A DNA stretch of 61,135 bases. Source: Escherichia phage Ec1-ASingh. Position numbers and translations under genes: made by a program. The stretch is from sequence record PQ561393; one strand, written 5' to 3'. Of this stretch, positions 1 through 61,135 are shown piece by piece (positions within the stretch are counted from its first letter, which is position 1; every line of letters begins with the position of its first letter). Below the pieces are notes generated by a model. That model saw only the letters and a program-made list of their open reading frames with translations, was not told the origin of the DNA and did not search any database.

Positions 1-1173
1 ATGGCTGAAGGCTCACGCTATAGTAGCTATTTTATCAAAGAGACGTCTTCTGGTGTGACCCCGGCAACGGGCACTCTGAAGATCTTCCGTGCTACGAAGT
101 CCGGATTGGACATCAACATCGCTACGTTGCAATCGGAAGAGATTCGCGACGACGCGGAGGTTGCTGATTTCCGCCTGGGCACTCGCCACGTAGAAGGTAC
201 TGCGTCTGCAGAGTTCTCCTACCAAACGTTTGACGATTTACTTGCTGCGGCATTGCGCAGTTCGTTTGTCGGCGGTATTGTAAAAGGTGGGATTGACCGT
301 CAATCTTTCACTTTTATTGACCATAACGCGGATATTGCCGATTTCCCGTATACCATTTATCGGGGTTGTGAAATTAACACAATGGCGATCTCTATCGCTG
401 CATCGTCTATGGTCACTATTGAGTTTGGCATCGTCGGTCGTACAATGGAACAAGCGGCCTCTCTTCCGTCTGGGCTGACAGTTGCGGATAGAACAACTAC
501 AGCACCAATGGACGGTTTCTCTGGCGCACTAAATATGGGCGGTGCTATTGTCGATGTCATTACCGAAATGGCGATCAACGTGGAGAATGGTATCGAGCCC
601 CGTTTTGTAGTGGGTTCTAAGTTCTCTATCAAGCCTGGTTCAAAACGTCGCCAGGTAACTGGTACGATGACAGCTTACTACGAAGACAACGCACTCCGCA
701 CGAAGTTCCTGGACGAGCAAGAGAGCGAGCTTGCCATTGATATCATCGACGGTACTACTGGCGCAGGCTACCGCTTTACTATGCCTCGTGTTAAGATTAC
801 CGAAGCACCTCGCCCAATCGATGGTGAAGGTGATATCATGCTGAATATGTCGTATCGTGGCCTTCTCGACCAAACTGAAGGTTATAGTATATCGATCGAG
901 CAGCTCACTCCGCTGGCGTTCACGACGAACTTACCAGCAACTAAATCTGTGGCAATCGGCGATGCGCTGACGTTGACTGTTGCAGTGGGTAGCGGCCAAG
1001 CTCCTTACAGCTATGTATGGAAGAAGGACGGTGTCGTAGTTTCTGGTCAGACTACTGCAACCTTCAATAAGGCATCAGCGGTAGCAGGTGACTCCGGTAC
1101 TTACGTCTGTGAAGTGACGGATACAAGCGGCCGCACTGTGTCAAGTGTTGCATGTGTGGTAAACGTCGCCTAA
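1..1173 (+). CDS. Major tail protein with C-terminal Ig-like (Big_2-type) domain
   Basis: 390 aa ORF directly upstream of chaperone/tape-measure genes; C-terminal ~80 aa (..YSYVWKKDGVVVSGQ..DSGTYVCEVTD..) has an Ig-like fold signature; RBS for this ORF lies at the window's 3' end. Confidence 0.65.
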   Translation: MAEGSRYSSYFIKETSSGVTPATGTLKIFRATKSGLDINIATLQSEEIRDDAEVADFRLGTRHVEGTASAEFSYQTFDDLLAAALRSSFVGGIVKGGIDRQSFTFIDHNADIADFPYTIYRGCEINTMAISIAASSMVTIEFGIVGRTMEQAASLPSGLTVADRTTTAPMDGFSGALNMGGAIVDVITEMAINVENGIEPRFVVGSKFSIKPGSKRRQVTGTMTAYYEDNALRTKFLDEQESELAIDIIDGTTGAGYRFTMPRVKITEAPRPIDGEGDIMLNMSYRGLLDQTEGYSISIEQLTPLAFTTNLPATKSVAIGDALTLTVAVGSGQAPYSYVWKKDGVVVSGQTTATFNKASAVAGDSGTYVCEVTDTSGRTVSSVACVVNVA

Positions 1174-1193
1174 TATAGCCTTACTGGCAACCG

Positions 1194-1217
1194 AAGGGGT
1201 CGCAAGACCCCTTTTTA
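1194..1217 (+). terminator. Rho-independent terminator after major tail gene
   Basis: Hairpin aaggggtc-gcaa-gacccctt followed by TTTTT. Confidence 0.6.
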
Positions 1218-1231
1218 TTGAGGATTACACA

Positions 1232-1738
1232 ATGGCAGGTAATAAAACCGCAGCAGGCAAACAAGTGTCTTATGAACCGCAAGTCGCACCGTGGAACGAA
1301 CCAGCAGAGACAGGTGAACCCGACGTTGTTACTACGACCGCTGGAGTGAACGCAGTTAAGAAATCGTTCCGCGACTTCAATATGCGCAAACGTCTGGAAG
1401 AAAATCCAACCACTCTCTATCCGTTTGTGTATCCTGGGATGGGCGATACAGGTTACTGGCTTAAAATTCGTTCGCAGCATAGCGCAGAGTATCGCGAAGC
1501 TGAACAAAAGGCACAGCGGCAGATAAGCGCCATGATCCTTGCCGCCGGCGGTGAAGTTGACAAAGTTGACCCCGCGTTGATCAAAGACATCAGCCTCCGT
1601 GCATTCACTAAGCTGGTTGCGGAATGGAACTTCCCTGACGAGATGACTGAAGATAACCTCGTTGAGTTCCTTACCGATAACCCTATTGCGTATGACGAAA
1701 TTAATACGCTGGCCGCAACGGACTCCCTTTTTTTCTAA
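1232..1738 (+). CDS. Tail assembly chaperone (G-like)
   Basis: 168 aa ORF between major tail and tape measure genes; ends at slippery T-run. Confidence 0.55.
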   Translation: MAGNKTAAGKQVSYEPQVAPWNEPAETGEPDVVTTTAGVNAVKKSFRDFNMRKRLEENPTTLYPFVYPGMGDTGYWLKIRSQHSAEYREAEQKAQRQISAMILAAGGEVDKVDPALIKDISLRAFTKLVAEWNFPDEMTEDNLVEFLTDNPIAYDEINTLAATDSLFF

Positions 1739-2118
1739 GGGAACGTGAAAAGCTAATCAAGCATTTGCTGCTCGAGTGGAAACTTCAAAGCTGTCCACTC
1801 GGCAGCGAAACTCCTACGCTAACCCACCTGAAGCACGTCCGTAAGGTTACGGGCAAGACTCCATCACAGCTGGCTGAGTATGAAGCCAGCTCCGTACCTG
1901 AGTCACTCAGATACATTTACAACTACTTCCTTGACTTCTATAATGGTGATAAGTTCCGTTATTCTGAACTCTTGGCCTGGCAGCAGTACGCAGGTATTGA
2001 GCTGAATTACAGGGAAGCGGAACTCATACGTCAGATCTGCCTCGAGCGTAAGGCCTACGAATTTAAACGGCAGCAGGCAGAGATCGAATATATGAGGACC
2101 AAGAAGCCGAAGAGGTAA
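1232..2118 (+). CDS. Tail assembly chaperone frameshift fusion (GT-like), -1 shift at T_TTT_TTC 1729-1735
   Basis: Heptamer T TTT TTC immediately before stop of 1232..1738; -1 frame is open from 1705 to 2118 and ends 4 nt before tape measure start. Confidence 0.5.
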
Positions 2119-2121
2119 TCC

Positions 2122-5100
2122 ATGGCTGATGCAGCTGATATCGTCATCCGAGTTAGAACAGACGGGGTCGCCGGTGCGGACGCTGCGTTACGCCGTCTGC
2201 AACAAACTGGTGTCCGCGTTGAGACAGTCAGCGCCAGAGTAGAGAATGGCTTCCGACGTACTGCACAGAGCGCCGAATTCTTCCATACGTCTGTCAGCGC
2301 CGTTAATACTGTAATGACTGCAACCGCTATCCTGGCCTACGTGGGCGGGTTGGCGAAGCTGTCGGATGCGTGGACAGATGTAACAAACAAATTAGCGAAC
2401 GCCAACTCCGCGCATGAAGGCATGGCGGTGATCCAGGAACGTGTGTTCAATATTGCACAGCGCACTCGTACCAGCCTGGAATCGACGGCCACCCTGTATG
2501 CACGTATGGAGCGATCCCTTTCTCAGTACGGGGTGACAGGCAAAGAGGTTGCACAGATCACTGAAACGATTAACAAATCGATGATTGTGTCTGGTGCAAC
2601 CAGTGCGGAAGCAACGGCAGCGATTATCCAATTCTCACAGGGTCTGCAATCGGGTGTCCTGCGCGGTGACGAATTCCGTTCTGTAATGGAACAGGCCCCG
2701 CGTCTCGGCAAGATGATCGCAGACGGTCTGGGCGTGGGCACTGCTGGCCTGCGCGAGATGGCGAACACCGGCAAACTGACCGCTGATGTGGTCATCAATG
2801 CTATCTCCAGGGCTTCAGGTACTATCGACGAAGAGTTCGGTCGTACTATGCCTACCTTTGCACAGCGCTGGGCGATGGCAACAAACAACGTTGAACGATT
2901 TGCAGGGACTTCCGTGCAGGTGCAGTCCGTTGTCAAAGCGATGGGCGATGGTGTAGAGCTGCTGTCTAATAACCTGGGCACGTTGACCACAATCGTTACA
3001 GGCGTCGTTGCCGCGGTTGGCGGTAAGATGCTTGCGGCGCTTGGGTCGCAGGTAGTTGCAATGATTCGGCTTTCCGCAGTGCAGGCAAGTAGCTCCGCTA
3101 TCAATATTAAGATGGTGGATGCAATTACCCGCTCCAGTGTCGCACGCTACAATGAAGCACAGGCTACATTAGCACAGGTTGCAGCAGAACGCACCAGGAT
3201 CCAGGCTGCACTCGCTGCGAACCAGCAATATTATAAGGGCATTGCGACGACGAACGCCCTTATGCAGAATACCCGCCAGGCTCGGGAGGCTACCGTCGCA
3301 GCAGCGGCGGCACAGGCCACGATGTCCACCGCGATGGGTACTGCTGCCACTGCGAGCCGCGTGCTTACCATAGGCCTTACAGGGTTGCGCACGGTTATGG
3401 GTTTCCTGGGCGGCCCGTTGGGTCTGGTGCTTCTCGCTGCGACTGCATGGTATACGTACAGCCAGAACGCCAAACAGGCGACGCAAGATTCTATAGATCT
3501 TGCAAGCTCGCAGGAAGATCTTAAAACAAAACTCGAGTCGCTGAACCTTGTACAGCAACGTGCTCTTGAAGTCCAGCTCCAGCGTGCAGGTGTAACACTG
3601 GCAGAAAACATTGCTGCTGAGAAAAGAGAGCTCGCGGAACTTAATAACCGCTTGAGCACTACCAGCACAGTGATGGCCCAGAACGAGGAAGGGACTCGAG
3701 CCTGGAACAGTGCTTACGAAGCTCACAAACAACTTACGGGCGATATTGCTATTAAGCAAGGTGAACTTTCTACGCTGGAAGAAAAGGCAATCCAGATTAA
3801 GAACAACCTTGCAACGGTTCAGGATAATCTGCGCAATGCTGTAATGGGCTTAACTGGTGCTATCGTTGCGCAGAACCAGGCGCTTGACATTAACATCAGT
3901 TCCGCGGCAGGTCGTTCTAAGGAACTCCAGGCTGCACTGGTAGCACAGAATGCCGAGCTAGATATCTCTAACATGAAGTTAGCAGGTAACAAGCGAGGCG
4001 CGGCACAGTTACAGGACGCACAGAACCGCCTCGGTAAGCAGTACGCAGCAAACGAAGACTTTATTAAGAACTATATTAGCGGTCATCAAGACGCTATGGC
4101 TGTCTTGACCGACGAGCAGCAAGGTATCGTAGAGTTCCTTAATAAATCTGGTCAAGCCTATGACGCACAAGAAAAGCTCCAAGAAAAGCTCAAGGCAGGA
4201 CGTCAAGCTCTGAAGGACGAGAAAGCTCTTGCGGCTTATGGGGAGCAGTGGGACAAGGCTTACGAACGCGTCGAGGCCCGAGGTGCTACAGGTTTAGACC
4301 GTTTGCGCATTCAGCAGGAAGCAGAAGTCCGTATTATGAAGGACAAAGCAGAGAAAGCTAAAGCGACCGAAGAGGAACTCGGTGCAGCCCTTAAAGCAAT
4401 CGATGCTAAATATGCGCGTCAGCGTGCAGACCTTGCGGGGCAGTATAAGCCTGGCGCCCAGATGGTGCGTGAGTGGCAGATTGCACAGCAGGAGATTAAA
4501 CAGCTCCACGAAGCTGGTCTGCTGGATGATGCACAATACAACACCGCGAGACTGAACCTATCCGCGGAGTATTACCAGAAGCGTGCAGCGATGTCTACGC
4601 TCAACCCGTTCCAGCAGTCGGAAGACACTAAACGGTCGGAGATGGACGCTCTGCAAGCGCAGTACAATACTCAGCTCCAGATGGCAGAAGGTAATGAACA
4701 ACAGCTCACTGCCATCAAAGAGAACTACGAGAAACAGCGTTACGACATTCAGATGAAGTATGCGCAGCAACAGGCGCAGGCGCAAGCACAGACTACGCTG
4801 TCCTATATCCAGAGTGTAAGCACGATTGCAGACAGCATGGCGGGCATACTTGAAGCGGCAGGAGCTAAATCCTCAGGGGCTTACAAAGTTATGTTCGCGA
4901 TGTCAAAAGCATTCTCCATTGCACAGGCGACGCTTAGTTTGAGCACAGCTATCGTCCAGGCTATGGCTGACCCGTCCGCCCTTACCCCTGCGCAGAAGTT
5001 TGCTAACTACGCCGCTGTAGCTGCCGCAGGTGGTGCGCTGATACAACAGATTATGAGCGCTAGTTTGACAGGTATGGCACACGACGGTATCACCCAAGTG

Positions 5101-5379
5101 CCGCAAGAAGGAACATGGTTACTTCAGAAAGGTGAACGTGTACTTTCTGCCCAGCAGAACGCAGATTTTACTAACTTTATGAGCGGTGGAAATAATGGTT
5201 CTACTGGTAATCAGGGTGGCGCTACAATCGTTCAACATATCACTGTTACCGGTAATGGTGATAAAACACTCAAAGAGGCCATGCAGCAGGCTGCGAAAGA
5301 TGGTGCTCAACAAGGTTACGACATGGTCTTGCGAGATACTAACTCGCGCGGTAATATTAGCCGGTCGATTGGCCGTTAA
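2122..5379 (+). CDS. Tail tape measure protein
   Basis: 1085 aa, Ala/Gln-rich coiled-coil with hydrophobic central segments, follows chaperone pair. Confidence 0.85.
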   Translation: MADAADIVIRVRTDGVAGADAALRRLQQTGVRVETVSARVENGFRRTAQSAEFFHTSVSAVNTVMTATAILAYVGGLAKLSDAWTDVTNKLANANSAHEGMAVIQERVFNIAQRTRTSLESTATLYARMERSLSQYGVTGKEVAQITETINKSMIVSGATSAEATAAIIQFSQGLQSGVLRGDEFRSVMEQAPRLGKMIADGLGVGTAGLREMANTGKLTADVVINAISRASGTIDEEFGRTMPTFAQRWAMATNNVERFAGTSVQVQSVVKAMGDGVELLSNNLGTLTTIVTGVVAAVGGKMLAALGSQVVAMIRLSAVQASSSAINIKMVDAITRSSVARYNEAQATLAQVAAERTRIQAALAANQQYYKGIATTNALMQNTRQAREATVAAAAAQATMSTAMGTAATASRVLTIGLTGLRTVMGFLGGPLGLVLLAATAWYTYSQNAKQATQDSIDLASSQEDLKTKLESLNLVQQRALEVQLQRAGVTLAENIAAEKRELAELNNRLSTTSTVMAQNEEGTRAWNSAYEAHKQLTGDIAIKQGELSTLEEKAIQIKNNLATVQDNLRNAVMGLTGAIVAQNQALDINISSAAGRSKELQAALVAQNAELDISNMKLAGNKRGAAQLQDAQNRLGKQYAANEDFIKNYISGHQDAMAVLTDEQQGIVEFLNKSGQAYDAQEKLQEKLKAGRQALKDEKALAAYGEQWDKAYERVEARGATGLDRLRIQQEAEVRIMKDKAEKAKATEEELGAALKAIDAKYARQRADLAGQYKPGAQMVREWQIAQQEIKQLHEAGLLDDAQYNTARLNLSAEYYQKRAAMSTLNPFQQSEDTKRSEMDALQAQYNTQLQMAEGNEQQLTAIKENYEKQRYDIQMKYAQQQAQAQAQTTLSYIQSVSTIADSMAGILEAAGAKSSGAYKVMFAMSKAFSIAQATLSLSTAIVQAMADPSALTPAQKFANYAAVAAAGGALIQQIMSASLTGMAHDGITQVPQEGTWLLQKGERVLSAQQNADFTNFMSGGNNGSTGNQGGATIVQHITVTGNGDKTLKEAMQQAAKDGAQQGYDMVLRDTNSRGNISRSIGR

Positions 5380-5405
5380 TGTGGTCACTATAACAGGACG
5401 ATAAC

Positions 5406-5999
5406 ATGGCAATATTAGACTGGCCGGAAAATCTTAGGCCTTCTTCAATGAATTGGACGCTTTCATCTAGCGGTTCTATGTTTGAGAGCGTATTCAATAA
5501 ATCAACACAAACAGTCACCTTTCCTGGTTCTAAATGGAAAGTAACTATGTCTTTCCAAGACTTAGACGATTTCGAGTCGCGCCTTCTCGAATCCATCATC
5601 GTAGATCTTGATGGCATGGGTGGGCGAATTCGCCTGGGTGACTTTGGTCGTTGCGGTGTGCCAGCACAGGGCACACCTATAGTTAGCGGCGCTAACCAGA
5701 CAGGGAAAAGCATCCTTACTGCCGGATGGCTGCCGGACCGTATGATTCTTGCCCGCGGGCAATATTTAACAATTGAAGACGAAATGAAAATGGTGCTTAC
5801 GGATGCCTGGTCTGATGAGCAGGGTTTTGCAACCATCCGTATAGGCCCAATGCTTCGCATTTCTCCTGCTGCCGGCGCACCTATTGAAGTTCAAAGCCCG
5901 CGCGGTATTTTCATGCTAACGGAAAACGAGAACGGTGTTGCTCGTAAACCTGCGTTCTCGAATGATTTTAATCTGTCTTTCATGGAGTACATAGAATGA
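5406..5999 (+). CDS. Minor tail protein
   Basis: 197 aa ORF immediately after tape measure; RBS AGGACGA. Confidence 0.5.
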   Translation: MAILDWPENLRPSSMNWTLSSSGSMFESVFNKSTQTVTFPGSKWKVTMSFQDLDDFESRLLESIIVDLDGMGGRIRLGDFGRCGVPAQGTPIVSGANQTGKSILTAGWLPDRMILARGQYLTIEDEMKMVLTDAWSDEQGFATIRIGPMLRISPAAGAPIEVQSPRGIFMLTENENGVARKPAFSNDFNLSFMEYIE

Positions 6000-6580
6000 T
6001 TACCGCAGATTTATCTGAAGAGGTTGCATATTACTTGGCGCAAGGAAACGTAAACCTTGCTCTTGCAACGGAGATTGAATTTAACTCCGGTATATCACGC
6101 TATCACTCTGCCACCGGTCAAATAGAAATTGGCGGGGAGATTTTTTATGGCACAGGGCAGTTAGGCGATTGCTCTGTAATTAATGAAGAAAATAATACCT
6201 CTGACCAACAAATTAACTTGACGCTTAATGGCTTAAATAACGAACTCGTGGCAATAGCTTTAAACGAGAAAGTTGTCGGTCGTCGGGTGACTTGCTACAT
6301 TGTCGTTTTTGACGATGATTATACGGCAATGGCGTATAACATTATTTACGTAGGCAAGATCGCTCAACCTGCTTTAAGCGCGGGTGGTACTTGTGCGATT
6401 TCCTACAATGTGGGTAACATCTTTCAAGAATGGTCAAAAAGTAAACCATACCGCTTCACTGACGAGTCACATGTTAAAGATCATCCAGGCGACAGGATTT
6501 TCAGATATGTTGGCCAAATGTCTGAACGTTCTATTTATTGGGGAAGTAAAAAAGATGCTCCGGGGTTCACATACTCATGA
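5996..6580 (+). CDS. Minor tail protein
   Basis: 194 aa, 4-bp overlap with upstream tail gene. Confidence 0.5.
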   Translation: MITADLSEEVAYYLAQGNVNLALATEIEFNSGISRYHSATGQIEIGGEIFYGTGQLGDCSVINEENNTSDQQINLTLNGLNNELVAIALNEKVVGRRVTCYIVVFDDDYTAMAYNIIYVGKIAQPALSAGGTCAISYNVGNIFQEWSKSKPYRFTDESHVKDHPGDRIFRYVGQMSERSIYWGSKKDAPGFTYS

Positions 6581-6984
6581 AAAGATATATTGATTGGCAG
6601 GTACGTTTATTGGCTCTTACGGAATCTCTCCAAGAGGTTCCGTTTGAGTGGGGTGAGCATGATTGTTGTTTATTTGCTGCCGATGTAGTCGCAGCAATGA
6701 CTGGCGAAGATTATGCCGAGCCTTTCCGTGGCAAGTATACAACGGAAGAAGGTGCTAAGAAACTTTTAGAAGAGAAGGGCGGGCTGGTAGCATATATCAA
6801 TTCCGTTCTTCCTCAGAAAGATGTTAACTTTGCGCAACGCGGAGATGTAGTCCTGGTGACCACAGATCTTGGCGATACCCTCGGCATTTTCTGGAGCATG
6901 GGACAAGTGTGGTTACACGCGCCGGAAGGTGTTAAATTGTTCCCAAGAATGAAGAGCAAGATCACAAAAGCGTGGGGAGTATAA
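6577..6984 (+). CDS. Tail protein with NlpC/P60-like domain (gpK C-terminal-like)
   Basis: FEWGEHDCCLF (Cys motif), later GDVVLV..LHAP consistent with NlpC/P60 Cys-His pattern; tail gene context. Confidence 0.45.
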   Translation: MKRYIDWQVRLLALTESLQEVPFEWGEHDCCLFAADVVAAMTGEDYAEPFRGKYTTEEGAKKLLEEKGGLVAYINSVLPQKDVNFAQRGDVVLVTTDLGDTLGIFWSMGQVWLHAPEGVKLFPRMKSKITKAWGV

Positions 6985-6987
6985 CAG

Positions 6988-9234
6988 ATGCCACCTGCAA
7001 TAATTGCCGGAGCAATTGCGATAGGCGCCTCTGCCGCTTATGCTGCCGGATATATCGCATTAACAACAGCCCTTATTATTTCAACGGCCGCAACGGTTGC
7101 GGGAGCCCTGCTAACGAAAGTTTCTGTGCCTTCGTTAGGTAACTATACATCGCAGCAGGACAGAAAACAAGTATTGCGATCGTCGGCAGCACCAAAGAAC
7201 TATATTTACGGTAAGACTAAAATGTCTGGCGTAATGTTCTTTGCTGAAGAACAAGCTGGTGATCAAACGGATAAAGAATGGCTTCATATTGCCATCGCTG
7301 TTTGTGCCCATGAAGTGAATGCTATATTGGCTGTTTATTTAGGCGACGACGATATCAGCACCTACGGTGAATATGCACAATATCAAGTCCACAATAACTC
7401 GACCGATGTGTCTGATATGCTTTCGCGAGCACCGTCATGGAAGCCCGATATGATTGGCCAGGGCATCTGCTGGGTACGTCTGTCTCTTAAATTCAATCAG
7501 GAGAAATTCCCTTCTGGTTTACCGAATATTACTTTCCTTGTTGAAGGTAAGAAAGTTTACGACCCGAGATCTGGTCTAACTCAATATTCCAATAACGCCG
7601 CTTTATGCATTCTTGATTACTACCGCGATTATCTGAAAGTACCAGATTCAGAATTATTAATGGAAGAATTTATCGAAGCGGCTAATCTTTGTGATGAAAC
7701 CATCAACGGCAACTCCTATTCGGAACCTCGTTATACAATCAATGGGGTTTTCGATGCGTCGGAAGCTGTTTCGTCAACATTGGATGATCTTCATTTATGT
7801 TGTGCTGGTGAACCGACTTACATTGGCGGTAAACACGGCCTGTTAGTTGGTGCTTATTACGGCCCCGCTACTATGGTGCTGGACGAAAGTCAGATTGTTG
7901 AGGATATAAAGATCGTTCCTGAGACTCCATGGAACGAACGTATTAACATCGTACAAGGCACTTTCATTGATCCCGAGCAAGGTTACACGGAGGTTGATTA
8001 CCCTGCTGTAAAAGTTGATGCTTATATCATTGAAGATGGTGCTGAGTTCACAACGGATCAAAAATACCGCTTTGTTACTTCAGAGTTTCAAGCCCAGCGA
8101 CTTGCCCAGATAGCGATAAACCGCAAGCGCCTGGGGCGCACGATGGATATATCCTTAAACTTTGCGGGCTACCCTTATCGTCCAGGGCGGTATGTTAAAA
8201 TCAATATACCACAGCTAGGCATTGCTATGCAGGAATTCCGCGTCACTAAATGGGCGTTGAATCCTAATGGTACAGGTATCAAAATCACGGTTCGCCAAGA
8301 AAACGCTGACGTCTGGGGCGACGCTGTTGGTAAACCTATTGACAGACCAGACCTGACAAACTTACCAGGCCCGAACGTACCAGCACCCACGAACATTCAA
8401 TTTGTTCCTGTCGCATCGAATGCTGAAGTTAACTATCAAGGTGAGTTATCGTGGGTTAACCCCACTATTGTCGACTTTACACAGATCATTATTCAGGGTA
8501 ACGGTAAGACGATTGTTAGCCAACAGTCAACTGAAACTAAAATTCAGATTAATGGATTAGATCGGGGTGTCACCTATACGGCATATTTGCGTAACTCCGC
8601 TAAGGCTGGAATCCTAAGTAATGTAGCTACATTGCAATTCGTCTTAGCCATTGACTCAAAGTATTATGGTGACATTTACGCAAACAACGGTTATTTTAAA
8701 GGGATTATTTACGCGAACAATATTGTCGGCGATGTTTACAACAAAATGTCGGGTGGAATACCGTATGTGAACGTATCGGACGACTACGGAAACGGGTTCC
8801 CGTGGGCATCTAGTGCAGGTGAGCACGTGATATGGTCCATACCTGGAGAGGAGTTCGATAGAACCATGGACTCCAATCTATACCTAACATTAACCTCATC
8901 GGAGCGGCAATATTTCACTGTGGTAATGCGAGCGCCTGGACTGCCGGATCAACAGGTAGCCTATATCGACACAGGAAACGACGGGTCTAATTCCCCCGCA
9001 GTAGTACAGCTCAACGGGGTGACTGTTCCAGCGACTGACAGGGACACTCCTTGCCAGCTAGTGTGTGTGGTTGGGACAAACAGGTCGTCTGGGGCATCAT
9101 TCTACACACCGTTGGCAGTGCAAACATTGAAAGAGAATTCTTCCGGTGCTAAAGATTTAGTTGGGCGTACAGTTCGTGAAGTTCCGTGGGTGGCCCTGTA
9201 TAAAAAAGGCCGTACTCCTGTAATACCTGTGTAA
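6988..9234 (+). CDS. Tail tip / host-specificity protein (I/J-like) with fibronectin III-like segment
   Basis: 748 aa; hydrophobic N-terminus typical of tail assembly I-like proteins; position after gpK-like gene. Confidence 0.5.
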   Translation: MPPAIIAGAIAIGASAAYAAGYIALTTALIISTAATVAGALLTKVSVPSLGNYTSQQDRKQVLRSSAAPKNYIYGKTKMSGVMFFAEEQAGDQTDKEWLHIAIAVCAHEVNAILAVYLGDDDISTYGEYAQYQVHNNSTDVSDMLSRAPSWKPDMIGQGICWVRLSLKFNQEKFPSGLPNITFLVEGKKVYDPRSGLTQYSNNAALCILDYYRDYLKVPDSELLMEEFIEAANLCDETINGNSYSEPRYTINGVFDASEAVSSTLDDLHLCCAGEPTYIGGKHGLLVGAYYGPATMVLDESQIVEDIKIVPETPWNERINIVQGTFIDPEQGYTEVDYPAVKVDAYIIEDGAEFTTDQKYRFVTSEFQAQRLAQIAINRKRLGRTMDISLNFAGYPYRPGRYVKINIPQLGIAMQEFRVTKWALNPNGTGIKITVRQENADVWGDAVGKPIDRPDLTNLPGPNVPAPTNIQFVPVASNAEVNYQGELSWVNPTIVDFTQIIIQGNGKTIVSQQSTETKIQINGLDRGVTYTAYLRNSAKAGILSNVATLQFVLAIDSKYYGDIYANNGYFKGIIYANNIVGDVYNKMSGGIPYVNVSDDYGNGFPWASSAGEHVIWSIPGEEFDRTMDSNLYLTLTSSERQYFTVVMRAPGLPDQQVAYIDTGNDGSNSPAVVQLNGVTVPATDRDTPCQLVCVVGTNRSSGASFYTPLAVQTLKENSSGAKDLVGRTVREVPWVALYKKGRTPVIPV

Positions 9235-9243
9235 GGATAATAC

Positions 9244-11466
9244 ATGACCGTTATAAGTGGTGTTTTAATAAATGGGTTCGGGGAGCCAATGGCTAATACC
9301 CAACTCAGAGCGGTGGCCACATCTACTGCGTCCGCTATCGTGGGTGCCCCAGCTTATTCGAAAACGGGTACAGATGGCTCCTATTCGTTTACTCTGGAAA
9401 TAGGTTTTTATTCCTTCAGTATATGGTTTGATAACTTAGGATGGCAGTATGTGGGGGATATCCAAATACTAGAGAATACCCCGAACTCATCCCTTGACCA
9501 GCTTCTAGTGTTGCCGCCCAGTGTGCAGCCAATGGTGCTAACGAGAGTTCTACAGGCTCTAATAGATGCGGAAGCGGCGGCGGCACTCGCTGGTAGTCAG
9601 GCAGCCTTGGCGGAAGCGGCACGAAATGGAGCGGAAAGTGCCCGTGATGCAGCTGAGTCTATTGTGGATGTAAATGGAACTTACCCCACCATCGCAGCAG
9701 GGCTTGCCGCAACAACTTCCGGACAGTATTTCCGCGTTCCCCAGGGCGAAAATAGCGATGTTTCGTTCATTTACTACCAGAACAATAGCGGTACTGCCGT
9801 TGTTGTAGCTACGTTGTCGTCTGCATTTATCAATCAGCTGATTGGTAAGAACGACAACAAGACTCTTGCCACAATCATTGACAAAGACGGTCTGTCTTCG
9901 CTGGTAGTGGACGAGAAAGGGAATATCTTTGCCGGAGGCGATTCCACTCAGTCCGTAAATGAAAAATCCGACATGGTGCGGCAAAGCCGGGGGCCGGGGA
10001 TACGCCGAACCAGTCGCGCCGATGGCACGACTTTTGATCTGATCGACGATTACGGACAGTTATATTTGCCTGGTATGACAGTCAGTGTTCAGCAGACGTT
10101 CGAAAAAATTCGTACGCGTCTTAGCAACCTGATAAAAACCAAACGTGTGTTTGATGCCCGGGATTACGGGCTAAGTGCATTTTCGTCGGAAGACCAATGG
10201 TATGCGCTGCAACGCGCTACGCTCGCCGCATACTCGGCCGGCGGCGGGATGGTTTATATCCATACCGGGGCTTACCGGATTTCTCGACCTATTACCCCGA
10301 TGCCCGGTGTCGGATATATTGGGCCTGGGAAAAAGCTGGCCCGCCTGTTACCCTTTAAAGCGACCGCGCCGTTTCTGTATCGTGGTAATGAGACGTATAT
10401 TGATAACCTGTTATTCTCCGGATTCACGATCGACGGGGAGAACCAAACCCTAAACCCAACGTCAGGATATCTGCCGGAAATAAAAGCCATCTTCCTGCAG
10501 TATTGGTCCAACGGTATCATCGATAACATGGAAATTGTCAATATCGGCGCTACTGGTGTTGGGGTGGACATGCACAATAACTGCATCATCACCAGGAACA
10601 CCGTCGTTAACTGCGGGCGTTTGGCGGAAGAAGGGGCTTTGGGTGCTTCCGGGCTGGGTATCGGTACGGGATTCCTCGCAAGCGAGCCACTTTTTGTATC
10701 GCAAAACCTTTGTACGGATAATACAAACTACGGGATATTCTATGAACCTCAGCGCGGTGTAGGGACCGCACAGGACATTATCACCACAGCTAACGTCTGC
10801 CTTCGTAACTACGCAGGCATCGCCGACTGTGGTGTCGAGGGTCTTATCGTAGCTGACAACGAGCTGCGTGAAAATAAACACGGCTTCCTCATGTATCCTG
10901 GCACTAACAACGGTGGTAAGCCCGGGCGTCGCGGTCAGCTCCGCGGAAACGTTATCCGTGGCAATCTCGTAAACGGCATCACGTCGCTGTGCGAGAAAAC
11001 GGACCCGTTGCTCGGGGAATACGAGTTCAAGGATAACAAGATTTACGAAAACGCCGTCGATGGTGTCAACTTCCGCTACACGGTGTCGACGGTTAAAAAT
11101 CAGAACAACGTTATCCAAGCCAACGAGATTTATCGCAACGGTCGACATGGCATCGCCTTTGAGAAGGGAGATGTGATCAACGTCGATATCATGGACAACC
11201 GCATCTACAACAACGGTCAGACTGCGCCGGGTAACGCAATAGACATTACTGTGCCAATGTCTATGTCGTCAATCACTGGAAACAAGATCCGCGATACGCA
11301 ATCTGTGGTTACTCAGCAACGACCGCTGGCAATCTCTGGTAACCTTACTGACGTGGATATTTCAAACAACCACGGCTGCGGCAACGCGCAGTTCGGTCAA
11401 CTCAGCGGTACGCAGACCCGCGTTAACCTGAATAACAACCCTGGCATTTTTGAGGTGGTAGCATGA
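9244..11466 (+). CDS. Tailspike / tail fibre with right-handed beta-helix (pectate-lyase-like) domain, candidate polysaccharide depolymerase
   Basis: 740 aa; repeated N-x-G / I-x-N-N / R-x-N motifs characteristic of parallel beta-helix (..IYRNGRHGIAF..MDNRIYNNGQTAPGNAIDI..). Confidence 0.6.
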   Translation: MTVISGVLINGFGEPMANTQLRAVATSTASAIVGAPAYSKTGTDGSYSFTLEIGFYSFSIWFDNLGWQYVGDIQILENTPNSSLDQLLVLPPSVQPMVLTRVLQALIDAEAAAALAGSQAALAEAARNGAESARDAAESIVDVNGTYPTIAAGLAATTSGQYFRVPQGENSDVSFIYYQNNSGTAVVVATLSSAFINQLIGKNDNKTLATIIDKDGLSSLVVDEKGNIFAGGDSTQSVNEKSDMVRQSRGPGIRRTSRADGTTFDLIDDYGQLYLPGMTVSVQQTFEKIRTRLSNLIKTKRVFDARDYGLSAFSSEDQWYALQRATLAAYSAGGGMVYIHTGAYRISRPITPMPGVGYIGPGKKLARLLPFKATAPFLYRGNETYIDNLLFSGFTIDGENQTLNPTSGYLPEIKAIFLQYWSNGIIDNMEIVNIGATGVGVDMHNNCIITRNTVVNCGRLAEEGALGASGLGIGTGFLASEPLFVSQNLCTDNTNYGIFYEPQRGVGTAQDIITTANVCLRNYAGIADCGVEGLIVADNELRENKHGFLMYPGTNNGGKPGRRGQLRGNVIRGNLVNGITSLCEKTDPLLGEYEFKDNKIYENAVDGVNFRYTVSTVKNQNNVIQANEIYRNGRHGIAFEKGDVINVDIMDNRIYNNGQTAPGNAIDITVPMSMSSITGNKIRDTQSVVTQQRPLAISGNLTDVDISNNHGCGNAQFGQLSGTQTRVNLNNNPGIFEVVA

Positions 11467-12866
11467 CAACGTTAATTAAAAGTAACGCCCCATTCTTAGG
11501 CAAAAAAGCGGTATCGGAAAATGCACCTTTGCCTAGCGATGGCCTTTTGTACCTCGACTTCGAGAACAGCCAGTTTATCCGCAAAGCAGCAGGCGGTTCT
11601 ATCTTCCGAACCAATAAGGTTGCGGACATGATGTCGTTCACTCGCGTATCAAATGCAACGTATGTGGGAGAGAACGGCTTACTTCAATATGCTGCTGCAA
11701 ATGAGCCAGTTATTGAGTATGACCCGGCGTCCGGCGAGTGCAAAGGTCTTCGTGTGGAATACACAGCCACAAATAGGATCGCCAATAGCCAGCTTTTTGA
11801 TGCGGCTACCTGGACGGGGACAGGAGTGGTATTGACGCCAAACGATGCGGTAGCACCGGATGGTAACGCCACCGCCTATAAAATGATTGAATCCACCACA
11901 GACACGACAACACCGTCTTCCCGTAAAATTCGTACAGCGGTCACCATGGACGCAGTAGTGGGGCAACCCTATACCTTTAGCGTCTGGGCCAAAAAGAACT
12001 CGGGTAAAGTCGTACAATTGTCTGCTTCTGGCGGTGTTGCAACGCCTCAATACGCGAACTTCGACCTGGATGCTGGCCGCATTACGCTGAGTACACCGCT
12101 TCTGCTGCAAGCCAACATGCAAGCCTATCCTAACGGCTGGTACAGATGTTCTATTACAATCAATCCAACCGTGGCAGGCGACCCACTATTTGATATTGCA
12201 TTAACCAATGGCAATACGGCGGCAGGCTCACTTCCGTCGTACCCATCGTCCTCTTCAGGGTCTATCTACATATGGGGCGCTCAAGCCGAGCGAGCAGCCG
12301 GTTACACTTCGTACATCCCGACCAGCGGCGCGGAAAGCAAGCGTGATAATGACCTGCTCACCACACCAACTGGTTGGAATTTGATGGACTCTACACAAGG
12401 ATCCTTCTTTGTGGAAGTGCAGCACCCCTACAGCCTGAAACTGTTGTCCGGTGCGTATCAATCCCTGGCATGTGCGGTGGTTCTGGATAACGGTGTAGAA
12501 GGGGGCCATTACCGACTGGCTTATCGTACCCGTGATAACATGTATGGCCAGGCGGCGTGGGCGGAATTGAATGCTACTGGTGGGGCGACAGTAAGCGCTA
12601 ACATCCCAACGCTTTCCCCTGTAAGCAATTCTATTCAAGCCGCTTTTTGTTCATTTAATACCGCCAGTCTGCGAATGCGTGCTTACGACGGACAGGCCTG
12701 GTATCAGGCTAACCCGACGGCGATGCCTGCTACTTTATCTCGTATTTGTATTGGCCGCGGTTACGTCGGTTCGGTAAACTGGTTCACTGGTCACATCAAA
12801 AAGTTCGTATACTGGGCAAAAGAACTTACCGATGCCGAAGCTGTGGCATTTTTCGACGCACTGTAA
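11463..12866 (+). CDS. Tail fibre / receptor-binding protein (putative)
   Basis: 467 aa, 4-bp overlap with tailspike, last gene of tail module. Confidence 0.4.
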   Translation: MTTLIKSNAPFLGKKAVSENAPLPSDGLLYLDFENSQFIRKAAGGSIFRTNKVADMMSFTRVSNATYVGENGLLQYAAANEPVIEYDPASGECKGLRVEYTATNRIANSQLFDAATWTGTGVVLTPNDAVAPDGNATAYKMIESTTDTTTPSSRKIRTAVTMDAVVGQPYTFSVWAKKNSGKVVQLSASGGVATPQYANFDLDAGRITLSTPLLLQANMQAYPNGWYRCSITINPTVAGDPLFDIALTNGNTAAGSLPSYPSSSSGSIYIWGAQAERAAGYTSYIPTSGAESKRDNDLLTTPTGWNLMDSTQGSFFVEVQHPYSLKLLSGAYQSLACAVVLDNGVEGGHYRLAYRTRDNMYGQAAWAELNATGGATVSANIPTLSPVSNSIQAAFCSFNTASLRMRAYDGQAWYQANPTAMPATLSRICIGRGYVGSVNWFTGHIKKFVYWAKELTDAEAVAFFDAL

Positions 12867-12939
12867 TTGAGATACAGGTTATGTTTCATAAGTGTAGAAG
12901 TATATAGTTGTTAAGCCACGATACTCGGTATCAAAAGTA

Positions 12940-12988
12940 ATAAGGAAAGGAAATGGTAATAGCAACCGGTTTACGGTTGCTATTACCA
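12940..12988 (-). terminator. Terminator at convergence of tail module and minus-strand block
   Basis: Perfect 15-bp stem tggtaatagcaaccg / cggttgctattacca with 5-nt loop; U-rich tract follows on minus-strand transcript. Confidence 0.5.
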
Positions 12989-13057
12989 GATAGATAATCC
13001 TTAGAACGCTCTTTCTTTATCAAAACAGAATATCACCCACCAGTAGACCAGTTTCCT

Positions 13058-13168
13058 TTATACAACCCATGCCGCCAAACCTACCACAACCCACACTGCC
13101 GCGTTAAAGTAGACGAGTGCCCAACGGCGAGCTTGATAGGCGGGCATTTTATTAAGTAGCTTCCACAT
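13058..13168 (-). CDS. Small hydrophobic peptide (36 aa)
   Basis: ATG with strong RBS AGGGGGAA; MWKLLNKMPAYQARRWALVYFNAAVWVVVGLAAWVV; below the ORF-track size cutoff. Confidence 0.3.
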   Translation of the reverse strand: MWKLLNKMPAYQARRWALVYFNAAVWVVVGLAAWVV

Positions 13169-13179
13169 GTGTGTTCCCC

Positions 13180-13512
13180 CTAGATAATTTGCATTAAACC
13201 TGGTGCATATGTCTTTTCAAATCCTAGCTCAACCCGCGTCTCCCGCCAATTGTACCCTTCCAGATCGACCTCACCCGCGCAACGTATGCGCCCACCAGCT
13301 ACAGCCATCCACTCTTTTGACTTCCTGGTGTTAAGATCCAGTGGCTCAGTTTCAAAGATGTATACTTTACCGTCCGAATCAATAGCTGCGTACTTTGCCC
13401 ACTCTTCCACCGGAATAGGGAAACCGTATAATTTAACCCACTGCATAAACGGGCCTTCCACATTAGGAATCCCTTCATTATGCCTGTCTTTGTTCATACC
13501 GAGATATAACAT
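13180..13512 (-). CDS. Hypothetical protein
   Basis: ORF 13180..13614; start placed at internal ATG 13512, just after stop of upstream gene; true start may be 13614. Confidence 0.4.
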   Translation of the reverse strand: MLYLGMNKDRHNEGIPNVEGPFMQWVKLYGFPIPVEEWAKYAAIDSDGKVYIFETEPLDLNTRKSKEWMAVAGGRIRCAGEVDLEGYNWRETRVELGFEKTYAPGLMQII

Positions 13513-13516
13513 GTGG

Positions 13517-13693
13517 TCACTCCACGTATGTGTCGTAGATAGTGAGTGTCTGGTGCTCTTCGCCTGTTCGTTTACTATAAACGATAATATCGCCATGTTC
13601 CTCAACGAATGCAAGAAGCTCCTCCATCGTATTTATTTCAATTGGTTCTGCCCTGTGCCAATCGGATGCTTGTTTTAATATAAACATAGCCAT
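13517..13693 (-). CDS. Hypothetical protein
   Basis: ORF 13517..13750; start placed at ATG 13693 with RBS GAGGAGGG. Confidence 0.4.
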   Translation of the reverse strand: MAMFILKQASDWHRAEPIEINTMEELLAFVEEHGDIIVYSKRTGEEHQTLTIYDTYVE

Positions 13694-13792
13694 GCTAGTC
13701 CCTCCTCTTGGGTATGAACTAACAATATACTGAAATAAGTCTGAAAGCAACTAAATAAGGCGGGGCAATATGCGGCGTTTTGCGGGGTTGTA

Positions 13793-13826
13793 TACCCTGG
13801 CCAATACATACCCCTTGGCCAGGGTA
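13793..13826 (-). terminator. Stable hairpin immediately downstream of DNA polymerase stop (terminator or RNA element)
   Basis: 12-bp perfect inverted repeat taccctggccaa / ttggccagggta with 10-nt loop; weak U-tract. Confidence 0.3.
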
Positions 13827-13833
13827 TTTGCGC

Positions 13834-15819
13834 TTAACTGTACCCGAGTTTCTCGAGCAATTTTTCGGCTTTAGCAATGTAAGTGTCGTAGTCAATGTCG
13901 CTGGGTAGCTGGTCCACGAGTTCCATCATGGGTTTGCCACCTCCGGAACTACCAACACGGTTCCCGGATTTGATAATCTGGATCTCTTCCTGTGGCTCGT
14001 TGCTGTAGTACCATCGCACAACTTTACCGAGCGGGATCGTACCTTGCGCAGCACCTCCCGACACTGCTTTGATACACATAAACTTCCGTATATCTTTGCA
14101 CTCGTAGATCGTCTTGCCAACTGGTGTCCCGTCAATGAGCGTTTGCACAACTGCGTCCATAATGATCTCACCCATAGCATTTTTGGCAAGACCTGTTTCA
14201 CCGAACCATCCTTTACGCTTAACTTTAATCTTGCCATCTTCGTCAGGTGCGTAGATGGCGATGTAGTTGTTAACGTTGGCAGCGTTAAGGCGCATATAAG
14301 GTGACACTTCCATTTCAAACTTAGTCTGCCCTTCCCACCATTTAATGATGGAAGTGAACAGAGGCTTCTGTGTCTTCTTATACTTAATTACAATGCCGTC
14401 CGTGTTCGCACTGACCACATGTATCCCGTTCAGCTCCAGTGTCTCAATAAGCATAAGCAGGGAGAGCTGACCTGTAAGTGTCGTCTGAATAATCAGGTGC
14501 GGTGCGTACAGTATTGAGTAAGGGTTTCCGAACTTGCCATACGAGCCGTTGATAACGATCTTAAGGCTGTTTGCTTTCTTCTTATCCCCTGCGCGCTTGG
14601 CTGCAATACGGGTGTCAACAATGTGACGGAATACATCCAGGAAGCGAATGCTCAGGTGTTCAGGGTAGAGCTGCTGGTTCAGGATACAGATTGGATAATA
14701 GGACGTTACGTCCGCATCCACCATCTCTTCGTCGTCTTGAACGATCTGCTGCATGATCTTTTCACATGAGTGTAATCCGCCGATGCCCATGTTGTAGGTC
14801 GTGCCATTAATAGTGAAGTTGAGCGTGTCCATGGTGTGCGGTTGTTTAACATACCCGTCGTCACCAATCTGAAACACTGCATCCCGCACGATACCAAACA
14901 CCGACTGCATTAGCGGGGTCTGGAAGTTTAGGAACGTAGGTGGATTGAAGCGAAACCGTCTCCCGACCTCCACGACTGCCTTCTGCGGCTGGTATCCCAG
15001 GATCTTTTTCATCTCGTGCTTGATTACGTCTTCCGCAATCTGTGCATCTGAGCGTGACCGTAGATCGATATTGTATTCCAGGCTCATCTGCTCGCGTAGA
15101 GCTATTTGCTCGTCCAGCGATAAGAATAGCTGCAATGTTGTATCCAGGTCATTAATACAGTAAAACCGCACGATAGCGGCTTGCTCTTGGGACAGTGCCC
15201 ATTGAGGTGGAAACGGTAAATCCTGGAGCTTGCGCATGTGCATACGCCCGCCGTACTGTTTCAGGGAACCGAAGCCAGGTGCCACCTCCTGAATATCAAT
15301 GTGGTCATGCCAGAACTTCTTCACCCCCATGCTGGTAAGCACGTCCCACGGTGCCCACTCTTCAACGATAATACGGTCAGCCGCCTCTTTAAGCTTATCA
15401 CATCCAAGCCCGGCGCACGCAATGTAAGTTAAAGTGTTATCGAAGTTTCTGGAGTTGAACCCTACGGTGCGGAAGTTAGTCATCATCCATTTGTATTTGT
15501 CGGTGTCAATGCTACCACCCGCAAACATTTCGAAGTAATAGATCTTCCCGAATTTGACCCCTTTGAACGCGACCAGGAAATAGTTCTTATAGATTTCAAT
15601 ATCGTATATGAACGTTTCCTGAGCGAGGTACATCTCAATCAGCTCGCCGTCCGTCATGCGTGGGTCGTTAGCAGCAAAACGGATCGCGGCGTCTAACCCT
15701 GGCAGGTAGTCCGGGCGCTCCCATACCTTCTCAACGGGCAGACGCTTAACCTTTTCTTTCTTCTGTTTAGCTGCCGGTGGCAGGTCTTCCCAAAAGAAAC
15801 CAATGGCGTCTTTTCTCAT
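13834..15819 (-). CDS. DNA polymerase with N-terminal 3'-5' exonuclease motifs
   Basis: Exo motifs YDIEI, NFD, YxxxD; polymerase motifs DVTSYYP and KIVINGSYGKFG (family-B-like KxxxNSxYG); family assignment not fully certain. Confidence 0.7.
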   Translation of the reverse strand: MRKDAIGFFWEDLPPAAKQKKEKVKRLPVEKVWERPDYLPGLDAAIRFAANDPRMTDGELIEMYLAQETFIYDIEIYKNYFLVAFKGVKFGKIYYFEMFAGGSIDTDKYKWMMTNFRTVGFNSRNFDNTLTYIACAGLGCDKLKEAADRIIVEEWAPWDVLTSMGVKKFWHDHIDIQEVAPGFGSLKQYGGRMHMRKLQDLPFPPQWALSQEQAAIVRFYCINDLDTTLQLFLSLDEQIALREQMSLEYNIDLRSRSDAQIAEDVIKHEMKKILGYQPQKAVVEVGRRFRFNPPTFLNFQTPLMQSVFGIVRDAVFQIGDDGYVKQPHTMDTLNFTINGTTYNMGIGGLHSCEKIMQQIVQDDEEMVDADVTSYYPICILNQQLYPEHLSIRFLDVFRHIVDTRIAAKRAGDKKKANSLKIVINGSYGKFGNPYSILYAPHLIIQTTLTGQLSLLMLIETLELNGIHVVSANTDGIVIKYKKTQKPLFTSIIKWWEGQTKFEMEVSPYMRLNAANVNNYIAIYAPDEDGKIKVKRKGWFGETGLAKNAMGEIIMDAVVQTLIDGTPVGKTIYECKDIRKFMCIKAVSGGAAQGTIPLGKVVRWYYSNEPQEEIQIIKSGNRVGSSGGGKPMMELVDQLPSDIDYDTYIAKAEKLLEKLGYS

Positions 15820-16010
15820 TTCTTAGCTCCAGGCGGAATTTCACCTTTCCACAGACGGTAGAATATAGGTTTGTTCCTTAATTCCACACAGTCATCACAA
15901 GCTGGGCCCACTTTGTAGCGCGGATGGCCTTTGTGCTCCTGAGCCATCACATTCCAATGCTCTTCTAAGAGGCCCAATTCCCGCCCACAATAAAAACAGC
16001 ACTTACTCAT
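15816..16010 (-). CDS. Small zinc-ribbon protein
   Basis: 64 aa with CxxC...CxxC; ATGA overlap with polymerase start. Confidence 0.45.
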   Translation of the reverse strand: MSKCCFYCGRELGLLEEHWNVMAQEHKGHPRYKVGPACDDCVELRNKPIFYRLWKGEIPPGAKK

Positions 16011-16351
16011 AGCTCACCTTTCCGTTGCAGGTTTAACAGTTTGTCAATCACAATTTGTTTCCCTGCCGCTACACCAGTGTCCAGGATCTCCTGGCGCTCC
16101 TTACCAGTAAGCGCACGAGCTTCGCGACCTGCTTCGTACAATTCTTTATTGTCGCGAAGGTACTTGAGCACCTGCACAATTTCATTCTGAGGTGTATCAA
16201 TCGGCAAATGAAGCATTTCGGTCACTACCTTTTGTAGACCTGCGTATTTTGCGGGTCTAGCAAGCTGCTCACGCAGACGGGCGTTCTCCTGCTCCGCCTG
16301 CGTTGCACGTTTGCGATAGTCGTTCATTCGTCGTGTAAGTTCGTTAATCAT
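16007..16351 (-). CDS. Coiled-coil hypothetical protein
   Basis: Start placed at ATG 16351 (ATGA overlap with upstream stop); ORF track extends to 16453. Confidence 0.4.
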   Translation of the reverse strand: MINELTRRMNDYRKRATQAEQENARLREQLARPAKYAGLQKVVTEMLHLPIDTPQNEIVQVLKYLRDNKELYEAGREARALTGKERQEILDTGVAAGKQIVIDKLLNLQRKGEL

Positions 16352-17340
16352 AACTTGAACCCCGCTATTACCCCGCGCATGTTCTCGCCGTAGAAGATGA
16401 TCGGGGTGTTCATGTTTCGTTCGTCCATCACGTTGTACCGTGATGCGTCCCACTCTGTTGCAATACCTTTAAGCTGCAATAAAAGGTCTATATTGTAAAC
16501 CCCGACTGTCTGATACTCTTTAAACATAGCAGAAGCACCATCCAGCTCAACAAAGTGGGTTCTCGCCAGTGCGTTCTCGATGTATACCTTACCCATCTTG
16601 TCCGCGAACGGTTTGATCTTTTCGAGACAATTAAATAGTTCGCCGTCAATGGGGTACAGCGACTGACCCTTTTCCGTGCGTTCAATGATCGAATCAATGT
16701 TAGGCCACTCCAGAGCTAAGAGCTGGGTACGCAACCAACAGCCGTCCGCATAATGGAACGTCATGCTGTTTTTCGCCGCGCTAATATGCGTAGGCGCTTT
16801 TTTAATGCGCAGAAGCTCTTTAATTGCCATACGAGGAACAACGCAGTCCACAGGGAACACAGCACCGAACCAGTATTGCACGATACTAGCGTTATTGGTT
16901 GCGTACATGCTGCCCGCTTTCACCAGTACGCCGCAAGACCATGGGCGGGACGCATCGTCGCTTATAAACGGCTGTACGCGCTCTAAACCGCCGAGGAACG
17001 CTTCGCCGTTAATTGGGTAGGTTTCACCTTCAGGTTCTACGTGTACAGTGGGCCCGGTTAAGGTGTCCACGCTCACTTTAAACCCTCCAGACTTAATGTT
17101 CAATTTTCCGTTGGCCAGCATAGTCATCTGTACAGCGTCATCACACGCAGCGATAGCTTTAAGCATCGGTTCTGCTTTTGGTGTACAGTCAATCTGGAGG
17201 CCAATAGGTGCGCAGAGTGCAATCGTACCGTTAAACCCGCGAACGTATCCATTCTCGATACGGAAGTGGGTGAGCCCCTCCTGGAGCTCTTTACGGGCGA
17301 TCGAACCCTGCACGAAACGCAGTGCGCCTAGTAAGTCCAT
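16348..17340 (-). CDS. Sliding-clamp-like protein (beta-clamp-like), putative processivity factor
   Basis: 330 aa; pattern similarity to DnaN segments (..SDDASRPWSCGVLV....ATNNASIV..); adjacent to polymerase. Confidence 0.4.
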   Translation of the reverse strand: MDLLGALRFVQGSIARKELQEGLTHFRIENGYVRGFNGTIALCAPIGLQIDCTPKAEPMLKAIAACDDAVQMTMLANGKLNIKSGGFKVSVDTLTGPTVHVEPEGETYPINGEAFLGGLERVQPFISDDASRPWSCGVLVKAGSMYATNNASIVQYWFGAVFPVDCVVPRMAIKELLRIKKAPTHISAAKNSMTFHYADGCWLRTQLLALEWPNIDSIIERTEKGQSLYPIDGELFNCLEKIKPFADKMGKVYIENALARTHFVELDGASAMFKEYQTVGVYNIDLLLQLKGIATEWDASRYNVMDERNMNTPIIFYGENMRGVIAGFKL

Positions 17341-17789
17341 TATTTCACCTCCAGTCGAGCTGGGATAATAAGATCCACTGACCAGCTTGTCAATTCAACT
17401 TCGTTTGGAAGAGTGGGTTCACCCCATACATAATATTTCTTTAAAGGCCATCCCCTTATTGGGTCGAGAATACGGATGTTTCCCTCGAACGTTGATAGCG
17501 CAAGGATAGCGTGAGTCCCACCTTTCATATTAAGTGACGGCGTTGTCAAGATAAAAATCGCATCCCCAAATATTGTATTTTTTCGAGGGTGGCCGTAGCT
17601 GTATGGAATTTTGTATTCGTCCAGAATATCATCATACCACTCGCCTTTATCTCTTTTATAATACAGGCGCTCATGAAACTCATTATAGGCTTGATCCGCG
17701 GACAATCCAACAATCATCCCCATACAAGTAGCCATGCAAGAGTCGGGGGTTGGTTGCATTAAATGCTGCATCATCATTACCTCAATCAA
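17340..17789 (-). CDS. Peptidase C39-like cysteine peptidase domain protein
   Basis: QPTPDSCMATCMGMIVG (Q-x5-C-x3-C-LAM-like) and later HAILAL..ILDP, matching the C39 Gln/Cys/His/Asp arrangement; paralog of 48133..48594. Confidence 0.5.
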   Translation of the reverse strand: MIEVMMMQHLMQPTPDSCMATCMGMIVGLSADQAYNEFHERLYYKRDKGEWYDDILDEYKIPYSYGHPRKNTIFGDAIFILTTPSLNMKGGTHAILALSTFEGNIRILDPIRGWPLKKYYVWGEPTLPNEVELTSWSVDLIIPARLEVK

Positions 17790-18693
17790 ACAAATCGTGG
17801 AGACGCTCGTTGAACCGACCGTTGTGGTTAGCGAGTATCATAGCGTTGACCACACCGTAGGCCCACAGATTAAACGCTGCGCGGCTTTCATATATGGTTG
17901 ACAGGCGCTCGTAAGTGAAACCGTTCTCTTCTAAATATCGGAGAACGTTGTTTTGTTCTGTTTCTGAAAGATTACAAATATGCTGCCCTTGGGCGTGCCT
18001 TGAAGGAGATTTTTCAGAGACCTGCATTGGTCCCCATTTAGGTGTTTCAATAGCGCCGAAAGCGGCTGACTGAATCCAAGAGGATGAGTCGCATGAATAC
18101 CACGGATATCGTTCCATAAGCGGGCGGGAAGTAATCCCAAATCCATGCACTTTGATTTTAGCTCGCCCGCTTCCGTCCACCAAATGTTTATCCCACACTC
18201 TGTCCAACCAAACCTGGAGTTGCTGGGTACTTGCCCCAACCAATCCTCCAAGAGTGATGTAATCGTAATTGGCGACGTAGTGGTCGAGGTACTCGAAGGG
18301 TTCGTTGGCGTGGAAGCAGGGGAGGGGACGCACTCCGCGTAACTCCATCTCTTGCTGGTTTCGCCAAGTCTGTAAGGGGTCTCCGATTCCATCGAGGACT
18401 GACGCCATAAGGTTTCCGTCTTCAACCCGAATAATGTCTCTGTTCCGCTCGATATAGGCGCAGTATTCTTTAACTGAGAGTGTAACTCCGAGGGTAAAAG
18501 CAGAGAATGCTCCGGAATCGAGAAATATTCTTGCCTTGTCCGCTCGCATTGCATCAACATAGGATTGTTGCCCAACGTAGTGCCAGGACTCGAGAATATT
18601 TGGGATATTGCGCACGAGATTTTGTTCATGCTCGGTAAGTTTGACATAACGGTTCATCCCAGGCTTGTAACTGTTTGTGTAAACAGCGGCCAT
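17782..18693 (-). CDS. dpdA: DpdA-like DNA-guanine transglycosylase (TGT family)
   Basis: TGT-like FLDSGAF motif and (beta/alpha)-barrel-like pattern; start at ATG 18693 because a terminator hairpin lies inside the longer ORF-track version. Confidence 0.6.
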   Translation of the reverse strand: MAAVYTNSYKPGMNRYVKLTEHEQNLVRNIPNILESWHYVGQQSYVDAMRADKARIFLDSGAFSAFTLGVTLSVKEYCAYIERNRDIIRVEDGNLMASVLDGIGDPLQTWRNQQEMELRGVRPLPCFHANEPFEYLDHYVANYDYITLGGLVGASTQQLQVWLDRVWDKHLVDGSGRAKIKVHGFGITSRPLMERYPWYSCDSSSWIQSAAFGAIETPKWGPMQVSEKSPSRHAQGQHICNLSETEQNNVLRYLEENGFTYERLSTIYESRAAFNLWAYGVVNAMILANHNGRFNERLHDLFD

Positions 18694-18734
18694 ATAAATT
18701 TGGAAGGTATAATCACATTCAGCTTTGTACACTT

Positions 18735-18772
18735 TTCGCTCCAAACAAAATAAGCGCCCGTAGGCGCTTATT
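18735..18772 (-). terminator. Terminator between folE and dpdA
   Basis: Hairpin aataagcgcc-cgta-ggcgcttatt with U-rich run on minus transcript. Confidence 0.4.
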
Positions 18773-18905
18773 ATAGTACGTTGTGTTATTTGATTGCTAC
18801 ATGAAGCACAGTAACAGAGCGACAAGACTCCACACTGCAATCCAAGTGACCTTTCCACAACGATACGCAGGATTAATAGTCGTGTACTCCACAACGTATT
18901 TCATA

Positions 18906-19526
18906 TTAAGCCTTATGGCACAATGCCAGGAACTCTGCGCGGGTCTGCGGCTCGTCCTTTATCGCACCGCGGAGAGCAGTCGTAACAGTGTGGTGACCAT
19001 GCTGACAAACTCCGCGAGACTCCATACACATGTGACGAGCTGTGATGTAAACACCCACACCAACAGGCTCGAGATGTTCTTGGATTGCATCTGCGATATT
19101 GTTGGTAAGCCGTTCCTGAACCTGTAAACGTCGAGCAAAGGCATCAACAACACGATTGAGCTTACTAAGACCAACAATGCGGCCGGACGGAATGTAGGCA
19201 ACAGTAGCGTGGCCAAAAATGTCGGCCATGTGATGCTCACATTTACTATAGAAAGGAATACGCACAACCGCAACCATCTGGTCGGCACCTTCTGCTCCAT
19301 CTTCGAACACCTTAAAGAGCCCAGGGATATCCACGGCGTAACCGCCAAACCAGTGTTCAAACGCTTTCGCAACACGGGTTGGCGTTTCAAGCAAGCCCGG
19401 GCGCAGTGGGGCATCGCTATCGCCAGATTCAATAATGCCCAGGATCTCTCCCATACGGTCAGCGATCTGGACTCGGCACAGCTCGAGTTGAGTACGTTCC
19501 ATCATTTCGTGTATCCTACATGGCAT
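18906..19526 (-). CDS. folE: GTP cyclohydrolase I
   Basis: CEHH zinc motif, ATVAYIP..GLSKLNRVV..FARRLQVQERLT, HxC..RG; near colinear with bacterial FolE. Confidence 0.9.
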   Translation of the reverse strand: MPCRIHEMMERTQLELCRVQIADRMGEILGIIESGDSDAPLRPGLLETPTRVAKAFEHWFGGYAVDIPGLFKVFEDGAEGADQMVAVVRIPFYSKCEHHMADIFGHATVAYIPSGRIVGLSKLNRVVDAFARRLQVQERLTNNIADAIQEHLEPVGVGVYITARHMCMESRGVCQHGHHTVTTALRGAIKDEPQTRAEFLALCHKA

Positions 19527-20026
19527 TTGGAAGTTTCTTCAATGGTGCATTTTACAAGCTCTACACCGTGTTCGTCCAGCAGGCGCGGGCCGATAACTTC
19601 GACCATATATGCAGCCAGGTTTTCAGCAGTCGGGTTAAACGGCAGCGATACCAAAGAATCGAAGAAATGGATTTCGTCTTTTGCTTCGATAAAGCCGGGG
19701 CGGTTGGAATCTTCAATCAAGCTGGCAATACCGGCTATCAGTTTGTCTTGTTCCCAATGCAGGAAGCGGTGATCCCAATTGGTTTCCAGCCACTCACAGA
19801 GAGTAGACTTAACCACACTGAAATCAATCACGCGGCCAATATTGTCCAGAGCAGCGGATCCAACTTCGTATTCTTTTGCAAGGGACTTGATTTGACCATC
19901 CAACTTCGGTGCAACGTGGAAGTGGAAGACGTAGTTGTGCCCGTGCAGGTGGCGGCACTTACTTTCATGGCCAACTACACGGTGGCCAGCGCAAATTTCA
20001 TGCGAACGGATTACTTCATAGCTCAT
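19502..20026 (-). CDS. queD: 6-carboxy-5,6,7,8-tetrahydropterin synthase
   Basis: CxxHxxxxH...CxxLHGH motif (ICAGHRVVGHESKCRHLHGH), NPTAENLA, C-terminal ETSKC; start set at ATG 20026 with RBS. Confidence 0.8.
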   Translation of the reverse strand: MSYEVIRSHEICAGHRVVGHESKCRHLHGHNYVFHFHVAPKLDGQIKSLAKEYEVGSAALDNIGRVIDFSVVKSTLCEWLETNWDHRFLHWEQDKLIAGIASLIEDSNRPGFIEAKDEIHFFDSLVSLPFNPTAENLAAYMVEVIGPRLLDEHGVELVKCTIEETSKCHVGYTK

Positions 20027-20463
20027 TAGAATTTCTCCGCGTGTTTGTCGTACGCATCGTTGATTAATTTGGTAAAACAATCGTTGTGCTCGCTCCAGAT
20101 TGTCTGCCCCATGCTTTTAGCAACAAGATGATAGGAATTTGTTGCATCGTCTTGAAATACACTAACGACTACATCTGACCCGTTCTGAACGTAACCAATT
20201 AGGGCTCTAAACTTCTCGAAGACGCCTTTTTCTTTAGGATCTCCAGCCAGACGTGACAGCAGTGACTTGACAGTGGGCTCGTATTCGGGCCAGTCCTGCT
20301 CGATAAAAATACCTTCAACTTGCTGTTTCCCGTCAGCTTTTCGACCGTCAGCGACTGCGTTTGCAAGATCTTCGAGTTGCTCTTGCTGGTCACGGGTAAG
20401 GTACTTTTTCACATCCTTTAACTTAAAAGTCAGATAGCGGTGTTCGAAACGTTTATCCTTCAT
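20026..20463 (-). CDS. Hypothetical protein within 7-deazaguanine module
   Basis: 145 aa from ATG 20463; no recognisable motif. Confidence 0.4.
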   Translation of the reverse strand: MKDKRFEHRYLTFKLKDVKKYLTRDQQEQLEDLANAVADGRKADGKQQVEGIFIEQDWPEYEPTVKSLLSRLAGDPKEKGVFEKFRALIGYVQNGSDVVVSVFQDDATNSYHLVAKSMGQTIWSEHNDCFTKLINDAYDKHAEKF

Positions 20464-20725
20464 TTTCTGCCTGCTCCATAAATTCACGGTACTTGCGAAC
20501 GCACTCGTCTTTACTACGGGACGCAAAACAGCGCCAGCCGTTGTCCAGCTTGTACGACCAGTAAAAGGCACCAAAGCGGTTCTTCATTTGCTTAGTTACG
20601 CAGACGCTCTGCTTCAGCATCGGGTTCTGAGACTTAATAAACGCAGCACGTTCAGATTGTGACAGCATTTCATATGCCTCCCGTTGCATGTTAGCATACA
20701 TCATTTCACGGAAATTCATCTTCAT
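20453..20725 (-). CDS. Hypothetical protein within 7-deazaguanine module
   Basis: 90 aa ORF. Confidence 0.4.
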   Translation of the reverse strand: MKMNFREMMYANMQREAYEMLSQSERAAFIKSQNPMLKQSVCVTKQMKNRFGAFYWSYKLDNGWRCFASRSKDECVRKYREFMEQAENEG

Positions 20726-20759
20726 AAGAAGCTCCTGGACGTCCCTGTCCGGTTGTTAG

Positions 20760-22190
20760 TTATTGTTCATCCAGATAGTTAATTACCTCTGGCGCGTTAT
20801 TAATACTAAACGCAGTCCGTCGCATCATGCAAGGGCCACACGTACCGCAATGCAGGTCGCCGTTCTTATAACAGCTCCACGTATGGGCCAACGGTGCTCC
20901 CTGCTCGAGCCCCAGGGCCACGATCTCGTGCTTCATTAAGTTACCCACAGGCATGAGCACCCGCACGCGCTTACCGTCGCCTACAGCGAACGGTAATAAC
21001 GCATTAAAGCGGTTAATGAACTCGGGTTCGTTATCGGGGTAGGCGCCCGCTTCTTCCAGGTTATTACCCAGCACGATGTAGTCAAACCCTTTCGCTTCTG
21101 CGTAGGCAGTGGCGACAGACAGCATAACCAGATTACGAGCAGGAACCCACTCATGAGCGAATTCCGCGCCCGCTTCTCCGCCTGCAATTGTTGCAGTGTG
21201 GTCAAACAGGGGACTATCTGATGGGTCGTAAATGGGAATCGGGAAAAGGACAAGTGGCACCCCCATCGCTTCAGAAATTTCTTTAATTGCTTTCAGCTCA
21301 TGCTCTTCAGCACGGCAGCCGTATTGGAAGTTAATAAGGGTTACTTCCATGCCCTGATTTTTGCACACCTGCGCGGCAACGGTGCTATCCAGGCCCCCAC
21401 TAGCAACGACCAGCGCCCGCGGAGTTTTCTTCTCGTCTAGAAAAAAGCCCCGTCGGTCCAGATCTGTGGAGTGCCCACACACCATGTTACAGGTATACGG
21501 TTCTTGCATCTGAGGTACGCAGTTATGCGGCAGCATGGACGCTTCGCTCGCTAACCACACACCAGAATCGTTCTTCCCAATCCAGATCGGGCGGTAGTTA
21601 CACGCAGTGAAAATAAATCCAGGCGCGTCTTCGTGTGTTGCCAGAATTGCGTAACTCCCTTTCAGGCGCGAAATAGCTTCCACGAAAATGTCATAGATCT
21701 GGTGGTGGAGCAACGGTTCTTCCGGTTCCGGAGTTAGCTCGCACAGCAGTTCAACGATCGCAGCACTATCAATTTCACTTTGGTGAGGTCTCGGTCTGGT
21801 GCGCGAACGCAGTTCTTTATCGTTTGCGATAGTACCGTTGTGAACGATAGCCCACGGGCCGAGTGCATACGGTTGCTGGTCATACCCGTTCTTTTCTTTC
21901 ACCCATTCGGTAGTCGGTTCAGCGCGTGCATTACCGATGAGGGTTACAGGGCAACGGTGAAGCGTGGCGTGTTGGACGATGTCCTGCATGGTGCAGTTAT
22001 GCAGGTAGGACCCAGCTTTTTCCGTTGTCATACACTGATACGAAACGTAAGGTTTTGGCAGGTGCGTAATTCGCGCGCCAATACCGTCGCGCCCGCGGTT
22101 GATAGCACCGCGTACCATGTCGTCAGCCATAACGCGCAAACGATCTTTATCGACAATGCCGTTAGTTACAAATCCAAAGATTGAGCACAT
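20760..22190 (-). CDS. queC: Gat-QueC: class-II glutamine amidotransferase fused to QueC (7-cyano-7-deazaguanine synthase-like)
   Basis: N-terminal MCSIFG (Ntn Cys nucleophile, as in AsnB); C-terminal SGGLDS PP-loop, VPARN, YPD, CYxxxxxHCGxCxxC zinc motif as in QueC. Confidence 0.85.
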   Translation of the reverse strand: MCSIFGFVTNGIVDKDRLRVMADDMVRGAINRGRDGIGARITHLPKPYVSYQCMTTEKAGSYLHNCTMQDIVQHATLHRCPVTLIGNARAEPTTEWVKEKNGYDQQPYALGPWAIVHNGTIANDKELRSRTRPRPHQSEIDSAAIVELLCELTPEPEEPLLHHQIYDIFVEAISRLKGSYAILATHEDAPGFIFTACNYRPIWIGKNDSGVWLASEASMLPHNCVPQMQEPYTCNMVCGHSTDLDRRGFFLDEKKTPRALVVASGGLDSTVAAQVCKNQGMEVTLINFQYGCRAEEHELKAIKEISEAMGVPLVLFPIPIYDPSDSPLFDHTATIAGGEAGAEFAHEWVPARNLVMLSVATAYAEAKGFDYIVLGNNLEEAGAYPDNEPEFINRFNALLPFAVGDGKRVRVLMPVGNLMKHEIVALGLEQGAPLAHTWSCYKNGDLHCGTCGPCMMRRTAFSINNAPEVINYLDEQ

Positions 22191-22504
22191 AAGATATTTC
22201 CTTCAATTGGTGAATGTGGACACCATGCAATGATCCCGTTAGATGGCGGAGTCACTGACGTGTTGTAGGTTATTTTAACACGGGCGCTGCTGACATCTGT
22301 GTTGATTATTACAGTACCGTCCTGCAGAAGTAAATCAACACCATAACCCGCACGCAATACAGCCAGCAAGCCTTTTACGGATATATCCTGCATGGGCATT
22401 GATCTGCTGTGAAATCTACAGACAACCTCGTTATATCCCTCTGGGCGTACCGGAAACACCTCTTTGAGGATATCAACTCGAGTTTTTGGGGCTGGTGTGA
22501 ACAT
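22166..22504 (-). CDS. Hypothetical protein within 7-deazaguanine module
   Basis: 112 aa ORF between queE and gat-queC. Confidence 0.4.
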   Translation of the reverse strand: MFTPAPKTRVDILKEVFPVRPEGYNEVVCRFHSRSMPMQDISVKGLLAVLRAGYGVDLLLQDGTVIINTDVSSARVKITYNTSVTPPSNGIIAWCPHSPIEGNILCAQSLDL

Positions 22505-23205
22505 TATTCCACCTCTAAATATTTGTGGACCTGTAATTGCACAATATACCCGTGGAGCTGGCAGGAAGCAACTACCGCCTGGATGTTGCGCTTGTTAGCG
22601 GCCGCATCTTGTTCGTCCATAGGTTGCAGGTAAATAGGGCCGCGGTAGTACGACGGCGGACGGGCGATGTGTGGTGTGGCGCGGTGCATAAGAGCCTGCA
22701 ACGGTAAACCGTCTTCCTCACGCATGTTGCCTGCCTGCAGCACGTATTTAAAGGCGTTTGCGCGGGCTGCTACGCTTGGATGAATCTTAGCTGCTTTCGG
22801 GCTGCAAACGACTGTTGCTTCATGGTGTAGCTCCAGTGGGATCTGCATTGTGCCGTTCGTTTCAATCTGAACTTTAAACCCCTTCGTATTAATCAACCAG
22901 TTAATCAGGTTAACCACTTCGGGTTGGCGGAAAGGTTCACCGCCGGTAATAACAATCAAACTGGTTTTAGCGTCACCGCGCTTCGCACGTACCTCGTCCA
23001 GGATTTGATGGTGCATCATGCGCTGGCGCCCTTCAGTGTACTCGGTGTCACAACCAGGGCACTGAAGGTTACAACCTGCTAAACGGATGAATACTGCCGG
23101 GTGACCACAATAAGGGCCTTCGCCTTGTATCGTGTGAAAAATGGAGTGGACATCCAAATGATAGCCGCGATCAATTTTCTCAGGTTCCTGAGTATTTAGT
23201 TTCAT
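22504..23205 (-). CDS. queE: 7-carboxy-7-deazaguanine synthase (radical SAM)
   Basis: IQGEG...PAVFIRLAGCNLQCPGCDT matches QueE Cx14CxxC-type cluster motif; start at ATG 23205 (a terminator hairpin lies inside the longer ORF-track version); alternative start 23268. Confidence 0.8.
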   Translation of the reverse strand: MKLNTQEPEKIDRGYHLDVHSIFHTIQGEGPYCGHPAVFIRLAGCNLQCPGCDTEYTEGRQRMMHHQILDEVRAKRGDAKTSLIVITGGEPFRQPEVVNLINWLINTKGFKVQIETNGTMQIPLELHHEATVVCSPKAAKIHPSVAARANAFKYVLQAGNMREEDGLPLQALMHRATPHIARPPSYYRGPIYLQPMDEQDAAANKRNIQAVVASCQLHGYIVQLQVHKYLEVE

Positions 23206-23279
23206 AGTATGTTCTCGATTGATGATGCGTAACGCTTGAAGGTATGACAAATGAAGGATAGCGGACATAAGAACCTCGG

Positions 23280-23312
23280 GGTAAAGATAACAAAGGGGTC
23301 GTAAGACCCCTT
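23280..23312 (-). terminator. Rho-independent terminator
   Basis: Hairpin aaggggtc-gtaa-gacccctt (same stem as terminator at 1194) followed by U-rich run on minus transcript. Confidence 0.5.
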
Positions 23313-23335
23313 CTGAGTTGCCGAGTTTGTACTGA

Positions 23336-24190
23336 TTACTCTGCGGACTGGTTGCCGTCCTGGCCTTCAGCTGCCGCCGGTGCAGGGATACTGACGCTGG
23401 CTGCGGCTGCTGCAATGTTAGCAGGAACCGGAACAGCGACGCGACCGCTGATACCGTGATATTTTTTCCAGCGAGCGTATTCGGCTTTCACGTTGGCTTC
23501 GTTCAGGCCTTTTTCCAGCGCCACCGGCAGCACGTAGGAAATCGGAGCGGTCTGGCCCATCGTGGTAGAGATGGCGTCGAACAGATCCCATGCAGCGCGG
23601 CACAGGGTGCCCACGGACGGTTTACGGATACCGTTCTGCTCGGGTTCTTTTTTCGCTTCGCGTTCCTGGCGCTTACGTTCAGCTTCCGCTTCGCGGTCAG
23701 CTTTTTCTTTCGCCTTTTTCTCTTCACGGGCTTTCTTATCCAGTTCAGCCTGTGCAGTTTTAGCGGCGTCCAGCTTTGACTTCAGATCTTTACCGGCCTG
23801 CTCGATCTGAGCCACCAGGCCTTCAGATTCGGTCACAGCCTGTTTCAGCGCGGTGCTTTCTTTTGCCTTACGGCCGGCAGCTTTAACAACCTTCAGACCT
23901 TCTTTAGCAGTCTTCAGGTTATCAGCGATAGCAGTCTGCGCGGATTTAACGTCTTCAACGGTGGAAGTTTCGTTCAGCGCACCGACAACGGCGTCAACGT
24001 TCGCTTTCGCGGAAGTGATGGTGTTATAACCGCCAGTCGCTTCAGTGATAGCGTCTTTTTCTTTCTGCTCCGCAGCTTCTTTAGCGCGACGTTCAGCGTC
24101 GGCCTTCTTCTGCTGTTCAGTCTTTTCAGCCGCTTTCTTAGCGGCTTCTTCCGCCTGGATCTGCTCTTTGGTTTTTTCTTTGCCAGCCAT
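23336..24190 (-). CDS. Lys/Glu/Ala-rich coiled-coil protein
   Basis: Start at ATG 24190 with RBS GGAG; highly charged low-complexity middle, structured C-terminus. Confidence 0.45.
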   Translation of the reverse strand: MAGKEKTKEQIQAEEAAKKAAEKTEQQKKADAERRAKEAAEQKEKDAITEATGGYNTITSAKANVDAVVGALNETSTVEDVKSAQTAIADNLKTAKEGLKVVKAAGRKAKESTALKQAVTESEGLVAQIEQAGKDLKSKLDAAKTAQAELDKKAREEKKAKEKADREAEAERKRQEREAKKEPEQNGIRKPSVGTLCRAAWDLFDAISTTMGQTAPISYVLPVALEKGLNEANVKAEYARWKKYHGISGRVAVPVPANIAAAAASVSIPAPAAAEGQDGNQSAE

Positions 24191-24288
24191 ATTCTTTACT
24201 CCGGTTTGTGTGTTTGGATCGGTGAACTGCTTTAATGTGGTTGCAGCATAACTAATCAAACGTTGATACGCAACTATTAATAAAGTCT

Positions 24289-25023
24289 TTAACCGATTCT
24301 TTCTTTTTGCCAGGCACCGAGTGTATTACTGGATGTATTACGCTTCACACCCTGCGCTTCGAGAGTGTTCATCATCTCTTTACGCAGCTTGAGGATTTCG
24401 CTTTTATCGGTGGGTTTACCGGCTGCCTCCCACATAGCGTCCGCAACCTCAAAGATAATGTCCCGTGTGCCGCTTGCTCGCGGCGCTGTGCTGCGCTCGC
24501 CGCTGCTCTGTGCAGTTGCAGCACTGGTATCCCTGCCGGGCCTCCAAGCGGGCTGTGTGCCCGGTGTCACCTGTACGGGAGCTCCCGCTTCAATGGCAGC
24601 TTCTCCAGAGTGATCTGGTAAGGACTGGAAGTAAGGAGCTTCGCCATCGTGTACAATAGGACGATCACCGGTAGGACTATACAGGCAAGAACCCTGCCTG
24701 TCTTCGCCAATAGCCCAGTTGGCTTGTGAATCCGAATTCTCACCAATTTGTGTCTCCTGCATTTTGTTGAAGTAGTACACCAGGATTCGACAGACCACAT
24801 TACGCGCATAAGTCGCGCCGTCAGTGTTACCGGTCGTGTTGATGTACAGGAGTTGAAGCTGCACGTTGTCGAACTCTTTCTTAATCGAGTCCTCGTCCAG
24901 CGGTAGCACAATTGAACATTCACTACAGGTTAGGATCCCGTAGTCGTGAAGGCGTTGCCAGTTGGGATGTTTGGCAAGCGCACGCATGTTGTCGCCATCA
25001 ATTAAGATATACATTATTACCAC
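24289..25023 (-). CDS. Hypothetical protein, possible NYN/PIN-like N-terminal domain
   Basis: N-terminal YILIDGDN motif; disordered Ser/Thr/Pro-rich centre. Confidence 0.35.
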   Translation of the reverse strand: MVIMYILIDGDNMRALAKHPNWQRLHDYGILTCSECSIVLPLDEDSIKKEFDNVQLQLLYINTTGNTDGATYARNVVCRILVYYFNKMQETQIGENSDSQANWAIGEDRQGSCLYSPTGDRPIVHDGEAPYFQSLPDHSGEAAIEAGAPVQVTPGTQPAWRPGRDTSAATAQSSGERSTAPRASGTRDIIFEVADAMWEAAGKPTDKSEILKLRKEMMNTLEAQGVKRNTSSNTLGAWQKERIG

Positions 25024-25256
25024 TCATTACATTCACGGGACATAGCCCAGATTTCGTCATAAGGATCAAAGTCACCTTCACCGCTAGAAGGCATGTATGC
25101 GACTTGCGATTCGTGGAACACTGCAACCCCGTGAACGAAACGACGAGCTTTCTCACCTTTGAGAACTCCAAAGTTAAGCTCGCGCCACTGCCGAAATGTG
25201 CGCCACTCGCCTTTCTCTGGAGTGTGGTCATTAGTTCTAAACGTCATCTTTGCCAT
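25017..25256 (-). CDS. Hypothetical protein
   Basis: 79 aa ORF between helicase and downstream gene. Confidence 0.4.
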   Translation of the reverse strand: MAKMTFRTNDHTPEKGEWRTFRQWRELNFGVLKGEKARRFVHGVAVFHESQVAYMPSSGEGDFDPYDEIWAMSRECNEW

Positions 25257-25264
25257 ACGCTACC

Positions 25265-27271
25265 TCAAAACGGTATGTCGTCATCAAAGTCCATAGGCAC
25301 TGGTTCGCCTTTACCGTTTAGCATATGCGTATTGCCGTTGAACTGCAAACTGGTGGGCGGTTCGTCCTCATCGTATTTGTTGGTATAGGTGCCGCCAGCT
25401 TTAATAATTCCTTTGGCGCTCATGATCTGCACTTCAGGGCGCTCGTCTGTCTGCGCCTGAGTTTTAAATGCTGTGCCGTCATAGCACTCGTTGAGCACTT
25501 CAGGGAACTTTTTAGCCATGTCAACATAAATGTGCGTCGGAATACGAAGCTGGGACACGACCTCTAGCGCTTCATCTATGTTGCTCGGCACCGGCCGGTC
25601 GCAGTGTTCCCGCCACCAGCGACGACCCTTGTTACCAGCGAACCCATCGTGGAACATGCAGATATACTGGCTAATGGCTCTTCCGTTATTATTGTCGACA
25701 TGGTAGTCGACGCGCAGGGATGCGGGTTTACTGGAGTCCCCACGGTTATAGTGCGCGTAATAGCTTATCAAGTTAACCTTAAAGACTTCTGTGACTGGTA
25801 AATCATTCTTGATAATCTGTTTGGTGCTTGCACCAGCCATCAGTTTCTTCTCGAACGTAAATTCGTGCCCGCAGAAGTCTTTTGCAGTTGCTATCCCATC
25901 CTTACCGCGCACAAAATACCCGCGCAGTAAAAGCTCGTTCACTTCCCCGAAAGTCATTCCCGTTGTGTTAACAGGTGCTAACCCTCCGCAGTAACGGACT
26001 GACGCATGGTTCCACATGCTGCAAATAGGACATTTCTTAACAGGTGCTTCGCCTTTACCTTTCTGCCCTGGACGCTTAGGTATTACAGGATCATTAATAG
26101 GACCGAGGCGACGGGTGTTACCGGAGTAATCCAGAACCAGACAGTTCTGTTTGTGGGATGCTGCTATAGCTTGCAAACGGCCAAGAGTAGTAGACAGGTC
26201 AAACCCATCAGCATAGTCTGGGCGAGTCCCACGACCAAGAATCTGTACCCACAACCGTGAGGATTCAGACGGTCTAAGAACGATGATAAGATCCAGGCCA
26301 GGATGGTCAAAACCAGTTGTAAGAACGTTGTTGTTAACGACGGCAGTGATGCGTCCAGATTTAAAGTCTGCAAGTGTTTTATCACGCTCGGCTTTCGGCG
26401 TGTCCCCTGTAACCATTGCGCAGGAAATACCGCGCATTTTTAACACACGGATAATGTCTTTACAGTGATCCACCCCTGATCCAAAGATCAACCAGGATTG
26501 GCGGTTGTCTTCCTGTGCAATACCAATAGCATCGTCAATTAAATACTCGGTTACTTCAGGGTTGTTAACAACCTTCTGGAGCTCACTTTCAATGAACTCA
26601 CCTCCCCGCTTGTGTACCCCACTAACATCCAATTCTTTCTTGGTTGCTTTTGGTACTACAGGAAGCAAGTAACCTTCTTTAATGAACCAGTTGAAGCATT
26701 CCATATTACAAGCATCAAACACGATCTTATCAAACATCGCATTAGGTGCATCGTCGTCCTTGACAATTGAACCGTAACCCAGGCGCCAGCCCGTAGCAGT
26801 CAACCCAATAACTTTCATATCGGGATTATGCTTACGTATCTCCGCAAAGAATTTTTGATAACTGGTTTGCTGGTTAGGGCTAATTAAGTCACATTCGTCA
26901 ACAATAATAATGTCAACGTCTGTGAAGTATTGCACAGCCTTACAGATAGACTGGATGCCTGCAAAGGTGATCATCGCGTGCTTGTCTTTACAGTTCATAC
27001 CTGCGCTATAGATACCGGATGGTGCTTCCGGCCACAGCTTGTGGAACTTATCATGGTTCTGCTCGATAAGCTCTTTAACGTGCGTAACAACGATGGAGCG
27101 CACACTCCCCCAATTGTTATGAATGAATTGTAGCAGACCTGCGATAACGAGGGATTTACCCGTACCCGTTGGCAGTTGGATAAGCGGGTTCCCGGACTTG
27201 TTACCATACTTCATAAAGTAGCGGATAACTGAATCCACTGCTTCCTGTTGATAGTCGCGGAGTTTAAACAT
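25265..27271 (-). CDS. Superfamily-2 DNA helicase
   Basis: LRDYQ, PTGTGKS (Walker A), DECD (Walker B), TAT, QILGRGTR (motif VI); C-terminal Cys cluster. Confidence 0.8.
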   Translation of the reverse strand: MFKLRDYQQEAVDSVIRYFMKYGNKSGNPLIQLPTGTGKSLVIAGLLQFIHNNWGSVRSIVVTHVKELIEQNHDKFHKLWPEAPSGIYSAGMNCKDKHAMITFAGIQSICKAVQYFTDVDIIIVDECDLISPNQQTSYQKFFAEIRKHNPDMKVIGLTATGWRLGYGSIVKDDDAPNAMFDKIVFDACNMECFNWFIKEGYLLPVVPKATKKELDVSGVHKRGGEFIESELQKVVNNPEVTEYLIDDAIGIAQEDNRQSWLIFGSGVDHCKDIIRVLKMRGISCAMVTGDTPKAERDKTLADFKSGRITAVVNNNVLTTGFDHPGLDLIIVLRPSESSRLWVQILGRGTRPDYADGFDLSTTLGRLQAIAASHKQNCLVLDYSGNTRRLGPINDPVIPKRPGQKGKGEAPVKKCPICSMWNHASVRYCGGLAPVNTTGMTFGEVNELLLRGYFVRGKDGIATAKDFCGHEFTFEKKLMAGASTKQIIKNDLPVTEVFKVNLISYYAHYNRGDSSKPASLRVDYHVDNNNGRAISQYICMFHDGFAGNKGRRWWREHCDRPVPSNIDEALEVVSQLRIPTHIYVDMAKKFPEVLNECYDGTAFKTQAQTDERPEVQIMSAKGIIKAGGTYTNKYDEDEPPTSLQFNGNTHMLNGKGEPVPMDFDDDIPF

Positions 27272-27275
27272 GTGC

Positions 27276-28223
27276 TCACCCGTAGTAGTCGGCAGCTACG
27301 TAAGAGGGACACGCAGCTAACTGGTCTTCTTTACTCAACGTCCCTTCACTACCGTCAGTGATGTAGGCCGCAGCGGCTGCAACCTTTAGACCACAACGCC
27401 ATGTCCCATCTTCCAGCGCATAGCTATGCTTACAGGTGCGGCAGTTCACTTCCGGCATTTCACCTAACTGGCACACTGGGCGCTGATCGCACCATTTACA
27501 TTTCCAGAAGGTTTTGTCACGGGAGATTTTTGGTGGTGGTGCATCCGACAGCGCAATGATGTGCCCACGGTCTTTGTAACGCTCTGCCACTTCAGGATCG
27601 AATGGTACGATTTCCGCCCAAATCTCATCCGTATTTTTGTTCACCGCAATGTACAGCGATGCCGGGAGTTTGTAATACAGCATGTATTCCTGCTGCTGCA
27701 CGTAGTGCTCCCATTTAGATTCCTTCACACCGTCAGCTTTCAGTTTCTTGAACGAAGTGTCGTTGTGGGTTTTCATTTCCGTCAGGATTGGTGTTTCTGG
27801 CTGGGGCATATCAGGGCAACCAATGATGACTCCGTCAATTGCCGAACCGAAGTGCCCGTTGAGATAAGAGACGCGATACTGTCCGCCAGTTTCGTCCTGT
27901 TGAACGATTTGTAACCCTGCCGTGAGTAACAGTGCAACAAATCGTCCTTCCTCCAGGTGACCTCGGTTAAAAAGACGCAGGGTCTGACCGCTGAAGTGTG
28001 GTTTAGTTGCCCAGCGCCAGCCGTAGAAAATCTTGGCGCCGCACTCATCGCCAATAAGGCTGATGCCCAAGTGGGTTCTGAAGCCCCCATCGCCAGCCCG
28101 ATACGCATCCTCAATATGAGGCAGCACCTTTCCCAGCCACACCCTGTAGGCGGAGCCTTGATCCCGCTCGATACACTCATTAAAGAGCTCCATCGTTTTA
28201 ACTGCTGGATAGAAATGTCCCAT
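27276..28223 (-). CDS. PD-(D/E)xK exonuclease (Cas4/RecB-like) with C-terminal Cys cluster
   Basis: Nuclease core pattern plus CxxC..C..C at C-terminus; recombination-module context. Confidence 0.55.
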   Translation of the reverse strand: MGHFYPAVKTMELFNECIERDQGSAYRVWLGKVLPHIEDAYRAGDGGFRTHLGISLIGDECGAKIFYGWRWATKPHFSGQTLRLFNRGHLEEGRFVALLLTAGLQIVQQDETGGQYRVSYLNGHFGSAIDGVIIGCPDMPQPETPILTEMKTHNDTSFKKLKADGVKESKWEHYVQQQEYMLYYKLPASLYIAVNKNTDEIWAEIVPFDPEVAERYKDRGHIIALSDAPPPKISRDKTFWKCKWCDQRPVCQLGEMPEVNCRTCKHSYALEDGTWRCGLKVAAAAAYITDGSEGTLSKEDQLAACPSYVAADYYG

Positions 28224-28285
28224 GATACCCTCTGCTTAGAAAAATACAGCGCCCTGAGGCGCTGTAAAATTATACACCAGTTTTA

Positions 28286-29221
28286 TTATTCCTGCGCTTG
28301 CATTTTCCAAGGCGGGGTCTGGGACTGTGCAGCTTGCTGGATGTCATCCGGTTGTTCCTGGGCAGGCTGCTGCTGGGTGTTCTGCTGCACTGGCTGCTCG
28401 GAACCCGGCTGGACTTGCTGCTGTGCCCAGGTAGGTTGCTGAGTCTGCGGCTGCGCCGGAATATGCTCACCTTCCAGCGGCTGCTGTTGCTGTACCGGCT
28501 GCTGCGGCTGCTGTTGCGCTGTGCCCCAAGGCTGGGTCTGGGCTGCCTGGGTAAAGTTCACGCTACCAGGATCTTGAACTGGTTGCTGCGGCTGCTGCGG
28601 CTGCTGTACTGCCTGCTGTACTGCCTGTTGCACAGGCTGTTGCTGCGGCTGACCCCATCCCTGCGGCTGTTGCGTCGGTTGCTGCGGCTGCTGGGGTTGT
28701 CCCCATCCAGGCTGAGCCTGCTGGGTAGGCTGCTGGGCAAACGCACCGCTGACAGGAGCTGCACCCTGCTTAATGTCCGCTTTAGTGGCATAGCGAACAC
28801 CGGCCATGTCTTCGATCGCTTTATACTGTTTCGGTTCAGCCTTATCGTCATAGCCTTCCTGCTTAACGACTTTCACTTTCAGGTTGAACGGAATACCGTG
28901 AAGCTGCTCGGTATCGTTCCAGACCGGAACTTTAACAGCGCGGGACAGTTCAGCCAGCTCTTCCATCGCGATGGATACCGCGACAGGGTTCGAGTTCTGT
29001 ACGTTGTAACCGCCAAAGATCACACGACCAGCGAAATCACCCTGCAACACTTTGAACTGAAGGTTCAGTCGTGCGCCGCCTGGGGTTTTGGTTGGTTTGA
29101 TTTCAGAGTTAACAATCTGCACCGGATACCAGCCATCCGGAACGGTGTCGATCTGACGCTCTTTGTGATCACCTGCGTTGAACTGCATACCGATGCCGGC
29201 CATTGCTAAAATCATGCTCAT
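28286..29221 (-). CDS. ssDNA-binding-like protein with Gln/Pro-rich low-complexity tail
   Basis: Structured N-terminal ~140 aa followed by ~150 aa of QQPQ/GWGQPQQ repeats; sits between Sak4-like ATPase and exonuclease. Confidence 0.45.
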   Translation of the reverse strand: MSMILAMAGIGMQFNAGDHKERQIDTVPDGWYPVQIVNSEIKPTKTPGGARLNLQFKVLQGDFAGRVIFGGYNVQNSNPVAVSIAMEELAELSRAVKVPVWNDTEQLHGIPFNLKVKVVKQEGYDDKAEPKQYKAIEDMAGVRYATKADIKQGAAPVSGAFAQQPTQQAQPGWGQPQQPQQPTQQPQGWGQPQQQPVQQAVQQAVQQPQQPQQPVQDPGSVNFTQAAQTQPWGTAQQQPQQPVQQQQPLEGEHIPAQPQTQQPTWAQQQVQPGSEQPVQQNTQQQPAQEQPDDIQQAAQSQTPPWKMQAQE

Positions 29222-29949
29222 TGTGCGATACCTTTAATCTTATTGATTACCATACCCAAATGCGGATATTCCATTTGCTGAAGCATACCAGAACGATCTT
29301 TCGCGGTGTTCTGCATGTCAGGCTGTGTCAGCAGGTAACGGAAATCCTGCTGTTGCTGGTCTTTACCGATAGCTAGTTTGAAAACTTCATCAAAGAAGTA
29401 CGGCAGTTCCGGACCTAACTTGGCACCAGGCATGGACGGACCATACGCAGTAATGCCAGTTACTTCGTCTTTGTTACGCGACATCTTAGCGGACATGTAG
29501 ACGTTAAATCCAGGGATGTCGCGGAACGAACGAATTAGGGTTTGCATTTTCTCAATCAGCTCGCCATATGCTTGGCGCGGGTCTTTCACTGACCGTTTAG
29601 CGTTGTTCAGGCACTGTTCTGCAATCTCCGTTAAGGAGTCCAGCGAAATACTATCGAACTGGTCTTTGCAGTTGTTTGCAGGGTTAGTGATGAACATGAA
29701 CGCCTGCTGGATGTCTTCAAAGCTGTTAATCTTGATCGTTGGGATATCGTAGCAGATATCCGGGCGATCCGCACCGAACACGCGCTCTATGTTTGAACGG
29801 GTAAGGGACAGCAGACCTGACTCAGCAGACAGCAGTAACGGACGCGGTAGAGTAGCTGTCAGCATCGTTTTACCGTAACCCGCTTCGCTGTAGACCAGGA
29901 GTTTAACACCTGTATCCAGTACCGCTTGTGACGTTGTAGTAAATTCCAT
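29218..29949 (-). CDS. Sak4-like RecA-fold ATPase (AAA_24-type)
   Basis: Walker A SEAGYGKT near N-terminus, Walker B-like hhhhD; start at ATG 29949 with RBS AAGAGG. Confidence 0.55.
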   Translation of the reverse strand: MEFTTTSQAVLDTGVKLLVYSEAGYGKTMLTATLPRPLLLSAESGLLSLTRSNIERVFGADRPDICYDIPTIKINSFEDIQQAFMFITNPANNCKDQFDSISLDSLTEIAEQCLNNAKRSVKDPRQAYGELIEKMQTLIRSFRDIPGFNVYMSAKMSRNKDEVTGITAYGPSMPGAKLGPELPYFFDEVFKLAIGKDQQQQDFRYLLTQPDMQNTAKDRSGMLQQMEYPHLGMVINKIKGIAQ

Positions 29950-30014
29950 TTGGAACCTCTTAGGTGGCGAGGGGTGCATATTACCCCTCGGGGTTAACGG
30001 ATGTAAACGGTCAA

Positions 30015-31025
30015 CTAGCTCATATCCGTTGGATCACGGAAAGACTGGTGCGTGGGGATCCGCAACTTGTCTTTCATTCCATGCAGGAAGAATTTAAACT
30101 TAGAAATTCTACCAAGAAATTCTTCCGGATGCTGGAAGTAATACAGACGCTCTTCGTGGGTAAGTTTACCCGCGCCAACCGTCATTTCATCACCGACCTT
30201 CAACTTAATGTGGTCAGGTAGGTTTTCTGGTACAGTCAGAAGTGTAACCACAAATGACCCGATCATTCCGTTTGGCACCATATTATCCTGGTGCGTACTG
30301 CGGAACGTATGCCCTAGCTCGTTGATCTGAGCTTCGTTCTGGTTGGACATTCCTTCATTAATGCGGGTGATAACACCTTCCCCATCAGTGAAGCGTTTGA
30401 TGCGACCGTATCCACCTTCGCGCGAAGTGGCACGTCCGCGTTTGCATGGCTTGCCGGGTTTGCGAGTGATAACACCCTCATAACCCATTTCAATCCAGAC
30501 CGCCTCCTGCTCCAGCAGCTCGTTCATGTTGTTAACGAGTACCATTGGCACAACCTTCAGATCCATTAAGCGACCTTCCAATTGTTCCTGTTCTACGTAC
30601 TCGCTTAACATAGCATGACGTTTTTCGTATGGCAAGTGTTGAACACTGTCCGCACACAAATCAAAGACGTGCCAGGTCCAGATAAACTCACCTTCGATTG
30701 TGCTACTTGCAGAGCTGGTCTTACGACACAAATCCGGATCGCACTCGTCGCCGACAGCAAGCTCACCATCAAAACCCTCATAACAAGGTTTAGAGAATAA
30801 GCGCGTCAGGTGTTTATTTGCAAACGGTTTCAAGCTACGACCAGTCAGCGTACCGTCGTAATTAAGACCGCGCACACCGTCGATCTTAGGTAGCGCGTAC
30901 AGTGGGAACGAATCAGGCCGTTCTTCAAAGTCACACGCCAGGAAAGGTTTAAACTTACTCATTAACTGTTCCTCAGACGAATAGAGGTTGTATCCACCAG
31001 CAGCTGACGAAACTTGCGTTTCCAA
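30015..31025 (-). CDS. ATP-dependent DNA ligase
   Basis: KIDG adenylation motif (PKIDGVRG), FDGELAV, EGVITR, downstream Lys motif. Confidence 0.8.
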   Translation of the reverse strand: METQVSSAAGGYNLYSSEEQLMSKFKPFLACDFEERPDSFPLYALPKIDGVRGLNYDGTLTGRSLKPFANKHLTRLFSKPCYEGFDGELAVGDECDPDLCRKTSSASSTIEGEFIWTWHVFDLCADSVQHLPYEKRHAMLSEYVEQEQLEGRLMDLKVVPMVLVNNMNELLEQEAVWIEMGYEGVITRKPGKPCKRGRATSREGGYGRIKRFTDGEGVITRINEGMSNQNEAQINELGHTFRSTHQDNMVPNGMIGSFVVTLLTVPENLPDHIKLKVGDEMTVGAGKLTHEERLYYFQHPEEFLGRISKFKFFLHGMKDKLRIPTHQSFRDPTDMS

Positions 31026-31573
31026 TATTCGACGGTGTCCTCGTCTTGTACCCTCGCCACTGGTGTTGTCTTCCGCTTAGGTGCAGAACGGGAATCCGCA
31101 ATCTGCTTCCTAAGCCCAGCACAACGGAGCTTCTGTCTTTCCAACCGCATATACATCCCAGCAGTGTCATCACACTTTTGTTGGGCTTTAGTGCGGTTTT
31201 CTTTACATTTGTTATTATGCCCTTTGATGTGGCGGAATTGCAATGTAAGGTCATTTGACTTTGCAATACGTTCCATCCAATCAAGAGCTTCCTTTTCCGC
31301 ATTACGTGCCGCACGTTTGCGGGTAAAGAGATCGATTGCTGGTATACAATCAATCTGGATCAGTATACGGTCACCCCGCATTACGTAGCCGTTCGTAATA
31401 GCATGATGCAATCCATTGCAAGCGGCTTTTGCTTCAGCCTCGCCGCTGTCCCGTGTACCAGTTAACGGCCCGCCGAATGTACCCCTGCCGCGGTTAGACG
31501 CAACCCACACGCCATAGCCGCCAGCACGGGTATCCGGGCAGAATGACGCATCAGTAATGATGGTCACCAACAT
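30962..31573 (-). CDS. Ribonuclease H
   Basis: ITDASF...GGYGV (TDGS...GGxG-like), E, D and HIKGH...CD motifs in RNase HI order. Confidence 0.65.
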   Translation of the reverse strand: MLVTIITDASFCPDTRAGGYGVWVASNRGRGTFGGPLTGTRDSGEAEAKAACNGLHHAITNGYVMRGDRILIQIDCIPAIDLFTRKRAARNAEKEALDWMERIAKSNDLTLQFRHIKGHNNKCKENRTKAQQKCDDTAGMYMRLERQKLRCAGLRKQIADSRSAPKRKTTPVARVQDEDTVEYWKRKFRQLLVDTTSIRLRNS

Positions 31574-31576
31574 CCG

Positions 31577-32002
31577 TCACTCCTTAACCTTAATAGAGAC
31601 CTGAGGTGAGCCCCATTTGGACGTCACGCACTCGTCCATCACGTTGCGCTGCTCGTCCGTCAGCTTACGGTAGTTGCCCACTTTCAGCTCGACCTTAGTT
31701 TCAACTACTTCGTTGACGTCAACGCCCAGCTCGCACAGTTGCGGGAGGAGGCTGCTCCAGATCGCTTTATCGACTTTGCGGTCAATACCGCAAACGATTT
31801 TCAGCTCATCGCCGGTAGGAAGTTTGATGGTGTTAGTACCTTCTTTCTTCTGGTCTTCCGGCAGGTACAGATTTACCACAGTGTCACGTAGTACGCGCTC
31901 CTGCGCCTGAATCTTCTGGAGTTCCTGTTTCTTAAGGAACCATTCGCCCAGGAGCTGAAGTTTAGCTTCCGGAGTCATTTCATTTGCTGGTAACTGAGCC
32001 AT
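31577..32002 (-). CDS. Hypothetical protein
   Basis: 141 aa ORF. Confidence 0.45.
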   Translation of the reverse strand: MAQLPANEMTPEAKLQLLGEWFLKKQELQKIQAQERVLRDTVVNLYLPEDQKKEGTNTIKLPTGDELKIVCGIDRKVDKAIWSSLLPQLCELGVDVNEVVETKVELKVGNYRKLTDEQRNVMDECVTSKWGSPQVSIKVKE

Positions 32003-32083
32003 GATGTGCCTCTTTGGTTGTGGGTTATTGCTTAGGGGTAATTTACTAGGAACTTAGTTCGCTGTAAATACCCCTAGCGGATA

Positions 32084-32689
32084 TTAAAACTTCTTACCGC
32101 CTTCCTTGGCACGGTTCTCGCGCTTATGGTCTGCCCGGTTGGCGTTGTACGCACGTTTGTCGCCGATCGCTCTGGAAATATCCCAACCCCAGTTCTCGGC
32201 GTGATAGATCATGTCCATCACAACCGCCAACTCAAAGGCAGCGACAGCGAGTGTGTCCTCAGTACCTTCGCCAGCTTGCATGAGCTGGTTTTTGCGCACA
32301 CCTTCCAACGCAAAACTAATATGAACATGCATGTCAAGATAATAACGATACATGTTTACATTAACTTCGGACATTGGAAGTTCTACAGCCGCGCCCAGGC
32401 GATGCACTGCGTCCCATGCTTTTTCAATATCCCACTTCTTATGACCGAAGAAGTCATAAATGCGGATAGCTGCATCCGCCAGCTCGATAACTGCGTTCTG
32501 GTAGTCGGGAACATGCGGGTCAGGGATATCCTGGGAAAAGCCCACAAAGGATTCCGTGACTTCAGAATGAATCAGCGCAATGGTGGCACCGTCGGAACGA
32601 ACAGGCTCGTCCCACCAACCGGCCTTCACATTGTGGTTATAAATCGCATCTCGAAGTTCGTTACTAATGGCGTCATATACATATTTCAT
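32084..32689 (-). CDS. MazG-like nucleotide pyrophosphohydrolase
   Basis: ExxE ... E-L-A-D pattern (HSEVTES ... AVIELADAAIRIYDF) typical of all-alpha NTP-PPase. Confidence 0.5.
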   Translation of the reverse strand: MKYVYDAISNELRDAIYNHNVKAGWWDEPVRSDGATIALIHSEVTESFVGFSQDIPDPHVPDYQNAVIELADAAIRIYDFFGHKKWDIEKAWDAVHRLGAAVELPMSEVNVNMYRYYLDMHVHISFALEGVRKNQLMQAGEGTEDTLAVAAFELAVVMDMIYHAENWGWDISRAIGDKRAYNANRADHKRENRAKEGGKKF

Positions 32690-33150
32690 GTTGCACTTCC
32701 GTTACGTTTGATATATTCAAGGGCGTGCGCTTTGAAGATAACACGGAAATCATCCAGTGAGATTTCGCAGCGCGGGGGATTGTCCGCGTGATGGTTCTTT
32801 TCGTCAGCGAACAACATAATAGGATTCATAAACAGAACGACCTTCCACTTCTGTTTATTCTGGCGGTAGATAAGGACAGGGAATTTGTTAGCTTCGATAG
32901 CGCTAACTAAGCACTGTTTCCACCATGTGTTAATGGACAATGCTTCTTGTCTCTTAACTTCAACAGCATAGAAACAAGTATTGGAAATATCACAACCGCC
33001 AACAGCCGATTGATTCTGATTGCGTTGGGCGATGGGCTTGGCTGGGAGTGGCATATGGAGAGCTGCATAGACTTCTGCATAAATGCTATTAAAGAAGTCA
33101 CAAATTTCTCTTTCACCTGTCTGCCCCTTAGTCCTGACATTAATTGCCAT
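32686..33150 (-). CDS. PD-(D/E)xK Holliday-junction-resolvase-like nuclease
   Basis: GQTGEREICDFF ... AVEVKR (D/E...E.K motif arrangement). Confidence 0.45.
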   Translation of the reverse strand: MAINVRTKGQTGEREICDFFNSIYAEVYAALHMPLPAKPIAQRNQNQSAVGGCDISNTCFYAVEVKRQEALSINTWWKQCLVSAIEANKFPVLIYRQNKQKWKVVLFMNPIMLFADEKNHHADNPPRCEISLDDFRVIFKAHALEYIKRNGSAT

Positions 33151-33160
33151 GCTTGACTCC

Positions 33161-33190
33161 GGTTAAAAAAATAGGGCACCGAAGCGCCCC
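33161..33190 (-). terminator. Rho-independent terminator
   Basis: Hairpin gggcaccgaagcgccc (UUCG loop on minus transcript) followed by U7. Confidence 0.55.
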
Positions 33191-33297
33191 AAAGTATCAG
33201 TCCATTTTACCATGCTTGCAGCTAGACAGTTTCGCGTTGGAAAAGGGGTTTAACTACTAACGTCACTGTCAGGCTGCAAAGTAAATTTTAATTGCTT

Positions 33298-33570
33298 CTA
33301 CACTCGATTGTAAACCATGAGATCCAGATAATATACACCGTCTGGCATATCTTTCGCGACCTCGAGCGGCTCGCCAAGGATAGTCTCCTTGATATCCTCG
33401 CCCATTCCATGGATCGGGCAGTAAGGAGTCGCACAACGTATCAACTCCGAACGTGTGCCCGGGCTCACTGTTATGCGCACCGTTAGATCGTTTGGGCCAA
33501 TAGCGTGGCCCATCAGATACTGGATCTTCTGGCGATAGAGCGTGTGCTTGACCTGCTCCAGCGCGTTCAT
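33298..33570 (-). CDS. Hypothetical protein
   Basis: 90 aa ORF; 4-bp overlap with upstream ORF. Confidence 0.45.
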   Translation of the reverse strand: MNALEQVKHTLYRQKIQYLMGHAIGPNDLTVRITVSPGTRSELIRCATPYCPIHGMGEDIKETILGEPLEVAKDMPDGVYYLDLMVYNRV

Positions 33571-33854
33571 TTAATGACCTCCCATTGCCCGAGGTTCCAT
33601 GCTGTGGACGGTATGGTACGCAGTTCGCCAGCATCATTGCGCACTGCTGCCAGCTGTACGCCGGCGCGTGCGGGGCTGTACAGGCGCTCAATACGGTAGA
33701 CCTGCATATGCGTAAACTCGCTAGCGTTCGCGTTGGTGCAGCGTACCACCTGACCAGGAAATACCATTGGGCCGGGAAGCTGCGCAGCCATTGCCACCGC
33801 AAGTTCGTTCTGAGTGTACGGACGGACAACTACTTCACCAATGATCATAATCAT
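33567..33854 (-). CDS. Hypothetical protein
   Basis: 95 aa ORF. Confidence 0.45.
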   Translation of the reverse strand: MIMIIGEVVVRPYTQNELAVAMAAQLPGPMVFPGQVVRCTNANASEFTHMQVYRIERLYSPARAGVQLAAVRNDAGELRTIPSTAWNLGQWEVIK

Positions 33855-34024
33855 TCCTCTTTCAGTGAGTTGAGGCGTTCGCCACGCTGTACAGCGGACT
33901 TCACCTGATGGGGTTGATAACCTAGCGCCAGAGCAATTTCGTTAGTAGTATAACCGTTCTGACGCATTGAATACGCAGCGATTGCACGGCTGCGAGCGTT
34001 AACTATTTGACGTTTAGTTGCCAC
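33851..34024 (-). CDS. Small HTH DNA-binding protein (57 aa, GTG start)
   Basis: Not in ORF track (under size cutoff); ..YTTNEIALALGYQPHQVKSAVQRG.. helix-turn-helix-like; ATGA overlap with downstream ORF; start uncertain. Confidence 0.3.
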   Translation of the reverse strand: MATKRQIVNARSRAIAAYSMRQNGYTTNEIALALGYQPHQVKSAVQRGERLNSLKEE

Positions 34025-34410
34025 GGGCAGAACCTCACAGGTTGTGGTAAAGGGAGCGGCTCTTTACCAGCATACAGATGACTGTGCATTTCCTGCAACA
34101 TGGACACCTGATCAAAGGTAAGATCATTCCGCTGCATCAATTCGACCATTAAGTGGCAAATAGATGTCTTGAGGTACTCATCCGAATGGGATGCACCAAA
34201 TCGATATAACTTAACACTACCGACGCGCATATGAGCTGGCATTTTGTTATTCCAGATCATCTTGACCACATTAAACAGGTGGCTTGTCCGCATCTCGCTA
34301 GGGCGTACAGCTTCGCCACCATTAACTGCGGCCATCTTCCAACGGTAGTTCGGATCAACCTGAACTCCCATTTGCTTCGCCAGTTGGCTCGCTACAATTA
34401 AGTCTTTCAT
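34003..34410 (-). CDS. Hypothetical protein
   Basis: 135 aa ORF. Confidence 0.45.
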   Translation of the reverse strand: MKDLIVASQLAKQMGVQVDPNYRWKMAAVNGGEAVRPSEMRTSHLFNVVKMIWNNKMPAHMRVGSVKLYRFGASHSDEYLKTSICHLMVELMQRNDLTFDQVSMLQEMHSHLYAGKEPLPLPQPVRFCPWQLNVK

Positions 34411-34643
34411 AATACAGACCTCGATGCTTTGACCAGGATTGCAGCAAGCTCGACCGCTTCTTCACGATTAAGGTACAGGCAATCCCCGTCTTCGTTAATA
34501 ATACGGAGACCCGCTGTTTCCAGGCCGCCTACGTGACTTTGACGAAGCTCCACGGTGCAACAATCTTGAATGTCCCACGTTGTTTTGATAGCTGGGCGGT
34601 TGTTCCATTTAGCGTGTGGATCACGACGTTTAAGAACGGCCAT
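34407..34643 (-). CDS. Hypothetical protein
   Basis: 78 aa ORF, 4-bp overlap. Confidence 0.4.
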   Translation of the reverse strand: MAVLKRRDPHAKWNNRPAIKTTWDIQDCCTVELRQSHVGGLETAGLRIINEDGDCLYLNREEAVELAAILVKASRSVL

Positions 34644-34869
34644 TTTGTTCCTCGCTCAGGTTAAGCGCATTACAAATGAGCTCTGCCGACTCAGAGTCGA
34701 AACATTCACAGACGGAGTCGAACTCAGGCAGACCATCGAAACCTTCGTATTGTTCTAAAGGTTTCTTTGTATCGACAATTGTGAAGGAAAAACAACAGTG
34801 CAAACTTTGCGAACCTTCTATAACTTTATATCTGGCCATTTCTTCGCTCCAAATAAAAAGGGTGTACAA
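34630..34869 (-). CDS. Hypothetical protein
   Basis: 79 aa ORF. Confidence 0.4.
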   Translation of the reverse strand: MYTLFIWSEEMARYKVIEGSQSLHCCFSFTIVDTKKPLEQYEGFDGLPEFDSVCECFDSESAELICNALNLSEEQNGRS

Positions 34870-34909
34870 CTATATTAGCTGCACACCCTTTATACTGCAA
34901 CGTTGACTA

Positions 34910-35233
34910 TTATTCGTCGGACTTATACTGCCTCGCGAATACTCTAGCAGCTTCCAGAACAGGCTCACCATGATGGTCCCACATATCTAACGGTGAGTGC
35001 CCGCAGTTATACCCAGGATCGTGACCCTGCATATTATCTCCACAGCAGCAGACACCCGTTTCAATGTGTGCATGATCCAGCACGTAAAGCAGGTCGCATA
35101 GCTTCTCAATTGCTTCGTTTGCGCGGGCTTGCTCCACCTCTGCTTTATGTTCGAATACCATTGCAACAATGATCATTATAACAACGAACACGATCAAACA
35201 GAAAATCATCCACTCTGCGTATGTACCTGTCAT
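34910..35233 (-). CDS. Membrane-anchored Cys/His-rich protein
   Basis: N-terminal TM helix (WMIFCLIVFVVIMIIVAMVF), then CCCG..H..C cluster. Confidence 0.45.
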   Translation of the reverse strand: MTGTYAEWMIFCLIVFVVIMIIVAMVFEHKAEVEQARANEAIEKLCDLLYVLDHAHIETGVCCCGDNMQGHDPGYNCGHSPLDMWDHHGEPVLEAARVFARQYKSDE

Positions 35234-35562
35234 TTCTGCACCTTAACGCGCACATGGCGACCGATTAATTGGGTGAAGCAACCATTGGGGATTGCCTTAC
35301 AGCTCGCATTGTGCCGCACTGTAAGGCGTACAAGATCGCGCTCAAATATAACGTGGCGCAGTTGTGTCGCAAGGCGCTCGTAGTAACCTGCGTCGCCTAC
35401 GTCGTTGTTACTGATCGCGTCCGCGTACTTTAGCAAGTCTTCCAGGTCGTGGCGGCGTTGAACACTAAGCTCGAACATTGCCATTTCAGGGTCAGGGAAA
35501 TCATTCGCAGGGAAAACCGCCTCATAGACGATCCGCAACGCTGCGACACTTACACGGTTCAT
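35230..35562 (-). CDS. Hypothetical protein
   Basis: 110 aa ORF, first gene downstream of divergent promoter region. Confidence 0.45.
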   Translation of the reverse strand: MNRVSVAALRIVYEAVFPANDFPDPEMAMFELSVQRRHDLEDLLKYADAISNNDVGDAGYYERLATQLRHVIFERDLVRLTVRHNASCKAIPNGCFTQLIGRHVRVKVQK

Positions 35563-35599
35563 TTTACACTCCTACGAATTAATTTAGTTCCGAGTCCTA

Positions 35600-35627
35600 T
35601 TGCAAACGGTCTTACACTTGCTATAAT
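35600..35627 (+). promoter_or_regulatory. Sigma70-like promoter (TTGCAA-N16-TATAAT)
   Basis: Near-consensus -35/-10 with 16-nt spacer, ~35 nt upstream of ATG 35662. Confidence 0.45.
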
Positions 35628-35661
35628 AGCATTATACAAACAAGGTACAGGGGATTACAAA

Positions 35662-35955
35662 ATGAACGCACTGGCAATTAACATCGACAACATCAAACGC
35701 GCAATGAACAAAGACGAACAGTATTCCGCTATTAAGGAGGACGGTTCCTACAAGATCACTTTCGGTGCATACGGACGCCAGATTACCGTTACCGCTACCC
35801 CGCTGACTCGTCCCATCGTAGAGCAGATGGAAGATGGCGATTACCCTGTCAGCTACACAATTGACATCAATAAAGACGATGACTTTTGCACTACCGACTA
35901 TGACACTATGTTTAACGTCGTTGCTAACATCTTTATGTCATACTACCAGGATTAA
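35662..35955 (+). CDS. Hypothetical protein (lone plus-strand gene inside minus-strand block)
   Basis: 97 aa from ATG 35662 with RBS; ORF track's longer version overlaps the minus-strand gene. Confidence 0.5.
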   Translation: MNALAINIDNIKRAMNKDEQYSAIKEDGSYKITFGAYGRQITVTATPLTRPIVEQMEDGDYPVSYTIDINKDDDFCTTDYDTMFNVVANIFMSYYQD

Positions 35956-35975
35956 TAATCCGCAGTAAAGCAAAA

Positions 35976-35996
35976 GGGCGCCGAAGCGCCCTTTTT
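35976..35996. terminator. Bidirectional rho-independent terminator
   Basis: gggcgc-cgaa-gcgccc followed by T5 on plus strand and T-rich on minus strand. Confidence 0.6.
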
Positions 35997-38535
35997 ACAT
36001 GTTTTCAATGAGTTGGTCAACTTTCACAAGATCTATTCTGTAAGCAGTTCCGCTGAATGGTTTAGATAGACCGTCAGTGTAAGGCGGGTTCTGTAGCTCC
36101 GCACGCGATAACGGTTGCATTGCACCTAAGTCAATCACGGATCTTACAGCATTCTCAAACATCTCTTTCTTACTTCTACCCTTACTAAACGCAGCCAGGT
36201 TTATGGTATGCGCACGCAAATCACTTTTAGTAAGAACGAAATTCTGAGTCAATAACGGGTAGTTGGCCTGATCACGCCCGTTACATTTTTCAATCAAACT
36301 TTTAATCTTACTAAGCACTAAGCGGTCACAGTTAATGTCGTCTGACCCGATAAGACCCTGTTTGTGTTTCTTGATAATACGTTCGTTACTGGTGTTAATG
36401 AACGTAGACGCCCATTCGAAGTGACGCATCGTTACTTCAGGATTATAGCAGTTGTCCGCTACAGCTAACAGGCACGCAATTTTAAGGATTTTAAATGCGC
36501 GTCGGTTATGCGCTTGACGAACTACCTCATCCGTTTCAATATTACCGTTTACCCCGTTTAACAGCCTATTAATTTCAACGTCAAGATTATCGTACGCCTC
36601 ACCCGCTTCATGGTCCAGCTTAACCGTACAGGGTTCTGTCCCAGCGTGCAGTTTAACCGCTTGAGTGATAAGCTCCCCTAATCCGCGCAATAACCCTTCA
36701 GGCATGGGCTGAACAGCGTTCTTATTCTCGAGCGGACGCAGTACATCGCAATCCCATATAGTCAAACGAGATATAAACCCGCCTGAAAGCATGTCCTGAG
36801 TAACCGTCGAATAAAACTCGTCAGGTGTACACTCACCCGCAAGACTGTATGCTGCAAGACGCCCACCAACGTGGTTATTCTCTTTGTTAGAGTATTTAAA
36901 CCCGTCTGCACGAGAATAGAATGAACTTTGGTTATACAGTGTCAACATCGCATGTTGCAATTCAGGAGCCTTACCATAACCTGTCGCAATACCTTTAAAA
37001 AAATCTGCAATTTCTTCCATGTAATGCACAAACGACAAACGGTCCATAGCACCGTCCGCAACAATAACGGATTTCATTAATGCTTGCTCGGATCCATATC
37101 TTGCGGTATCAAGGAAACTTCGCGCGCCAAATAGTTGAGTCCCATCCTTACCGCCGAACATTTCTACTGTCTGTAACACGTTCTGGATATTGGAACGGAA
37201 TGCGTCCTTACCTAGCCCCGAACGAGCTACAAGAACAAAATAGTTGTTCAGACCGCCACGTGTGTGGGTGTTCCATGCTTTACCACATACCCCGCTTAAC
37301 AGCGCCAGGGTTGACAGTATCGCAATGTCTTTCACCGGACGTAAGCTAATAGAGAACATGTAACGAGCAAGCTCACCAGCAGCACCTGGAGGCCAGTCAA
37401 GCCCACCGTCCGCTTCGATAGTGTAGTTCCCATCAGTTGCGAGGAATTCGCTCGGTGCAGGTGCAGGGAGAGACGCTTCATATTGCTTTTGCTTCTGTTC
37501 AAGTGTGCGCTGGATGTTAGCCTTCATAATGGCTTCACGTTCCATGTTGGACACTTGCTCGTCCATGCGACGCCGTTTAATCATACGGTCTAGATGATAG
37601 GGCTTCTTCACTTTATCATGGATAGCACGACGTTCGTCAAAGTAGCGGTCGCCCATTTTGGACATATAAAACATGCGACGAACTTGGAAGTTATATTTCG
37701 TGTAGAATGCAATAATATCTACAAGTGCAAATTCTGCTTCGGATTGAGATGGAAACGCGCGTTCACCTATGTCGTAGTTAACGTCCCCGTTAAGGTAACG
37801 CCCGTCCCATAGCTGACGGAATAGATTACCGTTGCTTGCTTCACATGCTTTGATATAGAGGTCTTCGTCTTTGATAGCGTACGGGTCATTTTCATATTCT
37901 TCTTCCGTAAGTTCTACCATCTCGAAGCCATCTAACAATGACACACCATTCATCTGGCTGCGCATGTTGTAAAGCAGTTCCGCGATATACGTTTCGCTTT
38001 CGTGCCCTGGTTTACCTGCAACCTCCAGAGGGCTGATGTTCCAATGGTTGCCGGTGCAAATCATAAAACGGTATTGGGTGTATATTTCAACACCGTCGCG
38101 ACGCTTGCCCTCTTGTGGTAAAGCATAGACCCACAGGTGCAAACCGTTACCGCTACGCGATATTTCAGTATAGCTATGGAAGGATCTTACAATCTGCTCG
38201 TAACGGGCGCCCGCTTTTTGAATAGTTTCAGCATCCCATTCCTGTTTAATATCCATGTCAATGCAACAGAACGGATCGGACGGCATGAGGTAGAACCCAG
38301 CCATCAACGAGTGACCGTTCATGTTATAATATTTAATACACTGTTGAACGCTTTCAAAGTCCATCAAAAGATGAAGGTTAGGTGGGTGTCTTTCGTTACC
38401 GTCCTTGCAGAGCGGCACCATGTTGCCTAGTTCGTTGTCCCAGACATACGGTTGTTTATCATTAGACCCGTTATTCTTAAATCCGCAGACGGCCCACTGT
38501 GGCACATCTTTTATCGCTTGCGGGAACTTGTCCAT
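35995..38535 (-). CDS. DNA primase/helicase (AEP/PrimPol-like N-terminal domain plus P-loop NTPase)
   Basis: SGNGLHLW-type primase-polymerase motif in N-terminal third; Walker-A-like ARSGLGKD in C-terminal half; 846 aa. Confidence 0.7.
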   Translation of the reverse strand: MDKFPQAIKDVPQWAVCGFKNNGSNDKQPYVWDNELGNMVPLCKDGNERHPPNLHLLMDFESVQQCIKYYNMNGHSLMAGFYLMPSDPFCCIDMDIKQEWDAETIQKAGARYEQIVRSFHSYTEISRSGNGLHLWVYALPQEGKRRDGVEIYTQYRFMICTGNHWNISPLEVAGKPGHESETYIAELLYNMRSQMNGVSLLDGFEMVELTEEEYENDPYAIKDEDLYIKACEASNGNLFRQLWDGRYLNGDVNYDIGERAFPSQSEAEFALVDIIAFYTKYNFQVRRMFYMSKMGDRYFDERRAIHDKVKKPYHLDRMIKRRRMDEQVSNMEREAIMKANIQRTLEQKQKQYEASLPAPAPSEFLATDGNYTIEADGGLDWPPGAAGELARYMFSISLRPVKDIAILSTLALLSGVCGKAWNTHTRGGLNNYFVLVARSGLGKDAFRSNIQNVLQTVEMFGGKDGTQLFGARSFLDTARYGSEQALMKSVIVADGAMDRLSFVHYMEEIADFFKGIATGYGKAPELQHAMLTLYNQSSFYSRADGFKYSNKENNHVGGRLAAYSLAGECTPDEFYSTVTQDMLSGGFISRLTIWDCDVLRPLENKNAVQPMPEGLLRGLGELITQAVKLHAGTEPCTVKLDHEAGEAYDNLDVEINRLLNGVNGNIETDEVVRQAHNRRAFKILKIACLLAVADNCYNPEVTMRHFEWASTFINTSNERIIKKHKQGLIGSDDINCDRLVLSKIKSLIEKCNGRDQANYPLLTQNFVLTKSDLRAHTINLAAFSKGRSKKEMFENAVRSVIDLGAMQPLSRAELQNPPYTDGLSKPFSGTAYRIDLVKVDQLIENM

Positions 38536-38622
38536 TAACTACCCCTTTATGAAACAGGCCCCACAAGGTGAGGCCGTAGACGCGCAGTTATACAGTGACA
38601 GCGCCACTTCATGCAAATTATG

Positions 38623-39156
38623 CTACTCAATCCAACGGTAGAATTCTTTGATAAAATCAGGCTCGCTGATAAATCTGTCAAACGGAGTAAGTGTGTTACC
38701 GGCAAGAGTTAACATACTCGTCCTGACTACTTTTACGTTTCCATCAACAGCTGATTGGGCAGCGCGAAAGCCCTCAATCCGGGCAGTGTAATATTGCCCG
38801 GTGCTGCTGGATTTACCCAAATACACACGGTTGATGTCCGTGTCATGTAAATGCCCGGATTGATGTTTTACCTCATGTGCCGGTGAGATAGGAACCATCG
38901 GAGGGAATGACTCCCGAACTTCGTTAAAACCTTCCCACGCGTACTGCTTGATCGCAGTTTTCATCTGAGACTCAGTAACAACTTCTTCTGTCATTGCTTC
39001 AGCTTCTTCCGCCATAGCGATAACTTCCTGACGCAGATTCCAGAATTGGTTTTCGTTGTACGAACCGTCTTTATCAGCAAGACGTGCGGATTCGCTCAGT
39101 GCTTCGATCATTGCTGCGTTGCTGCGGATAAGCAGTCCAATCAATTTACCGTTCAT
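38623..39156 (-). CDS. Hypothetical protein
   Basis: 177 aa ORF. Confidence 0.45.
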   Translation of the reverse strand: MNGKLIGLLIRSNAAMIEALSESARLADKDGSYNENQFWNLRQEVIAMAEEAEAMTEEVVTESQMKTAIKQYAWEGFNEVRESFPPMVPISPAHEVKHQSGHLHDTDINRVYLGKSSSTGQYYTARIEGFRAAQSAVDGNVKVVRTSMLTLAGNTLTPFDRFISEPDFIKEFYRWIE

Positions 39157-39160
39157 AGTT

Positions 39161-39373
39161 TTACCTGAATGTTTTTAATAAATCGGCTTCAGCGACAACG
39201 CGGATAGCAGGACCATCCACGTCATAATTACCAGGATAGAATAGACCTTCTGCGTAATCCGCTGCCTCTTTGGTGTCGAACACCTGCAACACCTTTGACA
39301 CTTTACACAGAGTACCATCGAACTCTTCGTCAAAGAATTGCTCTACTTCACAAACACAGAACTTGCCGCCCAT
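39161..39373 (-). CDS. Hypothetical protein
   Basis: 70 aa acidic ORF. Confidence 0.4.
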   Translation of the reverse strand: MGGKFCVCEVEQFFDEEFDGTLCKVSKVLQVFDTKEAADYAEGLFYPGNYDVDGPAIRVVAEADLLKTFR

Positions 39374-39850
39374 TTAAAACTCCTTGAGCTTAATTGTGAC
39401 GTCGTCTACCTGCACGTAATGGCCAACAAGCCATTCATACTCTTCAACTTCGTTGCACTTGTTGCCCTTGGCGAGGGTGACATGTGGTCTGAACTCATAC
39501 CCGTTATACAGCAGGCCCAGACTGTCGTAAACGTGACGCGCCTCTTTCCAGTCACGTTCGTTAAGCACTGCGACGGTGACGTCAGCACCTTCCCAATACT
39601 CAATCGCCATGATAGGCGAACGTGACGGAAGCGGCCCGGTGAGCGCATCACACGGGATGTACTGTGATTCTGCAGCATGCATAAACGCCATAGTGACGTG
39701 CAGCTTGGACGGCTCAACACCAACCAAACCCAGGATTGTCGGATAATCGTCCAGGGAGACTTTAGCACTGACAATCAGCTTTAATTCTTTGGTGATTGCC
39801 GGCTTATCAAACTTACCGTATATCTTGTTACCGCGTATCTTGTTAGCCAT
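39374..39850 (-). CDS. 2H phosphoesterase (LigT/ThpR-like cyclic phosphodiesterase)
   Basis: Two H-x-T-x motifs (LHVTMAF at His51, PHVTLAK at His123) spaced ~72 aa in a 158-aa protein. Confidence 0.6.
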   Translation of the reverse strand: MANKIRGNKIYGKFDKPAITKELKLIVSAKVSLDDYPTILGLVGVEPSKLHVTMAFMHAAESQYIPCDALTGPLPSRSPIMAIEYWEGADVTVAVLNERDWKEARHVYDSLGLLYNGYEFRPHVTLAKGNKCNEVEEYEWLVGHYVQVDDVTIKLKEF

Positions 39851-39851
39851 A

Positions 39852-40301
39852 TTAATAAGCTCCAGCTAAACCCATCATAAGACGGATACATTTCATAAGA
39901 GACGGGCCTTTGATAGCACGTCTGCGCTTCTCGATACCGTTATGATCCAGCTTCGCAGGGTTGTCTCGACGCCACTGTTTCAGACGTTCAATCTCCTGTT
40001 CCTGCAAATGTTGTGCGGAGATTTTAATGCTTGACCACATTTCGTCGGTCAAGACTTTGCCGTGTTGCAACAGTAGATCCCAGGCCATAGTCGGGCGGCG
40101 CTGGTCTACGTCGTAGGCTTGGATGATTCCGTCGTACCACTTGATATGGTCGTATACACCCTTGTAAATGGTGATGCGGCCCAGCGTTACGTTACGCGCG
40201 TCAATAACAAATATGCGCGTATAGTCGGCGCTGCCTGTACCCTGCACGCTACCGCGCAGACCAATCAGTGCCAGCTTGTCACACGTTTCTTTAATGTTCA
40301 T
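39852..40301 (-). CDS. Hypothetical protein
   Basis: 149 aa ORF. Confidence 0.45.
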   Translation of the reverse strand: MNIKETCDKLALIGLRGSVQGTGSADYTRIFVIDARNVTLGRITIYKGVYDHIKWYDGIIQAYDVDQRRPTMAWDLLLQHGKVLTDEMWSSIKISAQHLQEQEIERLKQWRRDNPAKLDHNGIEKRRRAIKGPSLMKCIRLMMGLAGAY

Positions 40302-40333
40302 TTCGTTCTCCCTTTATTGGTAGAACTATAATA

Positions 40334-40603
40334 CTACTGATTTAGGTCGTAACGCAAGCTATGCGAATAGACAAAGACCTCACTATTTTCAGGTAGCCAT
40401 GCGATAATACGCCCACGGGTTTTAGGCTTGCCGCACACCTGATAAGCAAACTTCCAAGCGGGTACACCATAGATATACCCTTCCTGGTACACACCAGGCG
40501 CACTAACTACCAGATGTCTTTTATGTACTTCGTCAAAGACAATTTCACCTGCTTTCAGATCCTGGATGCGCTTCACACGGTAACGAGGTTTAAGATTTTT
40601 CAT
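40334..40603 (-). CDS. Hypothetical protein
   Basis: 89 aa from ATG 40603; N-terminal part of the ORF-track version is the alternate frame of the upstream gene. Confidence 0.4.
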   Translation of the reverse strand: MKNLKPRYRVKRIQDLKAGEIVFDEVHKRHLVVSAPGVYQEGYIYGVPAWKFAYQVCGKPKTRGRIIAWLPENSEVFVYSHSLRYDLNQ

Positions 40604-41021
40604 GTATACCCCACAGCTTCGCAAGGACGTCGTGAATTTCTTTAGCGGTAGAGGTTTCCCATTCGTCTTCCTCTTCCGCCATTGTATAAGACGTTGCACC
40701 AGCAGAGAACCCTTCCCGATGCGCTTCGCGGATACGTTCAAGCAGTACCTCGCAGTCCGTGCGGGCATAGTCCAGCCACTTCGCATGTTCAGCAGCGTCA
40801 ATTTCAGCCTGTAATTGCATCCAGTGTGGCTCATTCTTGCCGCAGTCAGGGCACTGGAACTCATTGGTGCGGAGCATCGTGCTGTGACGGTAGCAGTAAG
40901 TAGTTGGCTCGCCGTTAAGACGCTTGCCGCAGGTGTTGCAGCGCATTGGCCCAATGACGGGCATTCCGGGCCACTTGTTAAAAATCCACCCGTCAATTTT
41001 CTTTCCGACGATAGACATCAT
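40590..41021 (-). CDS. Zinc-finger protein
   Basis: CNTCGK...CPDCGK motifs; start at ATG 41021 (ATGA overlap with upstream stop). Confidence 0.4.
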   Translation of the reverse strand: MMSIVGKKIDGWIFNKWPGMPVIGPMRCNTCGKRLNGEPTTYCYRHSTMLRTNEFQCPDCGKNEPHWMQLQAEIDAAEHAKWLDYARTDCEVLLERIREAHREGFSAGATSYTMAEEEDEWETSTAKEIHDVLAKLWGIHEKS

Positions 41022-41203
41022 TCTTGCTCCACTTTGATACCAGTCCAGATACGCAGTTCGTAGCGGACACGGATAGGCCAATTGGGTTTCACGATCCAAA
41101 GGCTAGGCTTATAGATAGTGAAGTAGTATTTACCGAACTGGAACGAACGCCCTGATGCTGACTTCTGAAACAGGATAACACGCTTGCCCAGATTTATGCT
41201 CAT
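41018..41203 (-). CDS. Hypothetical protein
   Basis: 61 aa ORF, translationally coupled. Confidence 0.35.
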   Translation of the reverse strand: MSINLGKRVILFQKSASGRSFQFGKYYFTIYKPSLWIVKPNWPIRVRYELRIWTGIKVEQE

Positions 41204-41508
41204 AATGGCGCTCCAGTGAGCTGAAGTGCGTAACGGTCAATCTTTGCACGCACATTGCGGATTAATTTCTGGCGACGGGTAATACGCAGGCGCTCCAGGA
41301 CACAGGCACGGTAGTTACTGTCGGGCAGCTTCTCCAGACGGTAGTCGAGCGCGTTGAGCTGGTCCTTGAGCATTACATCCGCCCAAAGTAAACGGAAACG
41401 GAATGATTTACCCCATCCACTAACCCGCCCAGGTAAACGTGGAAGGTTATACCCTTCAAGTATCTTATCCACACTACACCCCATAGACGCAGTAGATGAT
41501 TGCATCAC
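41200..41508 (-). CDS. Hypothetical protein
   Basis: 102 aa ORF; start may be internal ATG 41484. Confidence 0.4.
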   Translation of the reverse strand: MMQSSTASMGCSVDKILEGYNLPRLPGRVSGWGKSFRFRLLWADVMLKDQLNALDYRLEKLPDSNYRACVLERLRITRRQKLIRNVRAKIDRYALQLTGAPL

Positions 41509-41659
41509 GCAGCGACTTGTGATACATGGTGCAAGCGTACCAACCTTCAGGTTTCTTCTTGATGGTCAGAATCGGCTTACCTCTCTGGATTACGTAGTAG
41601 CATTGATTAGCGATGTCCCGCTTAACGATGTACGGGACTTGACGGAAGCGCTTCTGCAT
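41474..41659 (-). CDS. Hypothetical protein
   Basis: 61 aa ORF. Confidence 0.35.
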   Translation of the reverse strand: MQKRFRQVPYIVKRDIANQCYYVIQRGKPILTIKKKPEGWYACTMYHKSLRDAIIYCVYGV

Positions 41660-41970
41660 TATTGGTGTCCTTTAAGTTTAGCAACGATTTCATCCAACTT
41701 CGGATTGTTGGCAACACCTAACATCTCGCCCAGGTAATGCAACTCCAGGAGCATCTCGGCCATCTCCGCAGCACACGCAACAGCACGAAGGTTGGCAGCG
41801 AGTTCTTCCTCTTTCTCCACACGCTTGCTGTCTTGTGTGGTATAGTCGCCGTCCATCTTAACCAGCACGTGAGCGATAGCACCATGCAAAGGTGCGTCGA
41901 TGCTGGCATGGTTAGTATAGAACGACTCGCTGGACTTCCACGGACCTTTAGTACCTTTGAAGAATTGCAT
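41659..41970 (-). CDS. Hypothetical protein
   Basis: 103 aa ORF with RBS AGAGGAGA. Confidence 0.45.
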   Translation of the reverse strand: MQFFKGTKGPWKSSESFYTNHASIDAPLHGAIAHVLVKMDGDYTTQDSKRVEKEEELAANLRAVACAAEMAEMLLELHYLGEMLGVANNPKLDEIVAKLKGHQ

Positions 41971-42027
41971 GGTATGTCTCCTCTGTTGAACTAAATATAT
42001 AGTACAATGTTCGGACTTGATTTACAA

Positions 42028-42297
42028 CTAGACGAACGAAAAGATCCAGTTCATGAGTTTCACAATAGCCAAAAGAAACCCTGACGCAAGGGTTAATATA
42101 ATCATCCATGTAATAAATTCAGCCAGTGTACCGTTCACTGAATGAGATTTAAGAAAGTCCGCCTCCGCTTCCAGTCTGCCATCTTCCCAGCATTGCCATT
42201 CCATCGAACCGTGGGAATGCGGGTTATGTTCCCGTGGAGCCCCATGTTCGCCCGCGACATAACCTTCTGAACGTATTTGATCTAGATGTTTGCTCAT
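42028..42297 (-). CDS. Tail-anchored membrane protein
   Basis: 89 aa with C-terminal TM helix (WMIILTLASGFLLAIV). Confidence 0.4.
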   Translation of the reverse strand: MSKHLDQIRSEGYVAGEHGAPREHNPHSHGSMEWQCWEDGRLEAEADFLKSHSVNGTLAEFITWMIILTLASGFLLAIVKLMNWIFSFV

Positions 42298-42298
42298 G

Positions 42299-42925
42299 TT
42301 AACCCTTTTTACGTGATTCCAGCTCTGTTAATAATACTTCCGCCCATTCGCTCCAGAACTCCATCTTACGGGTGTTCTCCACGTTGGATTCGGCATAGCG
42401 CTCGGCGGCAGCGAGTGCCCTTTTAAGCCTGTCTATAGACATATCGGATACGCGAACTGAGTTGTCGCCTTTACCCCATATTTCAAAGCGGGTCGCACTG
42501 GTACGAAAATCGAACCCGTCGAAGTGGAATTGAGCGTCACGCCACCAGTGCGGTGCGTCAAGACAGCCTGTAAATGGTTTCTCGACCCAGCCAGCTTTGA
42601 TTAAAGCCTCGCGGACCTTTGGGTCAAAGGACTGCACCTTTTTACGGCGGATAAGCCAGGTGTGCTTAAACGGGAACCCGCCTCCCAGCCCGAGCGTCGC
42701 TAACCGACCTTTAATGCCGCCCGCCGACCGGTTTAAAGCATGGCAGAAGTCTTTCATTTGCATATGCGATGCAAGCATACTAATAAGAAGGACATCTTCC
42801 TCCACTTTCCATCGCATACCAACGGCACAGCCTTCGCAGTCGCCCGGAAGGTTTTTATCGTGCTTCATTCTACGCTTTGCGCGTGCCTGTTGGAACTTAT
42901 TCCAGGCCAATTCTTCTTTGTCCAT
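42299..42925 (-). CDS. SANT/Myb-like domain protein (putative DNA-binding)
   Basis: W-x2-EED-x-LL ... AL-x-RS-x3-IK-x-R pattern resembling Myb/SANT repeat. Confidence 0.4.
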   Translation of the reverse strand: MDKEELAWNKFQQARAKRRMKHDKNLPGDCEGCAVGMRWKVEEDVLLISMLASHMQMKDFCHALNRSAGGIKGRLATLGLGGGFPFKHTWLIRRKKVQSFDPKVREALIKAGWVEKPFTGCLDAPHWWRDAQFHFDGFDFRTSATRFEIWGKGDNSVRVSDMSIDRLKRALAAAERYAESNVENTRKMEFWSEWAEVLLTELESRKKG

Positions 42926-42934
42926 GACAACCTC

Positions 42935-43390
42935 TTATAAGCAAGGGCGTAACACGCCATTCGGATCAGCGTACATGAACCCTTTATTAGTGAGCACGCT
43001 GATATAGTTCGGGAACTGCTTCCACGCCAGGCACATGTATTTCTGGCCGTCCTTATCGAACATGAATTCCAGATGCACATTGTATCCGTTATCACGCGCC
43101 CACACGCTAATATGCGTCCAAGCATAAGGGCCAGGCGTCTGCTTCTGAACTGTACCGTCGATCTTAATGCGGAAGCTGGTGTCTTCGTAGCGCACCAGTT
43201 GCCCACGAATAAAGTTCGGAGCTATTGTATGACCCCGTTCGACCAGCTTTTTGACAACCGATGCCTGATAGCTGTTACCGCGACGCTGTGTATGACACCT
43301 GTCGCGCAACCATGTCAGCATATATGGGTGATCTTCAAGAGGGAATATTTGCTTGAGATCCTGCGGGCTTAACACTTCTTTCTTGGCCAT
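42935..43390 (-). CDS. Hypothetical protein (first gene of long minus-strand block)
   Basis: Start at ATG 43390 with RBS AAGGAGG. Confidence 0.5.
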   Translation of the reverse strand: MAKKEVLSPQDLKQIFPLEDHPYMLTWLRDRCHTQRRGNSYQASVVKKLVERGHTIAPNFIRGQLVRYEDTSFRIKIDGTVQKQTPGPYAWTHISVWARDNGYNVHLEFMFDKDGQKYMCLAWKQFPNYISVLTNKGFMYADPNGVLRPCL

Positions 43391-43574
43391 TGGCAACCTC
43401 CTTAATACGTATGCGCACACATTACATTGACGGGCCGGCCGAACGCAATAGAGGTGACCACATTAAAGGTTAGTGCTTGAGATACAGTGTGGTCATGCTC
43501 GCCTCACAGACCCTCATGCGCAATCGGGGGGAGAGTGAATTTTTATGGTGCCCACTTTTAGAATTTGAGATTGT

Positions 43575-43629
43575 TAGCTGGCTATAGAAATATTTTTGCT
43601 GTTTATGCGAGATTGTATAGCTGGCTATA
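43575..43629. repeat. Direct repeat pair (g)attgt-tagctggctata, 43 bp apart
   Basis: 12-bp tagctggctata at 43575 and 43618. Confidence 0.6.
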
Positions 43630-43669
43630 TTGAGTTTTACAGGTCTAAATGTGCGTTGGCAAATTTTGT

Positions 43670-43985
43670 TGTAGGCTGTAGTAGACGTGTAGTAGGCGAT
43701 CTACTACACAAATAAAATATGGCGAAACCCGCGGCAGTGCTGGGAAATTTTGGCTCACAGCTCCGACTTGCACTGGCTGTAGTACGCGTTAAAGGGGTAT
43801 CTCGTAATACGCCAGCTAATAATTAGCCAAGTTAACGATTATTCTATAATAAAAAAAAAACATACTACATATACTACATATATATTTAGATACTCTCTAC
43901 AAACCCTGAAAACTCTCGCTTTTCGCGAAAATATTCCCGTTAAATCGCCCCCTACTACAGCGTACTACAGCCTACTACAGACCGA
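43670..43985. repeat. Iteron cluster: 9 copies of TACTACA / TGTAGTA
   Basis: Copies at 43678, 43688, 43702 (forming inverted repeat gtgtagtag-gcgat-ctactacac), 43778, 43863, 43872 and three tandem 10-mers cNtactacag at 43951-43980. Confidence 0.65.
43849..43860. other. A-tract (A12) within AT-rich segment
   Basis: ataataaaaaaaaaa flanked by AT-rich sequence between iteron copies. Confidence 0.6.
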
Positions 43986-44175
43986 GTCCGTGCCTGGGCG
44001 TGTGCGGACGGGCATAGCGCCTGCGTGCGTCTGCCCGCGCGTTATTAGCACATATTAAAACGGATTGCAAGCGATTATTGCGCTCGATGTGAAATCGGGC
44101 AAGCGAAATTGGATTTTTGTGGAGCAAAAACGATTCTATTTTATAGCAAAATATTCGGTAATTCAGACAATCCGC

Positions 44176-44285
44176 CTGCTAGTTATCAGATTGCTGACCA
44201 TCAGACTGCTAATTATTAGGTTGCTAACGATATGCAGCTAATGATCCGCCAGCTAACCATTAGAAGGCTAACGATTAGAACGCTA
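44176..44285. repeat. Tandem array of ~7 degenerate 14-16 bp repeats (consensus yTGCTAAyNATyAGA)
   Basis: ctgctagttatcaga / ttgctgaccatcaga / ctgctaattattagg / ttgctaacgatatgca / gctaatgatccgcca / gctaaccattagaa / ggctaacgattagaa. Confidence 0.6.
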
Positions 44286-44579
44286 TGGGATTTTTGCGGG
44301 TGTTTAAAGGGTGTTGGGTAGGGGTGCATAATCCCGAAAATAGCGCTCACTTTTCGGGGTTGTAGGCCGCGTTATACGGTTGCCGGTAGGGTAGCGAGGG
44401 TTAGGGGCTAAAATCGCTTAAAATCGCGCACAGCGCCTTTGGTTGCGTCGCTGTAAGGCAATATAAGCCGGACTGATTTGGGTCTGTAGGTTAGTATTGA
44501 CTGAAAGGAAGGCGGCTTACAGGGCGATACAGCGAAGGAACTAACGTGGTCAAGCTCGGAAGGTGGGGTGTTTTGGGGT

Positions 44580-44617
44580 GTAATAAACGTGAAAAACCCG
44601 TTGGATATCAACGGGTT
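44580..44617 (-). terminator. Rho-independent terminator ending the early minus-strand block
   Basis: 9-bp stem aacccgttg / caacgggtt, loop gatat, then U-rich run on minus transcript. Confidence 0.55.
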
Positions 44618-44643
44618 ATCAACTGTATAATGCAGTTAGAGGT

Positions 44644-44889
44644 TTATTTGATAGCTAACAATACCGCATAGCTATTATCTGGAAGCGTACCAGTACCAAC
44701 AATCTTCACCGGGCGACTTGCGCGAGCGTTGTAGCGGTCAACCAGCTCTTGCGCCGCGTAGGCGGCATTCGCTTCGCCGTTGAGGTTGTAGTCGTTGGGG
44801 GTAACGACGCACATATCAAGACCAGATGCCTTATAGCGCAGACCTTTCGTGCCGGTGGCAGACAGGGTTTTCACATGAATCGCTTTCAT
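44644..44889 (-). CDS. Hypothetical early protein
   Basis: 81 aa ORF. Confidence 0.45.
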   Translation of the reverse strand: MKAIHVKTLSATGTKGLRYKASGLDMCVVTPNDYNLNGEANAAYAAQELVDRYNARASRPVKIVGTGTLPDNSYAVLLAIK

Positions 44890-45236
44890 TTGACTTCCTC
44901 CGACCAGCGTTTGCAGTTCTTAAGCAGGCTAATGAATCCAGCCAGTGTGGATGCGGTGCAAGCGATGCGACCGAAAGCTCGAAGCTCGGCAAACACCTTG
45001 CCACTATCCCATACGGTTAACAAAATTTTGTAGCCGTAGCAGTTTACACGGTAGAGAACATAAATGTCGCTCGGGTTAGGGTTAACGCGAGCAACAATGG
45101 CAGTCTTGTGCAGCTTGAACATCCAGGACCCAATGATACGGCGAGTGATAATTGACTGGCTAACGATACTAGACATAATAGTTACCTGTGTGGTTATGCG
45201 GGAGTGCATAATAATGCTCACCGGATAGATGAGCAC
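44886..45236 (-). CDS. Hypothetical early protein
   Basis: GTG start at 45236, alternative ATG at 45209. Confidence 0.4.
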   Translation of the reverse strand: MLIYPVSIIMHSRITTQVTIMSSIVSQSIITRRIIGSWMFKLHKTAIVARVNPNPSDIYVLYRVNCYGYKILLTVWDSGKVFAELRAFGRIACTASTLAGFISLLKNCKRWSEEVK

Positions 45237-45245
45237 GATATGAAC

Positions 45246-45533
45246 TCACTTGATAGTGACCGAGCAGCCGAAGCCTTCGAGCTGGGCTTTCATTGTCATC
45301 ATCGCCTGCATATGTTGTACGGCGGTTTGCGTGGATGCCGGTTCTGTTGTCAAGACATACTTGTCGCCACCAAGAAAATCGGTAGCCACCTGAATATTGA
45401 CAGTTGGAAGGTGTGCGTACACGAAGCCATCACGAAACAGCTCGTGGGCGGTGATGTCATGGTTGCGTGACATCAGATGCGCAGCAGTGGACAGGAAAGC
45501 GTGAGACAGACGAACTTCGATAACAGTTTTCAT
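45246..45533 (-). CDS. Hypothetical early protein
   Basis: 95 aa ORF. Confidence 0.45.
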   Translation of the reverse strand: MKTVIEVRLSHAFLSTAAHLMSRNHDITAHELFRDGFVYAHLPTVNIQVATDFLGGDKYVLTTEPASTQTAVQHMQAMMTMKAQLEGFGCSVTIK

Positions 45534-45610
45534 GGTAACACCTTATTTTGAGAAGTAGAGACCCGCGAACAGCGGACCGGCGAACACGATAAACGCAGCG
45601 ATGTAGTACA

Positions 45611-46081
45611 TCATTTTGCCACCGCGTGGAATTTACGCCAGCCGTAGAACTCAATGGTGGCGTTGTTCAGATTCCACCCCTTCTGAGCTGCCAGTTCACG
45701 AACCACATGAATGTCAATCTCAAAACCCTGCTTTTTGATGTCGTCAAGCGTTGACCAAACTTCAGCGCATTTACCTTTAATCGGGCGACGCACACCATTG
45801 CGAATTTCGCTGCGCACCTTAGACGCTTTAGGCGCTTCCGGCGCGGCAGGTGCAGGCACCGCAACGGTGGCGATTTTGTCTGCCGCGATAGACGGGTTAG
45901 CTGCGCGGTTGACAGCCGCTTCGCTGAACCAGTAACGACCGCCGTCTTCGAGTGCTTCGAGGTTAATGAGCGAGTTTGCTACTTCGGTAGAGCAGTTGAA
46001 AATCTTTTTCAGAGCGCGACGCGCGTTAGACATGTTGGTGAAGAATTTAGCATCTTTGGTCGGTTTGGTTACAGTTGTCAT
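45611..46081 (-). CDS. Hypothetical early protein
   Basis: Start at ATG 46081 with RBS GAGGG; ORF track extends to 46171. Confidence 0.45.
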   Translation of the reverse strand: MTTVTKPTKDAKFFTNMSNARRALKKIFNCSTEVANSLINLEALEDGGRYWFSEAAVNRAANPSIAADKIATVAVPAPAAPEAPKASKVRSEIRNGVRRPIKGKCAEVWSTLDDIKKQGFEIDIHVVRELAAQKGWNLNNATIEFYGWRKFHAVAK

Positions 46082-46152
46082 TTTTAAACCCTCATTTTGT
46101 TCTAGCGATAGTGCTAGTGGAAGCACACTCAGCGAATGTGCAACCATTAGAA

Positions 46153-46338
46153 CTATTCGGTCAGTAAACAAGCAGGCAGTGAACCTAATTGCTGTACTGC
46201 GAACTTGTAAAACTCTACCATTTCGGTATCACCCATTCGCTGCGCTTCTGCGCACAGTTCAGGCAGAACGTCGCGAGCGCGTGAAACTGCTACAGACAGC
46301 GCGTAGACTTGGTCTTCGGTGAACTGCAATGTAACCAT
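46153..46338 (-). CDS. Hypothetical early protein
   Basis: 61 aa, first ORF downstream of divergent non-coding region. Confidence 0.4.
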   Translation of the reverse strand: MVTLQFTEDQVYALSVAVSRARDVLPELCAEAQRMGDTEMVEFYKFAVQQLGSLPACLLTE

Positions 46339-46465
46339 TTTGTAACCCCTTATTTCTGTGTTTTGCTGCTGTGTTTATATAGTAGCAGAACTAGAACTAA
46401 TGTCTAACTTTGTATTGTAAAGTAATGTAAAGGCACTACTACGTTAGGTCCATGGTGTATGGGTG

Positions 46466-46477
46466 CATGGGCCCATG
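46466..46477. repeat. 12-bp perfect palindrome catgggcccatg
   Basis: Self-complementary sequence in G-rich non-coding region. Confidence 0.6.
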
Positions 46478-46486
46478 GAGTGTGGA

Positions 46487-46517
46487 GGGTGTAGGCACGC
46501 TCAGGGTGTAGGTACGC
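46487..46517. repeat. Direct repeat gggtgtagg(c/t)acgc x2
   Basis: 14-bp units at 46487 and 46504. Confidence 0.6.
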
Positions 46518-46519
46518 AA

Positions 46520-46536
46520 GGGGTGGGCAGGGTGGG
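46520..46536 (+). other. Canonical G-quadruplex motif GGGG-T-GGG-CA-GGG-T-GGG
   Basis: Four G3+ tracts with 1-2 nt loops on plus strand within a 120-bp G-rich stretch. Confidence 0.5.
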
Positions 46537-47106
46537 CTCAGGTATGGTGGGGTAGGTATAGCACGCACACGCGTCTAGCATGTTTACGTATTAGATGCAA
46601 CTAATATCTTAAGTCTTCTGTAGCAAAAAGTGCTAAATCGAGATCGGCGCGAATCTATGCTAGGGTACAAGGTAGAGGGTAAAAGCGCCTACAGCGCCTT
46701 ACAGCGCCCTATAGCATAGGTGTATACATGTACAGGACTATGCAACAATCATACCAACATGCGGATGCACTATAGTAGTGCATGTGTGTACACATATCTA
46801 TACAGACAAAGAAAGACAAACAATCTAATCAATGTATGTAACAATAAGCATACTAATTAATAGACAAGCTATCGGTCACACGGCGTGACTATCACCTCAC
46901 CGATGATCAGCGATGCAACTGATAACGCCGCCGCGGCCTCCTGGTAACGTATCTCGCTTTCGTCTTACCAAGATTGAGTCGCCAGTAGGCACCCACACGC
47001 ATCCGTTTCGTCAGTAGACAAACTATCAAGTGGACTGTGCCACCTCACCCATCATAAACTTGCCCGTACCTGTTATTTCCATGTGTAAATACTCGAGAGG
47101 TGTACC

Positions 47107-47334
47107 GTGCATATTCCGCTGACTTTACTGTATCTTTCCATCCTGTACTTCGTTTTCCAGAGCGTGCTCATTGCTGCTGGCGTAACCGTTGGCACCGTGT
47201 TTGTCGTGTACGCACTTGTCGTGCTGCTTACTAAGGATGATGCTAAATCCCTGCGTTACACCTGCAACGTTCTTAGTTTGCTTGTCATAGTGGTGCCATG
47301 CCTGACGATCCTATGGGATTTCTACACGGAGTAA
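47107..47334 (+). CDS. Small membrane protein (2 TM)
   Basis: GTG start with RBS GAGAGG; two hydrophobic helices. Confidence 0.45.
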   Translation: MHIPLTLLYLSILYFVFQSVLIAAGVTVGTVFVVYALVVLLTKDDAKSLRYTCNVLSLLVIVVPCLTILWDFYTE

Positions 47335-47423
47335 TGTGGTCACTAGAATCAACTTGCACGGTATTTAAATCCGCGTTAGTTCCCTGCTATAGTTAGTCTG
47401 CAAACAACAAAGGGGGAACTAAA

Positions 47424-47798
47424 ATGGGTATCAAAGAAGTTTGGTCTCACGTTAAGACGTTAAGCAGGCCTCAGCGTCAGCTTCTGGTGATTGTACCGAA
47501 CCGTAATTATTTAGCGGAGCTCTGTGCTCAAGCGTTCGATGAATGTGACACTCGGCGTATGGTTCGTCGTGGGTTGCTCGTTGTGCTCATCCGCTATGAG
47601 GATCGAGACATGAAGGTTATGGTGGGCGCTTACCACGGGGAAGAGCTGGTCTGCCGAACCAAAGAGCAGTTAATGGGCCGACGCGACCAGGACGTTGTAA
47701 TCTGCGATCCTGTTAATATGGGTGCCAAGCTCAAGCACGAATTGCAGTGCCTGTCGGCTACCTTCGGGGCTCATTTCAGTGTAGTGGTGGACAAATGA
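47424..47798 (+). CDS. Hypothetical protein
   Basis: 124 aa, RBS GGGGGAA. Confidence 0.5.
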   Translation: MGIKEVWSHVKTLSRPQRQLLVIVPNRNYLAELCAQAFDECDTRRMVRRGLLVVLIRYEDRDMKVMVGAYHGEELVCRTKEQLMGRRDQDVVICDPVNMGAKLKHELQCLSATFGAHFSVVVDK

Positions 47799-48133
47799 AA
47801 GACATCCTTCTTCCTAAGCTGTATACGGCGCTCCGTGATACGTTGCTTCAGGCCGATTGGGTGACTTCCCATAGCAGTCCTGAAGATACGTTTATTGTTC
47901 TGGTGTCGCCGGACAACGTTGTTCGCTGCGTGCTGCACTACATGCCGGAGTGCCAGAACGTGTACCCGAACGGGACGTGGACGCTGAAGCTCAACACGGA
48001 CGAGGGTACATGGGTCGCTGAAACGGCAACCCGTCCTATTGAGACCGACTCAACCTTCTTCATGTCCGACTTCCGACGCTTGCTTTCTATCAGTGTCATC
48101 CTCAAAGACCAAATCAGCAAGGACCCATTTTAA
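47795..48133 (+). CDS. Hypothetical protein
   Basis: Start at ATG 47795 (ATGA overlap). Confidence 0.45.
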   Translation: MKDILLPKLYTALRDTLLQADWVTSHSSPEDTFIVLVSPDNVVRCVLHYMPECQNVYPNGTWTLKLNTDEGTWVAETATRPIETDSTFFMSDFRRLLSISVILKDQISKDPF

Positions 48134-48594
48134 TGCGCAGAATTGTACATCAGACGCAGCCGACCCCGTTGTCGTGCATTGCTACGTGCCTGGCTATGCT
48201 CGTTGGCCGTAAGGCTCATTTCGTCGACCAGGAGTTCACGCAGGATTACGGGCAGCAAAAAGTCGACGTCCCAATGGCCCTGGCTCCGTTTAATATCATG
48301 TGTAAACCACAGCTGGCGGCGGGCGTCCATCAGCTTGCAACGGGGTCGCTGTACCTTGCCACTGTACCGTCGCTCATGAGTGCGGGCCTGTTCCACCAAA
48401 TCATTATCGACACACGGTCTGGAAAGGTTGAAGTCTTCGATCCTGGCCAGGGTGTTAGCAAAACGACGCAGTATTATGTCCCTCCGGAGTCGCCAACGCT
48501 CGACCCGGACAGTCAATTTTATGATCCTTTGGCGTTTCCATTGCGGACGTGGATCTTGGACTATGAACTGGTGATATTGGACGATGCCGACTAA
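48133..48594 (+). CDS. Peptidase C39-like cysteine peptidase domain protein
   Basis: QPTPLSCIATCLAMLVG and HQIIID...VFDPGQG; same Gln/Cys/His/Asp arrangement as C39 bacteriocin-processing peptidase domains; paralog of 17340..17789. Confidence 0.5.
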   Translation: MRRIVHQTQPTPLSCIATCLAMLVGRKAHFVDQEFTQDYGQQKVDVPMALAPFNIMCKPQLAAGVHQLATGSLYLATVPSLMSAGLFHQIIIDTRSGKVEVFDPGQGVSKTTQYYVPPESPTLDPDSQFYDPLAFPLRTWILDYELVILDDAD

Positions 48595-48928
48595 TCATAG
48601 AGTTCCATATTTTACAAGATACGAAGACGCTAAGGCCTACGCCCAGGCCTTAGCGGATCGGTGCAGGACACCCGACCGCACGCGCTATGTCGCACTAGCA
48701 TGGGCGAATCGTTGGGCCGTGGGTACTAAGAAGCAGTTAGAAGATCTCGGCCTGGGGCCGCTGGTGCCGCTGTACAGCCGGCAAAACGTGCGCATGAAGC
48801 AGGAGGAGCAAGCACAGATTTTCGCATACTGGAACCAGTGTGGGAATATTAAAAAGACAGCTACGAAGTTTGGCGTGTCATACGGCAAGGTATATCATAT
48901 CGTTCGTTTAATGAGGAACAAGAAATGA
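48584..48928 (+). CDS. HTH DNA-binding protein
   Basis: C-terminal IKKTATKFGVSYGKVYHIV helix-turn-helix-like segment. Confidence 0.45.
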   Translation: MPTNHRVPYFTRYEDAKAYAQALADRCRTPDRTRYVALAWANRWAVGTKKQLEDLGLGPLVPLYSRQNVRMKQEEQAQIFAYWNQCGNIKKTATKFGVSYGKVYHIVRLMRNKK

Positions 48929-49401
48929 CGGCTATTGCATATCGTGACGGGATTATTGCTGCGGACCGACAGGTTACATGGGGTTCCGTGGCGGGTGTCT
49001 CCAAAAAGATTCATAAAATAAATGTCCATCCTTACGGGCTGTGCCTTGTAGCGATGAGCGGGTTCGTTTACGGTGAAGAAATCATTCTGGACCAGTTGCG
49101 CACCAACAGCTCGGGCAGGGGTGAAAACATCGGTGAAATGCAGCGCGACAGCCGGTACGGCTTCCTGATCACTAAGGAGATGAAAGTTCACGCTATTTAT
49201 GGTGACGGTCGGGTTGGCATGGAAGAGCATCACGAAAACCACTTCATTGCGGAGGGTAGCGCATTTCAGTTCCTGATGGGCGCGATGGCAGCCGGTGCAA
49301 GCGCTCGTGAAGCAGTTGCTCTGGCGTGCGACTACTGCGATTCCTGCGGCCAGGGTATTGATACTATTGACGTTCGTGAGGCGCTGAAAGATGAAGAATG
49401 A
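48925..49401 (+). CDS. HslV/proteasome-beta-like Ntn hydrolase (peptidase T1-like)
   Basis: Met-Thr N-terminus, TAIAYRDGIIAADRQVTWG, SKKIHK, and C-terminal GSAFQ..AAGASAREAVALA..D resembling HslV Thr1/Lys33/GSG/SAREIAEKAL regions. Confidence 0.5.
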   Translation: MTAIAYRDGIIAADRQVTWGSVAGVSKKIHKINVHPYGLCLVAMSGFVYGEEIILDQLRTNSSGRGENIGEMQRDSRYGFLITKEMKVHAIYGDGRVGMEEHHENHFIAEGSAFQFLMGAMAAGASAREAVALACDYCDSCGQGIDTIDVREALKDEE

Positions 49402-49783
49402 TGGTGGTGCGTGCTTCGACAATGTAATCCCGAATGTTCTGTATCTAGCACGAAGGATTAAGACGTGCCATTTCGAGGAGACGCCGTTAGGGATACATGT
49501 GGTCATCAACGGGGAATTGCACCTTTGTCAAAGTGAAGACCTTGCAATTGCGGTCCTGGACAGCAATACTAACTGCAAAGGTGAGCTTTATGTGTACTGC
49601 GCAGAAACGGAAACGCTCGTTCTGCAAGGTATCGGTATCGTCACAGGTATTGCGGATTGTGCTTACCACATACGGGAGATTCTGGATGGCCAGATTGAAG
49701 CTCGCGAGGTCGATCAAGCCGAGGGGCAAGGTAACAAGAACGACACTGGTAACGGGCCTTTTAACCAGGCCTACGAAGGGTAG
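49391..49783 (+). CDS. Hypothetical protein
   Basis: 130 aa ORF, overlaps upstream stop. Confidence 0.45.
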   Translation: MKNDGGACFDNVIPNVLYLARRIKTCHFEETPLGIHVVINGELHLCQSEDLAIAVLDSNTNCKGELYVYCAETETLVLQGIGIVTGIADCAYHIREILDGQIEAREVDQAEGQGNKNDTGNGPFNQAYEG

Positions 49784-49802
49784 AAAGAAACGTTTCAAGT
49801 GT

Positions 49803-49964
49803 ATGGGCGGACCCTTCGACGGGAAAACTATTGCATTATGGGACGAAATGCCCGGTAATACTGGAACAATGGAGTTCAGTATTCCGAGCTACAATAACGG
49901 CGAACGGGGTTTATACAAACCGGACGCGGAATTCGCGGATTGTGTAACCTGGAGAACGGTATGA
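49803..49964 (+). CDS. Hypothetical small protein
   Basis: Start at ATG 49803; upstream part of the ORF-track version overlaps the preceding gene; weak RBS. Confidence 0.3.
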   Translation: MGGPFDGKTIALWDEMPGNTGTMEFSIPSYNNGERGLYKPDAEFADCVTWRTV

Positions 49965-50164
49965 GTAAAGCAGAGTCGGAAGCGCAAGTTCTTTCTCTTA
50001 TGATGCGAGGCCATGCAGCAAAAGAGGGCATCACCAAAGAAATGGAAGATGTCCTTGGAGAGCTACAGGCCATGCGCCTGCGTTATAAGAACGAACAGGG
50101 CGATAAAGGGGAAGCGGCATTTTTCTGCGCTTTAGCTGTTTTTAATGCGGAACTACAATTATGA
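49961..50164 (+). CDS. Hypothetical protein
   Basis: ATG 49961 with RBS GGAG, ATGA overlap. Confidence 0.4.
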   Translation: MSKAESEAQVLSLMMRGHAAKEGITKEMEDVLGELQAMRLRYKNEQGDKGEAAFFCALAVFNAELQL

Positions 50165-50703
50165 TCCCCGCATGGGTTCCCTCATGGGTTCCCAAGTGGC
50201 TCTGGGCCGCCCTGCCTTATTTGGTAGTGGCGGTTTTGATCGCTGCTGGGGTGTGGAAGTATAACCATGACGTAGAGAAAGCCAGAACTGGAGGTTTCGA
50301 TGCCGGTGTCGCGTACCAAAAAGGCATTGAGACGATCGATACTCTGCGCACACGACAGGAACGAGAAGATGAGAAGAAGCGAATTGAAGGGCAGGCGGCT
50401 GCTCGTGTTGCTGATGCTAATCGCGATCGTGATCTTGCTTTGTCTCAGCTTGACGGGCTGCACAAAGAACTCAACCGGATACGTGCAATCGGACAGCGCT
50501 ATACCGGACCTCAGTCCTCTGGCACGTCAACCGGAGAGATCATCAATATGCTCGCCGACCTGTACGAAGCGAGCGAGCGAGACTACAATGCAGCGGCAGC
50601 AGAAGCTGACAGCTATTACAACGCCGGACTCACCTGTGAAATCCAATACGACTCCTTGAAGGCCAAACATGATGAAGCAAAAGGTAGCCAAGCGGCTAAC
50701 TGA
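50161..50703 (+). CDS. Inner-membrane spanin (Rz-like)
   Basis: N-terminal TM helix then charged coiled-coil periplasmic domain; contains embedded lipoprotein ORF. Confidence 0.6.
   Translation: MIPAWVPSWVPKWLWAALPYLVVAVLIAAGVWKYNHDVEKARTGGFDAGVAYQKGIETIDTLRTRQEREDEKKRIEGQAAARVADANRDRDLALSQLDGLHKELNRIRAIGQRYTGPQSSGTSTGEIINMLADLYEASERDYNAAAAEADSYYNAGLTCEIQYDSLKAKHDEAKGSQAAN
50369..50659 (+). CDS. Outer-membrane spanin (Rz1-like lipoprotein) embedded in +1 frame of Rz-like gene
   Basis: Signal peptide with lipobox LSLTGC, Pro-rich mature region; RBS AGGAA upstream of ATG 50369. Confidence 0.55.
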   Translation: MRRSELKGRRLLVLLMLIAIVILLCLSLTGCTKNSTGYVQSDSAIPDLSPLARQPERSSICSPTCTKRASETTMQRQQKLTAITTPDSPVKSNTTP

Positions 50704-50890
50704 CAAAGAGCTCGAAGCGCACGCCTCTAAGGTGGGTGAAGATTGCAAAGAGCAGTACGAGAATTACCGTATGCAGATACTCGCTATTCTTGATCAGGCG
50801 ACTGAAGCTGGTAATGTTAATCTTGCAGGATTCATGTTCGCCTTTAGCGCAGTCAGTAACGAAATCGCAAGGCGCAACGGTATTAAGTAA
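50669..50890 (+). CDS. Hypothetical protein
   Basis: 73 aa ORF. Confidence 0.4.
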   Translation: MMKQKVAKRLTDKELEAHASKVGEDCKEQYENYRMQILAILDQATEAGNVNLAGFMFAFSAVSNEIARRNGIK

Positions 50891-50952
50891 CGTTGCACAA
50901 TGTGATATCCCGCCTTACCCTGCCCCTTGTTTAATCAACAGGGGGCATTTTT

Positions 50953-51387
50953 ATGAGCACACCGCGCGGCATTCGCAACAATAACCCAGGCAACATTCGC
51001 TGGGGGGACGACTGGAAAGGGCTTGTCCCTCCAGCTAAACGCACTGACAAAGATTTCTGTCAATTTCTCGAAAGCAAATGGGGGATTCGCGCACTTGTGA
51101 AAGTGCTGTTAAACTACCGTAAGCGGCCGGGGGTGCCTGGGGTAGGAAATTCAGGGATTGACACTGTGAGAGAAATCATTTCTCGTTGGGCGCCACCTAA
51201 CGAGAACAATACGGAAGCCTACATTCAATCGGTCGCTAAGGCTTGCGGTGTTAAGCCAAATGAAGCAATCGATATTACGGACAAATCTCTTGTGTTGAAA
51301 ATGGTGAAGGCTATCATTCAGCACGAGAACGGTGTCCAGCCTTATACAGACGCCATTCTGTTGGCGGGCATCGGACTAGCATTCTAA
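50953..51387 (+). CDS. Putative endolysin / peptidoglycan hydrolase (assignment by context)
   Basis: 144 aa soluble protein with RNNNPGNIRWG motif, located between spanins and holin-like genes; enzymatic class not established. Confidence 0.35.
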   Translation: MSTPRGIRNNNPGNIRWGDDWKGLVPPAKRTDKDFCQFLESKWGIRALVKVLLNYRKRPGVPGVGNSGIDTVREIISRWAPPNENNTEAYIQSVAKACGVKPNEAIDITDKSLVLKMVKAIIQHENGVQPYTDAILLAGIGLAF

Positions 51388-51400
51388 TAAGGGGCCACTA

Positions 51401-51739
51401 ATGGATCCAATCAGAGTTGACTGGGATTGGTTTAAAGTAGCGGTATTTACTTTGATCGCCCTTGTTGGCGGTTGCTTAGGCTACACCGCAAGAAAGCTGG
51501 ACGCTAAAGAAAAGTTCAGTTTGGGTGTGTTTTTCTTTGAAGGCATATCCTCTGCATTTTTCGGTTTTTTGATTGGACTAGTGAGCATGGAGCACAATGC
51601 GTCCTTAGGATGGGGCGGTTCTATCATCGGTGTGCTGTCATGGTTCGGTGCCCGTTCTATGGTCAGTATCCTTAAACCGATTGTGATGAAACGTCTCGGG
51701 CTATTCTTCGGAGTTAACACAGATGAAAAGTCTAACTAA
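51401..51739 (+). CDS. Holin-like membrane protein (3 TM)
   Basis: Three hydrophobic helices, charged C-terminus. Confidence 0.45.
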   Translation: MDPIRVDWDWFKVAVFTLIALVGGCLGYTARKLDAKEKFSLGVFFFEGISSAFFGFLIGLVSMEHNASLGWGGSIIGVLSWFGARSMVSILKPIVMKRLGLFFGVNTDEKSN

Positions 51740-52025
51740 CATCCGCTGGTCATTACCGAGCCCATCGCTCATGCTCCACTATTGTCTTATCGCGCTGTTC
51801 TTGGCGTCGATGGGCGCCGGAGTAGTGTGGTATTCTCATGTAGAGAAGGTGATGGCGACAGTGGATACGAACGCCAAACAGGTTACAGGTCTTGCAGATC
51901 GTCTTCGGGGCGAGCTACCAGATCGTCCTGAGCTGGACGCAAAGCTAACCAGAATACAGGTTAAGTCCGACCAGATTCAATCCACTGTTCAATCCGTTGT
52001 ACCTAACACAACCGTCGTCAACTAA
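51723..52025 (+). CDS. Membrane protein (1 TM), lysis accessory candidate
   Basis: N-terminal TM helix, soluble C-terminal domain. Confidence 0.4.
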   Translation: MKSLTNIRWSLPSPSLMLHYCLIALFLASMGAGVVWYSHVEKVMATVDTNAKQVTGLADRLRGELPDRPELDAKLTRIQVKSDQIQSTVQSVVPNTTVVN

Positions 52026-52029
52026 ACTA

Positions 52030-52066
52030 AAGCCCACTCCATCTCATTCGGGGTGGGCTTTTTTAT
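52030..52066 (+). terminator. Rho-independent terminator after lysis genes
   Basis: aagcccac ... gtgggctt hairpin followed by T6. Confidence 0.55.
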
Positions 52067-52155
52067 TCCCTCCTGTATCCATCTTTGCCGTTTAACTTGC
52101 GTTATGTTAGTCCATCACTTATATTCCTGTCATACATGATATGGGGAATGGCGCA

Positions 52156-52707
52156 ATGGGAAACACACTTTTACCGTGGACTCAGAGCATTGAGTATGAG
52201 ACGGATCTAAGTCCGGATGAGATGCGTCTGCGCGATGCAGTCGTTAAGGAATACCTCTTTGACCACGATTGGGTGAAAGCGTGCAAGCGTCTCGGCATGA
52301 ACTCTGCTATGGCGGATGAGTATGCCCGTCGCTTCCGCGATGACTCGTACGTGCAGAAACGCATCAAAGACTTTGAATTAATAGAAGCTGAAAAGCCTGA
52401 GGCTAACAAGAAAGCAGAGTTCGACCAAAAGAAACAACGTATCATTATGCAGCTTGAAGAGCAAGCTACTTATCACGGGCCTGGTGCATCCCACGCTGCC
52501 CGTGTCGCGGCACTCAAGCAGTTAGCAGTCATCTACGGGTTCGAAGCTCCTAAACAGGTTAAAGCGGAAGTGGGCGTGTCTAGCGGGGTTATGCTTGTAC
52601 CAATGACCGCCGATATGAGTTCGTGGGAGAAGTCCGCGGCCGAGGCACAAACTAAACTTCAAGAGGATACGATGAATGGACTCGACATTGACCCGACCGT
52701 CCACTAA
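52156..52707 (+). CDS. Terminase small subunit (putative)
   Basis: ORF immediately upstream of and overlapping terminase large subunit; start at ATG 52156 (RBS GGGGAA) or 52141. Confidence 0.45.
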   Translation: MGNTLLPWTQSIEYETDLSPDEMRLRDAVVKEYLFDHDWVKACKRLGMNSAMADEYARRFRDDSYVQKRIKDFELIEAEKPEANKKAEFDQKKQRIIMQLEEQATYHGPGASHAARVAALKQLAVIYGFEAPKQVKAEVGVSSGVMLVPMTADMSSWEKSAAEAQTKLQEDTMNGLDIDPTVH

Positions 52708-54274
52708 GATCGTTTGGAAGCCACATCCAGGGTCACAAGTGCTGGCCCTGAGTTGTCCTGCCGACGAAATCCTCTATCACGGCACTCGTGGCCCTGGTAA
52801 GACCGACGCCCAGCTAATGCGCTTCCGCCGATACGTTGGTATGGGGTATGGGAAGCATTGGCGCGGTATTATCTTTGACCGCGAATATAAGAACCTCGAT
52901 GACTTAGTTGCTAAGAGCCAACGTTGGTTCCCTGAGTTTAACGACGGGTGTAAGTTTCTTTCATCCAAATCAGATTACAAATGGGTATGGCCCACAGGAG
53001 AAGAACTTCTTTTCCGTGTTGCAAAGAAGCGCAAAGACTACTGGCTTTATCACGGTCAGGAATTTCCATTTATTGGTTGGAACGAATTAACCAAATACCC
53101 CGATGGTGATTTATACGAGGCAATGAAGTCTTGTAACCGTACATCGTTCATCGCGGAAGAGAACCCGATTATTATCGATGGGGACATCTACCATGAAACG
53201 GGGCAGATCGTTCTGGTTTCTGACGAGCACCATGCAGCGACAAAATTCATCCTTCCGGATCTACCGTTGCAGATATTTGCAACGACGAACCCCTTTGGCG
53301 TGGGCCACAACTGGGTCAAGAAATACTTCATTAACATGAGCCCTCTGGGCGGCATGTATAAAGAGACAACAAACGTATTCAACCCGCGAACTCAGACTTA
53401 TGTCGATGTTGTGCGCACGCGCTGCCATATCTTTGGGAGCTACCGTGAGAACCGCAACCTGACACCTGAGTATGTCGCTCAACTGGTTAACATTGACGAC
53501 CCGAACTTAAAGCTCGCCTGGCTGGGCGGAAGCTGGGACATTACTGCGGGCGGTATGTTTGATGATCTTTGGCGGCGATCTGTACATGTGGTCAAACCAT
53601 TCCGCATCCCCGATAGTTGGAAAATTGACAGATCGTTCGACTGGGGCTCCAGTAAACCGTTCTCTGTTGGCTGGTGGGCCCGTTCTGATGGTAGCGATGT
53701 CATTCTTGCAGACGGTAGCCGCATGTCTACGGTTCCAGGTGACCTGTTCCGAATCATGGAATGGTACGGAACAAATGGGAAACCGAACGAAGGGTTGAGA
53801 ATGTTGGATTCACAAATTACTCGTGGTATTATCCTGAAAGAAATAGACGCAGGATTGTACGGTCGAGTGATGCCAGGCGCGGCGGATAATAGTATCTGGG
53901 ACGTGAAAGACGGTAACAGTACGGCAGCGACAATGGCTAAACCGATTGAAATCAACGGGAAGAAATATCCTGGGATCCAATGGAAGCGAAGCGACAAGAC
54001 GCCCGGTTCCCGTAAGGCGGGCTGGAAGCAGATACGAGAATATCTTGCTGCCGCACTGCGCAAACCAGGCGATCCGATTATTCGTGAAAAACCTGCAATC
54101 TTTGTTTTTGATACTTGCGCACATTTTATTGATTTAGTCCCGTCACTACCTCGGGATGAGGAAGATATGGACGATGTCGATACGGACGCAGAAGATCATA
54201 TAGGGGACGAAGCTCGTTACCGTGTACTTGACGAACGACGTGGCGGCTCCACTGGTAAGACAACAGGCACATAA
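52676..54274 (+). CDS. terL: Terminase large subunit
   Basis: Walker A GTRGPGKT near N-terminus, 532 aa, followed by portal gene. Confidence 0.85.
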   Translation: MDSTLTRPSTKIVWKPHPGSQVLALSCPADEILYHGTRGPGKTDAQLMRFRRYVGMGYGKHWRGIIFDREYKNLDDLVAKSQRWFPEFNDGCKFLSSKSDYKWVWPTGEELLFRVAKKRKDYWLYHGQEFPFIGWNELTKYPDGDLYEAMKSCNRTSFIAEENPIIIDGDIYHETGQIVLVSDEHHAATKFILPDLPLQIFATTNPFGVGHNWVKKYFINMSPLGGMYKETTNVFNPRTQTYVDVVRTRCHIFGSYRENRNLTPEYVAQLVNIDDPNLKLAWLGGSWDITAGGMFDDLWRRSVHVVKPFRIPDSWKIDRSFDWGSSKPFSVGWWARSDGSDVILADGSRMSTVPGDLFRIMEWYGTNGKPNEGLRMLDSQITRGIILKEIDAGLYGRVMPGAADNSIWDVKDGNSTAATMAKPIEINGKKYPGIQWKRSDKTPGSRKAGWKQIREYLAAALRKPGDPIIREKPAIFVFDTCAHFIDLVPSLPRDEEDMDDVDTDAEDHIGDEARYRVLDERRGGSTGKTTGT

Positions 54275-54285
54275 GAGGCGGAACG

Positions 54286-55821
54286 ATGGGTGCAACTACT
54301 ACACATCCGCAGTGGCTAAAATTCAGTCCTCTTTGGGAAAAGATGCTGGACTGTTTTCAGGGTGCGGACCATATTAAGTCTTTAGGGACTAAATATCTTC
54401 CAGCCACTGCATCTATGGAATATGACGGGATGGGCGCTAACGAAGACGGACGTAAGCGCTACGATGCCTATTTACAGAGAGCGAAGTTCCCGGAATACGT
54501 GAACGATGCTGTTCTGCAACACGGGGGCACGCTGCACCGTAAACCGGCCGTTATTGTGCTACCAGAAGCGATGGAACCACTTCGTAAGCGAATCACCAGC
54601 AAAGGTGAAGGGTTAGATCAGCTACTGCGCCGCATAAACGAGCTACAGCTTCGCGATGGTCGCTTGGGCCTTCTGGTAGACCTGCCCCAAGGCGAAACTC
54701 GCGGCACGCTGCCCTACGTTGCCGTATATGAGGCTCTCGCGATTCGCAATTGGGATGACGGCGATGATACTCTGGGCCATAAAGCACTTAACTTCGTTCG
54801 TTTGGATGAAAGTAAGTATGTCATGGATCATGCGTCAAAAGACTGGCACTGGAAAATCATTTACCGCGATTTGCTGCTGGGTGCTGTGGAGAAAGACGAA
54901 CAGGAAAATGCGGGCGCCAAATATCATCAAGAACTGCGTGAGGTAGTTGGTACGGATGATGCTGCGCAGGAAAGCGTGATTGCAGAGGTCATCCCTATGT
55001 ACAACGGTAAAGCTATGGAAGCTATTCCGTTCGTATTCTGTAACGCGATGGATCTTGTCGCTGAACCTGACCGTCCACCTTTGCTGACACTTGCCAACCA
55101 GGCAATCAGTATCTACCAAGGCGAAGCGGATTATCGCCAAGCCCTGTTTATGCAGGGGCAGGACACACTGATCGTTAAGGGTGGCATTCTGAACACCAAT
55201 CAGGTGGACGACAAAGCTCCTGTCCGTGTTGGTGCTGGTGCGCGTATTGACGTTACACAGGAAGGTGACGCTAAATACATTGGCGTTAACTCCCAGGGCT
55301 TACCTGAGCAACGTAAAGCGCTCGAAGCTGACCACAAGGACGCGCAGGCTCGCTCCGGTAGTTTGACCAGCGCTGAAAGTGCTTCCCAGGAGTCGGGTGA
55401 TGCACTGCGTATTCGTACTACAACCAAGACTGCGTCACTGGTAGGTATTGCTATCACTGGTGCTGCTGCACTGGAGCAGGTGTTACGCTACATTGCGGAA
55501 TGGATGGGTCTTGATCCGAACGAAGTCACTGTTGCACCGAACATCGACTTTAGCAAGACTATGATGATCGGACAGGACTTTGTGCAGGTAATGACTGCTA
55601 AGAACCTGGGCGCACCTATTTCCGCTGAGTCAGTGCATAACTGGCTGGCAGACAATAGTATGACGACGCTCTCGTTTGAGGACGAGATGAAACGCATCCG
55701 GGAGGAGAATGAGAAGTACAAAGACCTTCTCCAACCTATGCAGAAACCTGATCAAAACCAGCTCCAGCAAACAAGCAACGGCGATACTGGTAAGACCAGC
55801 ACCACTCCACCGAAACAATAG
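54286..55821 (+). CDS. Portal protein
   Basis: 511 aa directly after terminase large subunit; acidic C-terminus. Confidence 0.7.
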   Translation: MGATTTHPQWLKFSPLWEKMLDCFQGADHIKSLGTKYLPATASMEYDGMGANEDGRKRYDAYLQRAKFPEYVNDAVLQHGGTLHRKPAVIVLPEAMEPLRKRITSKGEGLDQLLRRINELQLRDGRLGLLVDLPQGETRGTLPYVAVYEALAIRNWDDGDDTLGHKALNFVRLDESKYVMDHASKDWHWKIIYRDLLLGAVEKDEQENAGAKYHQELREVVGTDDAAQESVIAEVIPMYNGKAMEAIPFVFCNAMDLVAEPDRPPLLTLANQAISIYQGEADYRQALFMQGQDTLIVKGGILNTNQVDDKAPVRVGAGARIDVTQEGDAKYIGVNSQGLPEQRKALEADHKDAQARSGSLTSAESASQESGDALRIRTTTKTASLVGIAITGAAALEQVLRYIAEWMGLDPNEVTVAPNIDFSKTMMIGQDFVQVMTAKNLGAPISAESVHNWLADNSMTTLSFEDEMKRIREENEKYKDLLQPMQKPDQNQLQQTSNGDTGKTSTTPPKQ

Positions 55822-55910
55822 TTTGCATCAACATTAATTATGTCTTAACTTTACTGCGTGCGGGGACGGCCTCGCACGCTTCGTGACACGGGTCACAAAT
55901 GGAGAATAAA

Positions 55911-56798
55911 ATGCGTAAGAATTTAATTGCGATTGCACTGATGTCTTTCCCTGTTGTAGTTATGTCCGCGCTGTCACGCTTCGGCGGTATTGCGCTGTCC
56001 TATGACAAGGAGGATGAAGTCCCGGAGGCACATAAGGAACTGTATACCGAACGTGACGGTAAATGGATCCTGACTGGTGTCGAGGGCGGCGGATACGACA
56101 ACGTTCAGCGCCTGCAGGGTTCGCTCGATAAGGAACGCAAGGATCACAAGGAAACGAAAGGTAAGTACGCCAAGCTGAATGGGCTTGACATCGACGAACT
56201 GCTTACCCGCAACAGTGAGTACGACGAGCTGAAGATCAAAGCCGAAGGCGGTACTGTCGACGAAACCAAGATCGAGCAGATGGTTGGTATTCGCCTGAAG
56301 CAAAAGTTAGCGCCGCTGGAACGTGAGCGTGACGAGCTGAAGACCAAAGTGCAGACCTACGAAACGCAGGTCAACGAGCTGACTGGTAAAGAACGCTCCC
56401 GTCTCATCCGTGATGCAATTCGTGGCGCCGCATCCAAGTTGAAGGTGACCGACACCGCACTGGAAGACGTTGAAGTGTTTGGTGAGCGCCTGTTTGAAGT
56501 TGACGACTCCGGCCGTGTCGTCGCGAAAGACGGCGTCGGTATTACCCCAGGCATCGACCCTGCAATGTGGTTAGGCGACCAGCGTGACAAGAAACCGCAC
56601 TGGTTCCCGGGCAACGTTGGCGGTGGCAGCGGCGGCGGGCGCGGTCAAGGCAACTACGGTTCTAACCCGTGGAGCCATGAGGGTTGGAACCTTACCGAGC
56701 AGGGTAAGATCCTCAAAGAAGATCGTTCCAAAGCAGAACGTATGGCCGCCATGCACGGCGTCGATCTGAAGAAACCTGTACGTCCTGCTAAAAAATAA
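55911..56798 (+). CDS. Scaffolding protein (putative)
   Basis: Coiled-coil, charged, Gly-rich C-terminus; between portal and capsid; start at ATG 55911 with RBS GGAG; hydrophobic N-terminus is unusual. Confidence 0.45.
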   Translation: MRKNLIAIALMSFPVVVMSALSRFGGIALSYDKEDEVPEAHKELYTERDGKWILTGVEGGGYDNVQRLQGSLDKERKDHKETKGKYAKLNGLDIDELLTRNSEYDELKIKAEGGTVDETKIEQMVGIRLKQKLAPLERERDELKTKVQTYETQVNELTGKERSRLIRDAIRGAASKLKVTDTALEDVEVFGERLFEVDDSGRVVAKDGVGITPGIDPAMWLGDQRDKKPHWFPGNVGGGSGGGRGQGNYGSNPWSHEGWNLTEQGKILKEDRSKAERMAAMHGVDLKKPVRPAKK

Positions 56799-56818
56799 TT
56801 TGTAGATATTGCAAGACG

Positions 56819-56885
56819 CTCCCGTTGGTGTTAATTTTACATCAACGGGAGCACGGGCTCCAGTTCAAATAGGAAATTTGGAGCC
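56819..56885 (+). promoter_or_regulatory. Two tandem hairpins between scaffold and capsid genes
   Basis: ctcccgttg-N15-caacgggag and ggctcca-N16-tggagcc; first stem is the same sequence as the terminator stem at 44597. Confidence 0.4.
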
Positions 56886-56934
56886 GTCCACGGGGATATG
56901 GCGCCATAAACTGAAACCGTTTTTGGAGACGACC

Positions 56935-58041
56935 ATGTCGAGAATCCTTGTGTCTGGTGCGCCGATGCTGAACCTTCGCGCTACCAATTCAATTCTGATG
57001 TCCGCGGTGCGCCGTGGTGCCATCACCGAGCTGGACGATGTTATCGTTCCGGAAATCTTTGTACCTTATGTTCAGAACCGTACTACTGAAAAGTCCCGTC
57101 TGATCCAGTCCGGTGCTTTGCAGGTGTCCGAGCGTCTGAACGCCGCCCTGTCGGGCGAAGGTACAACCTTCAACCAGCGCTTCTTCAAAGACCTGGACCG
57201 TGATGAAGAGAACACCTCTTCCGCATCTAACCCGGCCGATTCCACCCCGGGCGGTATTGCCTCAGGGCGTGAGATTCAGGTTCGCCTGTCCCGAAACAAA
57301 TCCTGGGGTTCCGCGGATCTGCTGGACAGTCTGATCGCTCCGGACCCGATGATGGCGATTGGTGATCTGGTCGCCGGATATCGTGCTAACCGTTTGCAGC
57401 GTGCATTCGTTGCGACCGTTAAGGGTGTGTTTGCAATGAACGCCGCTGCGCCAGTAACCTCTGGTGATAAAGCATCCACCCACACTCAGAACGATATGAC
57501 CCGTGACATCTCCGGTTCTACGTTCACCGACGGTGTGACCAACTTCAACCCGGCTGGCGTGATTGCTGCTGCTGGTACTATGGGTGACTCCCTGAACGAA
57601 CTGTCGATGATGATGGTTCACAGCGTTGTCTACCAGCGTATGCAGTTGCTGAACCTGATCGACTACATCCCTGATGCAAGCGGTCAAGTGAACATCGCTA
57701 CTTACATGGGCCGTGAAGTTATCGTGGATGACTCTATGCCGGCCACTGGTGGCGTGTTTGAAACCTGGCTGGTCGGTGCTGGTTCGTTCCAGCTCGGCGT
57801 CGGTTCTGCTAAAGTACCTGTCGAGACGGAACGTAAACCTGCATCCTACCAGGGCGGCGGTTCTGAAATCCTGCACCATCGCTGGGAAAACATCATCCAC
57901 CCTGTCGGTCACGCATGGGTTGGCACTGCGGCAGAAGGCGGCCCGATGAACTCCGCGCTTCAGACTGCTGCGAACTGGGCGCGTGTATTCCCGGAACGTA
58001 AGCAGATCAAAGTCGCTCGACTGATCACCCGTGAGTTTTAA
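56935..58041 (+). CDS. Major capsid protein
   Basis: 368 aa from ATG 56935 with RBS GGAG; position after scaffold; followed by strong terminator. Confidence 0.7.
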   Translation: MSRILVSGAPMLNLRATNSILMSAVRRGAITELDDVIVPEIFVPYVQNRTTEKSRLIQSGALQVSERLNAALSGEGTTFNQRFFKDLDRDEENTSSASNPADSTPGGIASGREIQVRLSRNKSWGSADLLDSLIAPDPMMAIGDLVAGYRANRLQRAFVATVKGVFAMNAAAPVTSGDKASTHTQNDMTRDISGSTFTDGVTNFNPAGVIAAAGTMGDSLNELSMMMVHSVVYQRMQLLNLIDYIPDASGQVNIATYMGREVIVDDSMPATGGVFETWLVGAGSFQLGVGSAKVPVETERKPASYQGGGSEILHHRWENIIHPVGHAWVGTAAEGGPMNSALQTAANWARVFPERKQIKVARLITREF

Positions 58042-58063
58042 TTCTCCAGTACCAGTGTAATCC

Positions 58064-58085
58064 AAGGGCCTACGGGCCCTTTTTC
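58064..58085 (+). terminator. Rho-independent terminator after capsid gene
   Basis: agggcc-tacg-ggccct followed by T5. Confidence 0.6.
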
Positions 58086-58110
58086 GTAAGCAACTAAGAA
58101 GGGGATAAAA

Positions 58111-58452
58111 ATGCGATACGGTAGACACTTGCGGCATCGCCGTCACAGCCGACACGAACGTCACGGTACTAAAGTCCGTGAGTTTATAGCCGGCCCAATT
58201 GTTGTGAGCATTCCTACAACCGCTACAGCGGCAGTCGGTGCAACGTTGACCATTAACGCCACTGTGACAGGCGGGCTTGCACCGCTCACCTATCAGTGGA
58301 AGAAGGATGGTGCAAACGTATCTGGCGCAACCTCGAAGAACTTTACTAAGGCGACTGCGGCGGCAGGGGACTCAGGTAGCTACACGTTAACTGTGACGGA
58401 TGCGGCTGGTAAATCGGTCACGTCAAGCGCTTGCGCTGCAACGGTGGCGTAA
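58111..58452 (+). CDS. Ig-like (Big_2-type) domain head decoration protein
   Basis: C-terminal ~80 aa highly similar to the Ig-like domain of the major tail protein (..YQWKKDGANVSG..DSGSYTLTVTD..); His/Arg-rich N-terminus. Confidence 0.5.
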   Translation: MRYGRHLRHRRHSRHERHGTKVREFIAGPIVVSIPTTATAAVGATLTINATVTGGLAPLTYQWKKDGANVSGATSKNFTKATAAAGDSGSYTLTVTDAAGKSVTSSACAATVA

Positions 58453-58485
58453 CCGACTTTTGTAATGGTTGTGACATATGATAGA

Positions 58486-58522
58486 GGGGTGTTACACTTC
58501 GGTCGTAACACCCCTTTTATTT
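58486..58522 (+). terminator. Rho-independent terminator
   Basis: 10-bp stem ggggtgttac / gtaacacccc followed by TTTTATTT. Confidence 0.6.
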
Positions 58523-58535
58523 GAGGACTGGATAA

Positions 58536-59258
58536 ATGAAAGAAAAGATTATTGAAACACTCCTGAAACTGGACACGACGAACGACAATCAGTGGACGCA
58601 GGACGGTCTCCCGAAAGTAGATGTCCTGAAGTTCTTGTCTGGCGGTGAAACTTGGACCCGCGACCAGATCTCTGAAGCTGCGCCTGGGTTCACCCGTTCT
58701 AACCCTATCATCGGGGACGGTTCTAATGGAGAACTCAACGAAGTGGCTTCCGAACAACCTGTTGAGGGCAAACAGGGTCAGGCATCAGCTCAGGAACAAG
58801 GTTCCGCGGAGCAGGCGGCCGAAGGTGGTGGAGCAGGCCCTGCTAGACAGCAGGAAGCACCGAAGGACGAGACTAATGTGGTCACCAATTCAACCATAAC
58901 CAAGTTGACGGTTGACGTTGGTGTTAACTTCCCAGATCTGATCAAGAACTTCTTAATGGGTCTTGACTTTGTTGACGTGAAGGAAATGAGCGACGACGAG
59001 TTGGCTGAACTGGCCGCGAAGCATAGCGACATCCTGTCGGCTGACAACCAGTTCCTGTCTGAAGTGAACGAGTTTGTGACCAAACGTGCTCACTACCTGA
59101 ACGCGGTTGTGGAGGAGCAGTCTAAACGCGCTCCAGCTGAATCTCAGGCGGACATGCTGGCGCAGTTCCACGCGCGCATGTTCGAAAACCAGCAGAACCT
59201 CCCGATCAACAAGCCTCGTCAGCTTCAGGTACGTGGCCCGCAATACTTTCCTAAGTAA
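58536..59258 (+). CDS. Hypothetical structural protein
   Basis: 240 aa ORF in head module. Confidence 0.45.
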   Translation: MKEKIIETLLKLDTTNDNQWTQDGLPKVDVLKFLSGGETWTRDQISEAAPGFTRSNPIIGDGSNGELNEVASEQPVEGKQGQASAQEQGSAEQAAEGGGAGPARQQEAPKDETNVVTNSTITKLTVDVGVNFPDLIKNFLMGLDFVDVKEMSDDELAELAAKHSDILSADNQFLSEVNEFVTKRAHYLNAVVEEQSKRAPAESQADMLAQFHARMFENQQNLPINKPRQLQVRGPQYFPK

Positions 59259-59268
59259 GGGGTGAAAC

Positions 59269-59379
59269 ATGGCGCTTCCAAAACCTCAGTTAGTATGGTT
59301 CCTCAAACAGCAGAGGAAGAAGCGCCAGGAACCTGTTCCCCTGGCGCAAGGTGTAACGTTTAAACCGAATGAGGGATAA
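59269..59379 (+). CDS. Small basic ORF (36 aa)
   Basis: ATG with RBS AAGGGG; not in ORF track (size cutoff); coding status uncertain. Confidence 0.2.
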   Translation: MALPKPQLVWFLKQQRKKRQEPVPLAQGVTFKPNEG

Positions 59380-59381
59380 AA

Positions 59382-59885
59382 ATGGCTGCGACTTTAATTG
59401 TGGAAACTGGTTCGGGTAATCCCGATGCCAACTCCTATGTCACAGCTGACTATGTGGATGACTACCTTGTGTCTCGCGGGGTAGTTGTTCCACCTACCGA
59501 GAAGCTGATCCCGTTGATTATTCTCGCAGCTGATTTCATGGAATGTATCCCGCGCTATAAGGGGCGTAAGACTAACCCCGACCAGGCGCTTGCATACCCG
59601 CGCGCAGGCCTGCGCAGTAATGGCCAACCCTTACCAGAAGACAGCATACCGGCGCAGCTTAAAAAGGCACAGGCGCAGCTTGTTATGGATCAGGTGCAAA
59701 GCGGTAAACCGTTACTTTCCAGCAAGACCGAATATGTATTGAAACGTCGCACGCTGGGGCCACTGACACAGGAATGGGCAACGGGTAATAGCCAGCAGGT
59801 GCAAGGCGCACAACCGCATCCACGCTTCTGGGCGCTGATGCAAGATTTCTTAAACGGTATGGGTGGCTCGGAGGTTATCCGATGA
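59382..59885 (+). CDS. Head-tail connector / head completion protein (putative)
   Basis: 167 aa, first of four translationally coupled ORFs preceding the major tail gene. Confidence 0.45.
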   Translation: MAATLIVETGSGNPDANSYVTADYVDDYLVSRGVVVPPTEKLIPLIILAADFMECIPRYKGRKTNPDQALAYPRAGLRSNGQPLPEDSIPAQLKKAQAQLVMDQVQSGKPLLSSKTEYVLKRRTLGPLTQEWATGNSQQVQGAQPHPRFWALMQDFLNGMGGSEVIR

Positions 59886-60253
59886 CTATTGCTAGTGAAT
59901 TCTACGATATGGCGGTAGAGATGTTAGGCGATGCCGAAATCGGTTTTGACGGTACGCTTACCATCACGAGCTCTGTCTCTAACCCAGGCAAGCCGTGGAA
60001 CCCAGGGCAGACAACGGAGGACGTTGCTATCCGTTTATTCTACACGGATCAGAAAGCCGGGTATGTTAACGGTAGCCCGATTCTGAAAGGTGAGAAAGTG
60101 TTCCTGTGCTATGCACCCGAGGGCTATAACTTTGGTTATGTCAACGGATCAGGGTTCACTGACCACAACGGTCGGAAATGGAAAGTTAACGCAGTAGAGT
60201 CTATCGGCGCAGGTAATCAGGACATCGTTTACTACTTGAAGATAGGTGCATAA
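59882..60253 (+). CDS. Head-tail joining protein (putative)
   Basis: 123 aa, 4-bp overlap. Confidence 0.4.
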   Translation: MTIASEFYDMAVEMLGDAEIGFDGTLTITSSVSNPGKPWNPGQTTEDVAIRLFYTDQKAGYVNGSPILKGEKVFLCYAPEGYNFGYVNGSGFTDHNGRKWKVNAVESIGAGNQDIVYYLKIGA

Positions 60254-60669
60254 TGGCCAGACCTAGTTTCCGCGACCAGTTCACTAAGGCGCAGCTTACC
60301 GCCATGCAGAAGGCTGCTAAGATGGTGAAAGAACGCACGTACGGCTTTGTTGCTGCCGTCGTTGACGATACACCTGTGGATACTGGTGCGGCAAGGGGCG
60401 GTTGGCAGATTGTTAAAGACCCTGGGCAGATAACGGAGGACACTCCGTTAGACCCTACGGGCGCCGCTACTAAGGCGATGCTCATTAAAAAGATTCGTTA
60501 CCTCCCAATTCACATGGATTGGGATATTTACTTTGGGAACGGAAAACCTTATATCTCTCGCCTGGAGTACGAAGGTTATTCTAAACAAGCTCCGAACGGG
60601 ATGCTGCGTAAAAATATAGCACGCGGCGGTGAAGCGTTCAACGGGTTTAAATTGGGAGACTTCTCATGA
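60253..60669 (+). CDS. Tail completion / neck protein (putative)
   Basis: 138 aa, coupled. Confidence 0.4.
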   Translation: MARPSFRDQFTKAQLTAMQKAAKMVKERTYGFVAAVVDDTPVDTGAARGGWQIVKDPGQITEDTPLDPTGAATKAMLIKKIRYLPIHMDWDIYFGNGKPYISRLEYEGYSKQAPNGMLRKNIARGGEAFNGFKLGDFS

Positions 60670-61133
60670 GTTACCCTTTTGATTGGGTTGAGGATCTAAT
60701 CTACGGTCATCTCGCTTCAGGTCTACCCGATAAAGTGAACGACATGGCCTGGAAGAACTTGACATTTGACCCCGCTGGGCGTACAGTGTGGTTAAAAGTT
60801 ATCAATGCGCCAATTACCGAAGAGGGTATCACTCTTGGGCCGACTGGCGATAACGAACTCCGCGGTTTCCTCCAGATTGGTATTTATACAGCCATCGGGC
60901 AAGGTGTTGCGGAGAGTAAAGAAGTCTACGGGCGCGTGAGCGAACGCTTTAACGTACCCCAGCGACTAGCAGGCCCGACGGGGGACAGCTTCGTTAAGTT
61001 CACGAGCAAAGGCTATTCACAAGGTGGACAGACTTCTATCGGGGACTTCACACGAGGTGGGACTGAAGGTGTTTGGGATGCAGATTATATTACGGTCTAC
61101 TGGCTCGCACGTGAGCCTAAACAGAGGAATTGA
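60666..61133 (+). CDS. Tail terminator-like protein (putative)
   Basis: 155 aa; stop 2 nt before window end; RBS of position-1 ORF follows. Confidence 0.4.
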   Translation: MSYPFDWVEDLIYGHLASGLPDKVNDMAWKNLTFDPAGRTVWLKVINAPITEEGITLGPTGDNELRGFLQIGIYTAIGQGVAESKEVYGRVSERFNVPQRLAGPTGDSFVKFTSKGYSQGGQTSIGDFTRGGTEGVWDADYITVYWLAREPKQRN

Positions 61134-61135
61134 TC

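What the first reader, a model, noticed from the sequence alone, without database searches (positions are those of the whole stretch)
1705..1740. Programmed -1 ribosomal frameshift site in tail chaperone gene
The chaperone ORF ends ...C CTT TTT TTC TAA. The heptamer T_TTT_TTC (1729-1735) is a canonical slippery site and the -1 frame is open from 1705 to 2118, ending just before the tape measure gene. This reproduces the conserved G/GT arrangement of long-tailed phages.
Basis: seen in the sequence. Interest (0 to 1): 0.45.

Follow-up and report, generated by a model that had tools for sequence, protein, structure and literature searches.

The report
Tail chaperone G/GT −1 frameshift site
This is the ordinary, well-known programmed −1 ribosomal frameshift that lets long-tailed phages make a short and a long tail-assembly chaperone from one gene; it is correctly spotted and very strongly conserved, but not new.

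Summary
The 168-codon chaperone ORF (1232-1738) ends CTT TTT TTC TAA. T_TTT_TTC lies in phase at 1729-1735, and the −1 frame is open only from 1705 to 2118. The gene pair sits between the major tail protein and tape measure genes. In 42 related phage loci (about 25-100% protein identity; Klebsiella, Escherichia, Pantoea, Providencia, Pseudomonas, Xanthomonas, Stenotrophomonas, Vibrio, Acinetobacter phages and metagenomic contigs), 41 contain both halves and all 41 show the −1 arrangement. An in-phase T_TTT_TTC is present in 39 of these and T_TTT_TTA in one. The heptamer stays fixed while the 0-frame stop moves 0-102 nt downstream. The −1-frame peptide is conserved from the first codon after the heptamer. 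The TTG at 1765 has no Shine-Dalgarno sequence, is not conserved and lies inside a hairpin stem. Two GenBank relatives (Seuratvirus SA80RD, Acinetobacter phage DMU1) already annotate the homologous slippage; the nearest relatives do not. No stimulator sits at the canonical 5-9 nt spacing. A strong hairpin with compensatory changes lies 28 nt downstream (1764-1809), and its role is unknown. Verdict: a real, ordinary G/GT frameshift of low novelty, with no protein-level evidence here.

The parts
1..1173 (+). Major tail (tube) protein gene with a C-terminal Ig-like domain; upstream neighbour that defines the G/GT context
   Evidence: PF18906 Phage_tube_2 E=1.4e-44 and Ig_2/Ig_3; phrog_290
1232..1738 (+). 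Gene G: tail assembly (tape measure) chaperone, 168 aa, the product of standard decoding; SD GAGGA at 1220-1224
   Evidence: ORF list; phrog_313 'Tail assembly chaperone' E=3.7e-11 and phrog_569 profile positions 11-117; no Pfam or NCBIfam hit
1729..1735 (+). Slippery heptamer T_TTT_TTC in phase with G. tRNA-Phe on UUU (P site) and tRNA-Phe on UUC (A site) can re-pair to UUU UUU one base back
   Evidence: conserved in phase in 39 of 41 related loci, plus T_TTT_TTA in one; U_UU.U_UU.C is frameshift-prone in E. coli (PMC4066793)
1736..1738 (+). 0-frame TAA stop of G, immediately 3' of the heptamer; a possible minor enhancer, but its position is not conserved in relatives (0-102 nt)
1735..2118 (+). 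T segment: −1-frame extension (127 codons plus stop) read after the shift. Predicted GT = join(1232..1735,1735..2118), 295 aa, with junction ...ATDSLFF|LREREKLIKH...
   Evidence: PF23812 Phage_TAC_18 E=2.1e-17; phrog_569 profile positions 155-241 and phrog_4966; gap-free fusion alignment A3
1764..1809 (+). Strong RNA hairpin (16 bp) starting 28 nt after the heptamer and containing TTG 1765-1767 in its base. It is associated with the site, but its role is unknown and it is too far away to be a classical −1 PRF stimulator
   Evidence: MFE −29.8 kcal/mol, z −4.1; rank 24 of 6108 60-nt windows; same offsets in Nonagvirus with 2 compensatory pairs and none broken in the 9-bp outer stem; z −1.9 against synonymous recoding
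2122..5379 (+). Tape measure protein gene (1085 aa); downstream neighbour; SD GAGG at 2112-2115
   Evidence: PF20155 TMP_3 E=4.6e-59; phrog_339 E=2e-184

Best explanation
Genes G (1232-1738) and T (−1 frame, to 2118) form the tail-assembly-chaperone pair of a Queuovirinae-like siphovirus. Most ribosomes read G to its TAA and release the 168-aa chaperone. A small fraction slips back one base on U_UUU_UUC (1729-1735), with the two tRNA-Phe re-pairing to UUU UUU. These ribosomes re-read C1735 as the first base of CUA and continue in the −1 frame to 2118, making a 295-aa GT fusion (...DSLFF-LREREK...). By analogy with lambda gpG/gpGT, the G part of both proteins coats the tape measure protein, and the T part of the rare fusion recruits the major tail protein. 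Tube polymerisation therefore starts on the tape measure at a fixed G:GT ratio. Shown here: the sequence anatomy, the homology and the deep conservation of the shift site. Inferred: the slippage itself, its low efficiency and the assembly role.
For: Anatomy is exact. Context is MTP-G-T-TMP, and the T segment hits Pfam Phage_TAC_18. One PHROG profile (phrog_569, 256 positions) matches G at positions 11-117 and T at 155-241, which means the two halves are joined in other phages. A tblastn search with the fusion found 170 phage records, nearly all as two pieces in different frames. Of 21 GenBank loci examined first, all are −1: 19 have in-phase T_TTT_TTC, one has T_TTT_TTA and one (Serbin) has none. 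A further 20 loci (2 GenBank, 18 IMG/VR) are all −1 with T_TTT_TTC. The heptamer is fixed while the 0-frame stop varies from 0 to 102 nt. The wobble base before it is always T across five different amino acids. The −1 peptide is conserved from the first codon after the heptamer, and the fusion alignment has no gaps at the junction. As a negative control, the only other in-phase T7 heptamer (primase, 36997-37003, − strand) is not conserved: the Nonagvirus keeps the Phe-Phe but has no T6 run. U_UU.U_UU.C gives more than 0.1% shifting in E. coli without a stimulator, belongs to the efficient H_HH.U_UU.Y class and is used by IS elements (PMC4066793). The homologous site is annotated as ribosomal slippage in SA80RD and as a gpGT frameshift product in DMU1. 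The lambda mechanism and the 30:1 ratio are given in PMC5009743.
Against: There is no protein or ribosome-profiling evidence for this phage or, as far as I found, for any member of this chaperone family; the relatives' annotations are themselves inferences. No stimulatory element is present at the canonical position: the first 55 nt downstream are unstructured (z +0.2) and there is no SD-like sequence upstream. Efficiency could therefore be low. G itself has no Pfam, NCBIfam or PDB sequence match, so calling it a chaperone rests on PHROG families and synteny. One homolog (Serratia phage Serbin) lacks the heptamer.
Confidence: 0.88

Rival explanations
1. Transcriptional slippage: RNA polymerase stutters on the T7 run (1728-1734) and adds one U, so a subset of mRNAs encodes GT in a single frame and the ribosome does not shift.
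For: The site is a homopolymer. UUUUUUU/AAAAAAA runs are under-represented in all frames of E. coli genes, possibly because of such slippage (PMC4066793). A one-base insertion would give the same GT protein except for one extra Phe.
Against: Efficient in vivo slippage was shown for runs of 9 A/T, and the RNAP hybrid is 9-10 bp (PMC5009743). Here the run is 7, and it is only 6 in six of the 21 sequences tabulated (Vid5, two Seuratviruses, PSTCR7 and two Vibrio phages), all with the same arrangement. The last base is C (or A) in all 40 loci and never T, although TTT would be synonymous and would lengthen the run.
Confidence: 0.05
2. Single-tRNA 'shifty stop' variant of ribosomal slippage: the shift occurs when UUC is in the P site and the slowly decoded UAA (1736-1738) is in the A site (tetramer U_UUC). 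It does not occur by tandem slippage of two tRNAs. The product is identical.
For: The stop codon abuts the heptamer in the window, its Klebsiella-phage relatives, Nonagvirus and Seuratvirus. U_UU.C is the second most shift-prone tetramer in E. coli (PMC4066793).
Against: In most other lineages the stop lies 3-102 nt away, yet the full heptamer, including the first T at a wobble position, is conserved. This argues that two-tRNA re-pairing is what is under selection. In E. coli, tetramers alone were barely above background without a strong pseudoknot.
Confidence: 0.1
3. T is a separate protein that starts at its own TTG (1765), and no fusion protein is made. This is the scenario the first reader named as refuting the frameshift.
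For: ORF finders and most GenBank relatives annotate a separate downstream ORF.
Against: The 20 nt before TTG 1765 contain no SD-like motif, in contrast to G (GAGGA) and TMP (GAGG). The TTG is CTG in L025 and TTA in the Nonagviruses, and annotated starts differ from record to record. The TTG lies in the base of a 16-bp stem. The ten −1-frame codons between the heptamer and the TTG are conserved (LREREKLIKH vs LRSREKLIDH, with 4 synonymous changes), and this conservation extends to distant lineages.
Confidence: 0.03
4. Artefact or decay: the frame change is a sequencing or assembly indel in a homopolymer, or a recent frameshift mutation in what is really a single ORF.
For: Homopolymer runs are error-prone in sequencing.
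Against: The same −1 offset occurs at the same place in 41 independently sequenced isolates and metagenomic contigs across many genera. The G frame has a conserved nearby stop, and the T frame has 20 stops upstream of 1705.
Confidence: 0.01

Closest known systems
Phage lambda gpG/gpGT tail assembly chaperones (programmed −1 frameshift; Levin, Hendrix & Casjens 1993; Xu, Hendrix & Duda 2004, 2013, 2014; summarised in PMC5009743)
   Same: Both have two overlapping ORFs between the major tail and tape measure genes, with the downstream ORF in the −1 frame and lacking its own start. Both have a slippery heptamer near the end of G and a short product plus a rare fusion. No strong 3' stimulator is needed (from my own recollection for lambda, not checked here).
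   Different: The heptamer is U_UUU_UUC (tRNA-Phe), not G_GGA_AAG (tRNA-Gly/Lys). No sequence similarity to lambda G/T was detected; the family is PHROG 313/569 plus Pfam PF23812. The 0-frame stop directly abuts the heptamer. The G:GT ratio and the binding partners are untested here.
Annotated orthologous sites: Escherichia phage vB_EcoS_SA80RD (Seuratvirus, OL960575; joined 'tape measure chaperone' CDS with note 'Ribosomal slippage') and Acinetobacter phage DMU1 (MT992243; 'gpGT frameshift product')
   Same: The proteins are homologous (about 42% and 28% identity over the fusion), with the same T_TTT_TTC heptamer at the same alignment column and the same −1 direction.
   Different: These are annotations by inference, not experiments. 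The window's nearest relatives (K9PH25C2, Kpn2-P2, about 97% DNA identity) and the four Nonagvirus records whose annotation I retrieved (ChristophMerian, ESCO3, SE1, and JenP1 from the hit table) list two separate ORFs, and some mislabel G as 'tail length tape measure protein'.
IS-element and E. coli −1 PRF sites using U_UU.U_UU.C (Sharma et al. 2014, PMC4066793); dnaX/IS911-type stimulated −1 PRF
   Same: The slippery motif class is the same and the two-tRNA re-pairing logic is the same.
   Different: Those sites usually combine the heptamer with an upstream SD-like sequence and a hairpin or pseudoknot 5-9 nt downstream. Here neither is present at those positions; the only strong hairpin starts 28 nt downstream.

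Membership tests
G/GT tail assembly chaperone programmed −1 frameshift of long-tailed phages | Gene pair lies between the major tail (tube) protein gene and the tape measure protein gene | tested here: met
   MTP 1-1173 (PF18906), G 1232-1738, T to 2118, TMP 2122-5379 (PF20155), distal tail protein 5406-5999 (phrog_1302):
G/GT tail assembly chaperone programmed −1 frameshift of long-tailed phages | Downstream ORF overlaps the end of G in the −1 frame and has no credible start or RBS of its own | tested here: met
   −1 frame open 1705-2118 after 20 stops. The only candidate start, TTG 1765, has no SD, is not conserved and lies in a stem
G/GT tail assembly chaperone programmed −1 frameshift of long-tailed phages | Slippery sequence (X_XXY_YYZ) in phase with G inside the overlap | tested here: met
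   T_TTT_TTC at 1729-1735; unique in about 16,300 codons; the motif is frameshift-prone in E. coli (PMC4066793)
G/GT tail assembly chaperone programmed −1 frameshift of long-tailed phages | Frame arrangement and shift site conserved among divergent homologs, beyond what the protein sequence requires | tested here: met
   41/41 loci are −1 and 40/41 have T_TTT_TTC/A. The preceding wobble base is always T across L/N/D/S/A codons. The stop distance is 0-102 nt. The −1 peptide is conserved from the first codon
G/GT tail assembly chaperone programmed −1 frameshift of long-tailed phages | G and T belong to recognised tail assembly chaperone protein families | tested here: met
   T: PF23812 Phage_TAC_18, 63.5 bits against a cutoff of 27. 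G: phrog_313 'Tail assembly chaperone' E=3.7e-11 and phrog_569. Caveat: G has no Pfam, NCBIfam or PDB sequence hit, and the fold was not tested
G/GT tail assembly chaperone programmed −1 frameshift of long-tailed phages | A GT fusion polypeptide is actually made, at a low fixed ratio to G, and both are needed for tail assembly but absent from virions | not testable with these tools
   Needs mass spectrometry, western blot, a reporter or genetics. No experimental report for this family was found in the searchable literature
Stimulated −1 PRF of the dnaX / IS911 / retroviral type | Stable hairpin or pseudoknot beginning about 5-9 nt 3' of the heptamer, and/or an SD-like element 10-14 nt 5' of it | tested here: not met
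   1736-1790 is unstructured (z +0.21). The strong hairpin starts 28 nt downstream, whereas the spacer optimum is 6-8 nt with steep fall-off (PMC3458567). There is no SD-like motif in the 17 nt upstream. Some distant relatives do have hairpins at 5-7 nt (L010, L017)
Programmed transcriptional slippage | Homopolymer run about as long as the RNA:DNA hybrid (around 9), or a shorter run with a dedicated nascent-RNA hairpin | tested here: not met
   The run is T7 here and T6 in six of the 21 sequences tabulated. It is never extended although that would be synonymous. The threshold comes from PMC5009743

The most novel reading that the evidence does not exclude
The hairpin at 1764-1809 is conserved in position between this clade and the Nonagviruses, with two compensatory pairs, and is replaced by differently placed strong hairpins in Vid5, K4PH164 and the Seuratviruses. 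It could be a functional RNA element coupled to the recoding site at a non-canonical 22-35 nt spacing. For example, it could set the G:GT(:TMP) ratio by acting as a 3' decay barrier just after the G stop. It could also block reinitiation or internal initiation at the T-frame TTG, or modulate frameshifting at long range. In distant relatives whose G stop lies far downstream, the hairpin sits at the canonical 5-7 nt instead.
Probability: 0.15. Interest if true: 0.4.

Novelty: new member of a known kind. Interest (0 to 1): 0.15.

Why it matters
The value is mainly for annotation. The closest relatives and the E. coli Nonagvirus records I retrieved list G and T as two unrelated ORFs, sometimes mislabelled 'tape measure protein' or 'unknown function', and miss the 295-aa GT product. 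The family-wide conservation of one specific heptamer (T_TTT_TTC) from Acinetobacter to Klebsiella phages gives a simple rule for fixing these annotations. It is also a clean comparative example of a Phe-Phe slippery site that is under selection at synonymous positions. It does not open a new biological question, because the G/GT frameshift is textbook.

Tried and rejected
(1) Pfam and NCBIfam on G, and a PDB sequence search with the fusion, gave no meaningful hits.
(2) RNAalifold on a seven-genus MAFFT alignment of the 102 nt from the heptamer gave no convincing common structure (−4 kcal/mol). The hairpins are in different registers in different genera, so only the window-clade/Nonagvirus comparison gives pair-by-pair covariation.
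(3) A stimulator at canonical spacing was rejected: 1736-1790 folds no better than shuffles.
(4) An upstream SD-like stimulator is absent and nothing there is conserved.
(5) An IMG/VR scan with the 14-sequence fusion alignment failed because no stretch was conserved enough.
(6) The other in-phase homopolymer heptamer (T_TTT_TTT, primase/helicase codon 511, 36997-37003 on the − strand, with an immediate −1 stop) was considered as a dnaX-like truncation site. It was rejected because it is not conserved in Nonagvirus or Seurat.
(7) The A10 run at 43851-43860 is intergenic and AT-rich, with no ORF of 50 aa or more over it, so it is not a recoding site.
(8) The terminator/promoter scan of 1100-2300 found nothing relevant on the + strand.
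(9) Structure prediction and large protein-database searches were not run. They would not change the verdict.

Full report
**1. The observation**

The ORF 1232-1738 encodes 168 aa ending ...ATDSLFF. Its last codons are CTT TTT TTC TAA, so T_TTT_TTC occupies 1729-1735 in X_XXY_YYZ phase.

The −1 frame carries 20 stop codons between 1219 and 1702. It is then open from 1705 to the TAA at 2116-2118, which is 3 nt before the ATG of the next gene at 2122.

The site is statistically unusual:
- The T7 run 1728-1734 is the only T run of 7 or more on the + strand of the whole 61-kb window.
- In about 16,300 codons of the 57 longest non-overlapping ORFs there are 39 in-phase XXXYYYZ heptamers of any sort. 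Six belong to the class that is efficient in E. coli.
- T_TTT_TTC occurs in phase once only, at this site.
- Of the 18 Phe-Phe dipeptides, only this one is spelled T_TTT_TTC.

**2. What the genes are**

The upstream gene (1-1173) is a tail tube protein with an Ig-like C-terminal domain (PF18906, E=1.4e-44). The downstream gene (2122-5379) is the tape measure protein (PF20155, E=4.6e-59), and a distal tail protein follows it (phrog_1302).

The −1-frame segment hits Pfam PF23812 'Phage tail assembly chaperone' (63.5 bits, cutoff 27). G hits phrog_313 'Tail assembly chaperone' (E=3.7e-11).

One PHROG profile, phrog_569, matches G at profile positions 11-117 and T at 155-241. In other phages, therefore, the two halves are held as a single protein. 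G has no Pfam, NCBIfam or PDB sequence match.

The window is about 97% identical to Klebsiella phages vB_Kpn_K9PH25C2 and vB_Kpn2-P2 (Queuovirinae). It is about 71% identical over this region to E. coli Nonagviruses.

**3. Comparative evidence**

A tblastn search with the predicted 295-aa fusion found 170 phage records, nearly all as two pieces in different frames.

I retrieved 23 GenBank loci spanning about 25-100% protein identity. They come from Klebsiella, Escherichia, Salmonella, Pantoea, Providencia, Pseudomonas, Xanthomonas, Stenotrophomonas, Janthinobacterium, Variovorax, Vibrio, Serratia and Acinetobacter phages. I also retrieved 19 IMG/VR contigs. One IMG/VR contig (L034) is truncated and lacks G, which leaves 41 informative loci.

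Across these 41 loci:
- All 41 have T in the −1 frame relative to G.
- 39 have an in-phase T_TTT_TTC in the overlap.
- One (K4PH164) has T_TTT_TTA.
- One (Serratia phage Serbin) has G_TTC_TTT at the homologous position.

The pattern of conservation is the signature of a recoding site rather than of protein constraint alone:
- The base before TTT_TTC is always T, although that codon is CTT, AAT, GAT, AGT or GCT.
- The two Phe codons are always TTT then TTC.
- The 0-frame stop wanders from 0 to 102 nt downstream, and the 0-frame tail is not conserved.
- The −1-frame peptide is conserved from the very first codon after the heptamer. The window has LREREKLIKHLLLEW, the Nonagvirus has LRSREKLIDHLLLEW and a Pseudomonas phage has REKVEQLGKHAEAEF.
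- Fourteen reconstructed fusion proteins align through the junction without a single gap. F167 is invariant and F168 nearly so.

An internal negative control supports this reading. The only other in-phase T7 heptamer in the genome lies in the primase/helicase gene at 36997-37003 on the − strand. The Nonagvirus ortholog keeps the Phe-Phe there but has no T6 run at all.

**4. Mechanism**

The best-supported mechanism is tandem −1 slippage of two tRNA-Phe on U_UUU_UUC. C1735 is then re-read as the first base of CUA, giving GT = join(1232..1735,1735..2118).

Sharma et al. 2014 (PMC4066793) support the motif:
- U_UU.U_UU.C is among the heptamers that shift above 0.10% in E. coli without any stimulator, and it is under-represented in E. 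coli genes.
- The most efficient class in E. coli is H_HH.U_UU.Y.
- IS elements use this motif.

The function is inferred from lambda. There gpG, and the G part of gpGT, bind the tape measure protein. The T domain of the rare fusion recruits the major tail protein, and the G:GT ratio is about 30:1. Neither protein is in the virion (PMC5009743).

**5. Rival explanations**

- **Transcriptional slippage.** This is unlikely as the main route. Efficient slippage in vivo was shown for runs of 9, and the hybrid is 9-10 bp (PMC5009743). The run is 7 here and only 6 in six of the 21 sequences tabulated. It is never lengthened by the synonymous TTC-to-TTT change.
- **Independent initiation at TTG 1765.** This is disfavoured on four counts. 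There is no SD in the 20 nt upstream, unlike G (GAGGA 1220-1224) and TMP (GAGG 2112-2115). The TTG is CTG in L025 and TTA in the Nonagviruses. It lies in the base of a 16-bp stem. The ten codons between the heptamer and the TTG are conserved in the −1 frame.
- **P-site-only 'shifty stop' slip (U_UUC with UAA in the A site).** This could contribute in this clade, because the stop abuts the heptamer. However, the stop position is not conserved while the full heptamer is.
- **Sequencing artefact.** The 41 independent assemblies exclude this.

**6. Stimulatory elements**

No stimulator sits at the classical position. The region 1736-1790 folds no better than shuffled sequence (z +0.2), and there is no SD-like motif upstream.

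There is, however, a strong hairpin at 1764-1809:
- It has 16 bp and an MFE of −29.8 kcal/mol for the 90-nt region, with z −4.1.
- It ranks 24 of 6,108 among 60-nt windows in this genome.
- The Nonagviruses have a hairpin at exactly the same offsets (29-74 nt after the heptamer). All nine pairs of the outer stem are kept, and two changed on both sides: U-A to C-G, and G-C to A-U. The second change involves two synonymous third positions.
- Vid5, K4PH164 and the Seuratviruses have strong hairpins in other registers, starting 22-35 nt after the heptamer.
- With the T-frame protein sequence held fixed, the native 92 nt are more stable than synonymous recodings in these genera (z −1.5 to −3.8). 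This is not true in several distant lineages.

A 28-nt spacer is far beyond the 6-8 nt optimum, around which a change of 1-2 nt already costs 2- to 5-fold (PMC3458567). I therefore do not call this hairpin a frameshift stimulator, and its role is unexplained.

Some distant relatives, whose G stop lies far downstream, do have hairpins at the canonical spacing. Examples are Pseudomonas phage Baskent_P4_1 at 7 nt and Ab18 at 5 nt.

**7. Comparison with what is known, and novelty**

This is the G/GT arrangement first shown in lambda and found across long-tailed phages. All the defining features that can be tested in silico are met.

The homologous site is already annotated as 'Ribosomal slippage' in Seuratvirus SA80RD, and as a 'gpGT frameshift product' in Acinetobacter phage DMU1. 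It is not annotated in the window's nearest relatives or in the Nonagvirus records I retrieved, which list two ORFs.

I found no paper describing or testing the frameshift in this family. The Seurat genome announcement mentions only a 'tape measure chaperone'.

The finding is therefore a correct call of an ordinary feature, useful for annotation but of low novelty.

Noticed in passing
window 1764-1809 (+): A strong 16-bp RNA hairpin starts 28 nt after the slippery heptamer and contains TTG 1765 in its base. The Nonagviruses have one at the same offsets, with two compensatory pairs. Vid5, K4PH164 and the Seuratviruses have hairpins in other registers. It is too far away to be a classical −1 PRF stimulator and its function is unknown (possibly a decay barrier after the G stop, or masking of internal initiation).
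   Followed up: partly
window 1196-1216 (+): A terminator-like hairpin, GGGGTC-GCAA-GACCCC followed by TTTTT, lies between the major tail protein stop (1171-1173) and the G start. A similar GC hairpin plus T run sits at the same place in K9PH25C2, ChristophMerian and ESCO3. It is plausibly a leaky terminator that lowers chaperone and TMP expression relative to the tube protein. It was seen by eye and was not listed by the scan.
   Followed up: no
window 1232-1345 (+); L001 2732-2780: The N-terminus of G is variable. The window has 168 aa, whereas the otherwise ~97%-identical K9PH25C2 and Kpn2-P2 have 146 aa with a shorter and different N-terminus. IMG/VR contigs L024 and L025 carry the long form.
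   Followed up: partly
L018 (Serratia phage Serbin, NC_074756) 990-1115: This is the only homolog without the T_TTT_TTC heptamer. The homologous site reads G_TTC_TTT, and the only in-phase heptamer in the overlap is A_AAG_GGT at 1099, downstream of the conserved T-frame peptide. It could reflect a different shift site, a sequencing error or loss of the frameshift.
   Followed up: partly
L010 1097-1150, L017 1012-1027, L012 ~978-1023: In the Pseudomonas and Acinetobacter relatives, where the G stop is 48-102 nt downstream, a hairpin begins 5-7 nt after the heptamer. That is the canonical stimulator spacing and contrasts with the enterobacterial group.
   Followed up: partly
window 36997-37003 (− strand), codon 511 of ORF 38535-35995: An in-phase T_TTT_TTT heptamer lies in the 846-aa AEP-primase/DUF3987-helicase gene, between the two domains, with a TAA immediately in the −1 frame. 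This resembles a dnaX-like truncation layout. It is not conserved: the Nonagvirus keeps FF without a T run, and Seurat lacks the FF. It is probably incidental.
   Followed up: yes
window 43851-43860: An A10 run, the longest homopolymer in the window, follows TATAAT in an AT-rich stretch with no ORF of 50 aa or more over it. It looks like an intergenic or promoter region.
   Followed up: partly
L001, L002, L003, L005, L007, L010 and other GenBank relatives: Annotation of this gene pair is inconsistent in public records. G is labelled 'tail length tape measure protein' in K9PH25C2 and Kpn2-P2. T is called 'unknown function' or 'hypothetical', with start codons that differ from record to record, and it is omitted altogether in ESCO3, OddieOddie and Almagne.
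   Followed up: yes

Follow-up and report, generated by a model that had tools for sequence, protein, structure and literature searches.

An accessory gene for a predicted C39-like cysteine peptidase, probably gained horizontally, between dpdA and the sliding-clamp gene of Escherichia phage Ec1-ASingh

In the genome of Escherichia phage Ec1-ASingh (PQ561393; the window, analysed over its whole length of 61,135 nucleotides, GC content 49.6%), a small open reading frame (ORF1) follows the gene of the 7-deazaguanine DNA transglycosylase DpdA, and a related frame (ORF2) is located elsewhere. A sequence-only reading of this DNA had taken the two for paralogous C39-like peptidases and had suggested, from the position of the first, a dedicated function coupled to DpdA. 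The locus therefore raises the question of what ORF1 encodes, where it came from, and whether its place next to dpdA has a functional meaning. The DNA around ORF1 was 94% identical to that of Klebsiella phage vB_Kpn2-P2 (Kpn2-P2) and 92% identical to that of vB_Kpn_K9PH25C2 (K9PH25C2), the latter classified in the Queuovirinae. The window phage and these two relatives have the 7-deazaguanine DNA-modification genes for FolE, QueD, QueE, Gat-QueC and DpdA.

The longest reading of ORF1 extends over 17340..17789 of the minus strand, with a TTG at 17789 as start codon. The start is likely to be one of the ATG codons at 17777, 17774 and 17771, which are consecutive and placed 2–8 nt past a GAGG sequence overlapping the dpdA stop codon TGA (17784..17782), and the product is 143–145 amino acids long depending on the start chosen. 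In the gene calls of ORF1 homologs from metagenomes the second ATG was used (144 amino acids). The stop codon TAA (17342..17340) shares one base with the ATG of the clamp gene (TAATG), and the clamp Shine-Dalgarno sequence GGAGGTG lies within the 3′ end of ORF1. Because of these overlaps of starts, stops and ribosome-binding sites, ORF1 is tightly packed in a dpdA-ORF1-clamp-polymerase string. The claim that ORF1 lies directly downstream of a DpdA gene was in agreement with the 91% identity between the upstream product and the annotated DpdA of Nonagvirus FritzHoffmann/Bas20. The true start of dpdA is probably the GTG at 18732, rather than that of the long TTG-initiated frame, and the dpdA gene calls in metagenome contigs are 316 amino acids long. 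The motifs QPTPDSCMATCMGMIVG, HAILAL and ILDP were verified in the ORF1 product. The sequence places the catalytic Cys as early as residue 14, so that the protein has no signal peptide and its expected site of action is the cytoplasm. The coordinates of the features are collected in Table 1.

Table 1. Positions in the window of the two C39-like genes, their predicted active-site residues and the adjacent genes.
Feature	Position	Strand	Remarks
ORF1, standalone C39-like cysteine peptidase (predicted)	17340..17777	-	145 aa if the first ATG is used
ORF1 N-terminal active-site motif	17736..17756	-	Gln8 and Cys14
ORF1 Gln8, oxyanion-hole residue	17756..17754	-	Aligns with Gln of LahT150 and Cpe1
ORF1 catalytic Cys14 (predicted)	17738..17736	-	Start of helix 14-23; aligns with Cys of LahT150 and Cpe1
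ORF1 His/Asp motif	17463..17513	-	His89 17513..17511; Asp105 17465..17463, then Pro106
dpdA, 7-deazaguanine DNA transglycosylase gene	17782..18732	-	Directly upstream of ORF1
DNA polymerase sliding-clamp (processivity factor) gene	16348..17340	-	Directly downstream of ORF1
ORF2, second family member	48133..48594	+	153 aa; position kept across Queuovirinae
ORF2 predicted active site	Gln9 48157..48159; Cys15 48175..48177; His88 48394..48396; Asp103 48439..48441	+	
PHROG 21152 gene, 112 aa	47795..48133	+	Found upstream of ORF2-type genes as a conserved neighbour, phage 9g included
Mor-like late transcriptional activator	48584..48928	+	Downstream of ORF2, common gene string
HslV-family peptidase	48925..49401	+	Downstream of ORF2, common gene string

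The products of ORF1 and ORF2 aligned over 148 columns with 30% identity (BLASTP, E 1e-12), the Gln, Cys, His and Asp positions included, in agreement with the proposal of a second C39-like homolog at 17340..17789. The profile alignment, which with the pairwise one had been proposed as a check, gave the same outcome: ORF1 matched the PHROG 4049 profile with E 2.9e-38 (residues 5–144 on positions 1–140 of 145) and ORF2 matched it over its full length with E 3.4e-36. Because both match this profile end to end, the similarity of the two proteins is far above chance. A word-indexed protein search returned only two relatives, and an exhaustive profile search was needed; this yielded 638 cluster representatives at E ≤ 1e-3 (clusters defined at 50% identity), nearly all of them single-domain proteins of 135–160 amino acids. 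The longer members were examined for domain fusions, and no informative fused domain was found in them. In an alignment of 118 relatives (ORF1 numbering), Gln8, His89, Asp105 and Pro106 were invariant and Cys14, Cys18, Ala20 and Met21 at least 90% conserved, with the same outcome when ORF2 was the reference; Cys14 was at least 90% conserved in one alignment (A2) and invariant in another (A4). Family members were found in 170 phage records from at least four unrelated lineages, and two copies in a single one of these records, that of Kpn2-P2, where the ORF1 homolog is unannotated. The C39-like label for PHROG 4049 proteins predates this work (Salmonella phage SeF6a, Escherichia phage ESCO3; PMC9409062). 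The literature searched contained no expression or activity data for any family member, and no specific report that connected C39 or papain-like proteases with Queuovirinae, Nonagvirus, Kuttervirus or DpdA, or with phage counter-defence.

The fold of both proteins was predicted by AlphaFold2 with the family alignment (pLDDT 94.7 for ORF1 and 96.4 for ORF2). The two models showed a common order of elements, three helices followed by a beta-sheet; this alpha+beta fold is papain-like, its catalytic Cys marking the N-terminal end of a helix and its catalytic His being placed on a beta-strand. The top Foldseek matches in the PDB were all papain-like enzymes, with weak E-values, and the best matches among solved structures were C39 peptidase domains, as expected if the earlier assignment, for which structure prediction had been named as a possible refutation, was correct. 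The predicted active site comprises Gln and Cys/His/Asp, with a Gln-to-Cys spacing of 6 and a His-to-Asp spacing of 16. Sequence searches of the PDB with the family profile, whether this was built from 3 or from 118 sequences, gave only non-significant matches, with E 0.24–0.93 for 9l5u and 6mpz (LahT150); matches to malic enzyme were rejected as spurious. The best, though non-significant, of these matches was 9l5u, deposited as a papain-like cysteine protease toxin/immunity pair, which we take to be probably Cpe1. The non-significant alignment to LahT150 pairs the Gln, Cys, His and Asp-Pro residues with identical spacing (Gln+6=Cys, His+16=Asp). Direct comparison of profiles with hhalign gave E 5.7e-5 for LahT150 and E 1.2e-4 for 9l5u, the catalytic residues being aligned in both cases.

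Neither ORF1 nor ORF2 matched Peptidase_C39 (PF03412) or any other model of Pfam and NCBIfam, even at E ≤ 10, and a PADLOC scan of the two proteins gave nothing usable. Among the 118 relatives, 37 showed weak matches to Pfam Peptidase_C39 (best E 5.6e-5, all sub-threshold), and similarly weak matches were obtained to Peptidase_C39_2 in 7 and to Peptidase_C58 in 6. Both frames are standalone, with dpdA and the clamp gene or the PHROG 21152 and Mor-like genes as neighbours, and are neither fused nor linked to an ABC exporter or to a substrate with a double-glycine leader; no transporter was identified in the window. A scan of all stop-to-stop frames of the window revealed no canonical double-glycine leader, which bore out the earlier remark that no such substrate is evident, and the sole partial match, at 44896..44919, lacks an upstream start codon. 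Because both the curated threshold and the transporter and leader link fail, the proteins are called C39-like and not members of C39. It was concluded that ORF1 would encode a standalone clan-CA peptidase with a C39-like fold and an intact active site.

The term paralogs, used for the two copies in the sequence-only reading, holds as far as homology is concerned but not as in-genome duplication. Each product ranked near the bottom among the family hits of the other (156th of 159 and 139th of 158; BLAST), and the two are not recent duplicates because each is among the most distant family hits of the other. The base composition of ORF1 is foreign (GC 43.2%, GC3 43.8%, as compared with GC3 of 50–60% in the flanking genes), and its GC content falls within the lowest 4% of equal-length windows. 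A duplication within the genome was rejected on these ranks and this composition. The closest phage relatives of ORF1 belong to the Vequintavirinae (Certrevirus DU_PP_I, 46% identity), not to the ORF2 type, and other near relatives were found in Klebsiella and Enterobacter myoviruses. As judged from these comparisons, ORF1 is a xenolog, that is, a distant second copy gained horizontally. Between the window phage and Kpn2-P2, ORF1 differs by 13 synonymous changes and one nonsynonymous change (dN/dS 0.019), a value indicating strong purifying selection, on which a decaying gene or pseudogene was rejected. Its frame is uninterrupted in each of the ten genomes or contigs in which it occurs.

The association of ORF1 with dpdA was examined in related phages, as had been advised. 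In K9PH25C2, whose DpdA and clamp proteins are 97% and 98.5% identical to those of the window, ORF1 is absent and the clamp gene begins 7 nt after dpdA. In Nonagvirus Bas20 ORF1 is also absent and dpdA abuts the clamp gene. Alignment of the junctions showed TGAGGTATTAATGGAC, with no cassette, in K9PH25C2, and TGAGGTA-ATGATGATG...[ORF1]...GGAGGTGAAATA-ATGGAC in the window, a clean cassette of about 440 nt set precisely between the stop codon of dpdA and the clamp start codon. Because dpdA also abuts the clamp gene in Bas20, insertion in the lineage of the window phage is the simpler history. The order dpdA-ORF1-clamp was found in ten backbones (the window, Kpn2-P2, five Logan contigs, two IMG/VR contigs and one JGI contig), all with clamp proteins at least 96% identical to that of the window. 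The JGI contig has an additional frame of 59–75 amino acids between dpdA and an ORF1 homolog only 78% identical to ORF1, with flanks 97–99.5% identical, and because of this extra frame and divergent homolog the dpdA-clamp junction is regarded as a site of cassette gain and exchange.

The conserved pairing with dpdA that had been anticipated was thus not observed: ORF1 is a presence/absence cassette, missing in K9PH25C2 and Bas20, and the family also occurs in contexts that lack dpdA. The dedicated function coupled to DpdA is likewise unsupported, the family being widespread in lineages for which no dpdA is known (Ackermannviridae, Vequintavirinae and Samunavirus). ORF1 is an accessory gene, inserted recently, and not a component of the 7-deazaguanine pathway or a partner of dpdA. 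Its adjacency to dpdA is an accident of insertion and therefore gives no basis for inferring a new step of 7-deazaguanine modification. The main outcome of the dpdA question is negative, and the window phage and K9PH25C2 form a natural plus/minus pair for ORF1.

The other copy, ORF2, has orthologs of 45–48% identity at the corresponding position in phages 9g, JenK1, JenP1/2, SE1 and BRET and in Bas phages, and further orthologs were found in Seuratvirus, Vid5 and Vibrio siphoviruses of about 59 kb. As compared with Kpn2-P2, ORF2 is 85% identical, with flanking genes 97–99% identical, and its overall dN/dS is 0.20. The divergence is concentrated in codons 60–135, where dS is 1.28 and dN/dS 0.19 (dS 0.14–0.29 elsewhere); the high dS points therefore to a recombination tract from another allele, spanning the His/Asp half of the protein. 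Positive selection as the cause of this divergence was rejected on the same values.

In other phages the genes around family members vary. The two subfamilies of Ackermannviridae sampled (Kuttervirus SeF6a and Agtrevirus Ag3) have the family gene between those for the large and medium subunits of topoisomerase II, overlapping both. In Brenneria phage BREN6 it comes after the genes for the clamp and the polymerase, and in Vequintavirinae, Samunavirus and Seuratvirus it lies within long strings of small hypothetical genes. No neighbour was conserved across these phage lineages.

Taken overall, the best explanation, which we hold to be probable, is that ORF1 is a horizontally gained accessory gene for a small cytoplasmic C39-like cysteine peptidase. 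The window phage would already have had ORF2, the copy typical of Queuovirinae, in an operon with the Mor-like activator gene. ORF1, a working gene for a papain-clan enzyme with a predicted Gln-Cys-His-Asp active site, would then have been acquired from another source and inserted as a clean cassette between the dpdA stop and the clamp start, a junction at which other small genes insert too. There it would share transcription and translational coupling with the replication genes, and the enzyme would be made with the early or middle genes. We infer that during infection it cleaves a protein, possibly at a small-residue site such as Gly-Gly; a host protein, cut in the course of takeover or counter-defence, is the likeliest target and a phage protein a less likely one. 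ORF1 and ORF2 would differ in target or specificity.

An unlikely alternative is that the peptidases process phage proteins, such as a regulator, a replication protein or a virion component, with two substrates for the two copies. Canonical C39 enzymes act, as processing peptidases, on precursors encoded nearby (PMC6363468). The ORF2 neighbours are conserved: upstream, in 9g as well, the PHROG 21152 gene, and downstream the Mor-like activator gene. ORF1 is embedded in the replication operon. Against this, no frame of the window encodes a double-glycine leader, the PHROG 21152 product itself contains no Gly-Gly, and the neighbours differ wholly between phage families. ORF1 is moreover dispensable in K9PH25C2, which has an identical set of backbone genes, and an essential maturation role for it is therefore unlikely.

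A particular host-directed version of the preferred reading, in which the phage peptidases would cleave GyrB/ParE and so shut down host DNA transactions, is considered unlikely. Two C39-like toxins that are free in the bacterial cytoplasm, Cpe1 (delivered by T6SS; PMC12136450) and StbD-CT (CDI; bioRxiv 10.64898/2026.05.07.723447), cleave GyrB/ParE between two Gly residues and provide the precedent for such free cytoplasmic peptidases. Phage homologs are not discussed in either report, the word 'phage' being absent from the Cpe1 paper (PMC12136450) and appearing once in the StbD-CT preprint (10.64898/2026.05.07.723447). The toxin/immunity structure 9l5u, the first though non-significant PDB match of the family profile, with its hhalign score, points in the same direction, as does the family gene between the phage topoisomerase II subunit genes of Ackermannviridae; the Ag3 topoisomerase, in addition, has YAGSNFND where GyrB has HAGGKFDD. 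Single Gly-to-Ser changes, however, do not stop cleavage by StbD-CT (10.64898/2026.05.07.723447), and the Ag3 difference is weak evidence for this reason. The gene link is limited to one phage family, and insertion at gene boundaries is typical for the family gene. No annotated topoisomerase was found in the Queuovirinae regions examined, that of the window phage included, and a phage lacking its own enzyme may need host gyrase. The phage family is, furthermore, at least as distant from these toxins as from the C39 domains of transporters. The toxin precedent and the gene order in Ackermannviridae therefore make for a testable but weak hypothesis. In its widest form, PHROG 4049 would comprise widespread, unrecognised host-takeover proteases cutting conserved Gly-Gly sites, most attractively the ATPase lid of GyrB/ParE; Ackermannviridae would pair the protease with a resistant topoisomerase II of their own, and the window phage would have two specificities. 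To this form only a small chance is given.

Papain-fold enzymes include amidases, deamidases, acyltransferases and lyases, and hydrolysis of a peptide bond is not implied by the fold. A non-proteolytic reaction (of amidase, deamidase, acyltransferase or transglutaminase type) on a small molecule, a modified nucleotide or DNA base, or a side chain, with ORF1 perhaps tied to DNA hypermodification, is nevertheless quite improbable. Two points in its favour are that ORF1 adjoins dpdA and that DNA hypermodification occurs in Ackermannviridae as well. Against it, true peptidases with identical spacing of Gln, Cys, His and Asp are the best matches by structure and by profile; ORF1 is missing from phages that share the deazaguanine gene set; ORF2, whose position is the one that is kept, lies at a distance from the modification genes; and family members are present in phages whose modification systems are unrelated or that have no known one. 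It is extremely improbable that ORF1 is of no use to the phage, as an insert that is decaying or purely selfish, as its presence/absence polymorphism, foreign GC content and a junction collecting small genes might suggest, in view of the dN/dS given above (13 synonymous changes against one nonsynonymous), the intact frame in the carriers, the retention of every catalytic residue, and the tight fit of a cassette that provides the Shine-Dalgarno sequence for the clamp gene.

The preferred reading, that of an accessory cytoplasmic peptidase, may finally be set against known systems. The C39 domains of peptidase-containing ABC transporters (PCAT1, LahT150 and ComA; MEROPS C39, PF03412) are of similar size, about 140 amino acids, and share with the phage protein the Gln(+6)Cys and His(+16)Asp-Pro spacing. 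The phage proteins differ from them in their low identity (9–16%), with ORF1 and ORF2 below every Pfam threshold, in standing alone, neither fused to nor near a transporter, in having no double-glycine leader peptide encoded nearby, and in their occurrence in virulent phages, in early or replication operons. With the Cpe1 and StbD-CT toxins they have in common a small C39-like domain, free in the bacterial cytoplasm, whose catalytic residues align. The toxin domains, however, form the C-termini of secreted effectors that also contain a PAAR-like or an entry domain, and an immunity gene lies next to them; the phage proteins have neither a PAAR-like or CDI entry module nor an immunity gene: ORF1 and ORF2 are single-domain proteins of 145 and 153 amino acids with replication and regulatory genes as neighbours. 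The family is of importance for its extent, with 638 clusters, 170 sequenced phages and at least four unrelated lineages, and for a near-invariant active site in genes of early or replication operons; a target, if found, would make proteolysis a further mechanism of host takeover or counter-defence by phages. Within this already annotated, functionally uncharacterised phage protease family, ORF1 is a newly noted, horizontally gained member, and ORF1 and ORF2 differ from the other members only in sharing a two-copy genome and in the placement of ORF1.

The C39-like peptidase gene inserted between dpdA and the sliding-clamp gene (ORF1) contains near its 3′ end a sigma-70 promoter-like site close to consensus (TTGACA, a 17 nt spacer and TATTAT, 11 of 12 matches). 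The clamp gene begins about 25 nt downstream of this site, so clamp and polymerase may be transcribed from a promoter that came with the inserted ORF1 cassette. The site was unchanged in relatives with 98–99% identity, and in the metagenomic relative carrying a 78% ORF1 allele (L009) it had decayed to CTCACA/CATTAT.

The ORF1 homolog of Kpn2-P2 (99% identity; L001 7625..8062, corresponding to PP848851.1 35050..35484) is unannotated in GenBank, where the PP848851.1 record leaves a gap of 441 nt from the clamp gene to dpdA. An extra small ORF was found at the same junction in L009, and the dpdA-clamp junction therefore accepts several different small genes. A second presence/absence gene of the ORF1 operon is the 114 aa ORF that follows the clamp gene and precedes a 64 aa ORF, itself located 5′ of the polymerase gene. 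The 114 aa ORF was found in the window, Kpn2-P2 and the Logan contigs and is missing from K9PH25C2, a close relative without ORF1.

The start of dpdA is most likely the GTG codon at 18732 rather than the TTG of a 370 aa ORF; this gives a product of 316 aa, the length also seen in Bas20 (Nonagvirus) and in the metagenome gene calls. In the window a hairpin resembling a strong intrinsic terminator separates folE from dpdA, and this intergenic region (18733..18905) is shorter and devoid of the small ORF found in the relatives L001 (Kpn2-P2) and L003, whose lipoprotein-like N-terminus begins MKFILLVFVVALALYACDD.

Features of the ORF1 and ORF2 regions and of related loci
Feature	Location	Strand	Remarks
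Intrinsic-terminator-like hairpin	window 18749..18772	minus	10 bp stem and T run
Probable dpdA start codon, GTG	window 18730..18732	minus	316 aa product
Small ORF between folE and dpdA	L001 9017..9205; L003 5155..5328		lipoprotein-like N-terminus
Sigma-70 promoter-like site	window 17365..17393	minus	within ORF1 3′ end
Extra ORF, 59–75 aa	L009 570..797		between dpdA and ORF1 homolog
114 aa ORF	window 16007..16351	minus	weak matches to PHROG 16432 and 10768
Tandem 17 nt repeats (two)	window 46486..46519		AGGGTGTAGGCACGCTC / AGGGTGTAGGTACGCAA
Mosaic tract, ORF2 codons 60–135	window 48310..48537		dS 1.28 and dN 0.24 versus Kpn2-P2
HslV-family peptidase gene	window 48925..49401		PHROG 1040, E 5.5e-32
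PHROG 4049 gene	L004 3899..4429 (SeF6a); L015 2989..3435 (Ag3)		between topoisomerase II subunit genes

In ORF2, the second member of PHROG 4049 (standalone C39-like proteins), comparison with Kpn2-P2 gave dS 1.28 and dN 0.24 for codons 60–135, and dS 0.14–0.29 for the remaining codons and the flanking genes. The window allele of this tract is common to K9PH25C2, and the pattern looks like allelic recombination that affected only the half of the enzyme carrying the catalytic His and Asp. The HslV-family gene is located two genes 3′ of ORF2, with a Mor-like activator gene in between, so that two unrelated predicted peptidases are encoded in one operon. In phage 9g the homologous region is apparently split in two frames. 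Upstream of the operon, the tandem repeats, which may represent a regulatory site, lie within an ORF-poor stretch of about 0.8 kb dividing divergent gene blocks.

In the Ackermannviridae SeF6a (Kuttervirus) and Ag3 (Agtrevirus), the PHROG 4049 gene is flanked by, and overlaps with, the genes for the large and medium subunits of topoisomerase II. The cleavage motif of C39-like toxins is HAGGKFDD of GyrB, whereas its counterpart in the Ag3 large subunit differs, being YAGSNFND.

Follow-up and report, generated by a model that had tools for sequence, protein, structure and literature searches.

The closest described system is the 2'-deoxyarchaeosine (dG+) cluster of Nonagvirus phages (Queuovirinae) such as 9g. 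It encodes five enzymes, FolE, QueD, QueE, Gat-QueC and DpdA1, and is flanked by the helicase gene on one side and by the clamp and DNA polymerase genes on the other. The 9g folE, queD and queE genes complement E. coli mutants (PMC6884629). DpdA of 9g alone puts dPreQ0 into DNA, and E. coli lacking tgt is not complemented by it; when Gat-QueC is expressed as well, 9-18% of the G in E. coli plasmids becomes dG+ and EcoRI resistance results, also in a host without queC (PMC6884629). In 9g DNA dG+ makes up ~25% of G (PMC10516641). Pantoea phage vB_PagS_Vid5 (Vidquintavirus) has the same gene set, and 7.55% of G in its DNA is dG+ by LC-MS/MS (PMC8306585). Both measured Gat-QueC phages, 9g and Vid5, carry dG+ with mere traces of dPreQ0; several phages hold mixed deazaguanine derivatives (PMC6884629, PMC8306585). 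Seuratvirus phages (CAjan, Seurat) and Pseudomonas phage iggy likewise encode FolE, QueD, QueE and DpdA, but their QueC is a stand-alone protein without the amidotransferase (GAT) domain and their product is dPreQ0, not dG+. The two-domain architecture of Gat-QueC is shared with the archaeal archaeosine synthase, which acts on preQ0-tRNA in tRNA modification with arcTGT, and phage and archaeal Gat-QueC fall in one cluster of published sequence networks (PMC6884629).

In this study, we describe a cluster of the dG+ (archaeosine) type on the minus strand of Escherichia phage Ec1-ASingh (PQ561393), at ~17782-23268 of the 61,135-nt stretch that was analysed as a whole (the window). It very probably represents a phage 7-deazaguanine DNA-hypermodification pathway as known from 9g. 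An earlier note had placed such a module at 17782-23205. All five enzyme genes it named are found at or very near its coordinates, with match E-values far past chance, but the likely starts of dpdA (18732) and queE (23268) lie slightly upstream of the starts it chose, and three ORFs within the span (20026..20466, 20453..20725 and 22166..22504) had gone unmentioned. The features are as follows.

17782..18732, minus strand: dpdA, predicted phage DpdA1-type DNA-guanine transglycosylase, 316 aa from the probable start GTG 18732; alternative start ATG 18693 (17782..18693, 303 aa), the choice of the earlier note
18749..18772, minus strand: terminator-like hairpin in the folE/dpdA gap, AATAAGCGCC-TACG-GGCGCTTATT with a T-rich stretch after it, from a consensus scan
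18906..19526, minus strand: folE, GTP cyclohydrolase I, 206 aa; the gene may instead start at 19505, at an overlap with the stop codon of queD
19502..20026, minus strand: queD, 6-carboxytetrahydropterin synthase, 174 aa
20026..20466, minus strand: orfX1, 146 aa from ATG, no assigned function
20453..20725, minus strand: orfX2, 90 aa, no assigned function
20760..22190, minus strand: gat-queC, QueC with a class-II glutamine amidotransferase domain fused to its N-terminus, predicted to make preQ0 and archaeosine, 476 aa
22166..22504, minus strand: orfX3, 112 aa, overlapping both flanking genes, no assigned function
22504..23268, minus strand: queE, radical-SAM 7-carboxy-7-deazaguanine synthase, 254 aa from the probable start ATG 23268; alternative start ATG 23205 (233 aa), the choice of the earlier note
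23292..23313, minus strand: terminator-like hairpin upstream of queE, from a consensus scan only

On the minus strand the genes are thus ordered queE, gat-queC, queD, folE, dpdA, with the three small ORFs interspersed. The five enzymes, their order, their orientation and their site are those of 9g. The gene order helicase ... queE, gat-queC, queD, folE, dpdA, clamp, polymerase is found in 9g, FritzHoffmann and vB_Kpn2-P2. Co-linearity of all five deazaguanine genes within the replication module, in a siphophage of ~56-64 kb, is characteristic of a Queuovirinae-type cluster and is seen here. Ec1-ASingh, itself a ~61 kb siphophage, is not a Nonagvirus by nucleotide sequence, since megablast gives short patches only; its nearest relatives, two unclassified phages with 91-93% identity, infect Klebsiella. 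Identity to 9g is 92% for DpdA but no more than 61-70% for the biosynthetic enzymes. Vid5 likewise has Gat-QueC and a DpdA, the latter ~74% identical; the Vid5 cluster includes a preQ0/preQ1 transporter gene according to its paper, whereas none was seen among the Ec1-ASingh cluster ORFs.

The enzymes of the preQ0 pathway, FolE, QueD, QueE and QueC, are all present as the earlier note had stated, with intact catalytic motifs and with scores that pass the Pfam thresholds. FolE matches PF01227 (210.5 bits), TIGR00063 (191.8, cut-off 181.6) and NF006825 (204.7, cut-off 174), shows the zinc/catalytic CEHH motif at residues 96-99 and HMC at 165, and is 61% identical to 9g FolE. QueD (66% identical to that of 9g) matches PF01242 (PTPS) with 74.5 bits (cut-off 22.4) and carries the motif CRHLHGH (Cys and His-Gly-His) at residue 24. 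QueE (70% identical to 9g QueE) matches the radical-SAM family PF04055 (37.7 bits, cut-off 29.5) and the 'QueE-like' phrog_2076 (1e-61), and contains the radical-SAM CX3CX2C motif as CNLQCPGC as well as TIQGEG. Its start is probably ATG 23268, which is favoured by a GAGG 5 nt upstream and by the length of 254 aa, as in 9g.

The HMM searches which the earlier note had proposed as a check gave a divided picture: FolE, QueD, QueC, the amidotransferase domain and the radical-SAM domain are recognised by Pfam, whereas DpdA is not matched by the TGT family and QueD and QueE stay below the NCBIfam equivalog cut-offs. QueD scores 61.5 against the 89.25 bits required by TIGR03367; the top five NCBIfam matches of QueE are all QueE models, at 61-93 bits against 200-300. 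The validated proteins of 9g, run as a control against the same HMMs, gave like scores (QueD 63.1 bits, QueE 93.1 bits, both below the cut-offs). Failure at family-level thresholds had been named as grounds for rejecting the assignment; such failures did occur, but they are uninformative and no argument against function, because 9g proteins of proven function score alike and miss these models too.

The fusion of QueC to an N-terminal class-II amidotransferase beginning MCSIFG, likewise claimed earlier, is borne out. Gat-QueC matches PF06508 (QueC) with 188.4 bits, PF13537 (GATase_7) with 31.1 bits (cut-off 25), TIGR00364 with 150.5 bits (cut-off 150.3) and, over its full length, phrog_10428 (4e-216); it is 63% identical to 9g Gat-QueC across all 476 residues. 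The Ntn-amidotransferase hallmarks MCSIFG (Cys2), RGRDG, HNGTIAN and IDSAA are all kept as in 9g, and so are the PP-loop SGGLDS at residue 264 and the C-terminal zinc-binding Cys cluster C-x7-C-x2-C-x2-C, CYKNGDLHCGTCGPC. The QueC domain shares only 29% identity with the stand-alone QueC of Seuratvirus and iggy.

The two halves of Gat-QueC diverge at different rates. The GAT half is 47-50% identical to 9g and 75% to the nearest relative, as compared to 76-86% and 98-99% for the QueC half. Since the GAT half is the fastest-diverging part of the protein, the predicted GAT activity is the least secure step of the pathway. This divergence also speaks for an alternative in which the DNA is modified, but chiefly with dPreQ0 or another derivative (e.g. 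dADG) instead of dG+, GAT being weak, changed or host-limited; the insertion of dPreQ0 by 9g DpdA on its own and the derivative mixtures of several phages point the same way. Against it stand the conservation with 9g of every amidotransferase hallmark motif, the GATase_7 score above the Pfam cut-off, and the predominance of dG+ in both measured Gat-QueC phages. We consider this outcome unlikely, and archaeosine (2'-deoxyarchaeosine, dG+) the most likely modified base.

The assignment of a TGT-family DpdA holds by fold, by alignment to the bacterial DpdA 7ui4 and by the 92% identity to 9g DpdA, even though the protein has no Pfam TGT match. It matches phrog_887 (2e-94) and is 68-69% identical to the DpdA of CAjan-type phages and iggy and ~74% to that of Vid5 (P0023). 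Searches of Pfam (TGT PF01702 included), NCBIfam and PADLOC gave no match, although E-values as high as 1 were admitted, and neither did a plain search of PDB sequences. The experimentally active 9g DpdA is likewise unmatched, which means that curated models do not reach the phage DpdA subfamily. Because no sequence model matches, TGT kinship is established via structure and 9g homology. DpdA has the TGT-type TIM-barrel fold; in Foldseek the best 12 matches are all TGTs (12/12), the nearest being a DNA-specific DpdA, with the tRNA TGTs behind it. When PDB sequences were searched with a profile, 7ui4 ranked first, but with a weak E-value (0.12), so that residue equivalence rests on this alignment plus the fold match. 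In the alignment, DSGAF (D72-F76) falls on Asp95...Phe99 and SCDS (D215) on Asp256; Asp95, Phe99 and Asp256 of 7ui4 are essential by mutagenesis (PMC10164549). DpdA thus has both catalytic aspartates (general acid/base and nucleophile) as well as the Phe that stacks on the base, and in an alignment of 80 family sequences D215 is invariant and D72 at least 90% conserved. GTG 18732 is probably the start; a GGAG 6 nt upstream and the conservation of the extra 13 residues with 9g and FritzHoffmann favour it.

Several features separate this protein from bacterial DpdA (Salmonella Montevideo, 7ui4), to which it is 18% identical (316 vs 413 residues). The bacterial enzyme requires the ATPase DpdB and sits in a restriction-modification island, whereas the neighbours of the phage gene are replication genes. 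It also retains the CxCxxC...H zinc site of TGT. The CxCxxC motif was not found in Ec1-ASingh DpdA, and none of its five Cys is conserved across the 80-sequence alignment. A bacterial Dpd restriction-modification system (DpdB, DpdC, DpdD-K) was considered and rejected; PADLOC Dpd models match 0/6 cluster proteins tested.

In the database, the DpdA protein is annotated as 'queuine tRNA-ribosyltransferase'. A role in RNA or in the nucleotide pool, in which the cluster raises the preQ0 supply or the level of queuosine- or archaeosine-type modification of tRNA and the TGT-like protein acts on tRNA, would agree with this label and with the origin of the enzymes in the tRNA queuosine/archaeosine pathway. 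It is nevertheless highly improbable: the top structural match is a DNA enzyme, no tRNA-TGT sequence model matches DpdA, no tRNA is encoded in the 61-kb stretch, and the 92%-identical 9g enzyme failed to complement the tgt deletion, yet inserted preQ0 in DNA (PMC6884629).

The small ORFs also differ from 9g. OrfX1, orfX2 and a 149-aa ORF after dpdA are present in Ec1-ASingh and missing from 9g, and the 112-aa orfX3 occupies the spot of the 253-aa gp07 of 9g. OrfX1 matches no Pfam family, only phrog_7810, phrog_4330 and phrog_7432, each of unknown function; its N-terminal domain of ~75 aa is present in 466 records from phages of unrelated types, and it is 58% identical over 81 aa to bas20_0030 of FritzHoffmann. 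It is probably an accessory gene outside the pathway. OrfX2, without a family match in Pfam or PHROG, gave 11 records by tblastn, nearly all from Queuovirinae-type phages. They comprise the two Klebsiella relatives, a pair of Nonagvirus phages (87-88% aa), Seuratvirus VogelGryff with five other E. coli phages (42-44%), and KpTDp1, a Klebsiella phage in which 44% identity extends across 63% of the query. In FritzHoffmann the homologue directly follows gat-queC. OrfX3, which matches no family in Pfam, NCBIfam or PHROG, is lineage-specific, with homologues restricted to the two Klebsiella relatives, and 68 aa of it align with the gp07 N-terminus at 34% identity. As to the terminator-like hairpins, the total of matches in the region does not exceed shuffled expectation. 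The hairpin in the folE/dpdA gap, a putative terminator, is present in 9g with identical sequence in the identical place; the one upstream of queE may indicate where the transcription unit begins.

The cluster is retained in both close Klebsiella relatives with 86-99% protein identity. Third-codon-position identity to 9g is just 36-46% in every cluster gene while the proteins are conserved, so that the genes have been kept by selection over long divergence; strong amino-acid conservation together with saturated synonymous positions indicates purifying selection. DpdA-encoding phages lacking the modification do exist, e.g. Mycobacterium phage Orion (PMC8306585), but with all cluster ORFs intact, their catalytic motifs included, and with this selection and retention, an inactive remnant in which at least one step is dead and the DNA is unmodified or wholly reliant on host preQ0 is hardly to be expected.

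By analogy with the 9g orthologues and Vid5, whose gene sets yield dG+, the interpretation given in the earlier note is supported; DNA modification itself is a prediction from sequence. In the 9g-type pathway, FolE would convert GTP to dihydroneopterin triphosphate, QueD would form 6-carboxytetrahydropterin, radical-SAM QueE 7-carboxy-7-deazaguanine, and the QueC half of Gat-QueC preQ0 (7-cyano-7-deazaguanine). After replication, DpdA would remove selected guanines from double-stranded phage DNA and put the 7-deazaguanine base in their place by a TGT-like double displacement, with Asp215 as the presumed nucleophile and Asp72 as general acid/base. The GAT half would provide ammonia for conversion of the nitrile to the formamidine, with dG+ as the end product; amidation may precede or follow base insertion.

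The cluster is an ordinary copy of the already well-studied system of phage 9g and its relatives, which exchange some of their DNA guanine for a 7-deazaguanine base and thereby escape cleavage by restriction enzymes of the host. CAjan (GA, GGC, GGT) and iggy (GA) have the sole DpdA1 enzymes with known target motifs. If the Ec1-ASingh motif resembles theirs (GA, with or without GGC), up to ~23-29% of G could be modified, a loose prediction because levels vary widely (about 7.5% in Vid5, 25% in 9g) and 9g has no known motif. Nonagvirus phages withstand type I and II restriction-modification systems in vivo (BASEL preprint). The modified DNA of Ec1-ASingh should likewise be protected from many restriction enzymes of types I and II.

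The deazaguanine cluster lies on the minus strand within the replication module and is of the 9g type, predicted to yield dG+ (2'-deoxyarchaeosine); it belongs to another lineage of Queuovirinae-like siphophages, one associated with Klebsiella. Its composition, order and motifs do not depart from the known 9g-type system. Gene order and orientation are shared with 9g, in which such a cluster has been tested experimentally, and with the Nonagvirus phage FritzHoffmann. Minor differences are lineage-specific small ORFs, a fast-evolving glutamine amidotransferase (GAT) domain and an already divergent phage DpdA1. The window has a GC content of 49.6%, its ORFs reach both ends, and no tRNA genes were found in its whole length; it appears to be a complete ~61 kb phage genome, arbitrarily opened. 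Nearest relatives are the unclassified Klebsiella phages vB_Kpn2-P2 and vB_Kpn_K9PH25C2. Since these are 91-93% identical across ~80% of the first 25 kb, the phage probably represents, on nucleotide identity, a distinct species in a Queuovirinae-like genus without a name. Nonagvirus phages match at the nucleotide level in short patches only. In 5' to 3' order the locus contains the following features.

22504..23268 or 23205, minus strand: queE
22166..22504, minus strand: orfX3, small ORF of 112 aa, overlapping queE at its end and gat-queC at its start
20760..22190, minus strand: gat-queC, GAT half fused N-terminally to QueC
20453..20725, minus strand: orfX2, small ORF of 90 aa, directly after gat-queC
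20026..20466, minus strand: orfX1, small ORF of ~146 aa, between orfX2 and queD
19502..20026, minus strand: queD
18906..19526, minus strand: folE
18749..18772, minus strand: GC-rich hairpin AATAAGCGCC-TACG-GGCGCTTATT with T-tract, between folE and dpdA
17782..18732 or 18693, minus strand: dpdA, predicted DNA-guanine transglycosylase
17340..17789, minus strand: 149-aa ORF (phrog_4049, E 3e-38), between dpdA and the clamp gene

Downstream of dpdA, the 149-aa ORF is followed by the sliding clamp and then the DNA polymerase. This ORF is 99% conserved in vB_Kpn2-P2, where it is un-annotated, and is absent from 9g. For queE, the ATG at 23268 has GAGG 5 nt upstream and gives 254 aa, the length annotated in 9g and vB_Kpn2-P2; ATG 23205, used in the earlier note, is possible. 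The dpdA GTG at 18732 has GGAG 6 nt upstream and adds 13 residues, including YTFQIY, that are kept in 9g and FritzHoffmann. A longer, TTG-initiated dpdA ORF (to 18894) was rejected, as it crosses the strong hairpin and T-tract. The hairpin sequence is conserved in 9g (about 7625..7650) despite a flanking folE that is only ~60% identical, and may act as a terminator or attenuator parting dpdA from the biosynthetic genes. A promoter and terminator consensus scan gave no excess of sites over shuffled sequence, and among its sites weight was given solely to this conserved hairpin.

The four preQ0-pathway enzymes claimed in the earlier note are present, with Pfam cut-offs passed and catalytic motifs intact. 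FolE exceeded the Pfam and NCBIfam equivalog cut-offs (210 and 192 bits; CEHH), QueD that of PTPS (74.5 bits; CRHLHGH), QueE that of Radical_SAM (37.7 vs 29.5 bits; CNLQCPGC, TIQGEG) and Gat-QueC that of QueC (188 bits; SGGLDS and a Cys cluster). The claimed fusion of QueC to an N-terminal class-II amidotransferase is likewise borne out by GATase_7 (31 bits, cut-off 25) and by the GAT motifs MCSIFG, RGRDG, HNGTIAN and IDSAA. PHROGs placed all five genes in the expected phage families (E 1e-49 to 4e-216). In NCBIfam, Gat-QueC lay just above the TIGR00364 cut-off (150.5 vs 150.3 bits) and the best five matches of QueE were all QueE models. The family-level HMM check proposed earlier was passed in part only: QueD and QueE stayed under their NCBIfam equivalog cut-offs and DpdA had no match. 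As a control, the five 9g proteins, with experimentally tested functions, were put through the same HMM libraries and behaved identically (QueD 63 bits vs cut-off 89, QueE 93 vs 200, Gat-QueC 150.1 in TIGR00364, DpdA no match). Because these tested proteins score likewise, the curated models fall short of this phage clade, and the failed cut-offs are therefore uninformative on function.

The assignment of DpdA to the TGT family was not upheld by any curated model but stands on structure and on its 92% identity to 9g DpdA, together with its best profile match. The protein had no match in Pfam, NCBIfam, PADLOC or PDB sequences, and PADLOC run on the cluster proteins did not match Dpd. It shares 68-69% identity with the CAjan/Seurat-group and iggy DpdAs, and 5635 relatives turned up among the 1.8 billion representative proteins searched. 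The AlphaFold model built from a diverse 80-sequence alignment reached pLDDT 96.7; a first model from a shallow alignment (homologues 71-91% identical; pLDDT 64, C-terminal third disordered) was discarded. Searched against PDB sequences, the family profile hit best, if weakly (E 0.12), the Salmonella Montevideo DpdA structure 7ui4, aligning D72-S-G-A-F76 with Asp95...Phe99 and S-C-D215-S with Asp256. In 7ui4, Asp95 (general acid/base) and Asp256 (nucleophile) are essential by mutagenesis (PMC10164549). TGTs and bacterial DpdA retain a CxCxxC zinc-binding motif, whereas phage DpdA lacks it; it was not found in the DpdA of the window, and no cysteine is conserved among 80 diverse family members. 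Tdp1 was dismissed as a DpdA relative, its match in a single-sequence search of PDB sequences being at chance level (E 0.22).

We consider it highly probable that the cluster directs a 9g-type 7-deazaguanine DNA modification giving dG+, with more confidence in some 7-deazaguanine in the DNA than in dG+ specifically. FolE, QueD, QueE and the QueC half would convert GTP to preQ0, DpdA, acting on phage DNA after its replication, would use a TGT-like double displacement to put the deazaguanine base in place of selected guanines, and ammonia from the GAT half would yield the formamidine of dG+. For 9g too, amidation may come before or after insertion (PMC6884629). The corresponding E. coli mutants are complemented by 9g folE, queD and queE, and 9g DpdA with Gat-QueC confers EcoRI resistance and brings dG+ to 9-18% of G, also in a host that lacks queC (PMC6884629). 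A main product of dPreQ0 or another derivative is unlikely. 9g DpdA alone puts dPreQ0 into plasmid DNA (PMC6884629), and CAjan, with plain QueC, has dPreQ0 in its DNA (PMC10516641); dG+ makes up ~25% of G in 9g virion DNA (PMC10516641) and 7.55% in Vid5, also a Gat-QueC phage (PMC8306585). A role in tRNA or the nucleotide pool is very improbable; the tRNA enzyme TGT is dispensable for the modification in the 9g system, and DpdA is no substitute for TGT (PMC6884629).

Amino-acid identity to 9g falls from DpdA to QueE (70%), QueD (66%), Gat-QueC (63%) and FolE (61%), and third-codon-position identity is 36-46% across the genes of all five. This points to long-term purifying selection on the proteins, dpdA included, and not to recent transfer. 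Recent horizontal transfer of dpdA alone (92% to 9g vs 61-76% for its neighbours) was rejected, since its third-codon identity of 46% is like that of the neighbours and its high protein identity thus reflects purifying selection. That the genes are an inactive remnant hardly deserves credence alongside this selection and the intact motifs.

Returning to the dG+ account, target motifs of DpdA1 enzymes are known for CAjan (GA, GGC and GGT) and iggy (GA) only (PMC10484667); in both phages native and amplified DNA were compared by Tombo-style nanopore sequencing. In the window, 23.4% of all G lies in GA and 5.8% in GGC, so that a CAjan-like specificity would set a modification ceiling near 29% of G. 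Infection assays have shown resistance to type I and II RM among Nonagvirus and Seuratvirus phages (BASEL preprint). EcoRI, BamHI, EcoRV and MboI are enzymes blocked on 9g or Vid5 DNA. Across the whole window, no GA dinucleotide occurs in any of the twelve palindromic hexamers that are most strongly under-represented (AAGCTT, GTGCAC, CTGCAG, GGTACC, CAGCTG, GCATGC, ATGCAT, GCGCGC, AGTACT, GCTAGC, CGTACG, CCATGG); GGTACC, GTGCAC and AGTACT have zero sites, and palindromes with GA occur near expected counts. This trend runs in the direction that a GA target motif would predict, but it is weak, with Mann-Whitney p values of 0.087 over all palindromic hexamers and 0.025 over those with G, neither corrected for multiple tests, and was given passing weight only. 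It fits site avoidance covering what GA-directed modification leaves unprotected.

The three embedded small ORFs and the 149-aa ORF were rejected as known tailoring enzymes (QueF, ArcS, DpdL/M/N, YhhQ transporter), with no Pfam or NCBIfam match at E up to 1. orfX2 received no family assignment. It occurs in 11 phage records only and is nearly confined to Queuovirinae-type phages. Besides both Klebsiella relatives, the records comprise two Nonagvirus phages (87-88% aa identity vs ~66% for their Gat-QueC), a further six E. coli phages that share 42-44% identity, Seuratvirus VogelGryff among them, and Klebsiella phage KpTDp1. The FritzHoffmann counterpart occupies the same slot after gat-queC; 9g lacks it. 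The N-terminal domain of orfX1 (~75 aa; phrog_7810, 4330, 7432, function not known) recurs in 466 records from enterobacterial phages that are unrelated, many of them with ~80-290 kb genomes, and is therefore a widespread mobile small domain, not pathway-specific. orfX3 is confined to the two Klebsiella relatives and shows weak similarity (34%) to the N-terminus of 9g gp07, occupant of the same slot. The GAT half (residues about 20-175) is only 75-77% identical to vB_Kpn2-P2, against 96-99% for the QueC half and for most of the genes around it. This comparison marks the GAT half as a local stretch that has diverged fast or recombined, with its catalytic motifs unaffected. It is doubtful that the embedded ORFs, chiefly orfX2, are an unrecognised accessory factor more than passengers. 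Were this so, orfX2 could tune DpdA targeting or amidation, or counter host enzymes against 7-deazaguanine DNA such as Dag glycosylases, and the GAT domain might have diverged fast as part of that arms race. Host glycosylases attacking 7-deazaguanine DNA, that of 9g included, were recently reported (bioRxiv 10.1101/2025.10.29.685425).

With this cluster, the phages predicted to have archaeosine in their DNA come to include a Klebsiella-associated lineage. If the prediction is true, the DNA would withstand many restriction enzymes, which would affect cloning, restriction mapping and nanopore basecalling. The modification may then benefit the phage's host range in phage-therapy settings, and the modified DNA would be exposed to defences directed at 7-deazaguanine.

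Follow-up and report, generated by a model that had tools for sequence, protein, structure and literature searches.

The locus described here lies in a 61,135-nucleotide stretch of DNA from Escherichia phage Ec1-ASingh (record PQ561393), which is referred to below as the window. It is built around ORF97, a rightward (plus-strand) gene of 97 codons plus stop (35662–35955; ATG at 35662, TAA at 35953–35955), which is oriented against a replication gene block of ~32 kb. Both flanking genes run leftward, on the minus strand. Convergent with ORF97 is the gene for an 846-residue primase–helicase made of an AEP-type primase and DUF3987 (35995–38535; phrog_3022, E = 5e-177); its divergent partner is the 110-residue "protease" gene (35230–35562; phrog_17339). 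The preliminary description had reported a TTGCAA-N16-TATAAT promoter, a 97-residue ORF and a bidirectional terminator in this segment, and all three were recovered at the same positions. It had also placed the gene in opposition to a minus-strand replication block, which agrees with the annotated relative PP848851, where 53 consecutive early, replication and DNA-modification genes occupy one strand and the ORF97 homologue is the sole reverse-strand CDS among them. The initiation regions of the two divergent genes are near mirror images of each other (GGAGTGTAAAATGAAC, 35557–35572, and GGATTACAAAATGAAC, 35652–35667), and the ORF97 and "protease" proteins both start with Met-Asn.

Over the 2 kb around ORF97, the DNA is 92–93% identical to that of the Klebsiella siphophages vB_Kpn2-P2 and vB_Kpn_K9PH25C2 (~60 kb each), the latter of which is classed in the Queuovirinae. 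The phage carrying ORF97 is a Queuovirinae-type siphophage of the Klebsiella group and belongs to a lytic lineage. The next nearest genera, by identity of the primase–helicase protein, are Nonagvirus (49%), Seuratvirus (~33%) and Nipunavirus (~31%). Comparisons within the Klebsiella group used 10 relatives (the two phages above, from GenBank, plus eight ~60-kb metagenomic contigs), and the promoter was compared with a second set of 11 Nonagvirus loci. A replication origin at the locus was considered and rejected: there are no iterons, and the GC skew has no inflection at 35.6 kb. Elsewhere in the window, ~750 bp of non-coding DNA (46340–47100) separate the early block, which runs leftward, from the rightward late block, containing repeated G-rich motifs resembling GGGTGTAGG (46460–46560) and a run of CGCCTACAGCGCCTTACAGCGCCCTATAGC (~46685–46715). 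This stretch is probably the counterpart of the region with divergent promoters and a terminal repeat described for phage 9g (PMC4276943). No Rfam family matched anywhere in the window.

ORF97 has the sequence characteristics of a real protein-coding gene under purifying selection. Its dN/dS ratio is ~0.22 (Nei–Gojobori, 55 pairs), similar to that of the "protease" gene (0.22) and higher than that of the primase gene (0.07), and falls to about 0.06–0.18 in a conserved β-hairpin. The gene has a Shine–Dalgarno sequence, AGGGGA (35649–35654), 7 nt before the ATG, and no structure is predicted for its 5′ leader (−3 kcal/mol, z +0.5). The sequence GGATTACAAAATG is invariant across the Klebsiella group and is found in the Seuratvirus Skure as well. 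In-frame stops occur 6–11 codons upstream of the ATG at 12 of 14 loci (the window, the 10 relatives and three Nonagvirus), so that a reading of ORF97 as a 168-residue protein started from GTG is wrong and was discarded as an artefact. In the vB_Kpn_K9PH25C2 record (OY979394.1, our L002; 6614–7114), the small gene is annotated as 501 nt from an upstream GTG; judged by the related loci, this model reaches too far, across the promoter and into sequence antisense to the adjacent gene.

The ORF97 alleles have been shuffled independently of the flanking genes. Between the window and the relative at L001, the primase gene has a dN of 0.004 and a dS of 0.23 and the "protease" gene a dN of 0.004, whereas ORF97, with a dN of 0.21 and a dS of 1.13, is far more diverged. 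Primases that are 99% identical can thus be coupled with ORF97 proteins that are 71% identical; conversely, at L016 the ORF97 protein is 91% identical, yet the primase is more distant. No codon window of ORF97 has a meaningful dN/dS above 1, the sole value above 1 being that of the first codon window, where pS is near zero. High synonymous divergence without detectable positive selection points to old allelic diversity moved by recombination, and the pattern looks like an exchange of old alleles rather than an ongoing arms race. Synonymous divergence is only 0.07–0.16 in the first ten or so codons (35662–35690), compared with 0.6–0.8 in the remainder; this could reflect a recombination junction in the conserved promoter region, nucleotide-level constraint from an overlapping leftward promoter (see below), or both. 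Other small genes of the block are mosaic too. A 107-residue gene (34910–35233 in the window) has a dN of 0.46 against vB_Kpn_K9PH25C2, for a primase dN of 0.004, and the relatives do not all have the same genes in the interval from "protease" to RusA.

The segment between the convergent ORF97 and primase–helicase genes (35972–35995) contains a hairpin with a 10-bp stem, set between a left-hand A-run and a right-hand T-run, and its T-tract overlaps the primase stop codon (35995–35997). Folding of the two strands gives −17.9 and −19.1 kcal/mol (z −4.3 and −3.2), and the hairpin is predicted to be stable on both. The hairpin and its A- and T-runs are kept in the relatives, three of nine sequences carrying a compensatory CG-to-GC pair swap. 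Nonagvirus and Seuratvirus have wholly different terminator stems in the same place, and in the record of phage SP8 the depositors marked terminators on each strand at the corresponding position. With its G+C-rich hairpin, A-tract and T-tract between convergent genes, the element qualifies as a predicted bidirectional intrinsic terminator.

At the other end of ORF97, two promoters overlap. The rightward σ70 promoter, P(+) (35600–35627, plus strand), scored 10/12 in the promoter scan and consists of a −35 element TTGCAA (35600–35605), a 16-nt spacer and a −10 element TATAAT (35622–35627) preceded by a TG at −15/−14 (TGcTATAAT). The leftward one, P(−) (35631–35660, minus strand), overlooked in the preliminary description, also scored 10/12, with its −35 element TTGTAA (35660–35655, read leftward) lying between the ribosome-binding site and the ATG of ORF97, an 18-nt spacer and a −10 element TATAAT (35636–35631). 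The two inverted −10 hexamers, 3 bp apart, make up the core TATAAT-AGC-ATTATA (35622–35636). At the usual distance of 7 nt from the −10 element, transcription would start around A35634 for P(+) and around 35624, an A on the leftward strand, for P(−), so that the predicted starts are divergent and ~10 bp apart. In published work, bidirectional promoters are defined by divergent starts 7–25 bp apart, with frequent spacings of 18, 10 and 23 bp (PMC12825309, PMC10268837), and on its predicted start sites the promoter of the ORF97 locus fits the 10-bp class of bidirectional σ70 promoters. Our searches of the literature found no transcript or start-site data for any Queuovirinae phage.

A match to the consensus is in itself no better than chance, and the support for P(+) comes from comparison with relatives. 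The window contains 11 promoter-like sites scoring at least 10/12, which is no enrichment over dinucleotide shuffles (10.5 ± 3.0); the expectation for any given 100-nt stretch of one strand is ~0.01. The exact 15-mer core occurs once in the window, and inverted −10 motifs are not repeated elsewhere in it above chance. Across the 11 Klebsiella-group loci (the window and the 10 relatives), the −35 element TTGCAA and a spacer of exactly 16 nt are invariant while the spacer sequence drifts, and the −10 element is TATAAT in six and TATACT in five, so that the hexamer varies only at a position that is among its least constrained. The 18-nt spacer length of P(−) is likewise fixed, in 11/11 Klebsiella-group and 11/11 Nonagvirus loci; in the Klebsiella group the −35 element of P(−) is invariant too, over spacer sequences that vary. 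Its −10 element is TATAAT, TATAGT or TATACT among the loci compared. All 11 Nonagvirus loci have a counterpart of P(−), TTGTGT-18-TATAAT, despite a primase identity of just 49%. Their rightward elements are TTGCAT, a −35 that matches at only 3/6 positions, and a −10 that can be read either as TATAGT (spacer 16, gap 4) or as TAGTAT (spacer 18, gap 2).

No other leftward promoter-like site was found in the scan from the terminator to the "protease" gene. Nor was a separate operator seen in the intergenic region, in which the conserved sequence consists of the promoter elements only. An A/T-rich tract, GAATTAATTTAGTT (35576–35589, plus strand), read from the sequence at about −58 to −45 of P(+), is a possible UP element of that promoter; it would also be part of the 5′ leader made by leftward transcription, and is A/T-rich in the relatives too. 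Thus, of the autonomous unit proposed in the preliminary description, a protein-coding gene with its own signals stands, at the level of sequence, but the promoter is not private: its other face, P(−), points into the leftward genes.

The predicted ORF97 protein has 97 residues and a mass of 11.1 kDa, and is acidic (pI 4.2, net charge −8). It matches the phrog_17131 profile (E = 7.6e-7, 30.4 bits; residues 10–93 against positions 10–73 of 76), and gp24 of phage 9g matches the same profile with an E value of 1.7e-55. ORF97 is therefore a divergent phrog_17131 protein; this is the family of phage 9g gp24, for which PHROG annotates no function. The members 9g_00024, BRET_58 and SE1 gp55 have in common with ORF97 an N-terminal motif, I-K/R-x-A-M-N-K-x-E, the sequence T-x-D-Y-D-E-M-F at the C-terminal helix, and the same slot and orientation between primase and "protease" genes, with a bidirectional terminator. 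However, they are only 35–38% identical to it and are shorter (74–76 residues), the ~20 extra residues in the middle of ORF97 corresponding to a short helix and a third strand, and ORF97 differs further in its Klebsiella host. The AlphaFold2 model of ORF97 is confident (pLDDT 84.7, pTM 0.74) and shows an α/β arrangement of an N-terminal helix, a β-hairpin, a short helix, a third strand and a C-terminal helix, with just three principal strands packed by two helices. The model matched no known fold, and no enzymatic or DNA-binding signature was found in the protein. The 9g record remarks that gp24 is "similar with transcription elongation factors", a remark that probably originates from a sub-threshold match to KOW6/Spt5. 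We rejected a KOW6/Spt5-type elongation factor, as PF23038 scored 14.7 bits (E = 0.022) against a cut-off of 27 bits and the model lacks the SH3-like barrel of KOW domains.

The preliminary description had made conservation of the ORF a test of its proposal, and a gene of the family occurs in each of the 10 Klebsiella-group relatives as well as in 18 Nonagvirus records. Searching 5.8 billion proteins gave 25 clusters of homologues (58–98% identity); among the 16 clusters whose longest contigs exceed 2 kb, 10 are on phage contigs of ~60 kb and the rest on short fragments. Four further relatives, small and more distant, came from an exhaustive profile search of 1.84 billion representatives, in which giant RTX/Ig-repeat proteins were also returned; we regard these as compositional matches. 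Bacterial genomes yielded no copy other than one on a 10.9-kb contig (NZ_MPDK01000037.1; L025/L018) of a Sulfoacidibacillus thermotolerans assembly. This contig is identical to a Nonagvirus-like viral contig in IMG/VR and is therefore probably coliphage contamination of the assembly. In the literature searched, we found no functional work or transcript data on the ORF97 gene, and publications on Ksap1/Avs2, retron-Eco11, the 9g genome and E. coli HS phages contained nothing about it.

The slot itself extends beyond the family. The Nonagvirus layout is the same: primase, a small reverse gene and then a gene annotated "protease". In the Seuratvirus Skure (L004), the slot gene (5864–6088; QBZ71693, phrog_22269) has the position, orientation and size class of ORF97, shares with it the initiation region GGAGGATTACAAAATG and is likewise followed by a hairpin terminator with A- and T-runs ahead of the primase stop. 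Its product, a 74-residue acidic protein (pI 4.55), is unrelated to ORF97 in sequence (hhalign probability 0.07%). Unlike ORF97, it gives a weak but consistent AP2-like signal (Pfam AP2, E = 0.006; WRI1 in the PDB, E = 0.021), its E values against plant AP2/ERF structures ranging from 0.02 to 1.2. ORF97 has no AP2 match, and an AP2 DNA-binding domain was rejected for it. No consensus-like promoter was found within 250 bp of the Skure slot gene. Between that gene and the next one, on the main strand of Skure (~6230–6300), lies an unannotated 24-codon hydrophobic ORF, MFELLKLFAGAIFVAGYFWFMYIL, with the ribosome-binding site GGAGGGGA. In Nipunavirus, there is no gene in the slot.

We think it somewhat likelier than an even chance that the locus serves as a punctuation point within the leftward early/replication operon, at which a terminator and a bidirectional promoter are combined and ORF97 acts by binding protein. 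The terminator at 35972–35995 would end leftward transcripts where the primase gene finishes, and likewise the rightward transcripts of ORF97, and would shield ORF97 against head-on polymerases leaving the primase gene. About 340 bp beyond it, the bidirectional σ70 promoter, with inverted −10 elements 3 bp apart and a −35 element on each side, could fire in either direction: leftward firing would restart the operon, beginning with the "protease" gene as the first gene of the P(−) transcript and continuing into DNA-metabolism genes, and rightward firing would express ORF97 only. The two binding modes of the polymerase would melt the same ~14 bp, so that only one orientation could be used at a time. 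Opposing polymerases are indeed unable to bind a bidirectional promoter together (PMC12825309, PMC10268837). If the modes of P(+) and P(−) are mutually exclusive in this way, competition potentially couples the expression of ORF97 to that of the downstream operon, although published work on bidirectional promoters indicates that competition matters only at highly active ones.

As for what ORF97 does, the preliminary description had suggested a host-interaction or regulatory function, and such roles can be ranked here as guesses only. Our own guess is that it binds another protein early in infection, most likely a host or host-defence factor. A binder of host or defence proteins holds the largest share of our belief about its role, somewhat short of half, on several grounds: ORF97 is soluble as well as small and acidic, carries neither a catalytic nor a DNA-binding signature, probably owes its expression to a promoter of host type, and does not vary together with the phage partners beside it. 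Regulation of the polymerase or of the promoter switch takes a distinctly smaller but still substantial share, action as a primase accessory a minor one, and something else the remainder. One may extend the punctuation reading further and regard the primase-proximal reverse slot of enterobacterial Queuovirinae as an early-expression socket for interchangeable small acidic effectors, equipped with a strong bidirectional promoter and a terminator, and holding gp24/ORF97 in Nonagvirus and the Klebsiella group and the AP2-like protein in Seuratvirus. ORF97 would then be an inhibitor with a new fold, aimed at a host defence or takeover target and dosed inversely to the middle operon by polymerase competition. 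This extension is speculative, and we hold it to be possible but rather unlikely.

Other readings of the locus must be weighed against the punctuation point. ORF97 might be a transcription regulator that targets RNA polymerase or the bidirectional promoter and times the switch from early to middle expression, for example by favouring leftward firing once it has accumulated. Small acidic phage proteins that bind RNA polymerase, such as T7 Gp2 and T4 AsiA, are well known, and ORF97 is encoded at a regulatory junction, as the divergent partner of the operon that would be restarted. The AP2-like resemblance of the Seuratvirus slot protein and the remark in the 9g record point the same way; however, the former protein is not homologous to ORF97, and the latter has behind it a sub-threshold match and a model without the KOW-like barrel. 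A pI of 4.2 and the lack of a DNA-binding motif argue against DNA binding, and no separate operator was seen. We judge this reading unlikely. An accessory or regulator of the adjacent primase–helicase, comparable to Cnr, which acts on the α protein of satellite phage P4, would account for an adjacency that is conserved across two genera, but ORF97 alleles do not co-vary with the primase, as the pairs with 99% and 71% identity illustrate, and this lack of co-variation disfavours such a role; moreover, Seuratvirus combines a related primase with an unrelated slot gene, and the locus has none of the origin features sought above. We regard it as improbable. Most improbable of all is that transcription to the right is only a side effect of −10 symmetry at a leftward restart promoter and that the ORF matters little. 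Although a symmetric −10 hexamer is often enough to make a promoter bidirectional (PMC10268837), the rightward promoter has an invariant −35 element of its own at a fixed 16-nt spacing, and ORF97 has a Shine–Dalgarno sequence, its own terminator and a dN/dS of 0.22.

The preliminary description had called the organisation moron-like, and a classical moron, that is, a recently acquired, dispensable host-interaction gene dropped with its own promoter and terminator into the replication block, deserves separate attention. At the level of sequence, ORF97 is indeed flanked by a promoter and a terminator, and the slot is cassette-like: its alleles are exchanged independently of the flanks, an unrelated Seuratvirus gene occupies it with the same initiation region, and in Nipunavirus it is empty. 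Against this, the gene is not polymorphic for presence, being fixed in the 10 Klebsiella-group relatives and the 18 Nonagvirus records; the distant Nipunavirus alone lacks it. Nor does ORF97 stand out in base composition (44.9% GC against a block mean of 49.0 ± 3.9%, the 15th percentile, and 46.0% for the primase gene). The relatives belong to the lytic Queuovirinae; the 45 kb of PP848851 that were examined carry no annotated integrase, and phage 9g was found to have none (PMC4276943). The family is absent from bacterial genomes, the probable contaminant aside, and the promoter is shared with core neighbour genes. Because of the lytic lineage, the fixation of the gene, its ordinary GC content and the shared promoter, "moron" is a poor filing for ORF97, and we consider a recent acquisition of that kind decidedly unlikely.

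The punctuation reading overturns no existing ideas, and its importance is modest. The ORF97 family was already catalogued as hypothetical, and bidirectional promoters and bidirectional terminators are known in themselves; what appears to be new is the recognition of their combination here, conserved across two genera and with an unusually strong predicted promoter pair. For annotation, the analysis provides a correction of the gene start, as in the vB_Kpn_K9PH25C2 model. It also supplies a paired promoter and terminator for mapping transcription in a subfamily with uses in therapy research and a place in the BASEL collection. Polymerase competition has so far been shown mainly with engineered "up" mutants, and a natural near-consensus bidirectional promoter offers a phage test case for it. 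Finally, 9g gp24/ORF97 constitutes a small, conserved, fold-orphan and presumably early protein family that is a candidate for anti-defence or host-takeover screens.

Two known systems are instructive for comparison. The moron of lambdoid prophages, as reportedly defined by Juhala and Hendrix, is a gene flanked by its own promoter and terminator. ORF97 resembles it as a promoter–gene–terminator unit of predicted independent transcription in a slot whose content varies between genera, but differs from it in residing in a lytic phage, in being fixed in its lineage, in its ordinary base composition and in sharing its promoter with core genes. The other parallel is with the bidirectional σ70 promoters described by Warman, Grainger and co-workers (PMC12825309, PMC10268837), which have a pseudo-symmetric −10 region shared by both directions and a −35 element on each side. 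In both cases, a shared intergenic site drives, or here, from predicted starts, would drive, two mRNAs, with polymerase binding that is sterically exclusive. However, the E. coli examples studied have low basal activity, whereas both faces of the phage promoter are near-consensus (10/12 each), and the setting here is a lytic phage operon in which the promoter is paired with a terminator.
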